Assembly (NCBI RefSeq): GCF_035084215.1
Contig: NC_090354.1
Coordinates: 11,160,001-11,224,000, forward strand
DNA: 64,000 nt
Direction of reading: 5' to 3'
DNA from: Heptranchias perlo
Lineage: Eukaryota
Below the pieces are notes generated by a model. It saw only the letters and a list, made by a program, of their open reading frames with translations, did no database searches and was not told where the DNA came from. Shown here one piece after another: positions 1-64,000 of the stretch. Positions within the stretch are counted from its first letter, which is position 1. Each line of letters begins with the position of its first letter. The position numbers were made by a program, and so were the translations under genes.

Positions 1-150
1 GTGAAACAATTTGGAAAGGAAAAAAATCTGCAGGGTTACGGAGATAGGGCGGGGGAGTGGGACTAGCTGGATTGCTCTTGCATAGAGCTGGCGCGGACTT
101 GATGGGCCGAATGGCCTCTTTCCGTGCTGTAACCGTTCTATGATTCTAAT
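1..150 (+). mobile_element. CR1 LINE 3' tail
   Basis: ggccgaatggcctctttccgtgctgtaaccgttctatgattct matches the 3' end of the CR1 copy ending near 27655. Confidence 0.8.
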
Positions 151-321
151 TTTAATGTAAAAGACACACATCTTACTAAATGTTCAGGGTCACTTAATAC
201 CTTGCTAAAAATTATTAAACAGAAACTCCACAGATCTGAGTCTCCTGTAATAAGTGATTTTGAAGAGTTACAGTTCCCCAGGACTGCCTATATATTCAAA
301 TGTTGCATAAAGCCTTTCCAC

Positions 322-868
322 CATCTACAAGGCACAAGCCAGGAGTGTGATGGAATACTCTCCACTTGCTTGGATGAGTGCAGCTCCAACAACACTCAAG
401 AAGCTCGACACCATCCAAGATAAAGCAGCCCGCTTGATTGGCACCCCATCCACCACCCTAAACATTCACTCCCTTCACCACCGGTGCACTGTGGCTGCAG
501 TGTGTACCATCCACAGGATGCACTGCAGCAACTCGCCAAGGCTTCTTCGACAGCACCTCCCAAACCCGCGACCTCTACCACCTAGAAGGACAAGGGCAGC
601 AGGCACATGGGAACAACATGACCTGCACGCTCCCCTCCAAGTCACACACCATCCCGACTTGGAAATATATCGCCGTTCCTTCATCGTCGCTGGGTCAAAA
701 TCCTGGAACTCCCTTCCTAACAGCACTGTGGGAGAACCGTCACCACACGGACTGCAGCGGTTCAAGAAGGCGGCTCACCACCACTTTCTCAAGGGCAATT
801 AGGGATGGGCAATAAATGCTGGCCTTGCCAGCGACGCCCACATCCCATGAACGAATAATAAAAAAAAT
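322..868 (+). mobile_element. 5'-truncated L2/CR1-group LINE 3' fragment
   Basis: ORF 347-802 (MEYSPLAWMSAAPTTLKKLDTIQDKAARLIG) is nearly identical to the C-terminus of the RT ORF at 46999-48774. It ends in gccttgccagcgacgcccacatcccatgaacgaataa plus an A-tail. Confidence 0.9.
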
Positions 869-1436
869 ATTGCGCTCACTTCCTCCAAGTATCACACTTA
901 CTTCCTGTAACATTTTCCCATCACACTTTGTTGGTAACGCCCCTTGTGCTAGAAAACACCGCATCCCCTACCTCGCAATGAGCAATGGCAGGGGAGATCT
1001 GCAAGTTATTACAAAAATTCTGCCACAATACCAGATACCCATGAATTGGCCCTATGGAGTTTCAGGAAAGTGAAGAGCTTACAAGGGGGCACTAATGTGA
1101 CAATCAGCCTATCCACAGAGGTGTGTGTGGATTGGATGAGCCCACCATCCTCACTGACAGTAGAGCAGCAGAAAAGTGGGAGGTGGTACTTTTACTGCCA
1201 TGAGTTTTTTTTTAAGTATTATCAGCACGTTTTAGAAAAACACAGCCTCTCCCCTCCCCAACACACAGCAGTGCTGACTCAGGTCCACTGCTCTGGATTT
1301 ACTGTGTGCTTCAGCAAGTTGCATCTCACAGGAAACAGGAATTCTTTTGAGTAATCAATTTCAGATTCTTCTGTGGGATTTCAGTTCACTTTTTGTCCTC
1401 AATAGCATTTTCTTTTTTGAATTTATTTTGTAGACA

Positions 1437-1554
1437 CAGACTGCAGCAGTTGAAGAAGGCAGCTCATCACCACCTTCTCAAGGGCAATTAGGGATGGGCA
1501 ATAAATGCTGGCCTTGCCAGTGACGCCCACATCCCATGAACAAATAAAAAAAAA
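1437..1554 (+). mobile_element. Short 3' tail of the same L2/CR1-group LINE
   Basis: Matches 750-868 and ends in an A-run. Confidence 0.85.
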
Positions 1555-1803
1555 GTCTATTTGTAAACTGTATCTCTTTCATCCTTGTCTTATGTTCAAG
1601 TACATCAAGGATTTGCTGTTGAATATCCTCCACCTTCTCTGTGGCCCAGTAGGATTTGGACCTTTAGAGACATTTCTTCATTTAATACTTCAGCTCCAAA
1701 TGCAAGATTTACCACTGATAATGCTCCCTGCTACTCTCCTCCCTGAGATTATTGTCAATATCCGACTGACATCTTGGATAAACTCAATCTACTTCAGTTA
1801 ACA

Positions 1804-2488
1804 CATTGGCCCAGATTTTGCTGTCAAAGTAACGGTGAGGCTAATGGTGCTCGCCGTTATTTATGCGCAAATAGTACAGCAACTTCAGGCGAGGGGCAGA
1901 TGCGCGGTTAGACTCAAAAATCCAGAAGTTGCTGTCCGAGTTGCAGTGCTCCACTGTTAGCTTCGCGAAAACGGCATCTCACCGTCCGTCTCTAAATACC
2001 CTTTTAATGATATGATGTGTTAATTACTGCCAGTCAACCTCCCTAGCACTGAAAATTAACTATTTCAAGCGTGGAGTCTCATTCCTTCAGGTTTTAATTG
2101 TTGATGGAGATTTTAAAAATGTAAAATTTTAAATTTAATTTTTTAAAAACTTTTCCTTTCTGTCTCTTCTTTCTCTCTCTCTTAATCCAACCTTTCTTTC
2201 CCTTTCTGTACCTGATTTGACATTGAATTCACCCACTCTAATTCGCACTTCCTTCTCAGTCATTGTGCTGTTAATTTCACAATCCTTCAACCTGATTGGT
2301 TAAGGAGATACCCAGTTGCTTGTCCTGTTCACTCAGATCCCAGATGCCCTGTTTCCCTCGCTGTGACATTATCAGCTCGCACTTTCAGCAACTCGCCACG
2401 CAAAAAATTTAAAAACCTAAATGTGCCAGGTCAAGTCTAACTAATGGCAGACGGCATTAGATAACCTGCCACAGCACATTATGGCCTA
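1804..2488. mobile_element. MITE-like non-autonomous DNA transposon
   Basis: Imperfect terminal inverted repeats ggcccagattttgctgt / acagcacattatggcc. The interior (aacggtgag...cgccgtt...aatccagaagttgct) resembles the element starting at 49554. Confidence 0.55.
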
Positions 2489-2959
2489 AGTACCTTTAAT
2501 AGGGTTATATTCTCTTGCCCCCATTTATCAACCATATGACTGTGGCAGCATTCTGTTAAATTTCAGGTTACCATCAACAGTGATCCCTGAGAATAGAGCA
2601 GAAATAGAGTCACAAAGCCATAGTTTTAACTGTTACCACCTCCTCTTCCAAAGGAAGTGAGGTTCACAAGTCTGCAAAGTACAATCATTGATTTATGATG
2701 TGGATCATTTTTGCAAATAAATTGCTTTGCCTTAGTCTAAGTATCTCTTACTGGTCTGCTCCTCTCCACACATTGCTCAATCACTATGATTACTGTGTGA
2801 CAAACCTGGAGAGTTAATGTTGATAAATGAGTGACAACCAATAGGATATTATGAATCACTGTAGTTTCTCTTTATTTTACTTAAGTACACCAGTATGTAC
2901 TCAACAGTATGCACAAATAATTGGACTTCACATAAGAAGGGACTTTTAAAAAATAAATT

Positions 2960-4380
2960 CACCCTATTAACAGAGACCTGGCTCAAAGAAGGGGAGGATT
3001 GGGTACTTAATATTCCCGGCTGCAAGATATTCAAGAAAGATAGGGAAGGAAAGGAGGCGGGGGAGAGGGGTGGCAGTATTAATCAAATAAATTATTATAG
3101 CATGGAAAGGGATGATGTAATTGAGGGTTCAAAGACAGAATCTATTTGGTTAGAATTAAGGAACAATAAAGGAGCTATTATACTACTGGGTGAATACTAT
3201 AGTCACCCGGTCCAGAGGGGATGCATCCTAGGTTAACGAGGGAAGGAAGGGTGGATATTGCAGAGACTCTGGCCACAATCTTCCAAACTGTCGTAGATAT
3301 GGGGATGGTGCCGGAGGACTGGAGGATTGCAAATGTCAAACCCCTGTTCAAAAAAGGGGAGAGGGATAAACCCAGCAATTATAGGCCAGTCAGCCTAACG
3401 CCAGTGGTGGGGAAACTTTTACAGACAAAAATCCAAGACAAAATTAATTGGCACTCGGAAAAGTATGGGCTAATAAATGAAAGTCATCATGGATTGGTTA
3501 AAGGAAAATCATGTTTGACTAACTTGCTTGAGCTCTTTGATGAAGTAACGGAGAGGGTTGATGAGGGTAGTGTGGTTGATGTTGTGTATATGGATTTTCA
3601 ATAATAGACTTATTAGCAAAGTTAAAGCCCATGGGTTAAAGGGACAGTGGCAGCGTGGATACAAATTGGCTAAGGGACAGAAAGCAGAGAGTAGGCTGGA
3701 GGAAAGTTCCCCAGGGGTCAGCACTAGGACCATTGCTCTTTTTGATATATATTAATGACCTGGACTTGGGTATAGAGGGTATAATTTCAAAGTTTGCAGA
3801 TGACACGAAACTCAGAAATGTAGTAAACAATGTGGAGGATAGTAATAGACTTCAAGAGGACACAGACAGGCTGGTGGAACGTGTGAACACATGGCAGATG
3901 CAATTTAACGCAGAGAAATGTGAAGTGATACATTTTGGTAGGAAGAATGAGGAGAGGCAATACAAACTAAATGGTACAATTTTAAAAGGGGTGCAGGAAC
4001 AGAGGCCCCTGAGGGTGCACACATACAAATCTTTGACGGTAGCAGGACAAGTTGAGAAGGCTGTTAAAAAAGCATATGGGATCCTGGGCTTTACTAATAG
4101 AGGCTTACAGTACAAAAGCAAGGAGGTTATGCTAAACCTTTATAAAACACGCTAGGCCTCAGCTGGAATGTTGTGTTCAATTCTGGGCACCACACTTTAG
4201 GAAAGATGTCAAGGCCTTAGAGAAGGTGCAGAAGAGATTTACTAGAATGGTACCAGGGATGAGAGACTTCAGTTATGTGGAGAGACTGGAGAAGCTGGGG
4301 TTGTTCTCCTCAGAACAGAGAAGGTTAAGGGGAGATTTGATAGAGGTGTTCAAAATCATGAGCGGTTTTGTAAATAAGGA
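2960..4380 (+). mobile_element. Degenerate CR1 LINE (APE and RT fragments, internal deletions)
   Basis: ORF fragments TETWLKEG (APE), PLFKKG..NYRPVSLT, VPQGSALGP, FADDTK, RLRGDLIEVFK. Confidence 0.92.
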
Positions 4381-7300
4381 GAATCCCAAGTCCCCAGCCC
4401 CCCACCCCACCACCGCCCTGTGACAAGTCTATCCTTCCAGGTTGGCTGGTTAATCATCAACAGATCCCCGGAATAATATAGACTTCCTGGCTCTGATATC
4501 AAATTACCCAGCATGCCACAGAGGATGGGCCGGGGTCCAATCTTCCATTGCCAAGCAAACTACTTTAGTAATTTATTTTAAATGAGATGTAAATTATGAC
4601 TGGATTAAACAGTTACAACAAGGAGGCCCTGAGTGAACAGATGACAAAAGTACAATTTTTAAAAAAAAGTTTGATGACTGAGGGAGGAAAAAAAATCACA
4701 TTTATCCCGGAACATGTACCAACAATAACATTACAATATAATTTTTTTCTGAATTTATTTTTGATGCAGATAACACAGGATAATATACAATAGTATGTTA
4801 CCGTCATTTTAATGTGGCTATAGTACTTTTTCTATATAGCTTTTATATTATGCAGCAGACATCTTAAATATATTAAGAATCTTACACCTGCATGCATGTC
4901 CTGTCAATTTTTTTCATTAGAAATTCCTACCTCCACATTGAAAATGGAAATTGCCTTTGTAAACTTATCACACTCTCCCAGCAGGGGAGCCATTGCAGCG
5001 AAACTACTGGTACAAGTTTACATGGCAACTTCCATTACGAATGTGCACAGAAGAATTTATAACGGAAATATAAAAATAAGGACAAAAAGTATGACTTTAA
5101 AATGGGGACCAAATTCTGTCTACACGCCCTGATCTAATTATCCCCCACCCTTAACCTAAGACTCCATGTGTGCAACACCACAGGAGATTGACTCGTTACA
5201 GATAATTACATACAATTCCTTGTATTCAGGAGTATTAACAGGTGACAAGAGGGGGAACTTTTCTTCACAGATGTGCTCCACACTCCAGTAGCTTAAGGCC
5301 TCATATGTTCAATAAATCTACTCTGATTCTGAGAAACAAAACCAGAGAAGTGGAACCCTGATATGAGTTTTATCTGTGTGTATCCACTCAAACACTGAAA
5401 CCACCATCGTTTAGGACAGATCACTCCCAACACATGCCACCTTCTCTTGTACATTTTCAAGCAATGGACAGCAATGCTGTGATGTGGAAAATAGCAATTA
5501 TCGGAGAGTGATTTTGAGGCAGCAAACGAATCTTGCACTTCGGATGGTATTACGAACCATGAAAGCAAAGCTGGAGCTTCACAAATCAATTTTTCTGCTG
5601 ACAGCAAGTGTCAAATGGATGCCCTGTGTCATGGATGCTTGTTGCCATTCAGCTAAAGGGAATTCATGACCGTGACTTCACAACACATATCAATAACCAA
5701 GAATATTGTTTTTTTTTTACCTCCAGCATGTTATATGCAACATGCTCAAGCAGCATTTTTTTTTTAAATGCCAATGTATTGTGCAGTGAAGTAATCAAAT
5801 GTTAAATTTCTTCCTCCGTTTCTCCAAAATGCCACAACTGTCCAACTGGACAAGAGATCGGATGAACTAGCACTGTATGACCAAGCAGAGTTACATAGAA
5901 ATCTTGCCTTAACAAAAGATTTTGGTATTTCTGGGGGCTTTTTATAATAAATTAGCCACTCACTGATTTTGTATTTCTATACATTAAATATTGAAAATAA
6001 TGTAAACATCTGATGGAAAACCAAGACATTTAGCCTCAATCAGAAGGCACAGCATCAAGGAAAGGGCAGGAACACTCAGAGAGACAGTTCATTTTGACAG
6101 TGTTTGATGGAAGGTAAGCAACTATGACAGGACTTTTCAATCACACTTTGTCTGGTTCTTTAGCATTACAGTATTAGGATTGTTTTCTAAATGTTACCCT
6201 TACCTCAGCATATAGTGCACCTAAAAATGCATTGTATAAATGTGAGTCTTTATCACATTCCTTAAAAAATTTCAAAAATCAATAAATGTGAAGTGTGGTG
6301 ACAGTTGTTATGTATGTAAAAGTTCACAGAGGACTCCGTATTGATCCCAGTTCACCATAACAGAAAGCTATTCTTCATAAAATGTGCTCGAGGCATCACA
6401 GTATATCACACAGTGCACCTCAATTCATAAATCTGCACGCCATTAGATAAAGGAGCTGTTTCGTATGGTCTTGTCACAGTTCATTCAGAAGCCAGAAAAA
6501 ATCCTGCTTTAAGTAACCATGATCATAATGCAGCAGCTATAGGCTGTTAATACAGAGCTGACTAACATACAGCCTGCTTTTGCAGATCTGTTTAATATAG
6601 AGTCTAGCAGTATGAACCAGCATTCATTTTCCCTAGTGGTTTTAGCCTTAACAATATCACTAACAAATGTACTTGATTAATGGAGTGAATTAACTTACAA
6701 GACAATGCATTCCCTTGAATTATGTTGGTGCCCATGGCAACTTTAATCCAGTGGGAATCCTGAGTGGTCTGTGTTTGGGTGAAAGGTTAGCAGATGACAA
6801 CCACGTGTTTACTAATGATGTATAAATAGTAAGAGGCCATTATGCCTTTACAAAGCACATTTTAGGAGAAGCGTGGACATTCTAACAGGCTCCACTTTCC
6901 ATTGGAGGAGAATCGAACATATCTCCTTTTGATTGCAGACAGTTTTTAGTTGGGCCACTAGGAGGAGCACGGTGTAGCAGTCGAGTATCCCCCACATAAC
7001 TGAAGGAGGGATGGTAGCAGTGGGTGAAAGCAATTGGGTAGGGATCTAAAATTAGGAAAGCATGAGGAGAAATGTTTGTTATGCACTCATGGACGATGTG
7101 GTGAAATTGAAATTTCTGTTCTTCCTACTGCAGAAATTGCATAAATTTCAAATTGGGACTTGGACACACGCTGTCTAATGCAAGCTGCAGGCTGAGCCAG
7201 GACAGGCCATGGCTGGAAAAAGAAAACCTGGCCCAGGCTATGGGTTAATTTTTTTGCAGTGCAGTGAGCTGAAGTCAGAGACAGGCTAAAAATGGGGCTC

Positions 7301-8084
7301 GAGTCTAGACTGTAGACATGGCAGTAGAAAGTGGACAAGAGAATTTATGGGCCAGATCTGGAGCAGGTCATTCAAGTTGGTTAATTTGTTTAATTACTTA
7401 CCAAACACTGGAACACTTCACTTACAAAATGAAAGAGATATTCCACCTTTAGACGTATCCTACTTAACATACATTGTGCCTCGTTTACTTGCTATCCCAG
7501 ATTTACGCACACATTTTCACTGTTGTCTTTGTAAGTTGGAACAAAGAATGGCAGTAAAGTGGTCTGGTGAAAAACATGGTTTGCCCCACAGTTCTACACA
7601 TGATAAATCCAGTTCTCTGCTCCTTTGCCTGGGGCAAAGTACATCAACCACTGGGGTGGGTCTCCTCCCCAGAAAAAGCATCATTGAGGACAGCTACTCC
7701 ATACTTCCTACAACTAGCAAAAGTGCACCATTTCCAGGAGCTTGGGAGTGAGTCCTGACAGACTCTCCCTCCGAGAATTGTGCAGGGAAAGCTGGAAAGA
7801 GGCGGATATTTACAATGCTGTGGGAAGATGCAGAGCAGAGGCAAAGGGACGGTAATAGAATGTCTGAGGCTGGGCCAATCTCTTGGGCCATTGCTGCATG
7901 CTTGCTGGCAGCTATCTATCAGTAGCAATGGTCTCTGCATGGGAACAGTCCACTTGCACACTCTCTCAGATGAATACATATGTGGGACCTGCAAGGGTTG
8001 GGTGCTCCATAAGAGGGCACATGCCCAGCATTCACACCCGCTAGTCAGAAGTTTGTTGGTTCAAGACACACATCAGATCTTAAG

Positions 8085-8400
8085 TTTATAATCTAAGCTG
8101 TACTCCAGTACAGTATTGATGGGGTGCGTTATTGTCCAAGATGCTGTTCCTCAGATGGATGTTAAACCTTCTGCCTGTTTCATTAGTTCAGGTGGCTATT
8201 AAAAAAATCCTGTGGCACTACTTGCACAGAAGGGAGTTCTTCCCCTGTCCTGGACATCATTCCTTCCTCAACCAATACCACCAAAAGCAGATTAACTACT
8301 CGTTTGTGAGATCTTGCTGTGCACTAAATGGCTGTCATGTCTGTCTACATAAGAACAATCACTGAGCTTCCAAATAATGCACTGTATTGTGAGATGTTCC
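8085..8400 (+). mobile_element. Deu-domain SINE (SacSINE1/AmnSINE1-like)
   Basis: ggcactacttgcacagaagggagttcttcccctgtcctgg...caaccaataccaccaaaagcagattaact resembles the Deu core; similar copies at 33.0-33.4 kb and 61.2-61.5 kb. Confidence 0.6.
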
Positions 8401-9027
8401 TTTATAGGAGGATTATGTGTTCTTTAAAAATACAAATGCAGCCAAGAAATTCTCATTAAAAACAAACCAGTCCCAAGTACAAAAGGAAAGGTTAAGCCCT
8501 TTGGTACTGACTAGATTCTAATTGGGTTAACAGCATAAGTCAGAGGCCACTCCCTCCAGCCATGTCTGGACACTGAAGGTGCATATTAAGAAAAACACAG
8601 CCACTGTCTTCACAGTCTTACTTCTCCCATCCTTGCATATCCTCTGTGAGAAGGGTTTTATTATGCTGCTCAAAGCATGTATTACTTGGAATTTGCAGAT
8701 GAGCACGCCTGTTAATGGTTGACAAAGTACAAGTCTGAACATATTTGACAGACAGTGGTGGAGGTGCACTGGTAAAGATATTCCTTCATCAGTTAACACT
8801 GAATTCTCATCTGCTGTTGGGCTTCGGTTTCCTTATACATGGAACTTAATACAATTAGAGGGGCCGCAAGCTCTTGTGAAACAAAATCTGCACGGAGTCA
8901 AACCAGGACATCCAGATGGTAGCAATCCTGGAGTGGGCCATCACTTTTATAGCAGTGAGGTTTCAAAACAGATGCACAGCTCACTGTTATTGCAAAAAAG
9001 CACAACAGCCTCTATAACTGTCACCAT

Positions 9028-9212
9028 GTTAAATACAGAAAGTGCTGGAAATGCACAGCAAGCCGATCAACAGCTGATGGAGAAAAATGGGTTAATGTTT
9101 CAAGAATAACCCACTTCTGACGGAGGGCCTGACTCAAAGTGTTAACCTTCCTTCCTCTTTCAGACACTGACTGACCCGCTGTGTATTTCCAGCATTTTTG
9201 TTTTTTTTTTGT
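9028..9212. mobile_element. Old inverted pair of Penelope-like termini
   Basis: Left arm (agaaagtgctggaaatgcacagc...gttaatgtttc) is complementary to the right arm (gttaacc...gctgtgtatttccagcattttt). Similar to 49051-49148. Confidence 0.65.
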
Positions 9213-10673
9213 TTTAGCAGTTTTACCATGATGGTTTTCTTTAACGTTAACCAGAAAGCTGCCCTGACTATAGTAGCATTTCCCCTTTTGCCATCTCGAC
9301 TAACAGAAGCAGAGGAAAATATACCCCAGCTTGGCCAAGTGAATTTTTTCCCTGATAAGACATTCTTCTCTAAGGTAATGCAGACCTTTTTTAAAAAATG
9401 CCTGTTTGCAAACATTAAAATGCTTGCTTGCACTCTGTATTGTACAGACCACAATCACTAGGTATTACAAAAAAACAGTGCTGTACTAAGTGAAAAAAAT
9501 CCATGCTTGAGTTAGAGTGTTACAGTTGTGGTCCATGCAATATTTAATCAGATAATTTACCGTCAACTGTTTTCAACCACTTGCTACACTAACTGCTCGT
9601 GTGACAATTCAGCTGGTTAAAATAACTTGCACGGGCAAAAATGCTGAATATCCTTATGATGTTAAAAAAGGGTGTATTGCTTTCCAGTGAAATTCTCATC
9701 ACATTATATATGAGAAAGATACAAGACTTTTCAGTAATATTCCTCTCAATCATACAGCATGAAGCCAATGCGAAAATTCAATGGTTTTGATGATTGTGAT
9801 TATAGAAAACCTCAACGTACATGAAAGGACATATAGGCATATATGCTATAAAAAATAGAGCTGGGGAATTCCATAGGTTGACACAAATTCACGGTACATA
9901 TGCCAAAAAATGCTTTCAGCTTGTAACATTGTTCAACTGATCTCCTCCCAACAGCACAGTGGAGTTTGGGAAACTCACCGTGTGAAAATTCTGAACCCAA
10001 AACTTACATCCTAGCACAGCACATGAGTGATTGAATTCTGCGATGTGTTTGTAGAACCTATCATGGACTAAATTGGCCGGCTGATGATGATGTAATGATT
10101 TACACTAAATGATCACTTCGGGAAGAAAATCTTAAAGGGGCTCTGTCTGCATCGCTTGGTGGGAAAAGATGAATCTCATTGTTTTGCACAGCAAGCAATT
10201 TATGTGAGGCAGTTCCATATTTTGACCTAACCTGAAGCTCCGTGTTACACCTCTTTCAAACAAAAAAGCGTCAAACACCGTCTAAAGACATCGTTGCCCC
10301 TTGAGTTTTTTTTTCCACTGATGTGAACCCACCTTTGTTCTTTAGTTGAAACCCAAGTTTAATCAGTTCAGGAAAGTATTAAAATGTAATACTTTGATGA
10401 AATGTGCAGTAAGTGCAGTTTTTTTTCTGCAGTACAGGATACGCGAAGAACTAGTAACCACTTCTGAACAAGGAGACTAAGAGCGATTTCTTTATTTAAA
10501 CAAACCCTATCAACCTCACCAACCCCGATCCAATTGCTCTTGTTTCTGTTAACAGCATCTTTAGTTAACAATATGTTTTTATTTGTTGGAAAGTTCTACC
10601 GAACTGCTCCCGAGATCAAGCTGTTTTTTGACACAATTTAAAAAAAAACCTGCCCTGCTAATCAGCCACAGAG

Positions 10674-10758
10674 AAATAACGACCCTCCCTGAGGACCGCG
10701 TAAATGACAACGATAAATAATGATCCTCCCTCAGGACCGTGCAAATGACAACGATAAA
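10674..10758. repeat. 41-bp tandem duplication (2 copies)
   Basis: aaataacgaccctccctgaggaccgcgtaaatgacaacgat followed by aaataatgatcctccctcaggaccgtgcaaatgacaacgat. Confidence 0.9.
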
Positions 10759-11166
10759 CAAGCTTCCCCACAATCTTCAAAGTCACCACAGTTGTTGTGA
10801 TGTTCAATTTTTGTCACCGCTCACTGGTCAGGCATACTTTAAAGGATGACATTACCAGCTGGGTTTCTCTTTGTATTTTCCCCCCACTTTCCCTGCATTA
10901 AACAGATTTTCCCTCCCTCTGTCCGAGGAGAATGCAGTTGGTCCTCTGCTGGACAGAGTTGATCGATCGAGTAGGACAGTGTTGCTTGTAAAGAAAAAAA
11001 CAATAATCTTCAAATAGTAACAGACAAGATATTTGTGGAAAGATATTTTTTAATTGACCAAACATTTAAAAATAAATAAAATTATTCCTTTGCCTCACTT
11101 AGAAACATAATAAATCAAACAAAGTCAGTTGTTATGCAGGTTATAGGATTTCAATGTGATCTTTAC

Positions 11167-11385
11167 CTTGATGATGCTGCTGCGGGGAGTTGGGAGCTGT
11201 TTTTTGTCTGCATTTTCCCTGCTCACTAAGCTGACGGACGGGTCACTCTGTTCCGGGCATTTCCCATTCGAGATAGGTTCGGTTTCGGATAAAAACACAT
11301 TCGAGTCCGGGATGGGGTCGTTTTGAGCCTGCAGACCCGGCAGCCCGGGTTCAGCACCGTCTCTCTGTCCATCCGCCATCATCAT
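11167..11385 (-). CDS. First coding exon of an inactive phospholipase C-like (PLCL/PRIP family) gene; the rest lies left of the window
   Basis: MMMADGQRDG...LPTPRSSIIK ends at a phase-0 donor AAG|GTAAAG. PLCL1/PLCL2 exon 1 ends in PRRSSIIK as I recall it. The exon lies in a CpG island. The ORF-track start at 11418 is a GTG; the in-frame ATGs are at 11385, 11382 and 11379. Confidence 0.75.
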
Positions 11386-11800
11386 CAAAAAAGCATCACT
11401 CACACTGAACACGGCCACATGCTGCAGGGACCCGCGCCAATGACCGGTGCAACTGACCTGAAACTAACCAGCAGCACCAGAAGTACGGGCTCCGCAATCA
11501 GCCCAGCCGATTTCATTTACTTCCTGTGAAATTAACGGATATAATCCGTCACCACAGCAGCCCGGGTGTGTGTTACTTCCTCGTTTCCAACACGTGTTGT
11601 ATTGCAAAGAACGCCTCTTTCCCAGACCCCCCCCCCCCCCCCCCTCAAAGAAAAACCATCGGGTTTAACCGTGGGGCCAAAGATAGATTCTGCTGATGGT
11701 CCGCAGTAACCCAGGGCACCCTGTTCACACAGCAGAAGTGACAGCTGTTTCTTCAACCTCTTTGGTCTATTTAAAAATAGGAAGTCACGCACGGTATATT
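11386..11800 (-). promoter_or_regulatory. CpG-rich 5'UTR/promoter of the PLCL-like gene
   Basis: Local CpG enrichment, ETS-type ACTTCC/GGAAGT motifs near 11519, 11576 and 11780, and a poly-C tract at about 11627-11644. Confidence 0.55.
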
Positions 11801-13589
11801 TACAAGTTCTCAATGTGGCAAATTGACATTAAATCGTGCATCAAAATCAATCGAAAGGGTTCAGCTGCCAGACATTGCACATGTTCCAAAGCTCGGTGTT
11901 GTGTACAGGCTGGGATGCACCATGTCTCCACAACCCGGTCTCAGCCATTTCTTTGGCTGCGGGATTTAAGTCCAATTTAAAACCAGTCTTATGTTAGCAT
12001 TTCAAAACAGACAAGTGTTAGTCCAAAAAAAACTGCATTAATGTCGTTTTAAAGACTTTCGTAAGTTTATTGCAGAATTTCAAAATACCATCTTTGTGTA
12101 GTGGTGGCATGTATTACTTTGCAATATTATCTCCAGTCCAGTTTTAATAGCAGCCGTGCAATACCGAGTTAGGAAGAGTCAACAGCTCATTTCCCATAAA
12201 CAGTATTGAAATTCCTTTGAGCTCCCCTCGATCCGTCGTATCTTACACGCGGTGTAGGGTCGCCACCTTTTGTCAAGTGTAAAACCAGACAGGAGAACAG
12301 AGCAGCGGCCAGTCAGAGATCGTGACTGGGGTTCTGATGATTAAAAAAAGGGAATCGGCTAACTTTAGTAATCGTAAAAAGTATGGACTTCATTTATTTT
12401 GGAAATAAGGCATTTTGTATCTGGAGTATATTTCCAGACAGCACACTCCAAAAATGGGCAGGTGCCACCCCGAACTCAAAGTGACTGAAGAACTGTCCCA
12501 TTCTGTCGCTTCTAAATGTTTACATACATCAAATTGTCATAATTGAGACTATCTTTATTTCACCTAGGGGGGAGTCACACCTGTCCGTGTTTACACTCAA
12601 ATCAGCAGATTCAATTTCCCCAACATCGAGGGCAGTCCCTCGTCAATAACCAATGTCATCAGATGGGGGAAGAGAATCTCACCTCCTGATAACCCCCTCA
12701 CTGTGCACCTTAGCCGTTCTCCCCTAATGTTTCGTGCAAGTTGACACCTCTGGAAAAAAAAAGTTGCTAGGTGATGCATGTGTTCGGCCTAGGGACATTG
12801 TCAAAGAGGAGAATGAGAAATCAGGCAAAATGTCCGGCCTCCACTCATTGCTGCAATGGATATTCAGCGGAATCCTACATTCTCAAAGTAGATTCTTCTC
12901 TTTAAAAGCCCGAGATTAACAACCAGTTTAAGGGTCAAAAGGCCATGTGTGGCTATTGGGCTCCTTTGGGAAAATGGTCTGGGCAATATCAATCCTGTAC
13001 TTGTGGGAAATCCCTCGAACAACCTCTCCACCTCTCTCTTCCTTGAAGACCTTCCTTAAAAGCCACCTCTTTGGCCAAGCTTTTAGTTACCCCATCTTCT
13101 TTGGCTGGCATTGTCTTTTTTCTGATGTATGGTTCTTTGAAGCACCTCGGGCTGTTTTACTACATTGAAGGCATTACACAAATGGAGGCTGTTACCTGTC
13201 ATTGTCCCCACAGCAGAAAACTGACGCTAATTTGGGACTAAATTGGAAATTCACTCAAAGAGGAGATGGGTTGATGCAACAAATAGAAATACATCCCATT
13301 GATAGAGTAGAGGGTGCTGCTCTGAAGAGCAGGTGAGTCATCTTCTAGGGACAAAGTTTTACTCCACATCTAACCACACTGTCCCTGGCCTGGGAAGTGC
13401 CTAATTCTGATACTGAGTACGTAAAATGAGTGTTCAATTCCCCAGTATCGATATTCCCTATCTTGAGCAGAAAAATTAAAACCAAAAAATTAATATAGCA
13501 TTATTACACCCAAATAACAGCAATGTACATCCCTCTTATAAAGTTACAACACAGATATGTCTTCACAAGTATCAATGAATACTATAGCC

Positions 13590-13930
13590 CCCACCCACCC
13601 AATAGCTTAATGGGTGAATGGATCATGCATCATATGGTAATAATTACATGGACCAGGAAGCTCCAAGGTTTGTGCTGAATTATCTGATGTTGACAAGAGC
13701 ACTATTTTTGGCCTCAGCCCCCCTGGCTAAGGAACATGAAAAAAACAGCCAGTGATCCCATCTCCAATCACTATGTAATGACGATTGGTTGCAGACACGA
13801 TCGGGCTCAACTGTGATTACCCTCCATATGACGATAGCCATACAGAAGATGGTGCCAGCTGCCCTGCATTAATAGCAACAAATGGCAGTGGGACCTGTTA
13901 CCTTTAGGAGAGAAAGGGAGGAATCTGCAG
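13590..13930 (+). mobile_element. LF-SINE-like element
   Basis: gaccaggaagctccaagg...tgtgctgaattatctgat...ggcctcagccccctggctaagg...tcgggctcaactgtgat; related copies at 39.1, 41.5 and 53.3 kb. Confidence 0.55.
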
Positions 13931-16900
13931 GAGGGAAAAAGTATTAATTCATCACGAATGAAGTGTGATTTAATTCATACAACTGTTACTAATGGAATTT
14001 ACACCAGTCTTTTCCCCCATGATATGTTTCCTGCTCACTAAAACCAAAATGTAATCACTGAGAATTAAAAATAACAAGTTTTGTTGCATGATACGGTGTC
14101 CATTCTATATCACAGTCTTTATGTGTGTGATCTATTTTGTACTTCATTCCACATTAACTGAGTCCAATTAAATTGCAGACTGTAGAGCATTCACAGATAG
14201 CAAGGATACATTGAGGCAAAGATCGTGTTGAGATGTGCAATGGCCTGTGTGCATAAACAATGAAGACAATTCCTCTCTATCATTTACAGAAATCAAAGCC
14301 CATGTTTTCATTATAATCACTAAAAGCCACCATTAAAAAACTTTCATTCACAGACCTGTTCCCACAGATTACTCCTATAGTATTTTCATAGTGCTACATA
14401 AGCTAATAACTAGCCTCTTTTTCTATTTATATTGGCTCTCCAAATGTTAAAACTATTTTTAAAAATGAGATGCTGCTTTAACAATTGTACCTAGCTCCTG
14501 AATTGGCCGTAAGGATTCGCCCTCTCTGGATGAGGGGAGGTGTCTGATTCAGACAGGAAGCTCATGGGCGAGAAAAGGGAAATCATGCAATGAACCCCTT
14601 CAATCTTTCACGGCCCTTCTCATGGTGATCATTTGAATACTTATTGTTGTTCGTTAAACTACTTTCCTTACTGCAAAGAAAGGTCATTATGCCACTGTGC
14701 CTAAATATTAAACCAGGATCTGGCTCTTTCCCATGGTACTCCAGTTATTTTTATCACCAGCTGAATCTAGTTGCTGCCATAACAATATTAGTGACACCTT
14801 TAAAACTGTTCACCCCAAAAGACTTTCAACAAGCACACCTCTTCTGTATAAGATGTTTCTGGAAATTTTTGAGAATGGTCTGAAGTATTAAATAAATGGA
14901 CGGAACCAAAAAGCCTCTCCTATTCTTGGAATAAACAAAACAGTTGTAAGCTGGTGCTGTCACAGTCCTCAAAGGGTTCATATTCACTATAATCAGTGGT
15001 CCATGAGTCCTGAACACCTAGCTCTGATGCTGCCGCAACCCTTAACAAATCAGTCCCTAGTGGATAATTAAATCACATCTGTGACTCCTGAGGTATATAA
15101 TCTTTCTCAGCCATTAAATAAAAAGTAAATTATACAGCAACATACCATGGATTGCATGTGTCTCATTCCAGAATTAACCAGTTCTCAATCAAATCCCTTT
15201 TTAAAAAAAAGTTGCATTGTAATACATTTGTTAATCTCAGATATGTTGTATCCTTATGAATGGAAACTACTTAACAGTACACTAAACCTGCATTTAATTT
15301 TTTTAGTGAAAATGGTAAATAGGTTTCTATGAAGTACATGGTGAAGTGCTTATCCTCTGTACTCTGGAAGCTTTAGAATTTGTCTGCTAAATGTTTTACT
15401 GCTTGTGTTTTCTTGCAAGTGTTTGAAATACATATCAACTATAACATGTAAAATATTTTTAAAATAATATACGATGAAATACATTGCACATTCAGGCAGT
15501 TTAATAAGCAATTTCTATTTGCAGCACCAGCACACTGTGCTTTGGAATGTTTGCAAGCAGCTTCGTGCCTGAGCTTAAATGTGGGATTTTGGGGAATGCG
15601 TTGAGCATCTAACAGCCTTTGGCTGTTGGGTGAAGCAGACAGACAGAGAAAGGGGGAATGCGGAAGAGGAATACCTTAAGGACATGGAATCTCACCATCA
15701 ATAACTAAAAAAATAAAATAGTGGAACTTTTAGATGTTTTTGGTGGAAGTTGCAATTGCGTAAATCTCTATATAAAATGTATTTTTTTTCCATGTACATT
15801 TCCTCAACAAAGAAAAAATCTTTAACACACCACCTACCTCCTGCAGAGACCCTGCCTTGGGATCACATATTTTCTCCATATCAGAAAGTACAATTCAGAC
15901 TTTTCACTTTATCCAAAGGAGACAACAGATGTTTTTTTGTAAATATTTAGCACGTGTTTTTTTTCAATTTTCTCCCTCTTCTTTTGATGCGAAGTATCAG
16001 ATGCTACAACTGTTCGAAAATCCATGGGTACCAGCAGGCTGCTAGTACCGCTCCCAAATAACCATTCTTCATACTCGAGCTTTGACAGTGAGTGTTCCAA
16101 CCATGAGAGGCATAAAAAGCTGAAACTAATTCTGTCAAAACATGTGCACTGTTAAACAGGAGTCACCGGACATTAATCAAGAACTGGAACTATGACTGAT
16201 CTTCCACTCCCTGGCTTGGGGATTTTCAGGCTAATTTTAAAACCCTTCTCATCTGCTACTTCAACTCACCATAAGATCAGGGATTCAACCTCGAACTTTT
16301 GTACCCAGTGTGGTTCAGTACTACACCAGCGATTTACCCATTGAGCTATCATGGCAAAGCAATGACGTCCAACCAAAAGTTAGGTAACTCTTTAGAATTT
16401 GGAACAGTCGGAACAAATAAATTTGTTCTTCTCACTCCAGTAGACACTTTTCAATGTAATCTGACATTGGCTGCCTCTTGCAAGTCTGTCCCTGCACGTA
16501 ATTGTTATCTCCATCACCAACCTCCACAGAACACCGAGATCAGACTTAAAGAGGCAGCCTTACTATCGGGATTGCTTTTACGAAACAAGGAACTGAAATT
16601 AATATCTGCTTTATATCTTTTTCGAGGTATTTCTAGATTATTTTTGCTAGAACAGTGAGGCTGTTCAATGGCAGAATTGGTGTGAAGTTGCTGAGCTGGC
16701 TTTTGAAGGAGCTGAGGACTAGTCATTAACCTACAGTAATCCTGGGATAAGGTCACGATCTGTCCATGTCAATTTCAGTCTTTCACATGATCACATGACC
16801 AGGTTCAGAAACTTTCACCTTAAAAAGATGGCCACACTCTAATGAATTTGTAGGACAGCAGTTTATAATTGATCATATGCTCCCTCACATTTACTGCTCT

Positions 16901-19900
16901 CTCCAGATCACAACTGTTTACTACATGTTCTATAAATTAATCCCCCTCCATCCAATATATATTGAATCAGATAAACAGAACAAACATAAAGCTGTTCAGC
17001 ATATAAACAGACAGCAGAAAAACACAGCAAAAGGAATGTGATCTGAATGATGATTAAGGAAGCCATGAAGAATGTAGATTGAGTTGAGTCATAATTATTT
17101 GTAATGAGGGGCTTGTAAAAACTTCAGTTAAATAAAAGTTAAGAAGTTTACTGTGCTCTGGTCATATTAAAATATTAAAAAGTTGATTGCAGAAATTTAT
17201 GTAGAGTTTAGATAAACATTCTTTGTTCAACATCTTCAGTGTCCAGGGTTTTAAATAATCATTGATTTAGTAATTGTGCAACATCAATGTATCTTTCTGT
17301 GCTCGTCAATTTTTAAATTTAATTCCATGCAGTTTCCACGGTCTTGTGGGTCTCTTTCATATAATTGAGGTTCTTTTAGAACTGATTACAGAAATTAGAG
17401 AGAGGGCAGTGCCAAACCTAATTCCAGTAGTCCCATCTTTTCAGGTAATTTCCTACCAGTAAAAAGCTCAATGTCATTTCTTTCCATCATGACTGAGCCT
17501 CTGGGCAGATTCACATTTTTCTCCATTCACAGTTGGATCTTTAATGAGAGCAATACAATTGGCTGGATGCTGTGTGGCTGATATTAGTTGTGGGAATCAG
17601 GTTGGATGGAGATGCTGCTTTACAGGATGGGCAGGCTACTGTTTTGCCACGGTGAATGCATTCTGCTACAGAGTCTCCCCCCTCATTAAATAATATCTTC
17701 CCCTTTGACTTAGTTTGCAGCAATGGCAGTGAGCAGGTCTTTGATGCTGGATCAGCCCAGTGATTTCTGAACGTTTTTTTTTAAAAGAAAAGAAAAACAA
17801 AGCTGTGTCTGAAAGTCTGATTAAATAGCAACACTGTGGCTGGAATTGAGGATAACAGACTAACTGAAGATCTCAGACTGCTAAACCGTAGCTCCTTGCT
17901 ACATTACAGTCTGACCATACTCATTTACATGAAGAACACCTTTGATAGAATATGAAAATCCAAATTTATTTAAATAGGCTCCACTCATATTTCCCCCGCC
18001 CCCCCCCCAATCTTACCGTAGGTGCTTCGATTTAGACCATTTCTAGCTGTGTGGGGTTTCTGGTAGCTCCAGTGTTAAATGCTACAGGAAACACCTGAAG
18101 CTGCATGGAAACTTCTTTCATCGTTGTCGGTTTTTGTTTTCTTTTGGTAATTTTACTTAAGTTAAATTATCCCAGTTTCTCCTCACACCTTTGCTAACGA
18201 CCACTAGGAGCTATAAGTTACCATTCCGATTGAACTAACTGGCACAATTTTCCTCCCCTCCCCCCCCACCCACCCCACCCAACTTACCATAGCTTCCACC
18301 CAGTGACCCCTAGCTAGGCTTGGTTCCAATTCGGAACTCAATAGAATGGAAGGATCAAGTCTATGTCTTCCTCTTCAATACCGCTCAGTCTAATGCTGTG
18401 CTGTTCAGGGCTAATGTGCTGCCATTATTCCACTGTTAAGAAAAGTGCAAAATAAATTTCAAGTTTGAACCTCAACACCAAATCTTTATTCCCCCCAAAT
18501 GATGGAGCCTAGTTTCCATAATGAATCATTCCCCCATATTGATTAAAGTATTTAAAAATAATGGAAGGAGGTAATGCATTAATGCTGTGATGGGCCATGA
18601 ACGGATTAGTCGGTGGCTCATGCCAGCAACTCCCCAACAAAGCTTCTAATTCTAGCCTTGCACCAAGAGTTTGGTGCAAAGTGGAGGTCACGCTCTCCAC
18701 CACAAGGAAATCAGAGTGAGTCGCATCCCAAAGGCCATGTTAATTGCCAATGTCTGATACTGTTGCCAGCACACCCTCTCAGCCAGAATACAGAAAGGAC
18801 AAAAACAAATAAATGGAATCAGATAATCATAAAGAAAGATTTGCTTTTATACAGCGTTTTCATGACCTCATGATGTCCCAAAGCACTTTACAGTCAATGA
18901 AGTACTTCTGAAGTGTAGTCACTGTTGTAATGTAGGTAATAGAGGAAGAAAACAAGGTGGTACAATCTTAATAAGCGAGAAATCCATAAAATAAAATCAA
19001 CTTAGACAGCGGGGCAGGAGACAGATACAATGGTTTACACAGGTCCTGTTCATGTGCTCAATCAACAATGAGCTGGGTGAGCAGTGGCCTTTTGCAGGAC
19101 TGACTGTCTGATGTTCTAAACACAGTACTTTGTGATGATACTTCATCTGTTAACTTTTAATAAGAGGGGTTACCATGTGCCATCGTAACATTCTATACAG
19201 TATACTAATTGCTACACCCAGCCCCCTTCTAACGATGGTGTTTTTCTGTTGAGATCACTGCTTGCCATGCACTAGCATCGCTTAAGGAACTCACTGCCAG
19301 TTCTTACTCATATTTACTTTTATTTGACAGAGTGAACGGTGAGGCAAATTATTGAACAAATGGCAGCTAATGGAAAGGCTATAACCTAATGCTTCATTAC
19401 TAAGCCTTTCTACTAAAAGGCGCAATTAATATTTCATTGTTCAGTCTGCATGTAATCTCCCTCAGATGTTGATGCAGCTGGAATTTTAAAAGTTAAGCGT
19501 ATTATTTAATTCTTTCAATTTTTCAAAAATGAGAGTATTTCCTAAGTTTGAGTTTTGAAATCCCAGCCATAGTAATATTCAGTGGACGTTACACACAGTT
19601 ACAAGTGGGGGAGTCACCAGGCACACTTTACTAGAGATAGTCTCTGTTATATTTATGTGTGTGTGACTCAGGAGGAAAGTACTTTGACATAGCTTTCATG
19701 CACGGATTCACCTGAAGTGATGAGGTCTATTTTCCATAATTAATTCCCAATCTCATGTTGATTAAAGTAGTTAAAAAATAATGAAGGGAGCCACTGTGCT
19801 GACACAATACGTTGACACTCGAACACAAAGAACATGAACTGGTGGGACGCAGGAGAGTGAGTCAATAATTTCAGCCAAGCTGTCAGGGGCTAGGTACGAA

Positions 19901-20498
19901 GCAGAGGGAGAGAACAAAATCAGAGGAGAGTCACCTCCAAGTGACTGAACATGAACTGCTTCTTCAGAGTCAATTCAATAAGCCCCTGATGTGTAGACCT
20001 TATTGGGATTGGTTCAGTGTAGCCCTTAAATTCAAGAAAAAAAAACTTAATTAGATTTGATTTTATTGGGATGCTTTCAATTTTTAAAATTTAACTGACA
20101 CAAACCAACATAAGGAATCAATGTTATCCTTTTTCGAAAAGTATTCTATGTTGTTGGTCTGGTTGCTACCGTCCATTGGTGTCCCAACATATTGTGGCAC
20201 TGGTTTGCTCTGTGTTCCTGATTTCAGCTGGATCGTTCAATAGATGCAATAGTTGGCAACTTAACAAGATTGAAACTTGTGCAGCTTAGTGTCAGAACCT
20301 ACCTTGACTCAGGAGACTCTTTGTGACTGCAATATTGAACCTTGAACAAGCTCTGCCTCGTGTCCAGTCAGAGACTGGGTTTGGAATTGGTCTGGCAGAA
20401 AATTGGAGATGACGGATGGTGCAGGGAGGGGGAACCTTAGAACAAAATTCTACCTGGAAAATAAAATGTTTTAAAGTAAACTTAAAATCAACCCCAAA

Positions 20499-21298
20499 CA
20501 GGGGTTTAAATTTGTCGAGATTGGTGTTAATGAGGCGGTAATGGCCTCAAAATGGAGTTGATAGATTTACGACGCTCTGCCCGCTGCCATTTTTACAGGG
20601 GCCTACCGCTGGGCGGCTGAAGCGCCCGCTTGTTTCAGGAATTAGTCCCCTTTTAGAATCATAGAAAGTTACAGCACAGGAGGCCGTCATTCAGCCCATC
20701 GTGTCTGTGGCGGACATACTCATATTTACTTTCATTTAACAGAAGTTAATATGCAAATCATGGTCTTACAACATACACAGGACCCTGAATGCCATTCTCG
20801 GACAGAACTGGTGGGACCTTGCGCCTTGAACCCTCTGATCAGTTTTACTGGCGTTTAGGCCAAAGAAGCCTCAAAGAGGTAAGTTTAAAATTATTTCTGT
20901 GGGGCCAGGCAGAACAGGAGTGCTCCCTCAGGCCCCACAAAAATAATCTGGGCCACTGCCATCCCAGACTCACCTCCAGGATTTACTTTGCTGCTGGCTG
21001 GGCAGCCAACAGGCTATTCGATATTGCATAGAAACATAGAAAATAGGAGTAGGCCATTCGGCCCTTCGAGCCTGCTCTGCCATTCAATATGATCATGGCT
21101 GATCCTCTATCTCAATACCATATTCCTGCTCTCTCCCAATACCCCTTGCATTGGCCTTAATCTGGTGAGCTGCAGCGGGAGGCCTGTTTCGGGTGGAAAG
21201 CTCGTTGTTTAAATGAGGCCCCGCTTCAAAATGGCTCCGGCCTCTTCACTGCCGGAACAGGTGGCCGGACAGCGCCCAAAAGTTAAAATGGAGCCCAT
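20499..21298. mobile_element. GC-rich interspersed (MITE-like) element carrying two nested CR1 3' tails
   Basis: CpG-rich repeat resembling 37970-38560, interrupted by reverse CR1 tails at about 20654-20712 and 21030-21150. Confidence 0.5.
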
Positions 21299-24200
21299 CC
21301 TGTCTGCGGTACACTGCAATGGAAACTGAGCCAATTAATAGAGTGTTTTTCTTTTAATCATCTGTAACAAGTGTGTCGAAAATTCCTATTCTACAATTCA
21401 GGCCACAGTTTGAATTCTTTCAACTGGCAGCAATGACATTTGATTTTATTGCTCAGCCGTTCATGTTTAAATATATTTTACAATTTCTCTCTGGGCGTTG
21501 TAATGCTGCAGCTCCAAAGCACTACCACAATGATTAACCCAGTGATTACACAATTCTCTCCCAGTCTCCTGCACAGCTTAACTTCATTCAAAAGACAAAC
21601 AAAATGTTAAATCCCAGTGCAAACTCACAGTTTACAAGAGGCTGAGGCTGATTCTCGCTTATTGATGTGCTTGTAATGTATTGTGGCCTTCCACAGTGTA
21701 GTGAGCATTGTTTCCAATCCTGCTGGCCCATTAAAACTGATACAACAGCAACAACTTCCAGAGAGAAGGGAGCTGGTGCACAGCCCCACTGGGGGTCCAG
21801 CATTGCTGTATACCATCCATCATAACCAAAAGAAAACATACAGACTTTGGAAATGCAGTAGCTTTGATTTTTTTTCAAAAAATATTTTTTTTAAATATAC
21901 AAATGGTCTCCTTTCCGTTAGTGGATAGATGTTTGGGAAGCTGATATTTTGGTCATGCAAAGTACTCAATAAAAATTGGGGGTTTTTTTGGATCCAGGGT
22001 GGCCAACTTTCAGGCCTCAAGAAAAATTGTACACTGACAAATAGTAGGAGTTTTAATTCTAATAGGACTAGCATCTTCACTGATAGTCTCACTCAGAAAC
22101 AAGTAAACCACGTATAATGTACCACGTATGTGCAACTGGGTCAGAGTTTTTGCCATCTGGTGAACGGAAAGAAATAGCAGTTTATAATCTGGAGAGGAAG
22201 CGCTAGCTCAACAGGGAATGGGTAGTGGTAAAAAAATCTTGCTCAATAATAAAAGTCTTGTTCGGAGCTGATTTGGGAGAGGGAGGAAGATGGGAGGGTA
22301 GCATGAAAGAAAACAAGCAGCTGATAATAGGTGGGAATGAGCATTCTTTCCATTGCGAAGAGTACTTACCTTCTGAATGAGCTGGTAACTAATGAAAACA
22401 AAACTATCGTTGTTATAATACTGGAAAACTTGAGTTTCATCATCCTGCAGCATGCCACTTCAATTGTCTCAAAACCAAGGCTGCTTTGCTTGACATTACT
22501 GTGCTAGTTTTGGGAGAGTGGAACTCTTGTGTTCTCCTTTTTTGGGTCCTTGCTGTGTGCAAATTGGCTGCCGCGTTTCCTATATTACAACAGTGACTAC
22601 ACCTCAAAAGTACTTCATTGGCTGTAAAGCACTTTGGGACATCCTGAGGTTGTAAAAAGGTGCTCTATAAATGCAAGATCTTTCTTCTTTTTCTTTCTCC
22701 TGGCTCTCCTTACCTGTTTACATTTGTACTCCACCTGATTCTCGGTCAGATGTTGGACAGAAGCGGAGTCACTGAATCTGGCAATAGGTCACAAGACCCA
22801 CGTAAAAGTCAGTCTCTGCTACTGCCGGAATAAGGAAAGTTGGGCAGTTTACAGATCCAAGTACAGCTAGGAGTAGCAGACAGTATGTTTGCCTTTGGCT
22901 GCAGTTCTATATGCAAAGTAAAAGTTCTTAAATGCACAAACTGGGTTAGTGTTGTCCACCACAGCTCAAAGTAGAACTGATTAGACTACAATTAGGATAC
23001 TCAGTCCTGTATAGAATGCATACAAAGTAGAGTTTCAACTTTTACTTCATTGCTATAGAATTTTTAAAAATTCAATTCCTACCCTTCTTTAGGTTCTCCC
23101 TTTGACCTCATCCCTGAAGGGCACAGATGACCTGCCCCTTGGCCTCTGCCAGTGCTATTCAATAACCAGTTATAGGTACTGCAAGAGAGACAATGGCAAA
23201 AGAGGAGCAACTCTCCCTCTGATTTTCCCTTCATACTTCCAGAGGTGAATCACTAACTTCCTGTTCAGTCCCTCCCCTCAACAGCATGATCAGCATCTTG
23301 GCATGTGGAAAGGCTTAAAACACTAACCAGGTGCACAAAAATGTAATCTATTGCTGAATATAAAATGATCTCAAAGCTTGTGTACATTATGCAACAGAAT
23401 ATATTTTTAAGTAAACAAAAGCAGTTGAATTTTGCAGGCTCTCTCAATGAAAAAAAAATTCTCAACGTCACAGGATTCAAAAACTTACTTCTGACATCCA
23501 GTGTCCGCATCAAGCACCCAGATGCAGAGTAAATCTCTCTCTACTGTTCCCCAACTCTGCATTTGTGACCCAAATGATGGAAATCAGCTCCCAATGTATC
23601 AGTGTGTATTTTCCTAGTTCCCACACCAGTTGATGTTAATTGAATGCCTCTGGGGTAGTTTCGTGCAGCACCCATTAGAAACTGGATGTTTTTGAACAGT
23701 CTCGGTCAATTATATTTTAAAAAATCACAGTAAGGGCTTGAGACTTTGTACGTTTGTATAAGTAGTTAGCAATACATGTCTCACATACGATGGTCAGGAT
23801 TTAAAATATGCTGCATGAAATAAAAAAAAATTCTTCAGTTTTTAAAAAGGCCTTCCATTTCCTGAGAACTTGTCTCATCTTGTAGAAAATATTTTAATAA
23901 ATTAAAACTTCCTGAAAAACCACTTGCTGATTTCCTGTCTCGAACTAGTCATGTATCTCGTGCTCCCTTTCTTATTATATAATAAGACGATCTTATTACT
24001 GGAAACAAACATTTCTCAGTGGAGGAAGCAGCTGAAATTTTGTGCTGCAAAGCAAATTTTTACTGCCCTCCATTTCTTTTCTAAAAGTTTTCGGGGTCAC
24101 TGGGTGAAGAGGAAAAAGAGAAAAGCAACCCAACTTTTCTCAGTGAAGTTGTGCCAAGTGAAAATGCTGCCTGTGAATCAGTGTGCCAAATGGGAAACAT

Positions 24201-25409
24201 AATCATTTTAATAGAAAAAACGAGACAGCATTTTAAATGACATAAGAAACAGGATTGAGACAATTGTTGTTCCAGCATCTGCAAGCTCCATTGATGTAGC
24301 TTGACTGAAAATGAAGTCAGTGCTGCAGTAACAGATTTTGAGTCACTTGTGGGAAGGACAGCCATGGAAACACAGACAATATAATGGGCTGAACAGTCTT
24401 TGCCCATTGCTTTTTACTTGAAGAAAAGGAACAATTTGAGACGTAACTCCACAAATGTTGAGATTAATTGAGTCGAAGGGCAGCTGACAAATCCTCTCAC
24501 TGCTGCTCATTTCTCACAACAAATCCCAAGGTTGAATTTAAAATGTTGACCCCCTCTAACCCACTATAGGGAGGCAACTTATCCTCAGGCCTCTGCAATG
24601 GTAGCAATCACAAGCAATAAGGAATCACGTCAAATGAGAGATGATTTGATTCATATTGGAAATGACATAATACTGTACACCAGCTATTACTTAAGCATGC
24701 ATCTTCGGTGTGCCACTGTGTCCAAACAAACATGAAGGTAGTGCTTTTACCTTGGATTAGTTAACAAGTGAAGTATAAAGAACAGCACCCCTATCTTGTA
24801 CATCACAGGAATATTGGAATGTTATGTGAGGTTTTGGGCATGTCATCCTGAAAAAGATATTGAAGTGTTGCACAGGTTCAAAGAAGAGCAACAAAAATTA
24901 TTGTAGAATTTAGAGCTTACTGATGGTTCAGTTGAGATCAGCTAACCGAGGACAGACCAAGGATTGACTCTGAAACCTTCTGTTCTATATGGCTACTGAC
25001 TTCCTTAACTGGTTGAGCTATCGGGAGATGTGGAGCATCATGCTCGGCTATGAACTAACATTCAAAATAAACATTTCAAATGCACGTACTGGGTTTTTAT
25101 AACTGAGATAAAATATCACTGATCCACTTTCATTAGTATTCTAATTTTCAGAAAAGTCACACAATTCTTGTCAGTCGATACTATTAAAACTGCAATCTTT
25201 CTTGTCCCTCCTAAGTATTAATGCTATGTTAACTCATACAGGGTTAAGTGTAATTCCCTGCACGGTGGTGTTAAAACAGCACCAGAAACACAATCTGTGG
25301 GCTGCTAAACAAGATGTTATTCCTTAGGTACAAAGCTGTATTAAAACACAGCAATTTGTAGAGTATCTGCATAAAATATATAATCTGCAAAATAAATATC
25401 TTCATCATC

Positions 25410-27655
25410 ACAGTTTAGGGAACAGCGATCATAGTATCATAAGGTTTAGATTAGCAATGGAAAAGCGCAAGGAGTACTTGAGTAAAAATATTCAATTGGA
25501 GGAGGGCCAATTTCAGTGGGATGAGAACGGATCTGGCCCAGGTAAATTGGAATCAAAGATTGGCAGGCAAAACAGTAATTGAACAATGGGCAGCCTTTAA
25601 AAAGGAGATGGTTCAGGTTCAGTCTAGATACATTCCCATGAGGGGGAAAGTTAGGGCAACTAAAGCCAGAGCTCCCTGGATGATGAAAGAGATAGAGTGT
25701 AAGATGAAACAGAAAAAAAGGGGCGGATGACAGATGTCATGTTGATAATACAAGTGAGAACCAGGCTGAAAGTTCAGAGGGGAAGTGAAAAAGGAAAAAG
25801 AGGGGCAAAGAGAGAGTATGAGAATAGACTGGTGGCTAACATAAAAGGGAATCCAAAAGTCTTCCAGAGGCATATAAACAGTAAACAGTTGGTAGGAGGA
25901 GGGGTGGGACCAATTAGGGTCCAAACAGGAGATCTATGCATGGAGGCAGAGTGCATGGCTGAGGTACTAAATGAATACATTGCATCTGTCTTTACCAAGG
26001 AAAAAGATGCTGCCAAAGTCACAGTAACAGAAGAGGTAGTTGAGATACTGGATTGAATAAAAATTTTAAAAGGAGGTACTAAAAAGGCTAGCTGTAATTA
26101 AAGTAGATAAGTCACCTGGTCCAGATGAGATGCATCCCAGGTTGCTGAGGGAAGTAGGGATGGAAATTGCAGAGGTACTGGCCGTAATCTTCCAATCACC
26201 CTTGGATACGGGCGTGATGCCAGAGGATTGGTGAATTGCAAATGTTTTACTGTTGTTCAAAAAAGAGTGCAAGGATAAACCCAGCAACTACAGGCCAGTT
26301 TAACCTCAGTGATGGGGAATCTTTTAGAAATGATAATCCGGGACAAAATTAACAGTCTCTTGGACAAGTGGGGATTAATTAAGGAAAGCCAGCACGGATT
26401 TGTTAAGGCAAATAGTGTTTAACTAACTTGATTGAGTTTTTTGATGAGGTCACAGAGAGGGTCGATAAGGGCAATACAGTTGATGTAGTGTATATAGACT
26501 TCCAAAAGGCGTTTGATAAAGTGCCACATAATAGGCTTGTCATCAGTTGAAGCCCATGGAAAAAAAGGGGCAGTGGCAGCATGGATACAAAATTGGCTAA
26601 GTGACAGGAAACAGAGAGTAGTGGTGAACAGTTGTTTTTCATACTGGAGGGAGGTATACAGTGGTGTTCCCCAGGGGTCGGTACTAAGACCACTGCTTTT
26701 TTTTATATATATTAATGACTTAGACTTGGGTGTACAGGGCACAATTTCAAAATCTGCAGATGACACAAAACTTGGAAGTGTAGTGAATAGTGAGGACGAT
26801 TGTGATAGACTTCAAGAGGACATAGACAGGTTAGTGGAGTGGGTGGACATGTGGCAGATGAAATTTAATGCAGAAGAGTGCAAAGTGATACATTTTGGTA
26901 GAAAGAACGAAGAGAGGCAATATGAACTAAAGGGTACAATTCTAAAAGGGGTTCAGGAAGAGAGAGATCTGGGGGTATATGTGCACAAATTGTTGAAGGT
27001 GACAGGGCAGGTTGAGGAGGCGGTTAAAAAAGCATATGGGATCCTGGGCTTTATAAATAGAGGCAGAGAGTACAAAAGCAAGGAAGTCATAATGAACCTT
27101 TAGAAAACACTGGTTCGGCCACAACTGGAGTACACGTCCAGTTCTGGGCACCGCACTTTAGGAAGGCCGTGAAGGCTTTAGAGGGGGTGCAGAAGAGGTT
27201 TACTACAATGGTTCCAGGGATGAAGGACTTCAGTTACATGCATAGACTAGAGAAGCTGGGGTTGTTCTTCTTAGAGCAGAGAAGGTTGAGAGGAGATTTG
27301 ATAGAGGTATTTAAAATCATGAAGAGTCTAGACAGAATAGAGAGAAACTGTCCCTTTGCAGAAGGGTCAAGAACCAGAGGACATACATTTAAGGTGATTG
27401 GCAAAAGAACCAAAGGTGACATAAGGAAAAACTTCTTTATTTTAAACACAGTGAGTGGTTAGGATCTGGAATGCACTGCCTGAGGGGGTGGTGGAGGCAG
27501 ATTCAATTGTGGCTTTCAAAAAGGGAATTGGATAAGCACTTGAAGGGAAAAAATTTGCAGAACTACGGAGATAGCTGGATTGCTCTTGCAGAGAGCCGGG
27601 ACGTACTTAACGCGCCAAATGGCCTCCTTCCGTGCTGTAACCATTCCATGATTTG
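25410..27655 (+). mobile_element. Degenerate CR1 LINE ORF2 plus 3' tail
   Basis: Fragments LGNSDH, KSPGPDEMHPR, VYIDFQKAFDKV, SGVPQGSVL, ADDTKL and RLRGDLIEVFK, with stops and frameshifts. Confidence 0.93.
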
Positions 27656-28479
27656 AGGAAACTAATTATCAAGGCTTTAAAATATAGCTTATAGTGACAA
27701 TAATTCATGTAAATTTAAATGGGTACAGGAATGTAGTGGTTTAAATTCCATCATGGCAAAATGTGGAACTAAATTCAATAAATTTGGTAATTTGTGGGCT
27801 GACGCCAGAAAAAATGATCATAAAAGCTACCGAATTAAAAACTCAACTGACAGGAAGAAAACCTGTCATCCCTACCTGTTCTGGCCTACATGCAAATCTA
27901 GTCCCACATCACAATGCATAGCAAGCCAATCAGTTGTAAAAATAATCGCTACAAGGCAGAATAGGAGTTCAGCAAGTCAAGACGTAGGCCCACCACCTTA
28001 TAAACAAAATCCTCTCTCTTACTCTACTCCTGAAAGCATTGGCTGAGTTACTATTCCACAGATGATGGGAGCCCTCCAAAACTGCATCCAAGATATTCTT
28101 TGTGTGTAAACTTTCAACAGAGAGTGCTGGCTGTTGCACGGAGTACTTGCGCAGTGGCCTTGAATGGAGAGATAAACATCACTATCGTGCTCTCGACTGA
28201 CCTGAAGCAATGGCACAAACTGCTGTCAGGCTGCCAACGGTATAGCAGTTCACAGCTACCCAGGGAAATATTTAAGCATAAACGATTGTGGTATCGCTGC
28301 CAAGCCTGGCCTTGGCCTCACCAAACATCCAAGCAGGAGTAATCGGATAGCTTGGTCAGTTCCACCCCTTCAGCCCAGGCATAGTGCTACTCCACCTGAG
28401 CTCAGTTTACTCAGTCCAAATCAGGAATTGAAGCTGGAGCCTTCCTGATCTGTGTAATCTCAATACCACACCAGGCTGA

Positions 28480-29520
28480 GTTACACGATCTCAACTTCTA
28501 GCATCAAAAGTCATGGCATCCAGCAAGCTGATCAAGAATTCAGTCTTGGCTTCTTAGGCAGCTAGTCTTTTTCTAGCCAGAAACTTCTGATACTGACCCC
28601 TAAAAAGCTTGATAACTCCAGCATTCATTGGCTGAAGCTGAGAAGAGATGTTCTTTGGAAGACGGACAAGTTCCAAGTTCATTAGCCAGAAATTGCAGGG
28701 CAGATATTCATAATGATTAACACGCTTCAACCCTGAGCTCGAAATTTTCTGTCCAGAGATCGAATGTACTCCTCAGTTAACCAGGATTGCCGATTGAAAT
28801 GGTAATCAATGCCTCCAGGGAAGTGTCTAACAGTTTTGGAACATCTTGGCCGCTCACTTTTACTGATGAACGGAAGAGGAGACTTCTCAGATCCGTCCAC
28901 ACTGGTGCTCAGAAGAATCACTTGCTCCTTGCTCCATTTCCCACAAACGCACATCTTGTCGCCAAAGGGAAAGTTCCCCCACCCTCGGCAGGAGCTTCCA
29001 GAAAAGTCCCGCTTCAACAAGGTTGAACACATCACACGGCAATACTTTTGAAGTAAGGCAGGCAGAGTTGATGACACAATTAGTTTATCATTTCAGGGGT
29101 CACTTCATTGGCTTCTCCAACCATTATCTTATGAGTTATGACATGAACTTTTTTTTATAAAATCTCTTGATCCATCCCAAGTTGACTTTAGAGCGATCAC
29201 TAAACCTGACTTCTTCTGTGATTTTGACAGCTTTTTCCAATATAATTTGTTCTGAAATTGCAGGGAGATTTTTTTAACATGCTGCCTTGAACAATTTAAG
29301 AAGTTCTGTTCCAACATCATTGAGTTTATAAGTGTGCAACTACTTCATGTCACTTCTGACCCGTTTCAAGACAGAATCTCGTTGTTCTTTGTAGATTTTG
29401 CTGATGATTGTGAGTGACACCATACACTTGTGCTAACTGAGTCAGTGACTTTGACTTTTGTCCAGAGCAGTAATACTTTCGTACATGTGACTCAAATTCT
29501 GATCTGTACGCTTTTTTTAA
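28480..29520 (-). mobile_element. Fossil pogo/Tigger (Tc1-mariner superfamily) transposase
   Basis: Across frames: an HTH_psq-like start (KKRTDQNL..ALDKSQ..KYGV), CENP-B HTH (IILEKAVKI..LGWIKRF), and DDE segments GKWSKEQVILL..DGSEKSPL..KSERPRC, WLTEE..LDRKF, LELVRLPKNISSQLQPMNAGVIK, ISLLDAM. Many stops and frameshifts. Confidence 0.85.
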
Positions 29521-29676
29521 AAAAGAACCACCCCTTGTAGGAAGCCCCGCCTATGTAGGAAGATGGAGCAATTATAAGCAAACAGTCTGGTCAGGTCAAT
29601 CTGTGGTTGTTAAAATTTGCACATGGAATGAAAACTTCAGACTGTATAATATCATTCGATCTTCTGTTAATTTTTT

Positions 29677-30128
29677 GTTGAGTAGATTGGGACTCTACTC
29701 ATTGGAGTTCAGAAGAATGAAAGGCGATCTTATTGAAACATATAAGATTGTGAAGGGGCTTGATCGGGTGAATGCGGTGAGGATGTTCCCAAGGATGGGT
29801 GAAACTAGAACGAGGGGGCATAATCTTAGAATAAGGGGCTGCTCTTTCAAAACTGAGATGAGGAGAAACTGCTTCACTCAGAGGGTAGTAGGTCTGTGGA
29901 ATTTGCTGCCCCAGGAAGCTGTGGAAGCTACATCATTAAATAAATTTAAAACAGAAATAGACAGTTTCCTAGAAGTAAAGGGAATTAGGGGTTACGGGGA
30001 GTGGGCAGGAAATTGGACATGAATTTAGATTTGAGGTTAGGATCAGATCAGCCATGATCTTATTGAATGGCGGAGCAGGCTCGAGGGGCCGATTGGCCTA
30101 CTCCTGCTCCTATTTCTTATGCTCTTAT
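29677..30128 (+). mobile_element. 5'-truncated CR1 LINE 3' end
   Basis: LSRLGLYSLEFRRMKGDLIETYK followed by a tail ending ctcctgctcctatttcttatg; near-identical to 50081-50452 on the minus strand. Confidence 0.92.
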
Positions 30129-31408
30129 TAATCCAGACTGCAGACAATTTATAACAATATACGGCTATAACAATATGCAAACTCAAATGTATAAAAAAAC
30201 ATATCAAGCACAGCTGGGAACGGTCGTCATTATGTGGATTATAACAATAGGTGACTTATTATGCACACTTGACTGTATTTCAATACAATTAAAACAGTAC
30301 ACTGTGTGCCTGTGTGCATCACACTCCATGGGCACTCCGTCACACATATAAGTTTCTGTGTCACACTTTAAAAAAGGTATAAAGAAAGCTAGTCATTTGA
30401 AATGGACTGAGCAATGTCTCCCCAGCAAACTGAAAATACCACAATGATATAGGAGTCAGAATGTCTGTAACCTATGACTGATGTTAACAACCATACTTTA
30501 AAATGAGTCAGGCTGAAGAGCAATTAAACTCTGATCGATTTTACCAAGTGTTTAACTTAATAACAGTTAGACTTTGTGACCTTAAAGCATCACCCTAGCA
30601 GCAGAATAATACACTGTACTATGTTTATTATACTACATAATACATTGTATTATGTTCCTATCCTTATAAAAAGACAGTCATTTTATTGTTTTCTTCTGAC
30701 TTACAGCCAGAAGTTTACAAGCAGTTACAGTTGCCCTCTGATTAACCCCAAGTGTTTAGAAGCAGCTCCAATGATCTGATTTTGCCTATTTAGACCACTT
30801 CTTCACAGTGAATAATTGGGCACTGGTCATAAAGGGAAAGACCCGATTAGTAGCTAAACATAACTATTCTCGAGAACTTAAAACGCTCATAACCTCCATC
30901 ATGGGAAACATGCTGGTTTTAAACTGACAATGCTCCTCTGTCATGTTACCGTGGTATAACCACATGATATAGCACCGTTGACAGTCAGCCATGGAAATAT
31001 TTAACATAATTATATGTTTTATGTAACAGCTCAACATTACAACACTGCTACAGATCCCAGACAATCATAGGTGAGATTAATACCTCAAGTGGTTGAGCGG
31101 TGACAGCCATCCAAATGACAAGTCTGAATTACACAGCTGTGAGTCAATCTCACTTCAGATGATCAGATCAGTTCTCAGTGATGCTGAATCAGATAGAGCA
31201 CGATACAACATACACTGTACTAACCTCCCTACTGGATGGAATGGCATTGACAGCAGTTGTAGGGAAACTTAGTGGCCTATATCTGTCCTGGACAACACAC
31301 AGTAGCAAACAGTTTGCAAGGGGAGAAACACTGAAATTATAAAATCAAACTGTGCATTAAAGTAAGCAATTTCAATCACAATATATTAAAGGTTATAAGC
31401 AAAATGGA

Positions 31409-31414
31409 TTTATT
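31409..31414 (-). terminator. Candidate GHDC polyadenylation signal (AATAAA)
   Basis: Minus-strand AATAAA about 510 nt after the stop codon; alternatives near 30623 and 30682. Confidence 0.35.
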
Positions 31415-31924
31415 GCAGAAAATAAAAGCATACATAATTATGCAAAGTAATAAACTGCAATTATTTGCAGTATCAATTGATTTCTCTTGAAGCTGTTTCA
31501 GTTCAGCAGCTCCCTCAGGGCAATGTCACTCTTGCAGGATGTATGAAGGCAGAAGTTTCAGTTCTTTTGAGCAGACCCATTTCACTCCTTTCACTGCAGA
31601 TGCCATCCATACACACACATACACATGTATATAGTATTACAAATAAATGGATATTGGCAAAGCTTACAAGAAATATTTTTCCATCAGGGTTGGTTCAGTG
31701 TGCCTATTATGCCTGCACACAGCCTGACTGTTCCCCAGTGCGAATTTCATGATTAATCGCTACAAAAGATAGAAACCAAATCAGTCAGACAAGTCTGGGA
31801 AGGAACTCCATCCATGAAGGGATGGTGGCCATTATCAATCCTACATAACGAAGAGGTGAATGAGAACAAAAGTGCAAAGTGCCAATTTAAGAAGGAAAAA
31901 CATAAAAATGTATGAGCAAAGGCT

Positions 31925-32146
31925 TCATGAAATTACTTTTCTTTGAATAAAGTCCAAAAATTCTTTTTTTCTTAGAACGCGATGCATTTTGAACTGACTG
32001 TAGGAAGTGCCTAAATTTGCGATGATAAAATTCATTAGCTCTTTGAAGCTGCCTGCTGCCACAATATGAACTCTCACTGGTCCAATGCTACCCTTGCGTC
32101 TACACGACTGATAGACCATCGAATCCTCCTGAAGGCATTGGTCCAG
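31925..32146 (-). CDS. GHDC: GH3 domain-containing protein, last coding exon
   Basis: Acceptor ctttag|CTG; LDQCLQEDSMVYQSCRRKGSIGPVRVHIV...KMHRVLRKKEFLDFIQRKVIS*; 222 nt. Confidence 0.93.
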   Translation of the reverse strand: MDQCLQEDSMVYQSCRRKGSIGPVRVHIVAAGSFKELMNFIIANLGTSYSQFKMHRVLRKKEFLDFIQRKVIS

Positions 32147-32506
32147 CTAAAGAGAAAAGAAAGAGGACATTAATACAAATGTATTTGAAAAAACGCTGTA
32201 TACAACATATGATTATCATAATGGTGCAACTTAGTTTTTTGCTAGTTAATCACATAATAAATCAAAAATTAACTACAACTCTCCTGATGGGTCAGTAGGT
32301 AAACACGCCACTCGGTGTGGTCATGAGCCACTCAGAATAGGACAGTCCCAGGTTTTAACCCAGTTTATGCTGAGTTAGCTGATTTCTATAATGTGATTAT
32401 CAGTCAGCATCACACATCAATAGCTTGACAAACCCAAGGGAAGAAAAAACAACTTCAAGTTTTAACAAACTCTCTCCATACAGGACAATAAGAAATAGCC
32501 TCTCAC

Positions 32507-32595
32507 CTTGTAACGCTGATCCTCTGACAAGTTTCTGACTCCTTTTATCTCCACAAAAACTTCATAATGAGGATCTGAACCACCACAAAATGGTC
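32507..32595 (-). CDS. GHDC: GH3 domain-containing protein, coding exon 6
   Basis: ttacag|GA...AAG|gtgaga; PFCGGSDPHYEVFVEIKGVRNLSEDQRYK; 89 nt, phase 1 to 0; absent from the ORF track. Confidence 0.93.
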
Positions 32596-33004
32596 CTGTA
32601 AGAAGAAATTTGAATTATCTGTGATACATTGGCACAAATCAGCATAGCCCAGTGTTTCAGCACTTAATTTTACAATGGACAGTAAAGCACTTTACAAGAG
32701 TTTTAAATTAAAATCAGGCTACTTTATAATATTACATGCAGTTTTGCAGATTTACAGTATTTGAGTTTACTAATATCCATTATCTCCACACAGGCCGATA
32801 GAAATCAGCCTTTGGAGGTCACAGTTGAGGACCAGATTGTAATTATCAATTCATTAGTCTCCTGTGGTGACATTTTATTAATAAACTGCTGAAATTTACC
32901 AATGTACTAAACTATATTAATTTTCCTTAATAAAAAAGTAGCTACATAAATTACTTTACAGTTTGTCATAATACTTACCCAGAGTAATATATTGGTACAT
33001 TGAA

Positions 33005-33420
33005 GGAAAGAAAGAACTTGCATTTATGTAGTGCTTTATCAGGTCTTCGGGCTATCCCAAAGTAATTTATAACCAATTAATTAATTTTGAATTGCAATCA
33101 CTGGTATGTGGTCAAATGTAAAAGTTAATTTATACGCAGCAAGGTCCCACAGACAGCAGAGGAGAGATTAATGCCCAGTTAATCTGTTTTTGGCGGTGTT
33201 GGTTGAGGGAGCAATGTTGGCCACCACTATCGTGATGGCAAATATATCAATATTTTTGCTACAAAGGTAATCTGCTTTACAGTATCTAGTCTAGAAAACT
33301 CCCCGCTCTTCTTTGAATCGTGTCATTGGATCTTTTACACATCTAAACTACTGGAAAAGGCCTCAGTTTAATAATTCACCAGAAAGACAAAACAGCGCTC
33401 CCTCAATACTGCAATGAAAT
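33005..33420 (-). mobile_element. Deu-domain SINE
   Basis: Reverse complement of the Deu core and tail (aagaacttgcattt...cagttaatctgtttttgg...ttggttgagggag...aactccccgctcttcttt). Confidence 0.6.
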
Positions 33421-34141
33421 ATAGAAAGAAAGAACTTGGATAGGCCTGGATTATGCACTTTCGTACTTGAACTCACAACTTTCTGACCCAAAAGCGAGTA
33501 CTACTAACTGAGCAAAGCTGACATTGGTGCATCTAATACGTTCCTGGGGTTTGGCTTCATCAGTAGGTATGAAAAGTCTTACAAATATCATATGATTTAT
33601 AACACCATTTATGGGTCTTATAGGGTTGATGCATTGTTCACTATGGAACACTAGAAGATTGGTAGTTTGCAGCTATCCTGTGACTTTCTTGTGGAGTGGT
33701 CTAGGTTTGTGTGGAAGGTGTCTGGCTGTGTGGCCTTCCAGGAATGAGTTCCAGGCAACGTCCGTACATCACCATTCCCGACTGGTTTCATGTCCTGTTG
33801 ATGCTTCACCCATATTTTGCTGTGCAGTGAGTTGTGCTTTTTTGTGGATGGGAGCGGGCTCACATTTTTGTCTAACTGTATGCAGCTTGCCCACTGGTTT
33901 TGGCCCCCAGCTTCAAAAATGTGGGAATCCTTGGCATAGGGGAGGTATCAGTATCCCTAATCGCATCTGTGGATGAGCTGCGCCCGCAAAGGACATGAAC
34001 ACTGGGTTATCAGGCTGGATTTAGGTGCCAGTGTTGGGGTTAGGATGGTAGGTTACTGAGGGAGAGTTGGAGAGTGACTGATGCACAGTCAGCAATAGCA
34101 TGAATGCTGCAAACACACAATAAAATCATGTTTGAAGTATG

Positions 34142-34352
34142 TAAGGAATCTTACAACACCAGGTTATAGTCCAACTGTTTTATTTGAAAATCACAAGCTT
34201 TCGGAGGCTTTCTCCTTCGTCAGGTGAGCGACACCTGACGAAGGAGAAAGCCTCCGAAAGCTTGTGATTTTCAAATAAAACAGTTGGACTATAACCTGGT
34301 GTTGTAAGATTCCTTACATTTGTCAACCCCAGTCCATCACCGACATCTCCAC
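34142..34352. mobile_element. Truncated, 5'-inverted Penelope-like element terminus (palindromic) with 17-bp TSD
   Basis: Perfect 88-bp inverted repeat 34139-34226 / 34232-34319. Direct repeat atcatgtttgaagtatg at 34125-34141 and 34353-34369. Same family as 54663-54783. Confidence 0.85.
34232..34266 (+). ncRNA. Minimal type I hammerhead ribozyme motif (mirror copy on the minus strand at 34192-34226)
   Basis: CAC-CUGACGA-A-GGAG(AAAGC)CUCC-GAA-AGCU-U-GUG: conserved core boxes, stem II, palindromic AGCU at stem III, stem I CAC/GUG. Confidence 0.7.
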
Positions 34353-35547
34353 ATCATGTTTGAAGTATGAATGACAAAACGAATCACAAGCTCCCATGCA
34401 GCAAATTCACAATCTCAACTCTGTCATTGGGGGAGATGTTCTGGGTATGTCCCACCCCCACCAACTCTCACCTATTTGGAGCGTGGCTCATTTTAGTTTA
34501 ACAGTGTAATCTAATTAGATTTGACTCCCTCTGGAAAAATAAGCCATTCCATCGGTGAATGGAGCATAAATATATAAATGAGTTTGTAGTCTGTCACTCT
34601 GACTGTAAAACTCAGTAATATTCTATCCCTGATGTTGACAGTCTGACCTGGCCCCAAGGTTCCCCAAGTGGAGAAGACCAGATGGTTGGCTTTCTCACAC
34701 CTTTGAGTGGCATTGCAAATCAAATAATGCTGCAAAACTGGAAGTCTCGTGCCATACCCACATCTCCAGATGACAGACGGATAGGGCAAACCAACCAAGA
34801 TTTGCAAATGGAAAAGATGCACTGCTCAAAACAATGTGGTCTCAGTTATCACCCACGATGAGTATCTAACTCTCAATCCTCTGATTTCACCTCAAGCTCT
34901 CACTCAGAACCACAGCACCCCACTGCTATCTGATGGGTTATCTCATATGCATTACTGGGCTCCCATCATCATCTGTATGCCTGGTCTCCTATTTTGTAGG
35001 AAGGATCACATTATATACAATGCTTGAAATAAGGTTTTTATTTATAAAAATATGCACTTTTTGGCGAATTGATTTGTGGTCAAAGTAAAGAATGTTGGTG
35101 CTGGGCAATGGAACATTTTTCTTTTTTTGGCACTAAGTTTCAGTAACACTCCCAGGTCAATTATAGTTCAGCTAGACACAGAGCAAAGCTTCCTGTCCAC
35201 TAGCCAAACTATGTGCCTCAGCCACAACCTCAAAGGACCTCCTCTCACTGCACCAGCATGAAATTTCCCTCTCACCCACCAAACTGCTCTTGTGTCATCA
35301 CTGACTTGAGATTGCCAATTTAATACCAATTTTAGGCTGCGAACTAAAGGACTGGGGCTGCCCAAAACTGTCTGCATTTATAACACTAGATCTGTCGAGG
35401 AAGATGCTCATCTGTTTTTTCACCCAGTCTGGCTGGATTTGTACCCATGTCAACGGTGAAAGGGTATTTTAACAACTCACTGCACCAGCCCCCTTCCCTC
35501 TCAAACCTTTCAACAGTTACCAAGCAGGTAATTTGGCTTTTTCTTAC

Positions 35548-35681
35548 CCAAAAGGCTGCTCTCTACACAACAGTAATCAAGGAGCACAGCTCCAGGCCAC
35601 AGCTTAACAGCTCGCAGCAGTGCTTGATAGAATGTCTTCTCCGTGATTTTCTCTCCTCTCACATTCAACATCTGATCTTGT
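35548..35681 (-). CDS. GHDC: GH3 domain-containing protein, coding exon 5
   Basis: tgtcag|A...G|gtaaga; QDQMLNVRGEKITEKTFYQALLRAVKLWPGAVLLDYCCVESSLL; 134 nt. Confidence 0.95.
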
Positions 35682-35784
35682 CTGACAAAGTAAAATGAAC
35701 AAATGTCAAGGTTTAGACATTCAGTAAAATAATTTACAGAGAACAAAATAAATGGATCAAAGTGGCGAAATTAAACCTACATAC

Positions 35785-35856
35785 CTGTACTTAAATTCAA
35801 CGACTGGGCACTGATTGTGGAAACCCACCACCTTTACAATATCCCCAATCCGGTAT
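35785..35856 (-). CDS. GHDC: GH3 domain-containing protein, coding exon 4
   Basis: tttcag|A...AG|gtatgt; YRIGDIVKVVGFHNQCPVVEFKY; 72 nt; GH3 motif III. Confidence 0.95.
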
Positions 35857-36399
35857 CTGAAAAGATCAACAATATCACACACTTGAAAACACAAGTTGTT
35901 TTGGAGCATCGCACGAGAGAATGGGAAATCTTTAAAGTTCAGTTTTAAGTTTTGTTTTCATTTAAACTGCAGGAGGACAATACTTTCTACTATTGCTCCA
36001 TGGGGGCAGACTCTGCAATATGGGATAGTGTCTTTGATTCCCCAAATGGCATATTTGCTAACTTTACTCAAGCAGTTGCAGAAAGTAGTGAGCAAAGGAG
36101 AGCAGCTGAGTTGAATGGGGCTTCTTAGCCCAGCAACTAGTTGCACAGTGGAATGTGAAGAGCTGGGAGTAGGTCTGTCCCCAGTTACACAGTGCAATGT
36201 AGAGAGGCTGGGAGCAGATTTGTCAACCCTTTCAGTTGTTTAATCTAAACAGTGAATTGGCGATAAACTGCAGCCTGTAGCTCTGCTGAGTTCTCGCCAT
36301 ATCAGTGCCCCAATGCACTGTGTAAAAGCTGACACTCAGAACACAAGAGGATTACAACAATAACCAACATATAGTGTTTTTGACATAGAAAATCATCCC

Positions 36400-36965
36400 A
36401 TGGTGCAGAGGCCAAAGTCAAAGGAATGGGAATGGGAAGTTTGGGGGAAGAGGGTTGTGAGGGGTTACAGAGATAGAAAGGTGCAAAGTCATGAAGAAAT
36501 TTAAATACGAGGATGAGAATTTTTAATTTGAAGGGGTTGAGGGACCAAGCGCCAATATAGGTCAGCAAGGACAGAGGTGATGGGTGATTAGGACTTGGGC
36601 ATCAGAGTTTTGGATGAGCTGAAGTTAGAGAGAATGAAAGATGGGAGGCCAGCCAGAAGAGCATTGGAAGAGTCAATTCTGGAGGTGACAAAGGCAAATG
36701 AGGGTTTCAGCAGCAGATGGGCTGAGATAGAGGTCAATGTTGCAAAGATGAAAGTAGAGTGTCTTTGTGATGGAGAGGATATGGGATCAGAAATTCAGCT
36801 TAGGGTTGAATAGGACATTGAGGCTGCAAACCTCTGGTTCAGTCCGAGACAGAGGACAGGGTGGGGGATGGAAGAGACGTTAAGAATCCGGAGCTTGTGG
36901 CAAGAGCAAAAGACAAAAGCTTCGATCTTATCAATGTTTATCTGGAGAAAACTGCGACCCATGCA
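36400..36965 (-). mobile_element. Degenerate L2 LINE fragment
   Basis: LKILILVFKFLHDFAPFYL and INIDKIEAFVF are typical L2 C-terminal motifs; similar to 58615-59360. Confidence 0.7.
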
Positions 36966-37969
36966 ATACTGGATGTTGCACACTAGCAGTCTGACAACTG
37001 CAATGCTTGGGTATTGAATTATTACAGTTAAACATATACTTTAGAACCTTGCTGCATATTTGATGACATTCAGGAGTACATTTCCAAACTTTTAATCTTT
37101 CTAAGTCCTTTAGCTTCCTTACAGTTTTCATGTGTGTTGGGTCCAGCATTAAATCTGCCACTTGCTTCTAACTGCAATTTAAATTGAAGTCATGTGTTCG
37201 GTGCAAAACTTCTATTTAGTTCTTAAATTTTCTGAAGCCTTTTTTTGTGGAATCAGTAGGATTTTTTCTATTTGATAATAATGTGACATGAATCTAATCT
37301 GTATTGGCATGTGACATTTTTCATATGAAACTGGCAGATTTCTTTTTTTTTTAAGTCCCATGACGGAGAGAGGTGCTGTTTCACAACAGATCATGTTAGA
37401 ATCAGAATACGATTCCTATCAACTGACAGATTGGGTGTTACTGAAAAATAACATACAAGGATATAATACCCATATGTGAAATATACAAGAGCATCAGGCA
37501 GTTCGGAGCGTGTTACAAACCTTTAACATGTTGAGAGTTTCAGATCAAAAATGGCAAGAGCAAAGCTTAAGAAGTTAATAGAAAAATGGATTTTGGGATT
37601 CATGTGACTTTGTAATACGTTATCAACACTTTAAAAGGGCAACATGGAGTAGCAGACAATTTTGTTAACAGGTTGTTCACATAGACGTACTGTATGATTA
37701 ACAGTTGTAATTTGTTACATGGAGCAAGATTGCCCTCTCCCCACTGTTTGAGGGTAATTTTTCTCCACTATTGCCCCCCCACCCCCTGCCCATCCCCACA
37801 TTCTCTCCCCTTGGTGGTGTGGCAGCCCAGGTGGTGGAGCAATCAATCCCACTCCCTGACCATTGCTGATACTGCTTGGAATCACCCCCAGCAAACGTGC
37901 ATGTCGAGTCCTGTAATGACTCTTCCTCAGGTCATTCCTTGTGGGAATGGATCTAACATCTGCGAGGCG

Positions 37970-38560
37970 GCTCCCCAAATGGCGGACATCTGGAACTGAG
38001 CGCTTGGGAGACTGAATCTGCTTCCCAACTTATAAGTAGGTCCCACAATAGTGGTCCAGTGTTTTGGTTACAGGAGCGGCTGAGTCTGAGAACCTACCTA
38101 ATATGCAGTGCAATGCCAGCAGCGGTCCTCAGGTAAGTAATGAAGGGGAGCGATCGGGGTGGGGGGGGAGAGCAGTGGCCCATGTACTTTGAATGTGGGG
38201 TTGGGAGGAGCGCTACTGCTATTCCCGGTTCCACATGTAAGTATATAATAAAATCTTACCTTGATTTTGTCTAACAGGCAGTTCCTATAAGGTTCGCCTG
38301 TTAGGCTGCACGAAGACTTGGTTTTCTTGAGTGCAGCCAGCACCAGCGCTGGCTGTCTCAGAGCAAACTCATCTTGCTGTGGGGGCCTCAAACAGGCATT
38401 AGGACCCTTATTTGCAAATGCAAAGGGCCCATCACCTATTTCAGGCGTGGGCACTTCACACCAATTTTTTGGCCTTTAGCAATAGGGTGGGCAGAGCACC
38501 TCCTGGTCATAATGAGCGGGCGCTTCCTGCCCACCGCACTGGAGGTTGATTAGTGTCCAA
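37970..38560. mobile_element. GC-rich interspersed (MITE-like) repeat
   Basis: Shares blocks with 20499-21298 (ccttatttgcaaat, caggtaagt, ccacat/ccacaa); no coding homology. Confidence 0.4.
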
Positions 38561-39074
38561 AAAACTAGTGCTGCACAGCCGAGTTTCTCGGCCACTGTAT
38601 CCATTGCTGTCCCTGAACTGTATAACTTGAATGTAGTAGACTAGAATGATCGACAGAAACTGCTTATATTCTTGGGCACAAATACGACACGGCCAACTGT
38701 TCCAATCACCATGAAAATGCCTCCCTTGCCTTCCAGTTAAAAAAAATAGGCTTAAATCAAAACCCAAAAATCCAGTAAATACTTAACTATTTCATGGTGT
38801 GTAACCAGACTTAAAAGGAAAAAATGTTGCACTAGGCTCATTAGTGCATGTGCTCAACTGCTTTATGTTAGCAACATTTTAAAAGCTGACCAGGGAGCAG
38901 CAGACAATATTGTTAACAGTATTGTTCATGTATACTTAATGAATGATGGACGGATGCAATTTGCTCCATGAAGACTCAGGAGTCTAGGTAACACTTTTAA
39001 AAGATGTTAACAATGCAGCAGTGAGCCTGACAGACATCGCTGTAGCAACGCAAATTTGTACTTATTTTTAAAAA

Positions 39075-39480
39075 GCCACTCACAGCTCTGCCAATAAATC
39101 AGTTGGTAAATGCGGTGACCATTGTGGGCCGAGCCATGCAGAGTGGAAAGATCCCAGGCTCAAGCTGCCCTCAGATAGACTATCGATACAGGTACTACAG
39201 ACTATAGCTTGACCGAGCAGCCTTGGGCTGCTGGAGGGGGGGGGGTGGGAAGAGAAGAGAGAGATAAATAACTGGGGATTCTGCTTCTCATCGCTTTCTA
39301 GCATCCCTGCATGGATGTCAGCTGAGGACATTATCTGGCTCAGCTGTGATTTTGAATTGCTTGCTAACACATACTATCTAGGCTTATGTGAAGAATGACC
39401 ACTTGAGCAGAGTACTTAAGGGCTGCTGGCACTGCCAGAACTCTACTCCACCATGAGTAAATGACTGCAGGAGAAAACGG
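39075..39480 (+). mobile_element. LF-SINE-like element
   Basis: cagttggtaaatgc...gagccatgcaga...atctggctcagctgtgat...gtgaagaatgaccacttg. Confidence 0.55.
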
Positions 39481-39854
39481 GAGCAGGCAATAATGAAGGT
39501 GGAGCAGTGAAACGGACAAATGGTGAGGCAATGGCACTGTCATTGTTTGAACAGTTCTAGTTTATCAAAACATTTGTGTTAGTTAGGGAATTCTGTGCGT
39601 TATGTCTAGGCTTCCTCAGACTACATTGGATGAGAGACAGAGGACATTTTACGGTCAGCACAAAATTTATATCACAGCACCACACTGTGGCTAAGTGAGG
39701 GTAATACACTATCATACAACAACAACGAGGCCCTCACAGGATCAATTCTACTTTCCCAAAGATGAACTCAATATGCATTTGGTCTCATCAAATGTACAAC
39801 TGGATATATCAAAAAGCACATCTCAACACAAGCTGCAGTTAATCTTAGAGGCTC

Positions 39855-40795
39855 CAAAATATTAATGACTTAGATGAAGGAACAGAGAGCCACATATTCA
39901 AGTTTTCTGTCGACACGAAGTCAGGTGGCACAGTAAGTAGTGTAGATGGGAGCAGAAAGTTGCAAAGTGACACTGATAGATTTAAGTGAGTGGGCAAAAC
40001 TGTGGCAGTATGGAGAAGTGTGAGGTCATCCACTTTGGACCCAAGAAAAATAGATCTGTATTTTCTAAATGGTGAGAAACTAGGAACTGTGGAAGAGTAG
40101 AGGGATTAAGGGGTCCATGCACAGAAATCACTAAAAACTAGTGGACAGGTACAAAAAATAATTAAAAAGGCTAATGGAATGTTGGCCTTTATCTCAAGGG
40201 ATCTGGACTACAAAGGGGTGGAAGTTGTGATGCAGTTTTACAAAGCTCTGGTTAGAATGCATCTGCATTCAGTTCTGGGAACTACACCTCAGGATGGATA
40301 TATTGGCCTTGGAGGGGGAGTAACGCAGATTCACCAGAATGTTACCAGGGCTAAAACGGTTAAATTATGAGGACATGTTGCATTGACTAGGCTTGTATTC
40401 CCTTGAGTATAGAAGATTTAGGGGTGATCTAATTGAGGTGGGTAAGATGATTAAAGGATTTGATAGGATAGATAAAGAGTAACTATTTCCTCTGGTGGGG
40501 GAGTCCAGAACAAGGGGGCATAACCTGAAAATTAGAGCTAGGCCTTCTGGGATGATGTCAGGAAGCACTTCTTCACACAAAGGGTAGTGGAAATCTGGAA
40601 AACTCTCCCTAAAAAGCTGTTGAGGCTGGGTCAACTGAAAATTTCAAAACTGAGATTGATAGATTTTTGTTAGGCAAGAGTATTAAGGATTATGGAACCA
40701 AAGCGGGTAGATGGAGTTAAGATACAGATCAGCCATGATCTAATTGAATGGCAGAACAGACTTGAGCGGATGAATGACCTACTCCTGTTCCTATA
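39855..40795 (+). mobile_element. Degenerate CR1 LINE 3' part
   Basis: INDLDEG, MLAFISR and RFRGDLIEV fragments, plus the CR1 tail cctactcctgttcctat. Confidence 0.9.
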
Positions 40796-41249
40796 TCAAT
40801 GTTAATGAAAGCTCACAGACATTAAAAAGCATGTTGAGTACAGGGCTTTTGAAAACCACATTCTGCTTCTTTAAGTCTGTTCATCAATGACCCTTGGCAC
40901 AACTGGAAGAGCTCTCCTAAGATCGCAAATGGAGGAGAGGATAGATAATAGGTAGCTTTGCCAATCAATCTATCCATCATCCTTAGCGTGCAGGGGACAA
41001 TCACAGCTCCATTCAACTGCAGACTTGTAGCAATACAGTCTGTCAATTTAAACCTTACAACCTAACATTTTCCACATCAACATATCTTGAATCATTTAGG
41101 CTGTATATTTCTACTTTTGCCTTGGGTGTAATTTGTACAACACGTTAATATGAAAAAAATAATCTTTATGAGATCAAATGTAAAATAATGTAAGCAACAG
41201 AGGCTGTCATTGAAATCTATACATTTAAAAAAAACCTGATAATTTGTAC

Positions 41250-41439
41250 CTGTACAAACCGGATGCGTTTGTGACAACCAGTTCATACAAACTGTTTTCC
41301 TTCACTTCATCCATAAACAGTGTTTGTGGTTGTTCTTCATTGCAGAGATCAACAGGAATAAATTCACAAAACATTGATTGTGGACATAGGAGGTAATGTC
41401 GCTCTTCTTTCTCTGGCCACAAATTCACTCCAATGAGAC
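41250..41439 (-). CDS. GHDC: GH3 domain-containing protein, coding exon 3
   Basis: tcttag|GT...AG|gtacaa; LIGVNLWPEKEERHYLLCPQSMFCEFIP...YELVVTNASGLY; 190 nt. Confidence 0.95.
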
Positions 41440-43086
41440 CTAAGAAAAGAAACTTGTGCTATTACAACCAAAATGTACTAGAGATTTTATTTTTAAATGG
41501 TGGTAACTGCACCTTGGACTAGGTCAGGGAAAAAAAAAACAGCCAGAGTTCCCACTCCTGACTGCTATTCAATGATTCCTGCTGGAAAGTATGTGTGTGG
41601 AAATCAGGGGAAGAAAGTATCGGGCTCCGGTTCAGTAGCCTGTCGTCACTCACTGTTTGGTCTCACACGTGAAGACTGACTGATTGGGAGAGATGGTGGA
41701 TGGCTGCCTGCACTTGTGCAACCCAAGAGGCAACTCCTTCAGGACAGAATGGGAGGAAATTGGAAACGGTTTACTCCACTTTCCTTAAGATTGAAAATGT
41801 GCCTCCAGGCAGTCAACTCTACAAGATTATGACCAAAGCACCATCATAAGCCAAAACCTCCACATCAATTCCAGGAACCCAAGAGCTCCTGCAGCTGCAC
41901 ATCAATATTTTAAATTAGTACCAAAGGTCGACACATAGAAGTTACAACATGGAAACAGGCTGTTTGGCCCAATCAATCCATGTTGGCATTCACCTTCCAC
42001 ACCAGCAATACAGAATGCTAGCTGTGAGGCTTCAGTCACTGCTTCCCCTGCCCCTTGAATTGTATCCCAGATATTACACTTACATTGCAGAATTTCTTCT
42101 GCCTGCCTGTTTACATAGCTGTAGAAGTCACAGCAGCAGCTGCACTGGGGAAATAATCGCACCAGCTCAATGTTGATAAGTTGAGTTGGTGATTTAAATC
42201 TTTCAGAGGGATAATTTCTGATGTAGAAAATGGGTCTGTGCAGGCCAGTCATACAAAAAGCACACTGTTGCCACATAAAAGGGGCTAGGAAGTCATCTTA
42301 GATAACAAACAAACAAGTACAAGCACCCAGAACTTGCAATACACACTGAATGGAAGAATCTAGCCATGTAAAATTGCTTTAACTGAAAGAATTTAAAAAT
42401 GAATCTGTTCTTGGATATTTTGAAGGGCCGTAATTTCTGCCTAGTTTTCCTTGATGTCATAGTCACCAATATGATAGAAGAAAGATATCCAATTGTCAGC
42501 TCCTTGACCGAAGGTGTGCGTCATGTCACACTGTTGATCGTGATAATCTGTTAAGTTAACCGAACAAGTTTGATAAAAACAACTGAATTTTATGACTGAA
42601 AAACATGAGACTGCACCCCGACATTGTTTTATGATGGAGACAATCAGTGGAAATATGATTACGTTGACTACAGTTTTATAACACTACATAACATTTTTGA
42701 GACTCAAACACAAGGTGAAATGCCCCTCGATTCTGTGGGTGGGAACAACAGAAAGTCAACCTGCGCCAGGCAGTTACGCTTTAGACCCTGTTTAAAATCC
42801 ACCTCTGACCAAGCTTTTGGTCACCGCTTCTAATCTTTCCATCTTTGGCTTGCCGTCCGTTTTACCGTATGCTTTTTTAAACTGCCTTGGGATGATTTTC
42901 TATGTTAAAGGCGCTACATAAATTCAAGTTGTTGTTAACAGGTGAGTACAGACCAAAATTGATGGAGCCTGTGGGCAGGTTGACTCACGAGCCTGACCTT
43001 GGGGAGAAGGGAACCAAAAGAAAGGCAAAAAAACTTCAAAAACAGCAGGTAAGGTAACATGGTGATACTGAGAGATCCATCACTAC

Positions 43087-43699
43087 CTTCAGTGGCTGCA
43101 TAAACTGGAGAGTAAATAGGGACTCCTTCACAGTAGAACTGTTTCAGATGACTTCCATACAATTCATTTGAGCCAGAATCCACAGCAAGAACCAAGTTGA
43201 GGTGGGGCCACACTCTGCGAGCAATACCTCGAAATCCACTCCCAAACTCTGCAGCCAGTTCTGAGGCCCTTCGAGGATCAGGCTTTAACTGAGCACTGAG
43301 CTTCAGGCGAACATCATCAGTAATCTTCAGCTTGGGATTTACGTGTCCCAGCCTAATATCCTCAATCAATTCCTCCCACTTACTCTGCAGAAAAGCAAAA
43401 CTGTGATAAACTATGGAAGCAAAATTAGCCTCCAGCATTCCCAATGTTCTCTCTTTCAGGGCAAAAAGTAGATGAACATACAGTGCCTCAGGTTCAGCAG
43501 TAATTTCAAATCCAGCCGCTGGTGTTGAGTACATATTGAACTTGTGCTTGGAAGTCATGGAAGAGAGGCAGTTTGGGCCAATTGGAATTCCTGATTCTGA
43601 ATGACTCCAATTAGAGGGGTAGAAAAACTTTGCAGTCCTCTGTAAATTTCCAGTCTGTGGGTAGACATTAAGCATTGAATTAAAGCACATTCCAAAGCC
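43087..43699 (-). CDS. GHDC: GH3 domain-containing protein, coding exon 2
   Basis: ttccag|GGC...GAAG|gtagtg; includes FRGIARRVWPHLNLVLAVDSG and YSPVYAATE; 613 nt. Confidence 0.95.
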
Positions 43700-44854
43700 C
43701 TGGAATGAGAAAAAAAAACAGTAGTTTTAGTTGGTAATAAAACAAAGCACTGACAGCAAACAGTTTCAAAATACTGGAGAAATTACAGTACATGATGGTT
43801 ACTTACGTGGAATATATGTCTCATTCTAATTACTGGAACTACTTAGCCTTTGAAAATTTGTTTGAAGAGAACATTCAAGTTGTAAATGTCACACACGAAT
43901 GGCCTAATGAGCATCATCACTACTTCCAGCTGAATTGGAACTAATCTGCAAAGATTGAACCCTGCCATTAAACCCTTTTAACCTCTATACCCAATTAAGA
44001 TTACCTCATTTTTAATGTACAGTGTAAACAGAATTGGGAAGATATGATTGATAGCCCACTCGTGGTGCTAACCGGGAACAGTCAGATCAGCTCATGAGTA
44101 GGATATAAATCACATCCCTCTGCTTTCAATATATTCTTAATTTTTCCAGTGAGATTTTAAATTATTAACACAATATAATCAATAATACCTTCATGTTGTA
44201 ATAATCCCTCAGAAGTTTTCCAATATTTTATTATTACTAAGTTTTGTTAGATGCATCACTCATTAAATAGCCCATGGGTCAACTGCAGTCCTCAAGACTT
44301 TTCTTGGCCTTCGGTCCAGATGCACATATTTCAGCCCCATCAGTGTCAGTGTGTTGCAGGAGTGACTCAGTCATGCAATGTCTTTCTCATAAGTCTTAAA
44401 AACACCTGAAATGTGCAGTATGGCCACAGTAATGCCAAGTAATAAAGAAGGAAGTCAACATATTCAGTCCCCAGCAAACAAATGGCCAAATTATAAATAG
44501 ACAAACAGTGAAATCTGATCAACAAAACACTGGTAAACATCGGGGAATACCCTGTGGAATTTAATTTACTCATTCACCATAATCCAATGGCCCTAGTGAT
44601 GGTTTTGTTTGAATTCCAATTTTGTCAATGTTTGATGAAGGTTTAGTGTAAAAATCTCCCTGAAACCAACAAACGTTCCCAAAAATGAGCTATGAACACA
44701 GGAGGCATCTAATCTTCTTAGCATCAGTATGCACTGGAGTGCTGGAGCACACACTGAGGGAGCATTGAATGCACTGATCGGATATGGACTGAAGATATAT
44801 GCCTTAACACAAAGGATGAGTCACCTTCTCAGTTGTAAATTGAAGACACACACA

Positions 44855-45810
44855 CAAGTTATTGAAATCAATGTTGAGTCCGGTAGGTTGTAAAGTGCCA
44901 AAACAAAAGATGAGATGCTGTTCCTCGAGCTTAAGTTGAGTTTCATTCAAACAGTGTAAGAGGCCAAGGACAGAGAATTCAGCGTGGGAGTGGGAGTGGG
45001 ATGGGGAATTAAAATGGCAAGCGACTGGCAGGTCAGGGTCATGCTTGTGGACAGAGCGGAGGCATTCAGCAAAGCGATCAGCCAATCTGCATTTGGTCTC
45101 CCCAGTGTGGAGGAGACCGCATTGTGAGCAGCGAATACGGGTATACTAAATTGAAAGTAGTAAAAGTAAATCGCTGTTTCACCTGGAAGGAATGTTTGGG
45201 GCCCTGAACAGTGGGAAGGGAGAAGGTGAAGGGGCAGGTGTTGCATCTCCTGCGCTCGCATGGGAAGATGCTGTGGAGCGGAGAGTGGGTGTTGGGGGCG
45301 ATGGAAGAGTGGACCCAGGGTGTCGCGGAGGGAGTGGTCCCTTCGGAATGCTGAAAGGGGAGGGGAGGGGGAAGATGCGTTTAGTGGTGGGATCATGCTG
45401 GAGATGGCATGTTGAATGTGGAGGCTGGTGGAGTGGAAGGTGAGGACAGGGGGGAACCCAGAAATGGGGATAGAGAAGTTGAAGAAGGGAAGAGAAGAGT
45501 CGGAAATGGACCATGTGAAGGCGAGGGAAGGGTGGAAATTGGAAGCAGAGTTGATGAAATTTTCCAGTATGGGGCAAGAGCAGGAAGTGGCACCGATACA
45601 ATCAATGTACTGGAAAAAGAGGTGAGGGAGGGGATCTGAATAATACTGGAACAAGGAATGTTCCACTTATCCCTCAAAAAGGAAGGCATAGCTGGGACCC
45701 ATACAGGTTCCAATAGTGACACCTTTTATTTGGAGGAAGTGAGTGGAGTCAAAGGAGAAAGTATTCAATGTAACAACAAGTTTAGCCAGGTGGAGGAGGG
45801 TGGTACACTG
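44855..45810 (-). mobile_element. Penelope-like element body (RT and GIY-YIG endonuclease remnants)
   Basis: LNTFSFDSTHFLQIKGVTIGTCMGPSYA (PLE-type RT) and DRFAECLRSV..LPVACHFNSPSH..EEQHLIFCFGTLQPTGLNIDF (GIY-YIG C-terminus). Confidence 0.9.
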
Positions 45811-46014
45811 CTTACCAGCCCTTTCACCTCCCCCCTTCCCACCGTCCAGGGTCCCAAACACTCCTTCCAGGTGAAACAGCGGTTTACTTCTTCCACTGTT
45901 CCAATGAAGCTCAATGTAAGCTCAAGGAACAGCACCTCATCTTTCGTTTAGGCACTTTACAACCTTCCGTCTAGGCACTTTACAACCTTCCGTCTCAATG
46001 TTGATTTCAGTAAC
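45811..46014 (+). mobile_element. Inverted Penelope pLTR, left part (split by a LINE insertion)
   Basis: Diverged inverted copy of 44860-45235 with an internal deletion and a 23-bp tandem duplication at 45949-45994. Confidence 0.8.
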
Positions 46015-48790
46015 TGACATAGCCACACTCACAGAATCATACCTTTCAGCCAATGTCCCAGACTCTTCCATCACCATCCCTGGGTATATCCTGTCCCACC
46101 GGCAGGACAGACCGACCAGAGGTGGCGGTACAGTGATATACAGTCAGGAGGGAGGGGCCCTGGGAGTCCTCCACATTGATCTGGACACCATGAAATCTCA
46201 TGGCATCAGGTCAAACATGGGCAAGGAAACCTCCTGCTGATTATCACCTACCGCCCTCCCTCAGCTGATTCATCAGTCCTCCTCCATGTTGAACACCACT
46301 TGGAGGAAGCACAGAGGGTAGCAAGGGCACAGAATGTACTCTGGGTGGGGGACTTCAATGTCCATCACCAAGAGTGGCTCGGTAGCATCACTACTGACCG
46401 AACTGGCCGAGTCCTAAAGGACATGGCTGCCAGACTGGGCCTGCGGCAGGTGGTGAGCGAACCAACACGAGGGAAAAACTTACTTGACCTCGTTCTCACC
46501 AATCTACCTGTTGCAAATGCATCTGTCCATGACAGTATTGGTAGGAGTGACCACCGCACAGTTCTCGTGGAGATGAAGTCCTGTCTTCGCACTGAGGGCA
46601 CCATCCAACGTGTTGTGTGGCACTACCACCATGCACCATGCTGATAGATTCAGAACAGATCGAGCAGCTCAAAATTGGGCATCCATGAGGCGCTGTGGGC
46701 CATCAGCAGCAGCAGAATTGTATTCCAGCACAATCTGTAACCTCATGGCCCGGCATATTCCTCACTCTACCATTACCAACAAACCAGGGGATCAACCCTG
46801 GTTCAATGAGGAGTGTAGAAGAGCACATCAGGAGCAGCACCAGGCGTACCTAAAAATGAGGTGCCAACCTGGTGAAGCTACAACTCAGGACTACATGCAT
46901 GCTAAACAGTGGAAGCAACATGCTATAGACAGAGCTAAGCGATTCCACAACCAACGGATCAGATTAAAGCTCTGCAGTCCTGCCACATCCAGTCGTGATT
47001 GTGGTGGACAATTAAACAACCAACGGGAGGAGGAGGCTCTGTAAACATCCCCATCCTCAACGATGGCGGAGTCCAGCACGTGAGTGCAAAAGACAAGGCT
47101 GAAGCGTTTGCAACCATCTTCAGCCAGAAGTGCCGAGTGGATGATCCATCTTGGCCTCCTCCCGATATACCCACCATAACAGAAGCCAGTCTTCAGCCAA
47201 TTCGATTCACTCCACGTGATATCAAGAAACGGCTGAGTACACTGGATACAGCAAAGGCTATGGGCCCCGACAACATCCCAGCTGTAGTGCTGAAGACTTG
47301 TGCTCCAGAACTAGCTGCGCCTCTAGCCAAGCTGTTCCAGTACAGCTACAACACTGGCATCCACCCGACAATGTGGAAAATTGCCCAGGTATGTCCTGTC
47401 CACAAAAAGCAGGACAAATCCAATCCGGCCAATTATTGCCCCATCAGTCTACTATCAATCATCAGCAAAGTGATGGAAGGTGTCGTCGACAGTGCTATCA
47501 AGCGGCACTTACTCACCAATAACCTGCTCACCGATGCTCAGTTTGGGTTCCGCCAGGACCACTCGGCTCCAGACCTCATTACAGCCTTGGTCCAAACATG
47601 GACAAAAGAGCTGAATTCCAGAGGTGAGGTGAAAGTGACTGCCCTTGACATCAAGGCAGCATTTGACCGAGTGTGGCACCAAGGAGCCGTAGTAAAATTT
47701 AAATCAATGGGAATCAGGGGGAAAACTCTCCAGTGGCTGGAGTCATACCTAACGCAAAGAAAGATGGTAGTGGTTGTTGGAGGCCAATCATCTCAGCCCC
47801 AGAACATTGCTGCAGGAGTTCCTGAAGGCAGTGTCCTAGGCCCAACCATCTTCAGCTGCTTCATCAATGACCTTCCCTCCATCATAAGGTCAGAAATGGG
47901 GATGTTCGCTGATGATTGCACATTGTTCAGTTCCATTCGCAACACCTCAGATAATGAAGCAGTCCGAGCCCGCATGCAGCAAGACCTGGGCAACATCCAG
48001 GCTTGGGCTCATAAGTGGCAAGTAACATTCGCGCCAGACAAGTGCCAGGCAATGACCATCTCCAACAAGAGAGAGTCTAACCACCTCCCCTTGACATTCA
48101 ACAGCACTACCATCGCCAAATCCCCCACTATCAACATCCTGGGGGTCACCATTGACCAGAAACTTAACTGGAGCAGCCATATAAATACTGTGGCTACAAG
48201 AGCAGGTCAGAGGCTGGGTATTCTGCAGCTAATGACTCACCTCCTGACTCTCCAAAGCCTTTCCACCATCTACAAGGCACAAGTCAGGAGTGTGATGGAA
48301 TACTCTCCACTTGCTTGGATGAGTGCAGCTCCAACAACACTCAAGAAGCTCGACACCATCCAGGACAAAGCAGCCCGCTTGATTGGCACCCCATCCACCA
48401 CCCTAAACATTCACTCCCTTCACCACTGGCGCACAGTGGCTGCAATGTGTACCATCCACAGGATGCACTGCAGCAACTCGCGAAGGATTCTTCGACAGCA
48501 CCTCCCAAACCCGCGACCTCTACCACCTAGGACAAGAGCAGCAGGTACATGCGAACAACACCACCTGCACGTTCACCTCCAAGTCACAAACCACCCTAAC
48601 TTGGAAATATATTGCCGTTCCTTCATCGTCGCTGGGTCAAGATCCTGGAACTCCCTTCTTAACAGCACTGTGGGAGAACCTTCACCACATGGACTGCAGC
48701 GGTTCAAGAAGGCGGCTCACCACCAGGGATGGGCAATAAATGCCGGCCTCGCCAGCGACGCCCACATCCCATGAACGAATAAAAAAAAAA
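46015..48790 (+). mobile_element. L2/CR1-group LINE with near-complete APE-RT ORF2
   Basis: APE motifs (LTESYL, RGGG, VGDFN, LDLVLTN, SDH), then a 591-aa RT ORF (NYCPISLLS, DIKAAFDRVWH, GVPEGSVLGP, FADD). A few frameshifts; 3' A-tail. Confidence 0.95.
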
Positions 48791-49148
48791 CTTCAGACCA
48801 TAACCACTGCTCCCATTTTTTTTGGGCAACAGCTGCTGGTTATGGTTCTGTTGTTGCCATTTACAGCTCCACTAAACCGATCTTTTGTTTCTTAACCTGT
48901 CCCATTACCACCCTCCTTGCCTTGCACCATCATCCCTTTTGTCATTTAATCACTCTTGCCCTATCATAGACCTTCCCTTTTGTTCTTTCCTCCCCTCCCT
49001 CCTCTTTCCCTGACTCTGTACTTGCTTAAAAACTTTAACATCTTCCAGTTCTGACGAAAGATCTTTGACCTGAAACATAACTCTGTTTCTTTCTCCACAG
49101 ATGCTGCCTCACTTGCTGAGCTTTTCCAGCATTTTCTGTTTTTATTTC
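48791..49148 (+). mobile_element. Penelope pLTR right part with degenerate hammerhead motif (49047-49081)
   Basis: Continues the sequence interrupted at 46014. agtt-CTGACGA-A-AGATC(TTT)GACCT-GAAACAT-aact is followed by ctccacagatgctgcc...tccagcattttctgtt. Confidence 0.8.
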
Positions 49149-49553
49149 CGATCCTTTGCTCCGTTGTTCAATGAAGAACAATGAAATGGACACACAGGTA
49201 CACTGAAATACAGACATTTGTAGACCTCCCTTTGCCTTGCTAATACACGGTCGCATTCCAGTCCCACACACCTCTCTCTGTGCAAAGACACATTCTGGGT
49301 CCACACCACACCCCCTGGTTATACTCCAGTCAACTGCGCTTTTTTTTGCTCAAATTTCACTGATTTTTCTGATTATGATTTGTACAGGAAATGGTGTTCA
49401 TAGTATGCCAGGTTACCTTTTATTTCTAATTTATATTTTTAAAAAGTTTCCTGGTGTATATATGCAAATAATGTATCTAAATAAAAGATAATTAGTTTAG
49501 ATGTAAATTGGAGTTCTCCCATGGCATTGTTCATAGCCAGTTGGATGGAAAGT

Positions 49554-52260
49554 CATTGGGGCAGAAATTGCTTGCAAAATAACAGTGAGTTCAACAACAC
49601 TCACCGTTGTTAGTAGCGAAATGGAGGAGCAAGTTCCGGTGTGTTCGCACATGCACAGTGAAACATGGAAATCCAGAACTTGCTCCTAGTGGTTTGCCAG
49701 CTATGTGACAGTTATGAATTAAAGGTATATCACACGCTGCAATCAGAGAAATCTTTGAAAAAGCACCAACTTGCTCATCTGCCCACCTGGAAAGTAACTA
49801 ATATCGCCGCAAAACAGGTAAGCTTAAAAATACCAGGTCTAAACTAAGTTTTAATGACTGCCAAACAACTAAAAATTAACTTTTACAAATATAAGAACAT
49901 AAGAAATAGGAGCAGGAGAAGGCCAATCGACCCCTCAAGCCTGCTCCACCATTCAATATCATGGCTGATCTGATCCCAACCACAAATCTAATGAACACAA
50001 AAAGTAGGAGCAGGTCCCGGCCACTCAGCCCCTGGGCCCTCTCCGCCACCCACAGGGCCTTGACCGATCCGAACTCAGCTTCATGTCCAATTTCCTGCCC
50101 GCTCCCCATAACCCCTAATTCCCTTTACTTGTAGGAAACTGTCTATTTCTGTTTTAAATGTATCTAATGATGTAGCTTCCACAGCTTCCTGGGGCAGCAA
50201 ATTCCACAGACCTACTACCCTCTGAGTGAAGAAGTTTCTCCTCATCTCAGTTTTGAAAGAGCAGCTCCTTATTCTAAGATTATGCCCCCTAGTTCTAGTT
50301 TCACCCATCTTTGGGAACATCCTTACCGCATCCACCCGATCAAGCCCCTTCACAATCTTATATGTTTCAATAAGATCGCCTCTCATTCTTCTGAACTCCA
50401 ATGAGTAGAGTCCCAATCGACTCAACCTCTCCTCATATGTCCGCCCCCTCATCCCCGGGATTAACCGAGTGAACCTTCTTTGTACTGCCTCGAGAGCAAG
50501 TATGTCTTTTCTTAACTATGGACACCAAAACTGTATGCAGTGTTCCAGGTGCGGTCTCACCAATACCTTATATCACTGCAGCAATACCTCCCTGTTTTTA
50601 TATTCTATCCCCCTAGCAATAAAAGCCAACATTCCATTGGCCTTCTTGATCACCTGCTGCACCTGCATACTAACTTTTTGATTTTCTTGCAATAGGACCC
50701 CCAGATCCCTTTGTGCTGCAGTACTTTCCAATTTCTCGCCATTAAGATAATAACTTGCTCTCTGATTTTTCCTGCCAAAGTGCATAACCTCACATTTTCC
50801 AATATTATATTGCATCTGCCAAATCTCCGCCCACTCACCCAGCCTGTCTATATCCCCTTGTAGGTTTTTTATGTCCTCCTCACTCTCTGCTTTCCCTCCC
50901 ATCTTTGTATCATCTGCAAATTTTGATATGTTACACTCGGTCCCCTCCTCCAAATCGTTAATATAGATTGTAAAGAGTTGGGGACCCAGCACCGACCCCT
51001 GCGGAACACCACTGGTTACTGGTTGCCAGTCCGAGAATGAACCATTTATCCCAATCCTCCACCCATGCCAGAATATTACCCCCAATCCAGTGATTCTTTA
51101 TCTTGAGCAATAATCTTTTATGTGGCACCTTGTCGAATGCCTTCTGGAAGTCTAAATACACTACGTCCACTGGTTCCCCTTTATCCACCCTGTACATTAT
51201 GTCCTCAAAGAACTCAAGCAAATTTGTCAGACATGACTTCCCCTTCGTAAAGCCATGCTGACTTTGTCCTATTAAATTATGCTTATCCAAATGTTCCACT
51301 ACTGTCTCCTTAATAATAGACTCCAAAATTTTACCCACCACAGATGTTAGGCTAACTGGCCTATAATTTCCAGCCTTCTGCCTACTACCCTTTTTAAATA
51401 ACGGTGTTACATTAGCAGTTTTCCAATCTGCCAGGACCTTTCCTGAGTCCAGGGAATTTTGGAAAATTATTACCAAAGCATCCACAATCCCTACTGCCAC
51501 TTCCCTCAAGACCCTAGGATGTAAGCCATGAGGTCCAGGGGATTTATCCGCTTTGAGTCCTGTTAATTTACTGAGTAACATCTCCTTAGTGATTTTAATC
51601 GTATTTAGCTCCTCCCCCCCCTAGAGCCCCCTGTTTGTCCAGTGTTGGGATATTCTTAGTGTCCTCTACCGTAAAGACTGAAACAAAATATTTGTTCAGC
51701 ATTTTTGCCATCTCCATGTTTCCCACCATTAATTTCCTGGTCTCATCCTCTAAGGGACCTACGTTCGCCTTGGCCACCCTTTTTCTTTTCATATAACTAT
51801 AGAAACTCTTGCTATCTGTTTTTATATTTTTTTGCTAAATATGAAGTATCATAACTCCTTATTTTAATAGTATATGGTCATAATAAAATTTAAATTAAAA
51901 AATGTTAATTTTTTTCCCTTCTCTATTTAATTCAATTATTTCTTATCCTCTTTTTTTTTCCACGGTCTATAACTGTTCTTACAATGATTTTAAGGTTGTA
52001 CCTTTGACTTCCTGGTTTTCAAGTTGGAAGCCCGCAGAGCTTATCAAAAATGCTGCAATCTGATTGTTCAAGGGGAGATTATCAATCCCCTCACTTCTTC
52101 CACAGGTCTTAGCTTCACATGAACTGACGCTGGGCTCGTCTCCATTTCCTATTCAAGGAAGTGCCCGAAGCAAAGACGGTGGTAGGCTAGTGCATTAGTA
52201 TAAATCTATGGAGCAGCGAGCACTGTTCGTTTGCCGCTCCTGGCCATTTCTGCCCCAATG
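49554..52260. mobile_element. MITE-like element with 15-bp terminal inverted repeats, split by a CR1
   Basis: cattggggcagaaat (49554-49568) and atttctgccccaatg (52246-52260) are perfect reverse complements. Non-coding arms at about 49554-49888 and 51836-52260. Confidence 0.7.
49889..51835 (-). mobile_element. CR1 LINE (RT region plus 3' UTR)
   Basis: ORFs 50958-51581, 50573-51085 and 50081-50452 carry KSPGPHGLHPR, LDFQKAFDKVPH, GVPQGSVLGP, FADDTK. Confidence 0.95.
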
Positions 52261-52590
52261 GAAATAAAAATCTGGATAGATGCAAAAGAGGCTGCCAATT
52301 CGCTATCACCCATTTTACATTATCGCACAAAGTCAAAATCTATCCCAAGGCCTCAGCTCACAAGAAATGGTCACTTGGGCAAGGTACCCAGAGGTGAATG
52401 GCACTCATGGAACTGCACCCCAAAAAAGAGTCAATAACCTCAGGAGAAGAGCTGGGGAGGGGTGAATGAGAAAGTTGCCAGGGAAAGGTGGGAGAAGGGG
52501 GGGGGGAAAAAATCTTCGTTAGGTTTTGGGTAAGTCAAGCATCAAACACAAGCATATTTACATACTTCATATAACAAGAGTTACCAATAC

Positions 52591-53073
52591 CTGATGGAAG
52601 TCATTAACTGTCACCCTAGTACTCGGTAACATGGCACTGGAGCCTGAAGTTCCTGATGTCATAGAGAGGACACTTGGTCTCTCTGAAATCAACACATTTT
52701 CTTCCCCTTTACCAATTCGCAAGATGTAATCTTTATAATGATCATATCGTGTCAGTGGGTGAAGGGTACAGAATGTCTTGCGGTCTGTAATTTCAGAGAA
52801 TCTGTACAACTTGCCATACTCAGTGTTTCTGTTTCTGTGGATCCTGTAGAGAAGAGTGTTGTGCTGCACTTGCTGAATGTTTTTGGTGTTCAATTCAAGT
52901 CTCCGTCGCTGCAAAAGGCTCAAGATACTTACAGCCCTGGAAGTTAGGTATTGGCTCAAAAGGCTGAAAAATGGTCTCTTCTGACCCTGTGACCTGTTGC
53001 AGATATCACACCTGAGCAACACCAACATCCACAGGCCCAGGATTCCAAAAATAAATGCAGCAATGAGAAGCAT
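52591..53073 (-). CDS. GHDC: GH3 domain-containing protein, first coding exon
   Basis: ttgatag|ATG...CAG|gtattg; hydrophobic N-terminus, then QRRRLE, HPLTRYDHY and MTSGTSG; 483 nt. All seven exons join in frame to 600 aa. Confidence 0.93.
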
Positions 53074-54179
53074 CTATCAACAGAAAATAACGGTAATTAG
53101 CATACACGAAGTCACATCATTCTGTATATTACTTCCTGGTAATTTACATTGCAATTCTACAGCTAGCTCCTATTTAATAACCAGAGTCTTAATAAAAATA
53201 ATTGCTTTACAAAAATTTACAATATAGCAAAAGTATTAAAAACAATCCCTTGCTTGATAAATCTTTTTCCCACTAGTATTGAGCCATACAGATTAGAAGT
53301 GCCCCTAGGTTAGGGAAGGGAAGGGAGAAAAATCATCCAAGGTTTCCACTCCTAAACTCTAACTGGTGACTCCTGCCAGAAAATGGGTGTGTGTGGACAC
53401 TGAATGAGAATTAAGCTCAATCGTCAACCAACACTCACTGTCAAGTTCACACAGAAGAAATGCCAATGCAACAAGATACCAGAGAGCAGCCAATCCCTCC
53501 CAGAGTTAATACTTTCAGGGGGAAGGAGAGAAAACGACATAGAGATTACAACACAGAAACTGCCCATTAGGTTCAACCAGTCTGTGTCAGCATTTAACCT
53601 CTACACGAGCAACTAGCTCTCATCATTTTTACCCAACCTAGTAACATACCCCTTCAATCCCTTTTCCTTCATCCACCAATGCAATCCAATCTTGAAGTTT
53701 CTGCCTCAACCACAAATCCTGGGAGTGAATTCCACAGAAGTGGATCTCTGTTCTAAATCTTACATTTAATTTTGTATCTGTGACCCCGAGTTTTGACCCC
53801 TCAACTACCACTTTCAACTACACCGTTCCAGCCTTTCATAATTTTATCAATTAACCCCATCATTTGTGTTGATTTAGGTGGGGGGGGGGGGGGATGTGAG
53901 AGTGAAATAGGTCACAGGTCATTTATAGTTGGTGGACATGGGACCTCATAACAGGAAATTTGATTTGTTCACAATTCCCGGTCAGCAAAAAAGAGATTTT
54001 GTAAAAACGTTTATGATTGTTGTGTATGACAGAGTTAGTTACCCGTTCACTTTTATTGCAGGTTATTTACATTCTTCAGCGAAGAACTTTGCTATATTTT
54101 GAAAACATGTTTATGAATTTTCTGTAACTTTCAGAAGTGAACATGATAATTGCAACAGTTACAACTTCAATGTAACAAT

Positions 54180-54600
54180 GTCGGTCCCGGTCGCGCGCGC
54201 CGCTCGCTACCCGGGACCGAAACAACCGAAAGGTGGGGAATTCTGACAGCGTTCAATATATAAAAAAATAATAAAAGCACCGGAATCCGGAGCGGCGCTT
54301 CGAGTTTCACAGCTCGACGCCCTGGGGATGTCATCCTTTTTACCCGCTATTTAAAGAAAGGCTTTCACTCACCTTCTTCCGCCTTCACCATCGTCAACAA
54401 GGGAGCGAGCCCGTACTCAGCGCGCTGACGTTTCGGCAGCAGTGAGCTCACCCATTCTAGGCTGGGAGATCCAGTGTGGGTGTAGCAGGGACATTAGTTC
54501 TCCTTCTATCTGCAAGTCATCTTGGCATCCATGGAACTGTTTTCTTCCAGGCCAATATCTTCCCCGCCGCCCCCCCAATCCGCGCTTTTTTAAAAAACAT
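54180..54600 (-). promoter_or_regulatory. GHDC CpG-island promoter
   Basis: Dense CpG, CRE-like TGACGT at 54426-54431, CCAAT at 54552 and 54575, GC box ccccgccgcccc at about 54562. Confidence 0.65.
54373..54440 (-). other. GHDC: Probable GHDC exon 1 (5'UTR; start site approximate)
   Basis: Consensus donor GAAG|GTGAGT at 54373/54372 inside a CpG island 1.3 kb upstream. The coding exon starts directly after an acceptor, which implies an upstream exon. Confidence 0.65.
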
Positions 54601-54662
54601 AGCATGAAACTTTGATTCTTAAGGGTTGCAAATAATTTGCTAAAAATCTTAATCCCCGAAAG

Positions 54663-54783
54663 CTGAGGAAGGAGGTAGCCTCCGAAAGCTTGTGAATTTA
54701 AAATAAAATTGCTGGACTATAACTTGGTGTTGTAAAATTGTTTACAATTGTCAACCCCAGTCCATCACCGGCATCTCCACATC
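54663..54783 (+). mobile_element. Penelope-like terminus with hammerhead core
   Basis: CTGAGGA-A-GGAGG(TAG)CCTCC-GAA-AGCT-T-GTG, followed by a tail closely similar to 34261-34355 (tgtcaaccccagtccatcaccg.catctccacatc). Confidence 0.8.
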
Positions 54784-55159
54784 AGGAAGACAGTGGCATT
54801 GTATTATCGGGAGTTACACTGCTCACCAATCTACTCGTGAAGTTTCTGATCTCTGCTGACCACCTCATGAGAGGCCTACTCATCAGTTGTTTAATGATTA
54901 ATAACTTTCTTCGTGGAGGGTAGGTGAAGGTAAGGGCCAAAATGGCTCAGACAGACAATAACTTGCCTGATGATGGAAGACTAAACTCAGTTAATTTCTG
55001 TGATAAATTCAGTTCCAATCTTCCATCCTGAGCCACTTAGGTCCACTTATGTCAGGACAATTTTGATTACTGACCAGCCAACCTAATTCATTATTGAGAT
55101 ATGGCTAGGTACATCACTGGGGCTGGGATTTTCACAAATCAGCTCCACGTAATGGCCGT

Positions 55160-56568
55160 AAGAAACAGGAGCAGGAGTAGGGCATCCAGCCCCTTGAGCC
55201 TGCTCCGCCATTCAACAAGATCATGGCTGATCTTTTACCTCAATGCCATTTTCCTGCACTATCCCCATATCTCTCGCTGCCTTTAATATCTAGAAATCTA
55301 TCGATCTCTGTTTTGAATGTACTCAATGACTGAGCCGCCACAGCCCTATGGGATAAAGAATTCCAAAGATTCACCACCCTCTGAGTGAAGACATTTCTCC
55401 TCATCTCAGTCCTAAATGGTCTACCCCTTATTCTGAGACTGTGACTCCTGGGTCTAGACTCCCCAGCCAAGGGAAACATCCTCCCTGCATCTACCCTGTC
55501 GAACCCTTTAAGAATTTTGTATCTTTCCATGAGATCACCTCTCATTCTTCTAAACTCTAGAGAATACAGGCCTAGTCTACTCAATCTCTCCTCATACAAC
55601 AATCCCACCATCCCAGGAATCAGTCTTCATTGCAATCCCTCTATGGCAAGTATATCCTTTCTTAGGTAAGGAGACCAAAATTGTACACAATACTCCAGGT
55701 GCAGTCTAACCAAGGCCCTATATAATTGCAGTAAGACATCTTTACTCCTATACTCCAACTCCCTTACAAGAAAGGCCAACATACCATTTGCCTTCCTAAT
55801 TGCTTGCTGCACCTGCATGTTTGCTTTCAGTGACTCATGTACGAGGACACCTACAGTGAACATCAACATTTCCCAATCTCTTACCATTTGAAAAATATTC
55901 TGCATTTTTGTTTTTCCTACCACACTTTACCACATTATATTCTATCTGCCATGTTCTTGCCCACTCACTTAGCCTGTCTATATCCCCTCGAAGCCTCTTT
56001 GCAACCTCCTCACAACTCACATTCCCACCTAGTTTTGTGTCATCAGCAAACTTGGAAATATTACATTTGGTCCCCTCATCCAAATCATTGATATAGATTA
56101 TGAATAGCTGGGGCCCAAGCACCAATCCCTGCGGTACCCAACTCGTACAGCATGCCAACCTGAAAAAGACCTGTTTATTCCTATTCTCTGTCTGTTAACT
56201 ACTTCTCAATCCATGCCAGTATATTACCAATTCCATGTGCTCTAACTTTGTTCACCAACCTCCAGTGTGGGACCTTATCAAAAGCCTTCTGAAAATCCAA
56301 ATACACCACATCCACTGGTTCCCCCTCATCTATTCTACTAGTTACATCCACAAAGAACTCCAGTAGGTTTGTCAAACATAATTTCCCTTTCATAAATCCA
56401 TGTTGACTCTGCTAAATCTTGTTATTCTTTTCTAAGTGTCCTGTTATCACATCCTTTATAATAGATTCTAGCATTTTCCTAACTACTGATGTCAGGCTAA
56501 CAGGTCTGTAGTTCACTGTTTTCTCTCTCCCTCCTTTCTTAAATAGTGGGGGTACATTTGCTACCCCA
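55160..56568 (-). mobile_element. Degenerate CR1 LINE
   Basis: Minus-strand ORFs with NYRPVSLTS, LDFQKAFDKVPH, FADDTKL and RMRGDL; CR1 tail. Confidence 0.93.
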
Positions 56569-58614
56569 TCTGAGTTGAGTGGTGCTGTTTCGACAAGCAA
56601 CCGAAAGCATACCGGTATTTTACACCGGTAAGCTGTGATTTTAGCTGCTTACCTGCATACATTTTTGGGGTTTCCTAAGCCTTGGCTCTTGTGAAGCTAG
56701 TTCCAGGGCTTGAGTAAGTGAGGCGTCCCCCCACAAAGGTGAGGCAAATAAACACTCAACATGGAAGAAGCACCAAATCTACCTGAGCATTGGTCTGTAG
56801 CTTGGTTTGGAGGCTCTTGAGTGTCATGATGAGTTTCTGCATGTATCAGCTGATAAAGTGCTGGCATCGTTGGTTAGAAATGTACAACTCAATTTGGGTG
56901 TATTCATTCTGTAAATATAAGAGGTTATCAGTCTCATTTTGTGGTAAAACAGATCCAAAATTAAATGTGCCAGGCATCATTTAATTTCGATAAGACAATA
57001 TCATCTCTAAATCTTCAGGACTAAGTACTTCCGAAGTTTTGGATGTTTGTTTCTGAACTTCCAATGAAACGGTAAATTGCTCAGGGCCAGCTTAACAAAA
57101 TTACAAAGTATGAGAGATTCATGACTACGAGGCAGTACTAATAGAATCTGACATTTAAACACCGCCTGAAGAACTAATCAGTCAAAGCCAAACCCAGAGC
57201 AGGGGTTAAAGAAGTCACTTGTGAAGTTAATGGGGGGGGGGGAAGGGAGGGGATGGAGACTAATCCTAGAAAATACAGCCAAAATAAATGACAAAAATTA
57301 CACAAAAGTAAACAAAGGTATTACAGTATGTCCATTGGAGAGATACCCCCCACAGATTGCGTAGTGACTAATGAATAATTCAGACGAGATAAATTGCAAT
57401 AATTTAAAACAATCACAATATTTTGATTAATTCTAACATGGATTATTTAAAAAAAATCAAATCTTTTCTTCTATAGGGAGTACATTTCTGATTTATATAT
57501 TTATTCAAGACTAAATACTGACCAATATTTTCCATAATCAACTGATCAATATTCACTTGTAGTGATTTAAATCGCAGATGGTAGCCCTTCCTGTGTTGAT
57601 GTCATAATGACTGCTAGTATCTGCCGTGATGGCTGCTGCGAGGTATAACGCCACCTCCAAGAACTTCAGAACATATATTATGAATAAATAAGATAACTCA
57701 GCGATCTGAAGGCTGTAATCTCATTAGGAGATTCAAATGGTGACAATAAATTGCTTCATCTTCATTCTGTGGTTTATGATGTGATTGGAATCCATCAGTG
57801 AGATTACTGCCTTCTAATTACTCCCAGGTGAGCATTTATCTTGTGTTTACGAAGACCTCCAATGATAAAAATTAAATTAATTAGTTTAAGTCAATGTCCT
57901 GTTTGATTTGCACTATAAAACTAAAATTATGAAGCTACTTTGGGAAGAAAAGATACTAAATAAACAATATATAGTATAGACATAATAAAAGTAGTTTTTG
58001 CATTTGGGTAACTGCGCTGAGATATAACAGAAAAATGAAGTTGATCATACCCAAGACATTGCTTTTAAAAAGATGTTTAAATGTGATTGCATTGATGCTT
58101 ATCAATCTGCAGGTCACACTCAACAAAAGGTAATATGGGTACACATTTTATACTTGCCACACAAACATAGCCTTCTGTTTGTCAAGGGCCATCATTCCAA
58201 ACATTACTGGAATTGTTACATACTAGCTACTTGGTAAAAAGTAATACTATGGCAGTGCTTAAAATCAACTAATTGTATGAAATAAAGAATTAATTTCCTC
58301 ACATTCAAGACCACTCATACAAACCATTTTGTTCCTAACTAAATCAAATGTGCTGTAGTTTCAACAACAACTTGCATTTGTATAGCACATGTAACAGAGT
58401 AAAACGTGCCAATGTACTATATTATTTCAATATTTGCACCACATAATAACTCACCGTAATATTAATTTCAGATTGCTGTTAGGATTTGGTCTCTCTCCCA
58501 ACAATCTTTATTCTTGCTGCAACAGAGAGCTTTTTTGGACAGGTCATACTGTCTATGAAACAAACATTAACCGTATGCATGTATTCAATGAGATGTCACA
58601 TATCTCAGGGGTAA

Positions 58615-59358
58615 CAATCTACGCACTGCAAACTCCATTCCCTAGCCAGCGACTCCATCCCTCGCCCTGGCCACTGTCTGAGGCTGAACCAGACCGTTCA
58701 CAACCTTGGCTGCCTATTTGACCGAGATGAGCTTCCGACCTCCATTACCAAGATCGTCAACTTCCACCTCCGTAATATCGCCAGTCTCCGTCCCTGCCTC
58801 AGCTCATCTGCTGCTGACACTCTCATCCATGCCTTTGTTACCTCTAGACTTGACTATTTCAATGCTCTCCTGGCCGGCCTCCCACCTTGCACCCTCCATA
58901 AACTTAAGTTAATCAAAAACTCTGCTGCCTGTATCCCGACTCGCAGCAAGTCTCGTTCACCCATCATCCTTGTGCTCACTGACCTACATTGGTCCGGCAA
59001 CGCACAATTTTTAAATTCTCAACCTTGTTTTCAAATCCCTCCACAGCCTCGTCCCTCTTTATTTCTATAACCTCCTCCAGGCCTACAACCTTCTCAGATC
59101 ACTGCACTCTTCCAATTCTGGCCTCTTACACATCCCCGATTTGCCGTGTCTTCAGCTGCCTTGGCCCCAAGTTCTGGAATTTCCTCCCTAAACCTCTTCA
59201 CCTCTCTCTCCTCCTTAAAACCTACCTCTTTAACCAAGCTTTTGGCCACCTAATATCTCCTTACGAGCTTGGTGTCAAATTTTGTTTGGTAATGCTCCTG
59301 TGAAGCATCTGGGTTCATTTTACTATGTTAAAGCCATTATATAAAAGCAAGTTGTTAT
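58615..59358 (+). mobile_element. Degenerate L2 LINE 3' part
   Basis: Encodes HLRNIASLRPCLS..TLIHAFVTSRLDYFNALLAGLP, a typical L2 motif; tail tataaaagcaagttgtt. Confidence 0.85.
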
Positions 59359-61164
59359 ACTGGAAATATTACAGGTTGCCTATGACATGCAGAGAAATAT
59401 CATGATGATGGACCATGTAACACATGCAAGACTGTAAGTCTGTATTTATTGTGAAATGTAAATTTATTTCTGCATAAATCAGATAAAATGGTAAAAACAT
59501 GCTTAACCATCCAATGTTTTCCCAAGATCAACATAACAACTTTCCCACAATTTTTAGAATTTTTTTTCTCGAGTCCTTTAATTGGGTTTGGATGGACATA
59601 AACATGGTGCTAAGTTAAAGAATTCTATCTCATCACAGTAATATGGAACTATGTGGTTGAAACATGAACTGAAGTATCGGATAAGCCTTTGTGTATTCAT
59701 CACAGCCGAAGAGGCAGTCAAGTACAGAGCCATCAATCAAGTCAGTTTCAAAGACCACAGTGAAATATCTTGAGCATGATACAATTTGAAATGCAGCAGT
59801 TTGTAGCTCATTGAGCCTTGTATACCCAGGAACCGCTAAATACTGTAGGCAATGAATCACCTGTCCTTTTATTTAAACATCTGCTGAAATACCAGATCAA
59901 ACATTTTAGTCTACTTTCTTGCAGACAGGAAGACCACAATCTCAGCTGATGGTCTTGTGAAGAAAGAGTTTTCATTTTATAAACTCAATAAATTTCATAT
60001 TGGGGTTTCAAGTAAAATTTCTGAGCAGTAGTAGGGGTCGGATGAGATAAGTCTGAATAATAAAGCTTGCTTTAAGGTCTCCTGAACCTCGTGCCAGAAT
60101 AACTCTTAACTCAAACTCCAATATCCATGTCTTATATGTTGTATATATTACTCAGTCACACTTTCAGGCATTGCGTTTGGAGTTAGTTTCTTTGACAGTA
60201 GCACTGAGAAGGGGAGTCCTGTGCAAAAACATAGATATACATTTAAATCAGTGATTGAGAGGTTTTGTCATGCAACATTTACAACAGATCAGAGAAATAA
60301 TGCATATGACATGTCTAATTAAACTAAATAAAGACCATTACTCATTTAAATGACAAGTCAGTCATTCATTTAACTGGTTAAAAACAAATTTATATGATAG
60401 CATTGCTGACAAAAAAAATTGTGGTTATATCATTTTATTCTTCATAGGGTAGATAAGTAACACTCTGGCCACTTTATTGTTTTTTTTGAAAAAAACAAAG
60501 TAACTGAGGAACGGAATTGTAATTCAGAGTAAAACATTTTTGGAAAAAAATGGCTCAGATGTAAATCAACTTAAAACTTTCAATAATAATTCTTAGTACA
60601 ATTTGTGATGTGTGGGGAACTAGAAAATGAGACAATGAGGCATTCTACTCACTGCGTTCCAACTTCTCAAGACAGTCTCTAGATAGAAGACCATCACAAA
60701 CATTTTACATATTTATGGGACATTAGCTGAAGCGCTTTAATGTCACAGAAAATCTGGATTTATTAGCAGATCTAGCACTAATGTTTTGGAGGTTTGAGTA
60801 CAAATTATATATTCCACACCAACAGTTCTTGTTATCTTATACAAGAAATCACTTGTAAGAAATTTAGTTTTGACCTGTTGGTTAAGGGTTTGTCAGCCAT
60901 GGCATTATAAAAAGAATGAAATGCATTCCATTAAATTATTTTTAAAATCGCTTTTCATTTATGCTGGTTAATAACAGCAAACTAAGTTTTAGAATCAGGC
61001 AGGTATCTTGTGCAGCTCCACTGAGGACAGATGACTGCATGTAAACTAAATAACTTTTGAGCTGATTACTTTAAGACTTTTTGGAAGTTGCAGTGTATTG
61101 TGACACAAAAATGCAGTAACTCAAAATAAAAAGGCAAAAACAGAGTTCAGGACTTCTGCCCGCT

Positions 61165-61520
61165 TGTCTCAGTTAGTAACACTCTCACTTCTGAGTCCGA
61201 AGGTTCAATCCCCAATCTAAGGCTTGAGTGCATCATCTTTGCTGATGTTACAATGCAGTATTGATGGAGTGCTACAATGCCAGAGCTGCTAGATAAAGTG
61301 TGGAGCATAAACGCCAGCATAGAGCAGTTGGGCCAAGTGGCCTGTTTTTGTGCTTTCCTTCAGATGTTTACATTGAAATCTCTTCTGCCTGAAGAGCAGG
61401 GTACTTCGCCCTTGTTCTGGCCAACATTCCTCCCTCAACCAACACCATCAAAACACATTAATGGTCATTCATCTCATGGCTATTTGTGAAACCTTGCTGT
61501 ACGCAAAAAAAAGTTGCCTC
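61165..61520 (+). mobile_element. Deu-domain SINE with tRNA-like head
   Basis: ctcagttagtaacactctcacttctgagtccgaaggttcaatccc head, then gaagagcagggtactt..ctggccaacattcctccctcaaccaacacca. Confidence 0.6.
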
Positions 61521-62534
61521 TTGGAAAGGAGGTCCAAATTCACTGGTGGCCACTGCTTCATTAGTTTACTGAATAGCTGATATGTTTTGGGGTGCCAGCT
61601 GCTCTATGAATTTATTAATTCACTAGTGCCCGCAAATCCATCAATTTATTGATTTGTTGGTGTGCCTGCTGCTCCATTAATTCATTATGCAAATAATTTA
61701 TAAGGGCAATGCCATGGGGAGATCCGATTATAATATATTAGAGATATATTCTCTCACACACACACACACGATACCCGAAATAAAGAAAAAATGGTGACAG
61801 GTGGGGAGATGCAAGACATGTGTCATGCTGCTACTAGTAATGGGAGGCCTGCAACTTCTGTGCCTTTGCTTGTGGTGAATCAAGATGTTACATTGTTGCA
61901 AGGGGGGGGGGGGGGGGGGGGAGGGGGAAGAGGTGGGGAGCAGGCCACCCTCCTGCCAGAGAAAGCATTTGGAAAGAGATCTCCCCGGAGATAGTGAACC
62001 AAGTGTATTTTGATTTGTACCTGGAAGAGTGTTTTTCCTGCTTGCTGCAAACGAACTAATAAATACCAGTTACATCAGTGAAATTTCTGAATATGGAGGC
62101 AAAACATTTTACAATCCATCTGTTTATGGTGTAGCATTTTACAGTTGAAGCATAGTCTTTTATTTCTATATTTCCTTCTTTACTAAATATCTCTAATCGT
62201 AAAACAATTTAAATTCAGAACTTTTATTCAGAACCTCCCATCAAACTTGAATTATGGTCTAGTTCAAGAAGTTGCGATGTATATACATGAACAATCATTG
62301 CTTGAGCTCTTGGTATAGACAAATAAAATTATTACCATCTAGGGTACAAAATACAGATTTCACTTCAAATTTTGTTGTTTAGAGTTATATTTGTCACATA
62401 AATATCATTTTCTAACAATTCCTTGAACGTCGGACCGACACATTTTTTCAGGCAAACTTTCTCAGAAAACGTTTGAGTTTATGCTTTACCTTGTCTGATT
62501 TTATACATATTGCTATTAATCATAAAAAAAATCT

Positions 62535-63810
62535 AAGAAACATAAACAGGAGTAGGCCATTCATTCTCTTGAGCCGGTTCTGCCATTCAATTAAATCTCA
62601 ACTGATCTGAACCTCAAATCCATGTACCTGCCGTTGCTCCATACCTCTTGATACCCTTACCTAACATATCTATCAATCTCAGTCTTGAAAGTTTCAATTG
62701 ACTCAGTATCCAGTCTTTTGGGGAAGAGTGTTCCACATTTCCATTACCATTTGTGTGGAAGTGTTCCTGATTTCACTCCTAAATGGCCTAGCTTAACTTT
62801 TAGATTATGCCCCCTTGTTCTGGATTTCCTCCACCAGAGGAAATAGTTTATCTGTATCTACGATCACATTAAACACCTTGATTAGATCACTCCTCAACTT
62901 TCTAAACATAAGGGAATACAAACCAAGTTTGGTACGATTCTGATGAATCTGCACTGTACCCCCTCAAAGGCCAATATATCTTTCCTGAGCTTCGATGCCC
63001 AAAACTGTACACAATACACCAGATGGGGTCTGACCAAAGCTCTGTATAACTGAAGCATCATTTGCTCACTTTTGTTCTCCAACCCGATTGAGATTAAGGC
63101 CAACATTAGAGTAGCCTTTTTGAACTTGTGCACTAGCTTTGAGTGTATAAGGACACCTAAATCCATTTGCTGCTCCACAGCTCCTAGTCTCTTACCATTA
63201 AGAAAATATTCTGATTTGTCTTCCTTGGATCCAAAGTTGATGATCTCACACTTTCCCACACTGAAATCCATCTGCCAAGGTTTTGCCTACTCAGTCTATA
63301 TCCCTTTGTAATTTTCTGCTCCTGTCAACACAACTTACTGTGCCTCCTAACTATGTGTCATCTTGTAATGTCCAAACTTGGATATACAACCCTCTATTCA
63401 TTCATCCAAGTCTTTGATATATATGATGAAAAGCTGAGATCCCAGTACAGATCCCTGATCACCACTTGTCAAATCCTGCCAATCAGAGAACGTTCTCTTT
63501 ATCCGTACTCTGTCTTCCACCTCCCAACCAATTACCAACTCATGTCACAAGGTTACCTCCAACTACGTGCACTTTTATTTTTGCTAATAATCTCCTGCCG
63601 AACCTCAGCAAATGCATTCTGGAAGTCCATGTAGGCAACATCCATAGACATTTCCCTATCCACCCTGCTAGTGACCGTCTGAAAAAAAGCAACTAGATCA
63701 GTTAGACAGGATCTACCCTTCATAACTCCATGCCAACTCAATTCTCCAAATGCTCAGTCACTCAGTCTCTGAACACAGATTCCAGTAACCTCCCCACAAC
63801 AGGTGCTACA
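62535..63810 (-). mobile_element. Degenerate CR1 LINE
   Basis: GRSCLTDL..MDFQNAF and LYRALVRPHLVYCVQFW fragments; CR1 tail. Confidence 0.9.
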
Positions 63811-64000
63811 TTTTAGGCATAGGTGCCTGCAGAAAATTGCAGGCTGCTAGTTTCAGTCTCTTCAGCTAATACTGATGAGTCTGGGAAGCTGATTCAACTC
63901 AGACTTCTCATATAGGCACAGGCATCTGAAGGAAAACATTGTAACAGGTGTTTCAAACAGAAAATGCTATGGGTATAAGTAAGTTTAATCATTTTCTTGT

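Follow-up and report, generated by a model that had tools for sequence, protein, structure and literature searches.

A palindrome in a GHDC intron of Heptranchias perlo best explained as a head-to-head insertion of a Penelope-like retrotransposon

How does an intron come to contain a perfect palindrome with a hammerhead ribozyme motif on each strand? The palindrome in question lies within the GHDC gene of Heptranchias perlo, in a stretch of 64,000 nucleotides (contig NC_090354.1, positions 11,160,001 to 11,224,000; hereafter, the window). A preliminary description, made from the sequence alone, had reported exact 88-bp arms, a flanking 17-bp direct repeat, and a location in a GHDC intron, and all three were borne out: the arms (34139-34226 and 34232-34319) are reverse complements at 88 of 88 positions around the bases AGCGA, the repeat is exact (34125-34141 = 34353-34369), and assembled contigs join across the intron. 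The locus almost certainly goes back to one insertion event, in which a Penelope-like retrotransposon (PLE) of the endonuclease-positive kind left two 5'-truncated copies arranged 5'-to-5' between target-site duplications (TSDs). Its features, in window positions and with leader positions given relative to the ATG of the element, are:

32596..35547, minus strand: host GHDC intron of 2,952 nt, bounded by CT..AC (from contig joins and Pfam GH3 pieces)
34125..34141, no strand: TSD, left copy, its final three bases in common with the arm end (from the exact repeat and a TSD survey of the family)
34139..34231, minus strand: tail-less arm, leader -129 to -37, including the 5-nt "loop" (0 differences in 93 bases from the leader of the full-length copy L142)
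34192..34226, minus strand: mirror of the hammerhead motif at 34232-34266, on the GHDC strand; a candidate ribozyme, predicted to cut after 34195
34232..34266, plus strand: minimal type I hammerhead motif, core boxes read from the sequence; a candidate ribozyme
34232..34358, plus strand: tailed arm, leader -124 to +2 (1 difference in 127 bases from L142); the ATG at 34356-34358 starts the element ORF
34320..34358, plus strand: Penelope "tail," present in one arm only, between the two clusters of 3' ends in the family (~-37 and ~+1; from end clustering)
34353..34369, no strand: TSD, right copy, its initial six bases in common with the tail end (from the exact repeat and the family TSD survey)

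The AGCGA that had been described as a 5-nt loop is indeed present, but it is not a separate loop: the left arm simply continues through these five native bases, and the arms abut bluntly. The tail-less arm is in the sense orientation on the GHDC (minus) strand, and the tail of the other arm (34320-34358), overlooked in the preliminary description, terminates in the ATG of the element. The 17-bp repeat overlaps the element ends by six and three bases, the typical TSD of the family being 12-13 bp (50 of the 75 found). The window copy has no ORF; as a stump with neither promoter nor ORF, it is most likely inert. The perfect arms and TSD point to an insertion that is likely to be relatively young. 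The claim of a very young insertion holds only in a relative sense (together, the arms differ from the leader of L142 at one of 220 bases), but perfect arms were also present in 10 of 46 census pairs (mean arm difference 2.5%), and homogenization of the arms is possible.

GHDC is encoded on the minus strand, and pieces of the Pfam GH3 domain (N, M, and C) lie on both flanks of the palindrome. In three RNA-like runs, all of one sample in one study, contigs connect 32594 with 35547, and the element lies inside the intron so defined, its distance being ~1.2 kb to the donor and ~1.5 kb to the acceptor. These contigs gave no A>G or T>C rows and, among the joints displayed (81 others lay outside the listing), no empty-site joint, although contigs are unsuited to revealing editing, small RNAs, transcript starts, or polymorphism. 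Two other segments of this intron are probably further mobile insertions: 33006-33441, which is repetitive by depth and flanked by 18-bp direct repeats (94%), and 35244-35489, which is flanked by 14-bp direct repeats (100%). Elsewhere in the window we observed an older, unpaired, tailed copy of the leader (54660-54785), with the core variant CUGAGGA and another loop II, as well as other transposons: a 591-aa RVT_1 frame (46999-48774, plus strand), a reverse transcriptase (RT) fragment (26498-27103, plus strand), and a weak DDE_1 fragment (28727-29092, minus strand).

Each arm corresponds to the 5' leader, from the predicted start site to the ATG, of an abundant autonomous PLE whose RT and endonuclease ORF is present in longer relatives. 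The Penelope-like origin proposed for the palindrome was thus upheld, as was its minimal type I hammerhead with a palindromic AGCU, the core boxes of which are present. In tandem copies the order is a TATA-like box, an initiator-like motif, the hammerhead (90-124 nt upstream of the ATG in the parent), the tail, the ATG, and the ORF, and the tail continues directly into the ATG and the ORF. Long loci contain the leader before the ATG and again at the 3' end, in partial tandems that form pLTRs. One of 16 long loci, L213, has an intact RT-endonuclease ORF of 891 aa (L213:1297-3969, minus strand), the 15 others having earlier stops; the upstream pLTR of L213 extends to -177. Its ORF matched Pfam RVT_1 (E = 1.7e-9) and exhibits, by inspection, DKG and GIY-YIG/CCHH-like residues; Pfam gave no direct match to GIY-YIG for this ORF, and no PDB sequence matched the parent ORF in a search. 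The Atlas clusters nearest to the parent ORF carry RT and HTH_animal, with GIY-YIG in part of their members (26-52% for neighbors at 0.98, where listed). Both L061 and L213 contain a CX4CxxC linker. A CX2-5CxxC linker before the endonuclease marks Neptune and is common to Nematis (PMC8557442); by its linker, the parent would be of the Neptune/Nematis type. Subfamilies (L121, L122, and L140 versus L142 and L147) have a common leader that begins with the initiator-like motif, but they differ in the TATA-bearing region upstream of it, a pattern that suggests promoter turnover. In L061, ~70 bp of internal ORF sequence (L061:1046-1114) is inverted within the 3' region of one arm, which suggests a template switch.

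On the plus strand the hammerhead motif comprises stem I (34232-34234/34264-34266), the core CUGACGA (34235-34241), an extra A (34242), stem II (34243-34246/34252-34255), GAA, the palindromic AGCU (34259-34262), and U17 (34263). Cleavage is predicted after 34263, equivalent to a cut after 34195 on the GHDC strand (numbering by inspection). The hallmarks of the minimal type I class are present, namely the CUGANGA and GAAA..UH boxes, the extra base before stem II, G10.1-C11.1, and the palindromic 15/16. The motif thus reads as the preliminary description had it, with hammerheads back to back; each strand, however, bears a single sense copy, the other arm being its complement. Thirteen recurrent haplotypes and the window copy vary mainly at N7 and loop II; U4 is altered in one haplotype. 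In stems I and II, 98% of cells are paired, as compared with 33-63% in slid controls, and the changes are one-sided, none of them compensatory. A search of Rfam did not corroborate the assignment, returning no hammerhead family at E values up to 1 or up to 10 and only sub-threshold miRNA and leader matches attributable to the hairpin; minimal hammerheads without stem III may escape the Rfam models. In a single case, at L178 (G000:C1:8488167), an arm has lost internal sequence extending from loop II of the hammerhead to the base just past the predicted cut.

When two units were co-folded, their AAGCUU palindromes were predicted to pair, which is compatible with a dimer and no more; small PLE hammerheads are said, in a 2017 paper, to cleave as dimers. 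As had been noted, transcription of the minus-strand gene places the antisense arm ahead of the hammerhead in GHDC pre-mRNA. The minus-strand RNA folds with a predicted energy of -175.7 kcal/mol (z = -25.3, equalled by 0 of 200 shuffles), and the hammerhead should be buried in the resulting duplex. The self-muting cassette proposed on these grounds reduces to a plain consequence of head-to-head geometry, which would mute the ribozyme of any such pair on either strand; moreover, a lone minimal hammerhead did not cleave in vitro (PMC4209133).

How common are such palindromes? A 28-mer of the hammerhead core occurs in 12,317 copies genome-wide and a downstream 28-mer in 26,575, with no matches for the reversed controls. 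Close opposite-strand pairs numbered 14 among the first 100 of the 12,317 matches listed, and if the sampled stretch of contig C1 is typical, the genome would contain ~1,700 short palindromes. The TSD-flanked look-alikes that the preliminary description had anticipated do exist: a search with the whole palindrome yielded 1,648 candidates, and all 40 of those scored had the same form. Arms were then cataloged in the first 25 Mb of C1, with two motifs and the first 100 matches that were listed for them, a census that the exact 28-mers skew to young copies. It comprised 212 arms and 71 head-to-head pairs. Sixty-eight pairs consisted of a tailed and a tail-less arm, two were ambiguous, one had two tail-less arms, and none had two tailed arms (1e-19 versus independent choice). 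Pairing is not obligatory, since 45 of the 147 arms of the first census had no partner, and the full-length locus L212 has a tail at each end. Arm lengths form a continuum from ~40 bp to more than 2 kb, up to near-full-length elements. A TSD of at least 9 bp was found in 75 of 98 insertions examined (mode, 12-13 bp); its overlap with the element ends averages ~1.5 nt per side, perhaps above chance.

The centers of the palindromes are informative in another way. That of the window copy occurs once in the 3.25-Gb genome, and centers differ among the 30 best matches, small repeats aside. A center private to the window copy indicates that the palindrome was built at insertion. One recurrent center, the only one checked genome-wide, was found in 11 copies, which have different variants and bear the tail on one side in five cases and on the other side in six.

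The ends of the arms fall at preferred positions. Outer (3') ends cluster at -38 to -35 (36 of 99) and at -1 to +2 (33 of 99), an arrangement paralleled by the two RT start sites of the anole element (PMC11167929). Among 142 inner ends of paired arms, 58 lie between -117 and -137 (2.8 per nt) and eight between -148 and -200 (0.15 per nt); 13 were placed at -138 to -147 by BLAST (two by exact walking), and 30 lie beyond -200. In two subfamilies with unlike upstream sequence we noted, by inspection, a TATA-like box ~28-30 nt before an initiator-like motif located where the inner ends drop off; in the leader, the TATA-like box is at ~-163 and the initiator at ~-133. The motifs and the clustering of ends together suggest that the RNA starts at the initiator. 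Two other templates were considered and rejected. RNA cleaved by the ribozyme would give inner ends at -92, where only one of 99 arms ends (as a result of an internal deletion), with one more at -91; the lack of a peak at the ribozyme cut agrees with the finding that cleavage is dispensable in vitro (PMC11167929). A spliced template would call for an AG acceptor directly upstream of the motif, and inspection revealed none.

The two arms of a pair are commonly alike. Of 89 pairs, 84 were usable, and in 63 of these both arms had the same subfamily haplotype, as compared with a proportion of 0.24 in shuffles. The other 21 of the 84 differed at a diagnostic column, mainly by single private changes, and two to five pairs (L057, L114, L098, L013, and L066) resembled two subfamilies or templates. 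Of the rare variants, nine were common to both arms and 75 were private. In five of ten long pairs the arms were nearer to each other than to other copies. The match of haplotypes could also stem from successive subfamily waves or from later homogenization of the arms, rather than from a shared RNA. The second pair at L101 (G000:C1:17587922-17589366) is symmetric, with arms of 706 and 706 bp that are 0.3% apart over 707 bp and at least 6% from the 21 other arms compared; this pair may reflect homogenization, or else a rare subfamily that was copied recently. At the center, the longer arm was the tail-less one in 23 of 48 pairs and the tailed one in 16, with nine equal. The 48 clean junctions (nine of 57 listed pairs being omitted because the walk broke at indels) were blunt or overlapped by 1-2 nt in 21 cases, contained filler bases in 23, and overlapped by 3 nt or more in four.

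What process would join two leaders head to head? An inverted 5'-truncated copy with a one-sided tail is typical of PLEs (PMC8557442), and for an element of this kind two RT start sites are known to bound the tail, both target strands to be cut and extended, and the protein is predicted to dimerize (PMC11167929). The mechanism toward which we lean is one in which the two RT start sites serve as priming points for both target strands, whose extension runs off the 5' end of the RNA and is followed by joining of the ends. The element protein would make a staggered cut of ~12-13 bp, and each free 3' end would prime reverse transcription, one at the outer site (~+1) and the other at the inner site (~-37). 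The template would be RNA from one source element, in one or two molecules. Priming at the 5'-proximal copy of the sites would leave ~95-135 nt before the 5' end of the RNA, and the two cDNA ends would be joined bluntly, with a 1-2-nt overlap, or with a few filler bases. Read-through RNA would then present the antisense arm first and the hammerhead in duplex, as a by-product of geometry. Taken whole, this explanation of the locus as such an insertion is very probable, with double priming as its more tentative part.

In vitro, the anole element chooses its start site in the same way whether the strand is top or bottom (PMC11167929), and a choice so independent of strand is not, on its own, a basis for predicting the one-tail rule. 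We put forward, tentatively and as somewhat less than an even bet, a coupled form of double priming, in which a protein dimer would set both cut strands on the two start sites of one RNA (or of two RNAs joined via the AGCU palindrome), both would copy the same leader as far as the cap site, with joining of their ends to follow. If this is true, one step would account for the head-to-head repeats, the one-sided tail, and the size of the stumps, and the stumps would be a genome-scale record of "strong-stop"-like cDNAs. A search of freely accessible papers found no published double-priming model for PLE inversions; a search of such papers on shark PLEs likewise found none.

A different origin for the mirror arm, and in our judgment an unlikely one, is self-priming by fold-back, with either an antisense RNA or the first cDNA as its template, a route suggested for the Penelopes of rotifers. 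This is a published hypothesis for head-to-head junctions (PMC3846280), and it accords with arms that are mostly of one haplotype and, in five of ten long pairs, closest to each other. Fold-back of a tailed cDNA, however, demands that the tailed arm be the longer one at the center and cannot yield the 23 of 48 pairs in which the tail-less arm is longer. Nor would self-priming lead one to expect that only four of 48 clean junctions overlap by 3 nt or more, that inner ends halt at the sense start site, or that a few pairs have two subfamily haplotypes. The version with antisense RNA keeps some probability. The preliminary description had raised, conditionally, a non-autonomous mobile unit bearing the ribozyme; on this reading a palindromic unit resembling a MITE or a retrozyme would be copied whole. 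Such a unit would explain the ~1,700 extrapolated short palindromes, the likeness of all 40 scored candidates, and the center present in 11 copies. It fails, however, to explain why the center of the window copy is unique and centers differ elsewhere, why the recurrent center is accompanied by different variants and by a tail on either side (five versus six), why lengths are continuous, and why the upstream TATA region is absent; this possibility is largely refuted, and we regard it as very improbable.

No more credible is a selected role at this locus, as a self-muting ribozyme or dsRNA regulator of GHDC. A perfect 88-bp hairpin in a transcribed intron, antisense arm first, is what such a regulator might look like, but the identical geometry is found in all 71 pairs whatever the host gene, the sequence is nearly unchanged from that of the mobile family, and the insertion is more than 1 kb from each splice site in an intron across which contigs join. 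There is no sign of selection on this locus. Least probable is an assembly artefact. The palindrome center was spanned by none of the contigs from four runs of one sample, and the assembly may itself have been made from the DNA runs; against this, both outer junctions were crossed by DNA contigs (33182-34163 and 34330-36200), the TSD is exact, the tail is one-sided, and the same grammar recurs at dozens of loci. By itself, the locus is one retrotransposon footprint, most likely inert, among thousands. Annotators should beware that such stumps mimic MITEs and miRNA hairpins, as the sub-threshold miRNA matches illustrate, and the many perfect hairpins in introns are potential sources of dsRNA.

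In L1 twin priming, too, both target strands prime and an inversion with joined cDNA ends results. There, each cDNA is copied from a separate part of the RNA, whereas here both would copy the same part, giving a palindrome. The closest likenesses are to the endonuclease-positive PLEs with an inverted pLTR and a tail (PMC3846280, PMC8557442), which similarly exhibit 5'-truncated copies, partial-tandem pLTRs, an inverted truncated neighbor, a 30-40-bp tail at one end, a TSD, TATA and initiator motifs in the pLTR, and head-to-head junctions. In contrast to these, the commonest pair here is a two-leader stump without ORF sequence (an estimated at least 1,700 copies), the tail stops at the ATG rather than extending into the ORF, and the one-tail rule and start-site cliff have been counted. 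PAc/Poseidon of the green anole (PMC11167929) likewise has two RT start sites bounding the tail, a hammerhead near the pLTR-ORF junction, and no sign of cleaved RNA as template. It differs in belonging to the Penelope/Poseidon clade and in having its start codon within the hammerhead, as opposed to the CX4CxxC linker and upstream hammerhead of the parent described here; inverted insertions are not treated in that paper, where the word "inverted" appears once in an unrelated sense. The minimal hammerheads of metazoan PLEs (PMC4209133) agree with ours in their core boxes, in the additional base ahead of stem II, and in G10.1-C11.1 and the palindromic 15/16, and opposite-strand pairs 100-700 bp apart were already noted among them; here stem II is 4 bp and stem I 3 bp, and the hammerhead is a candidate ribozyme. 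Finally, the non-LTR retrozymes (bioRxiv 10.64898/2026.07.22.740005) are also protein-free, hammerhead-bearing derivatives of PLE pLTRs. They are direct tandems with at least two sense hammerheads, whereas at our locus the pair is inverted and each strand has a single sense motif; the locus lacks direct tandem units, and we rejected its assignment to that class.

Published work already includes PLE insertions that are inverted, tailed, and flanked by TSDs, as well as hammerheads paired on opposite strands (PMC4209133, PMC8557442, PMC3846280), and the origin of the tandem and inverted structures of Penelope has been named an open problem (PMC8557442). What is new here are the counts of the one-tail rule, of the cut-off at the TATA/initiator region, and of the haplotype match between arms. 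These counts make the coupled double-priming model testable, and they yield clear-cut predictions for the in vitro system that already exists.
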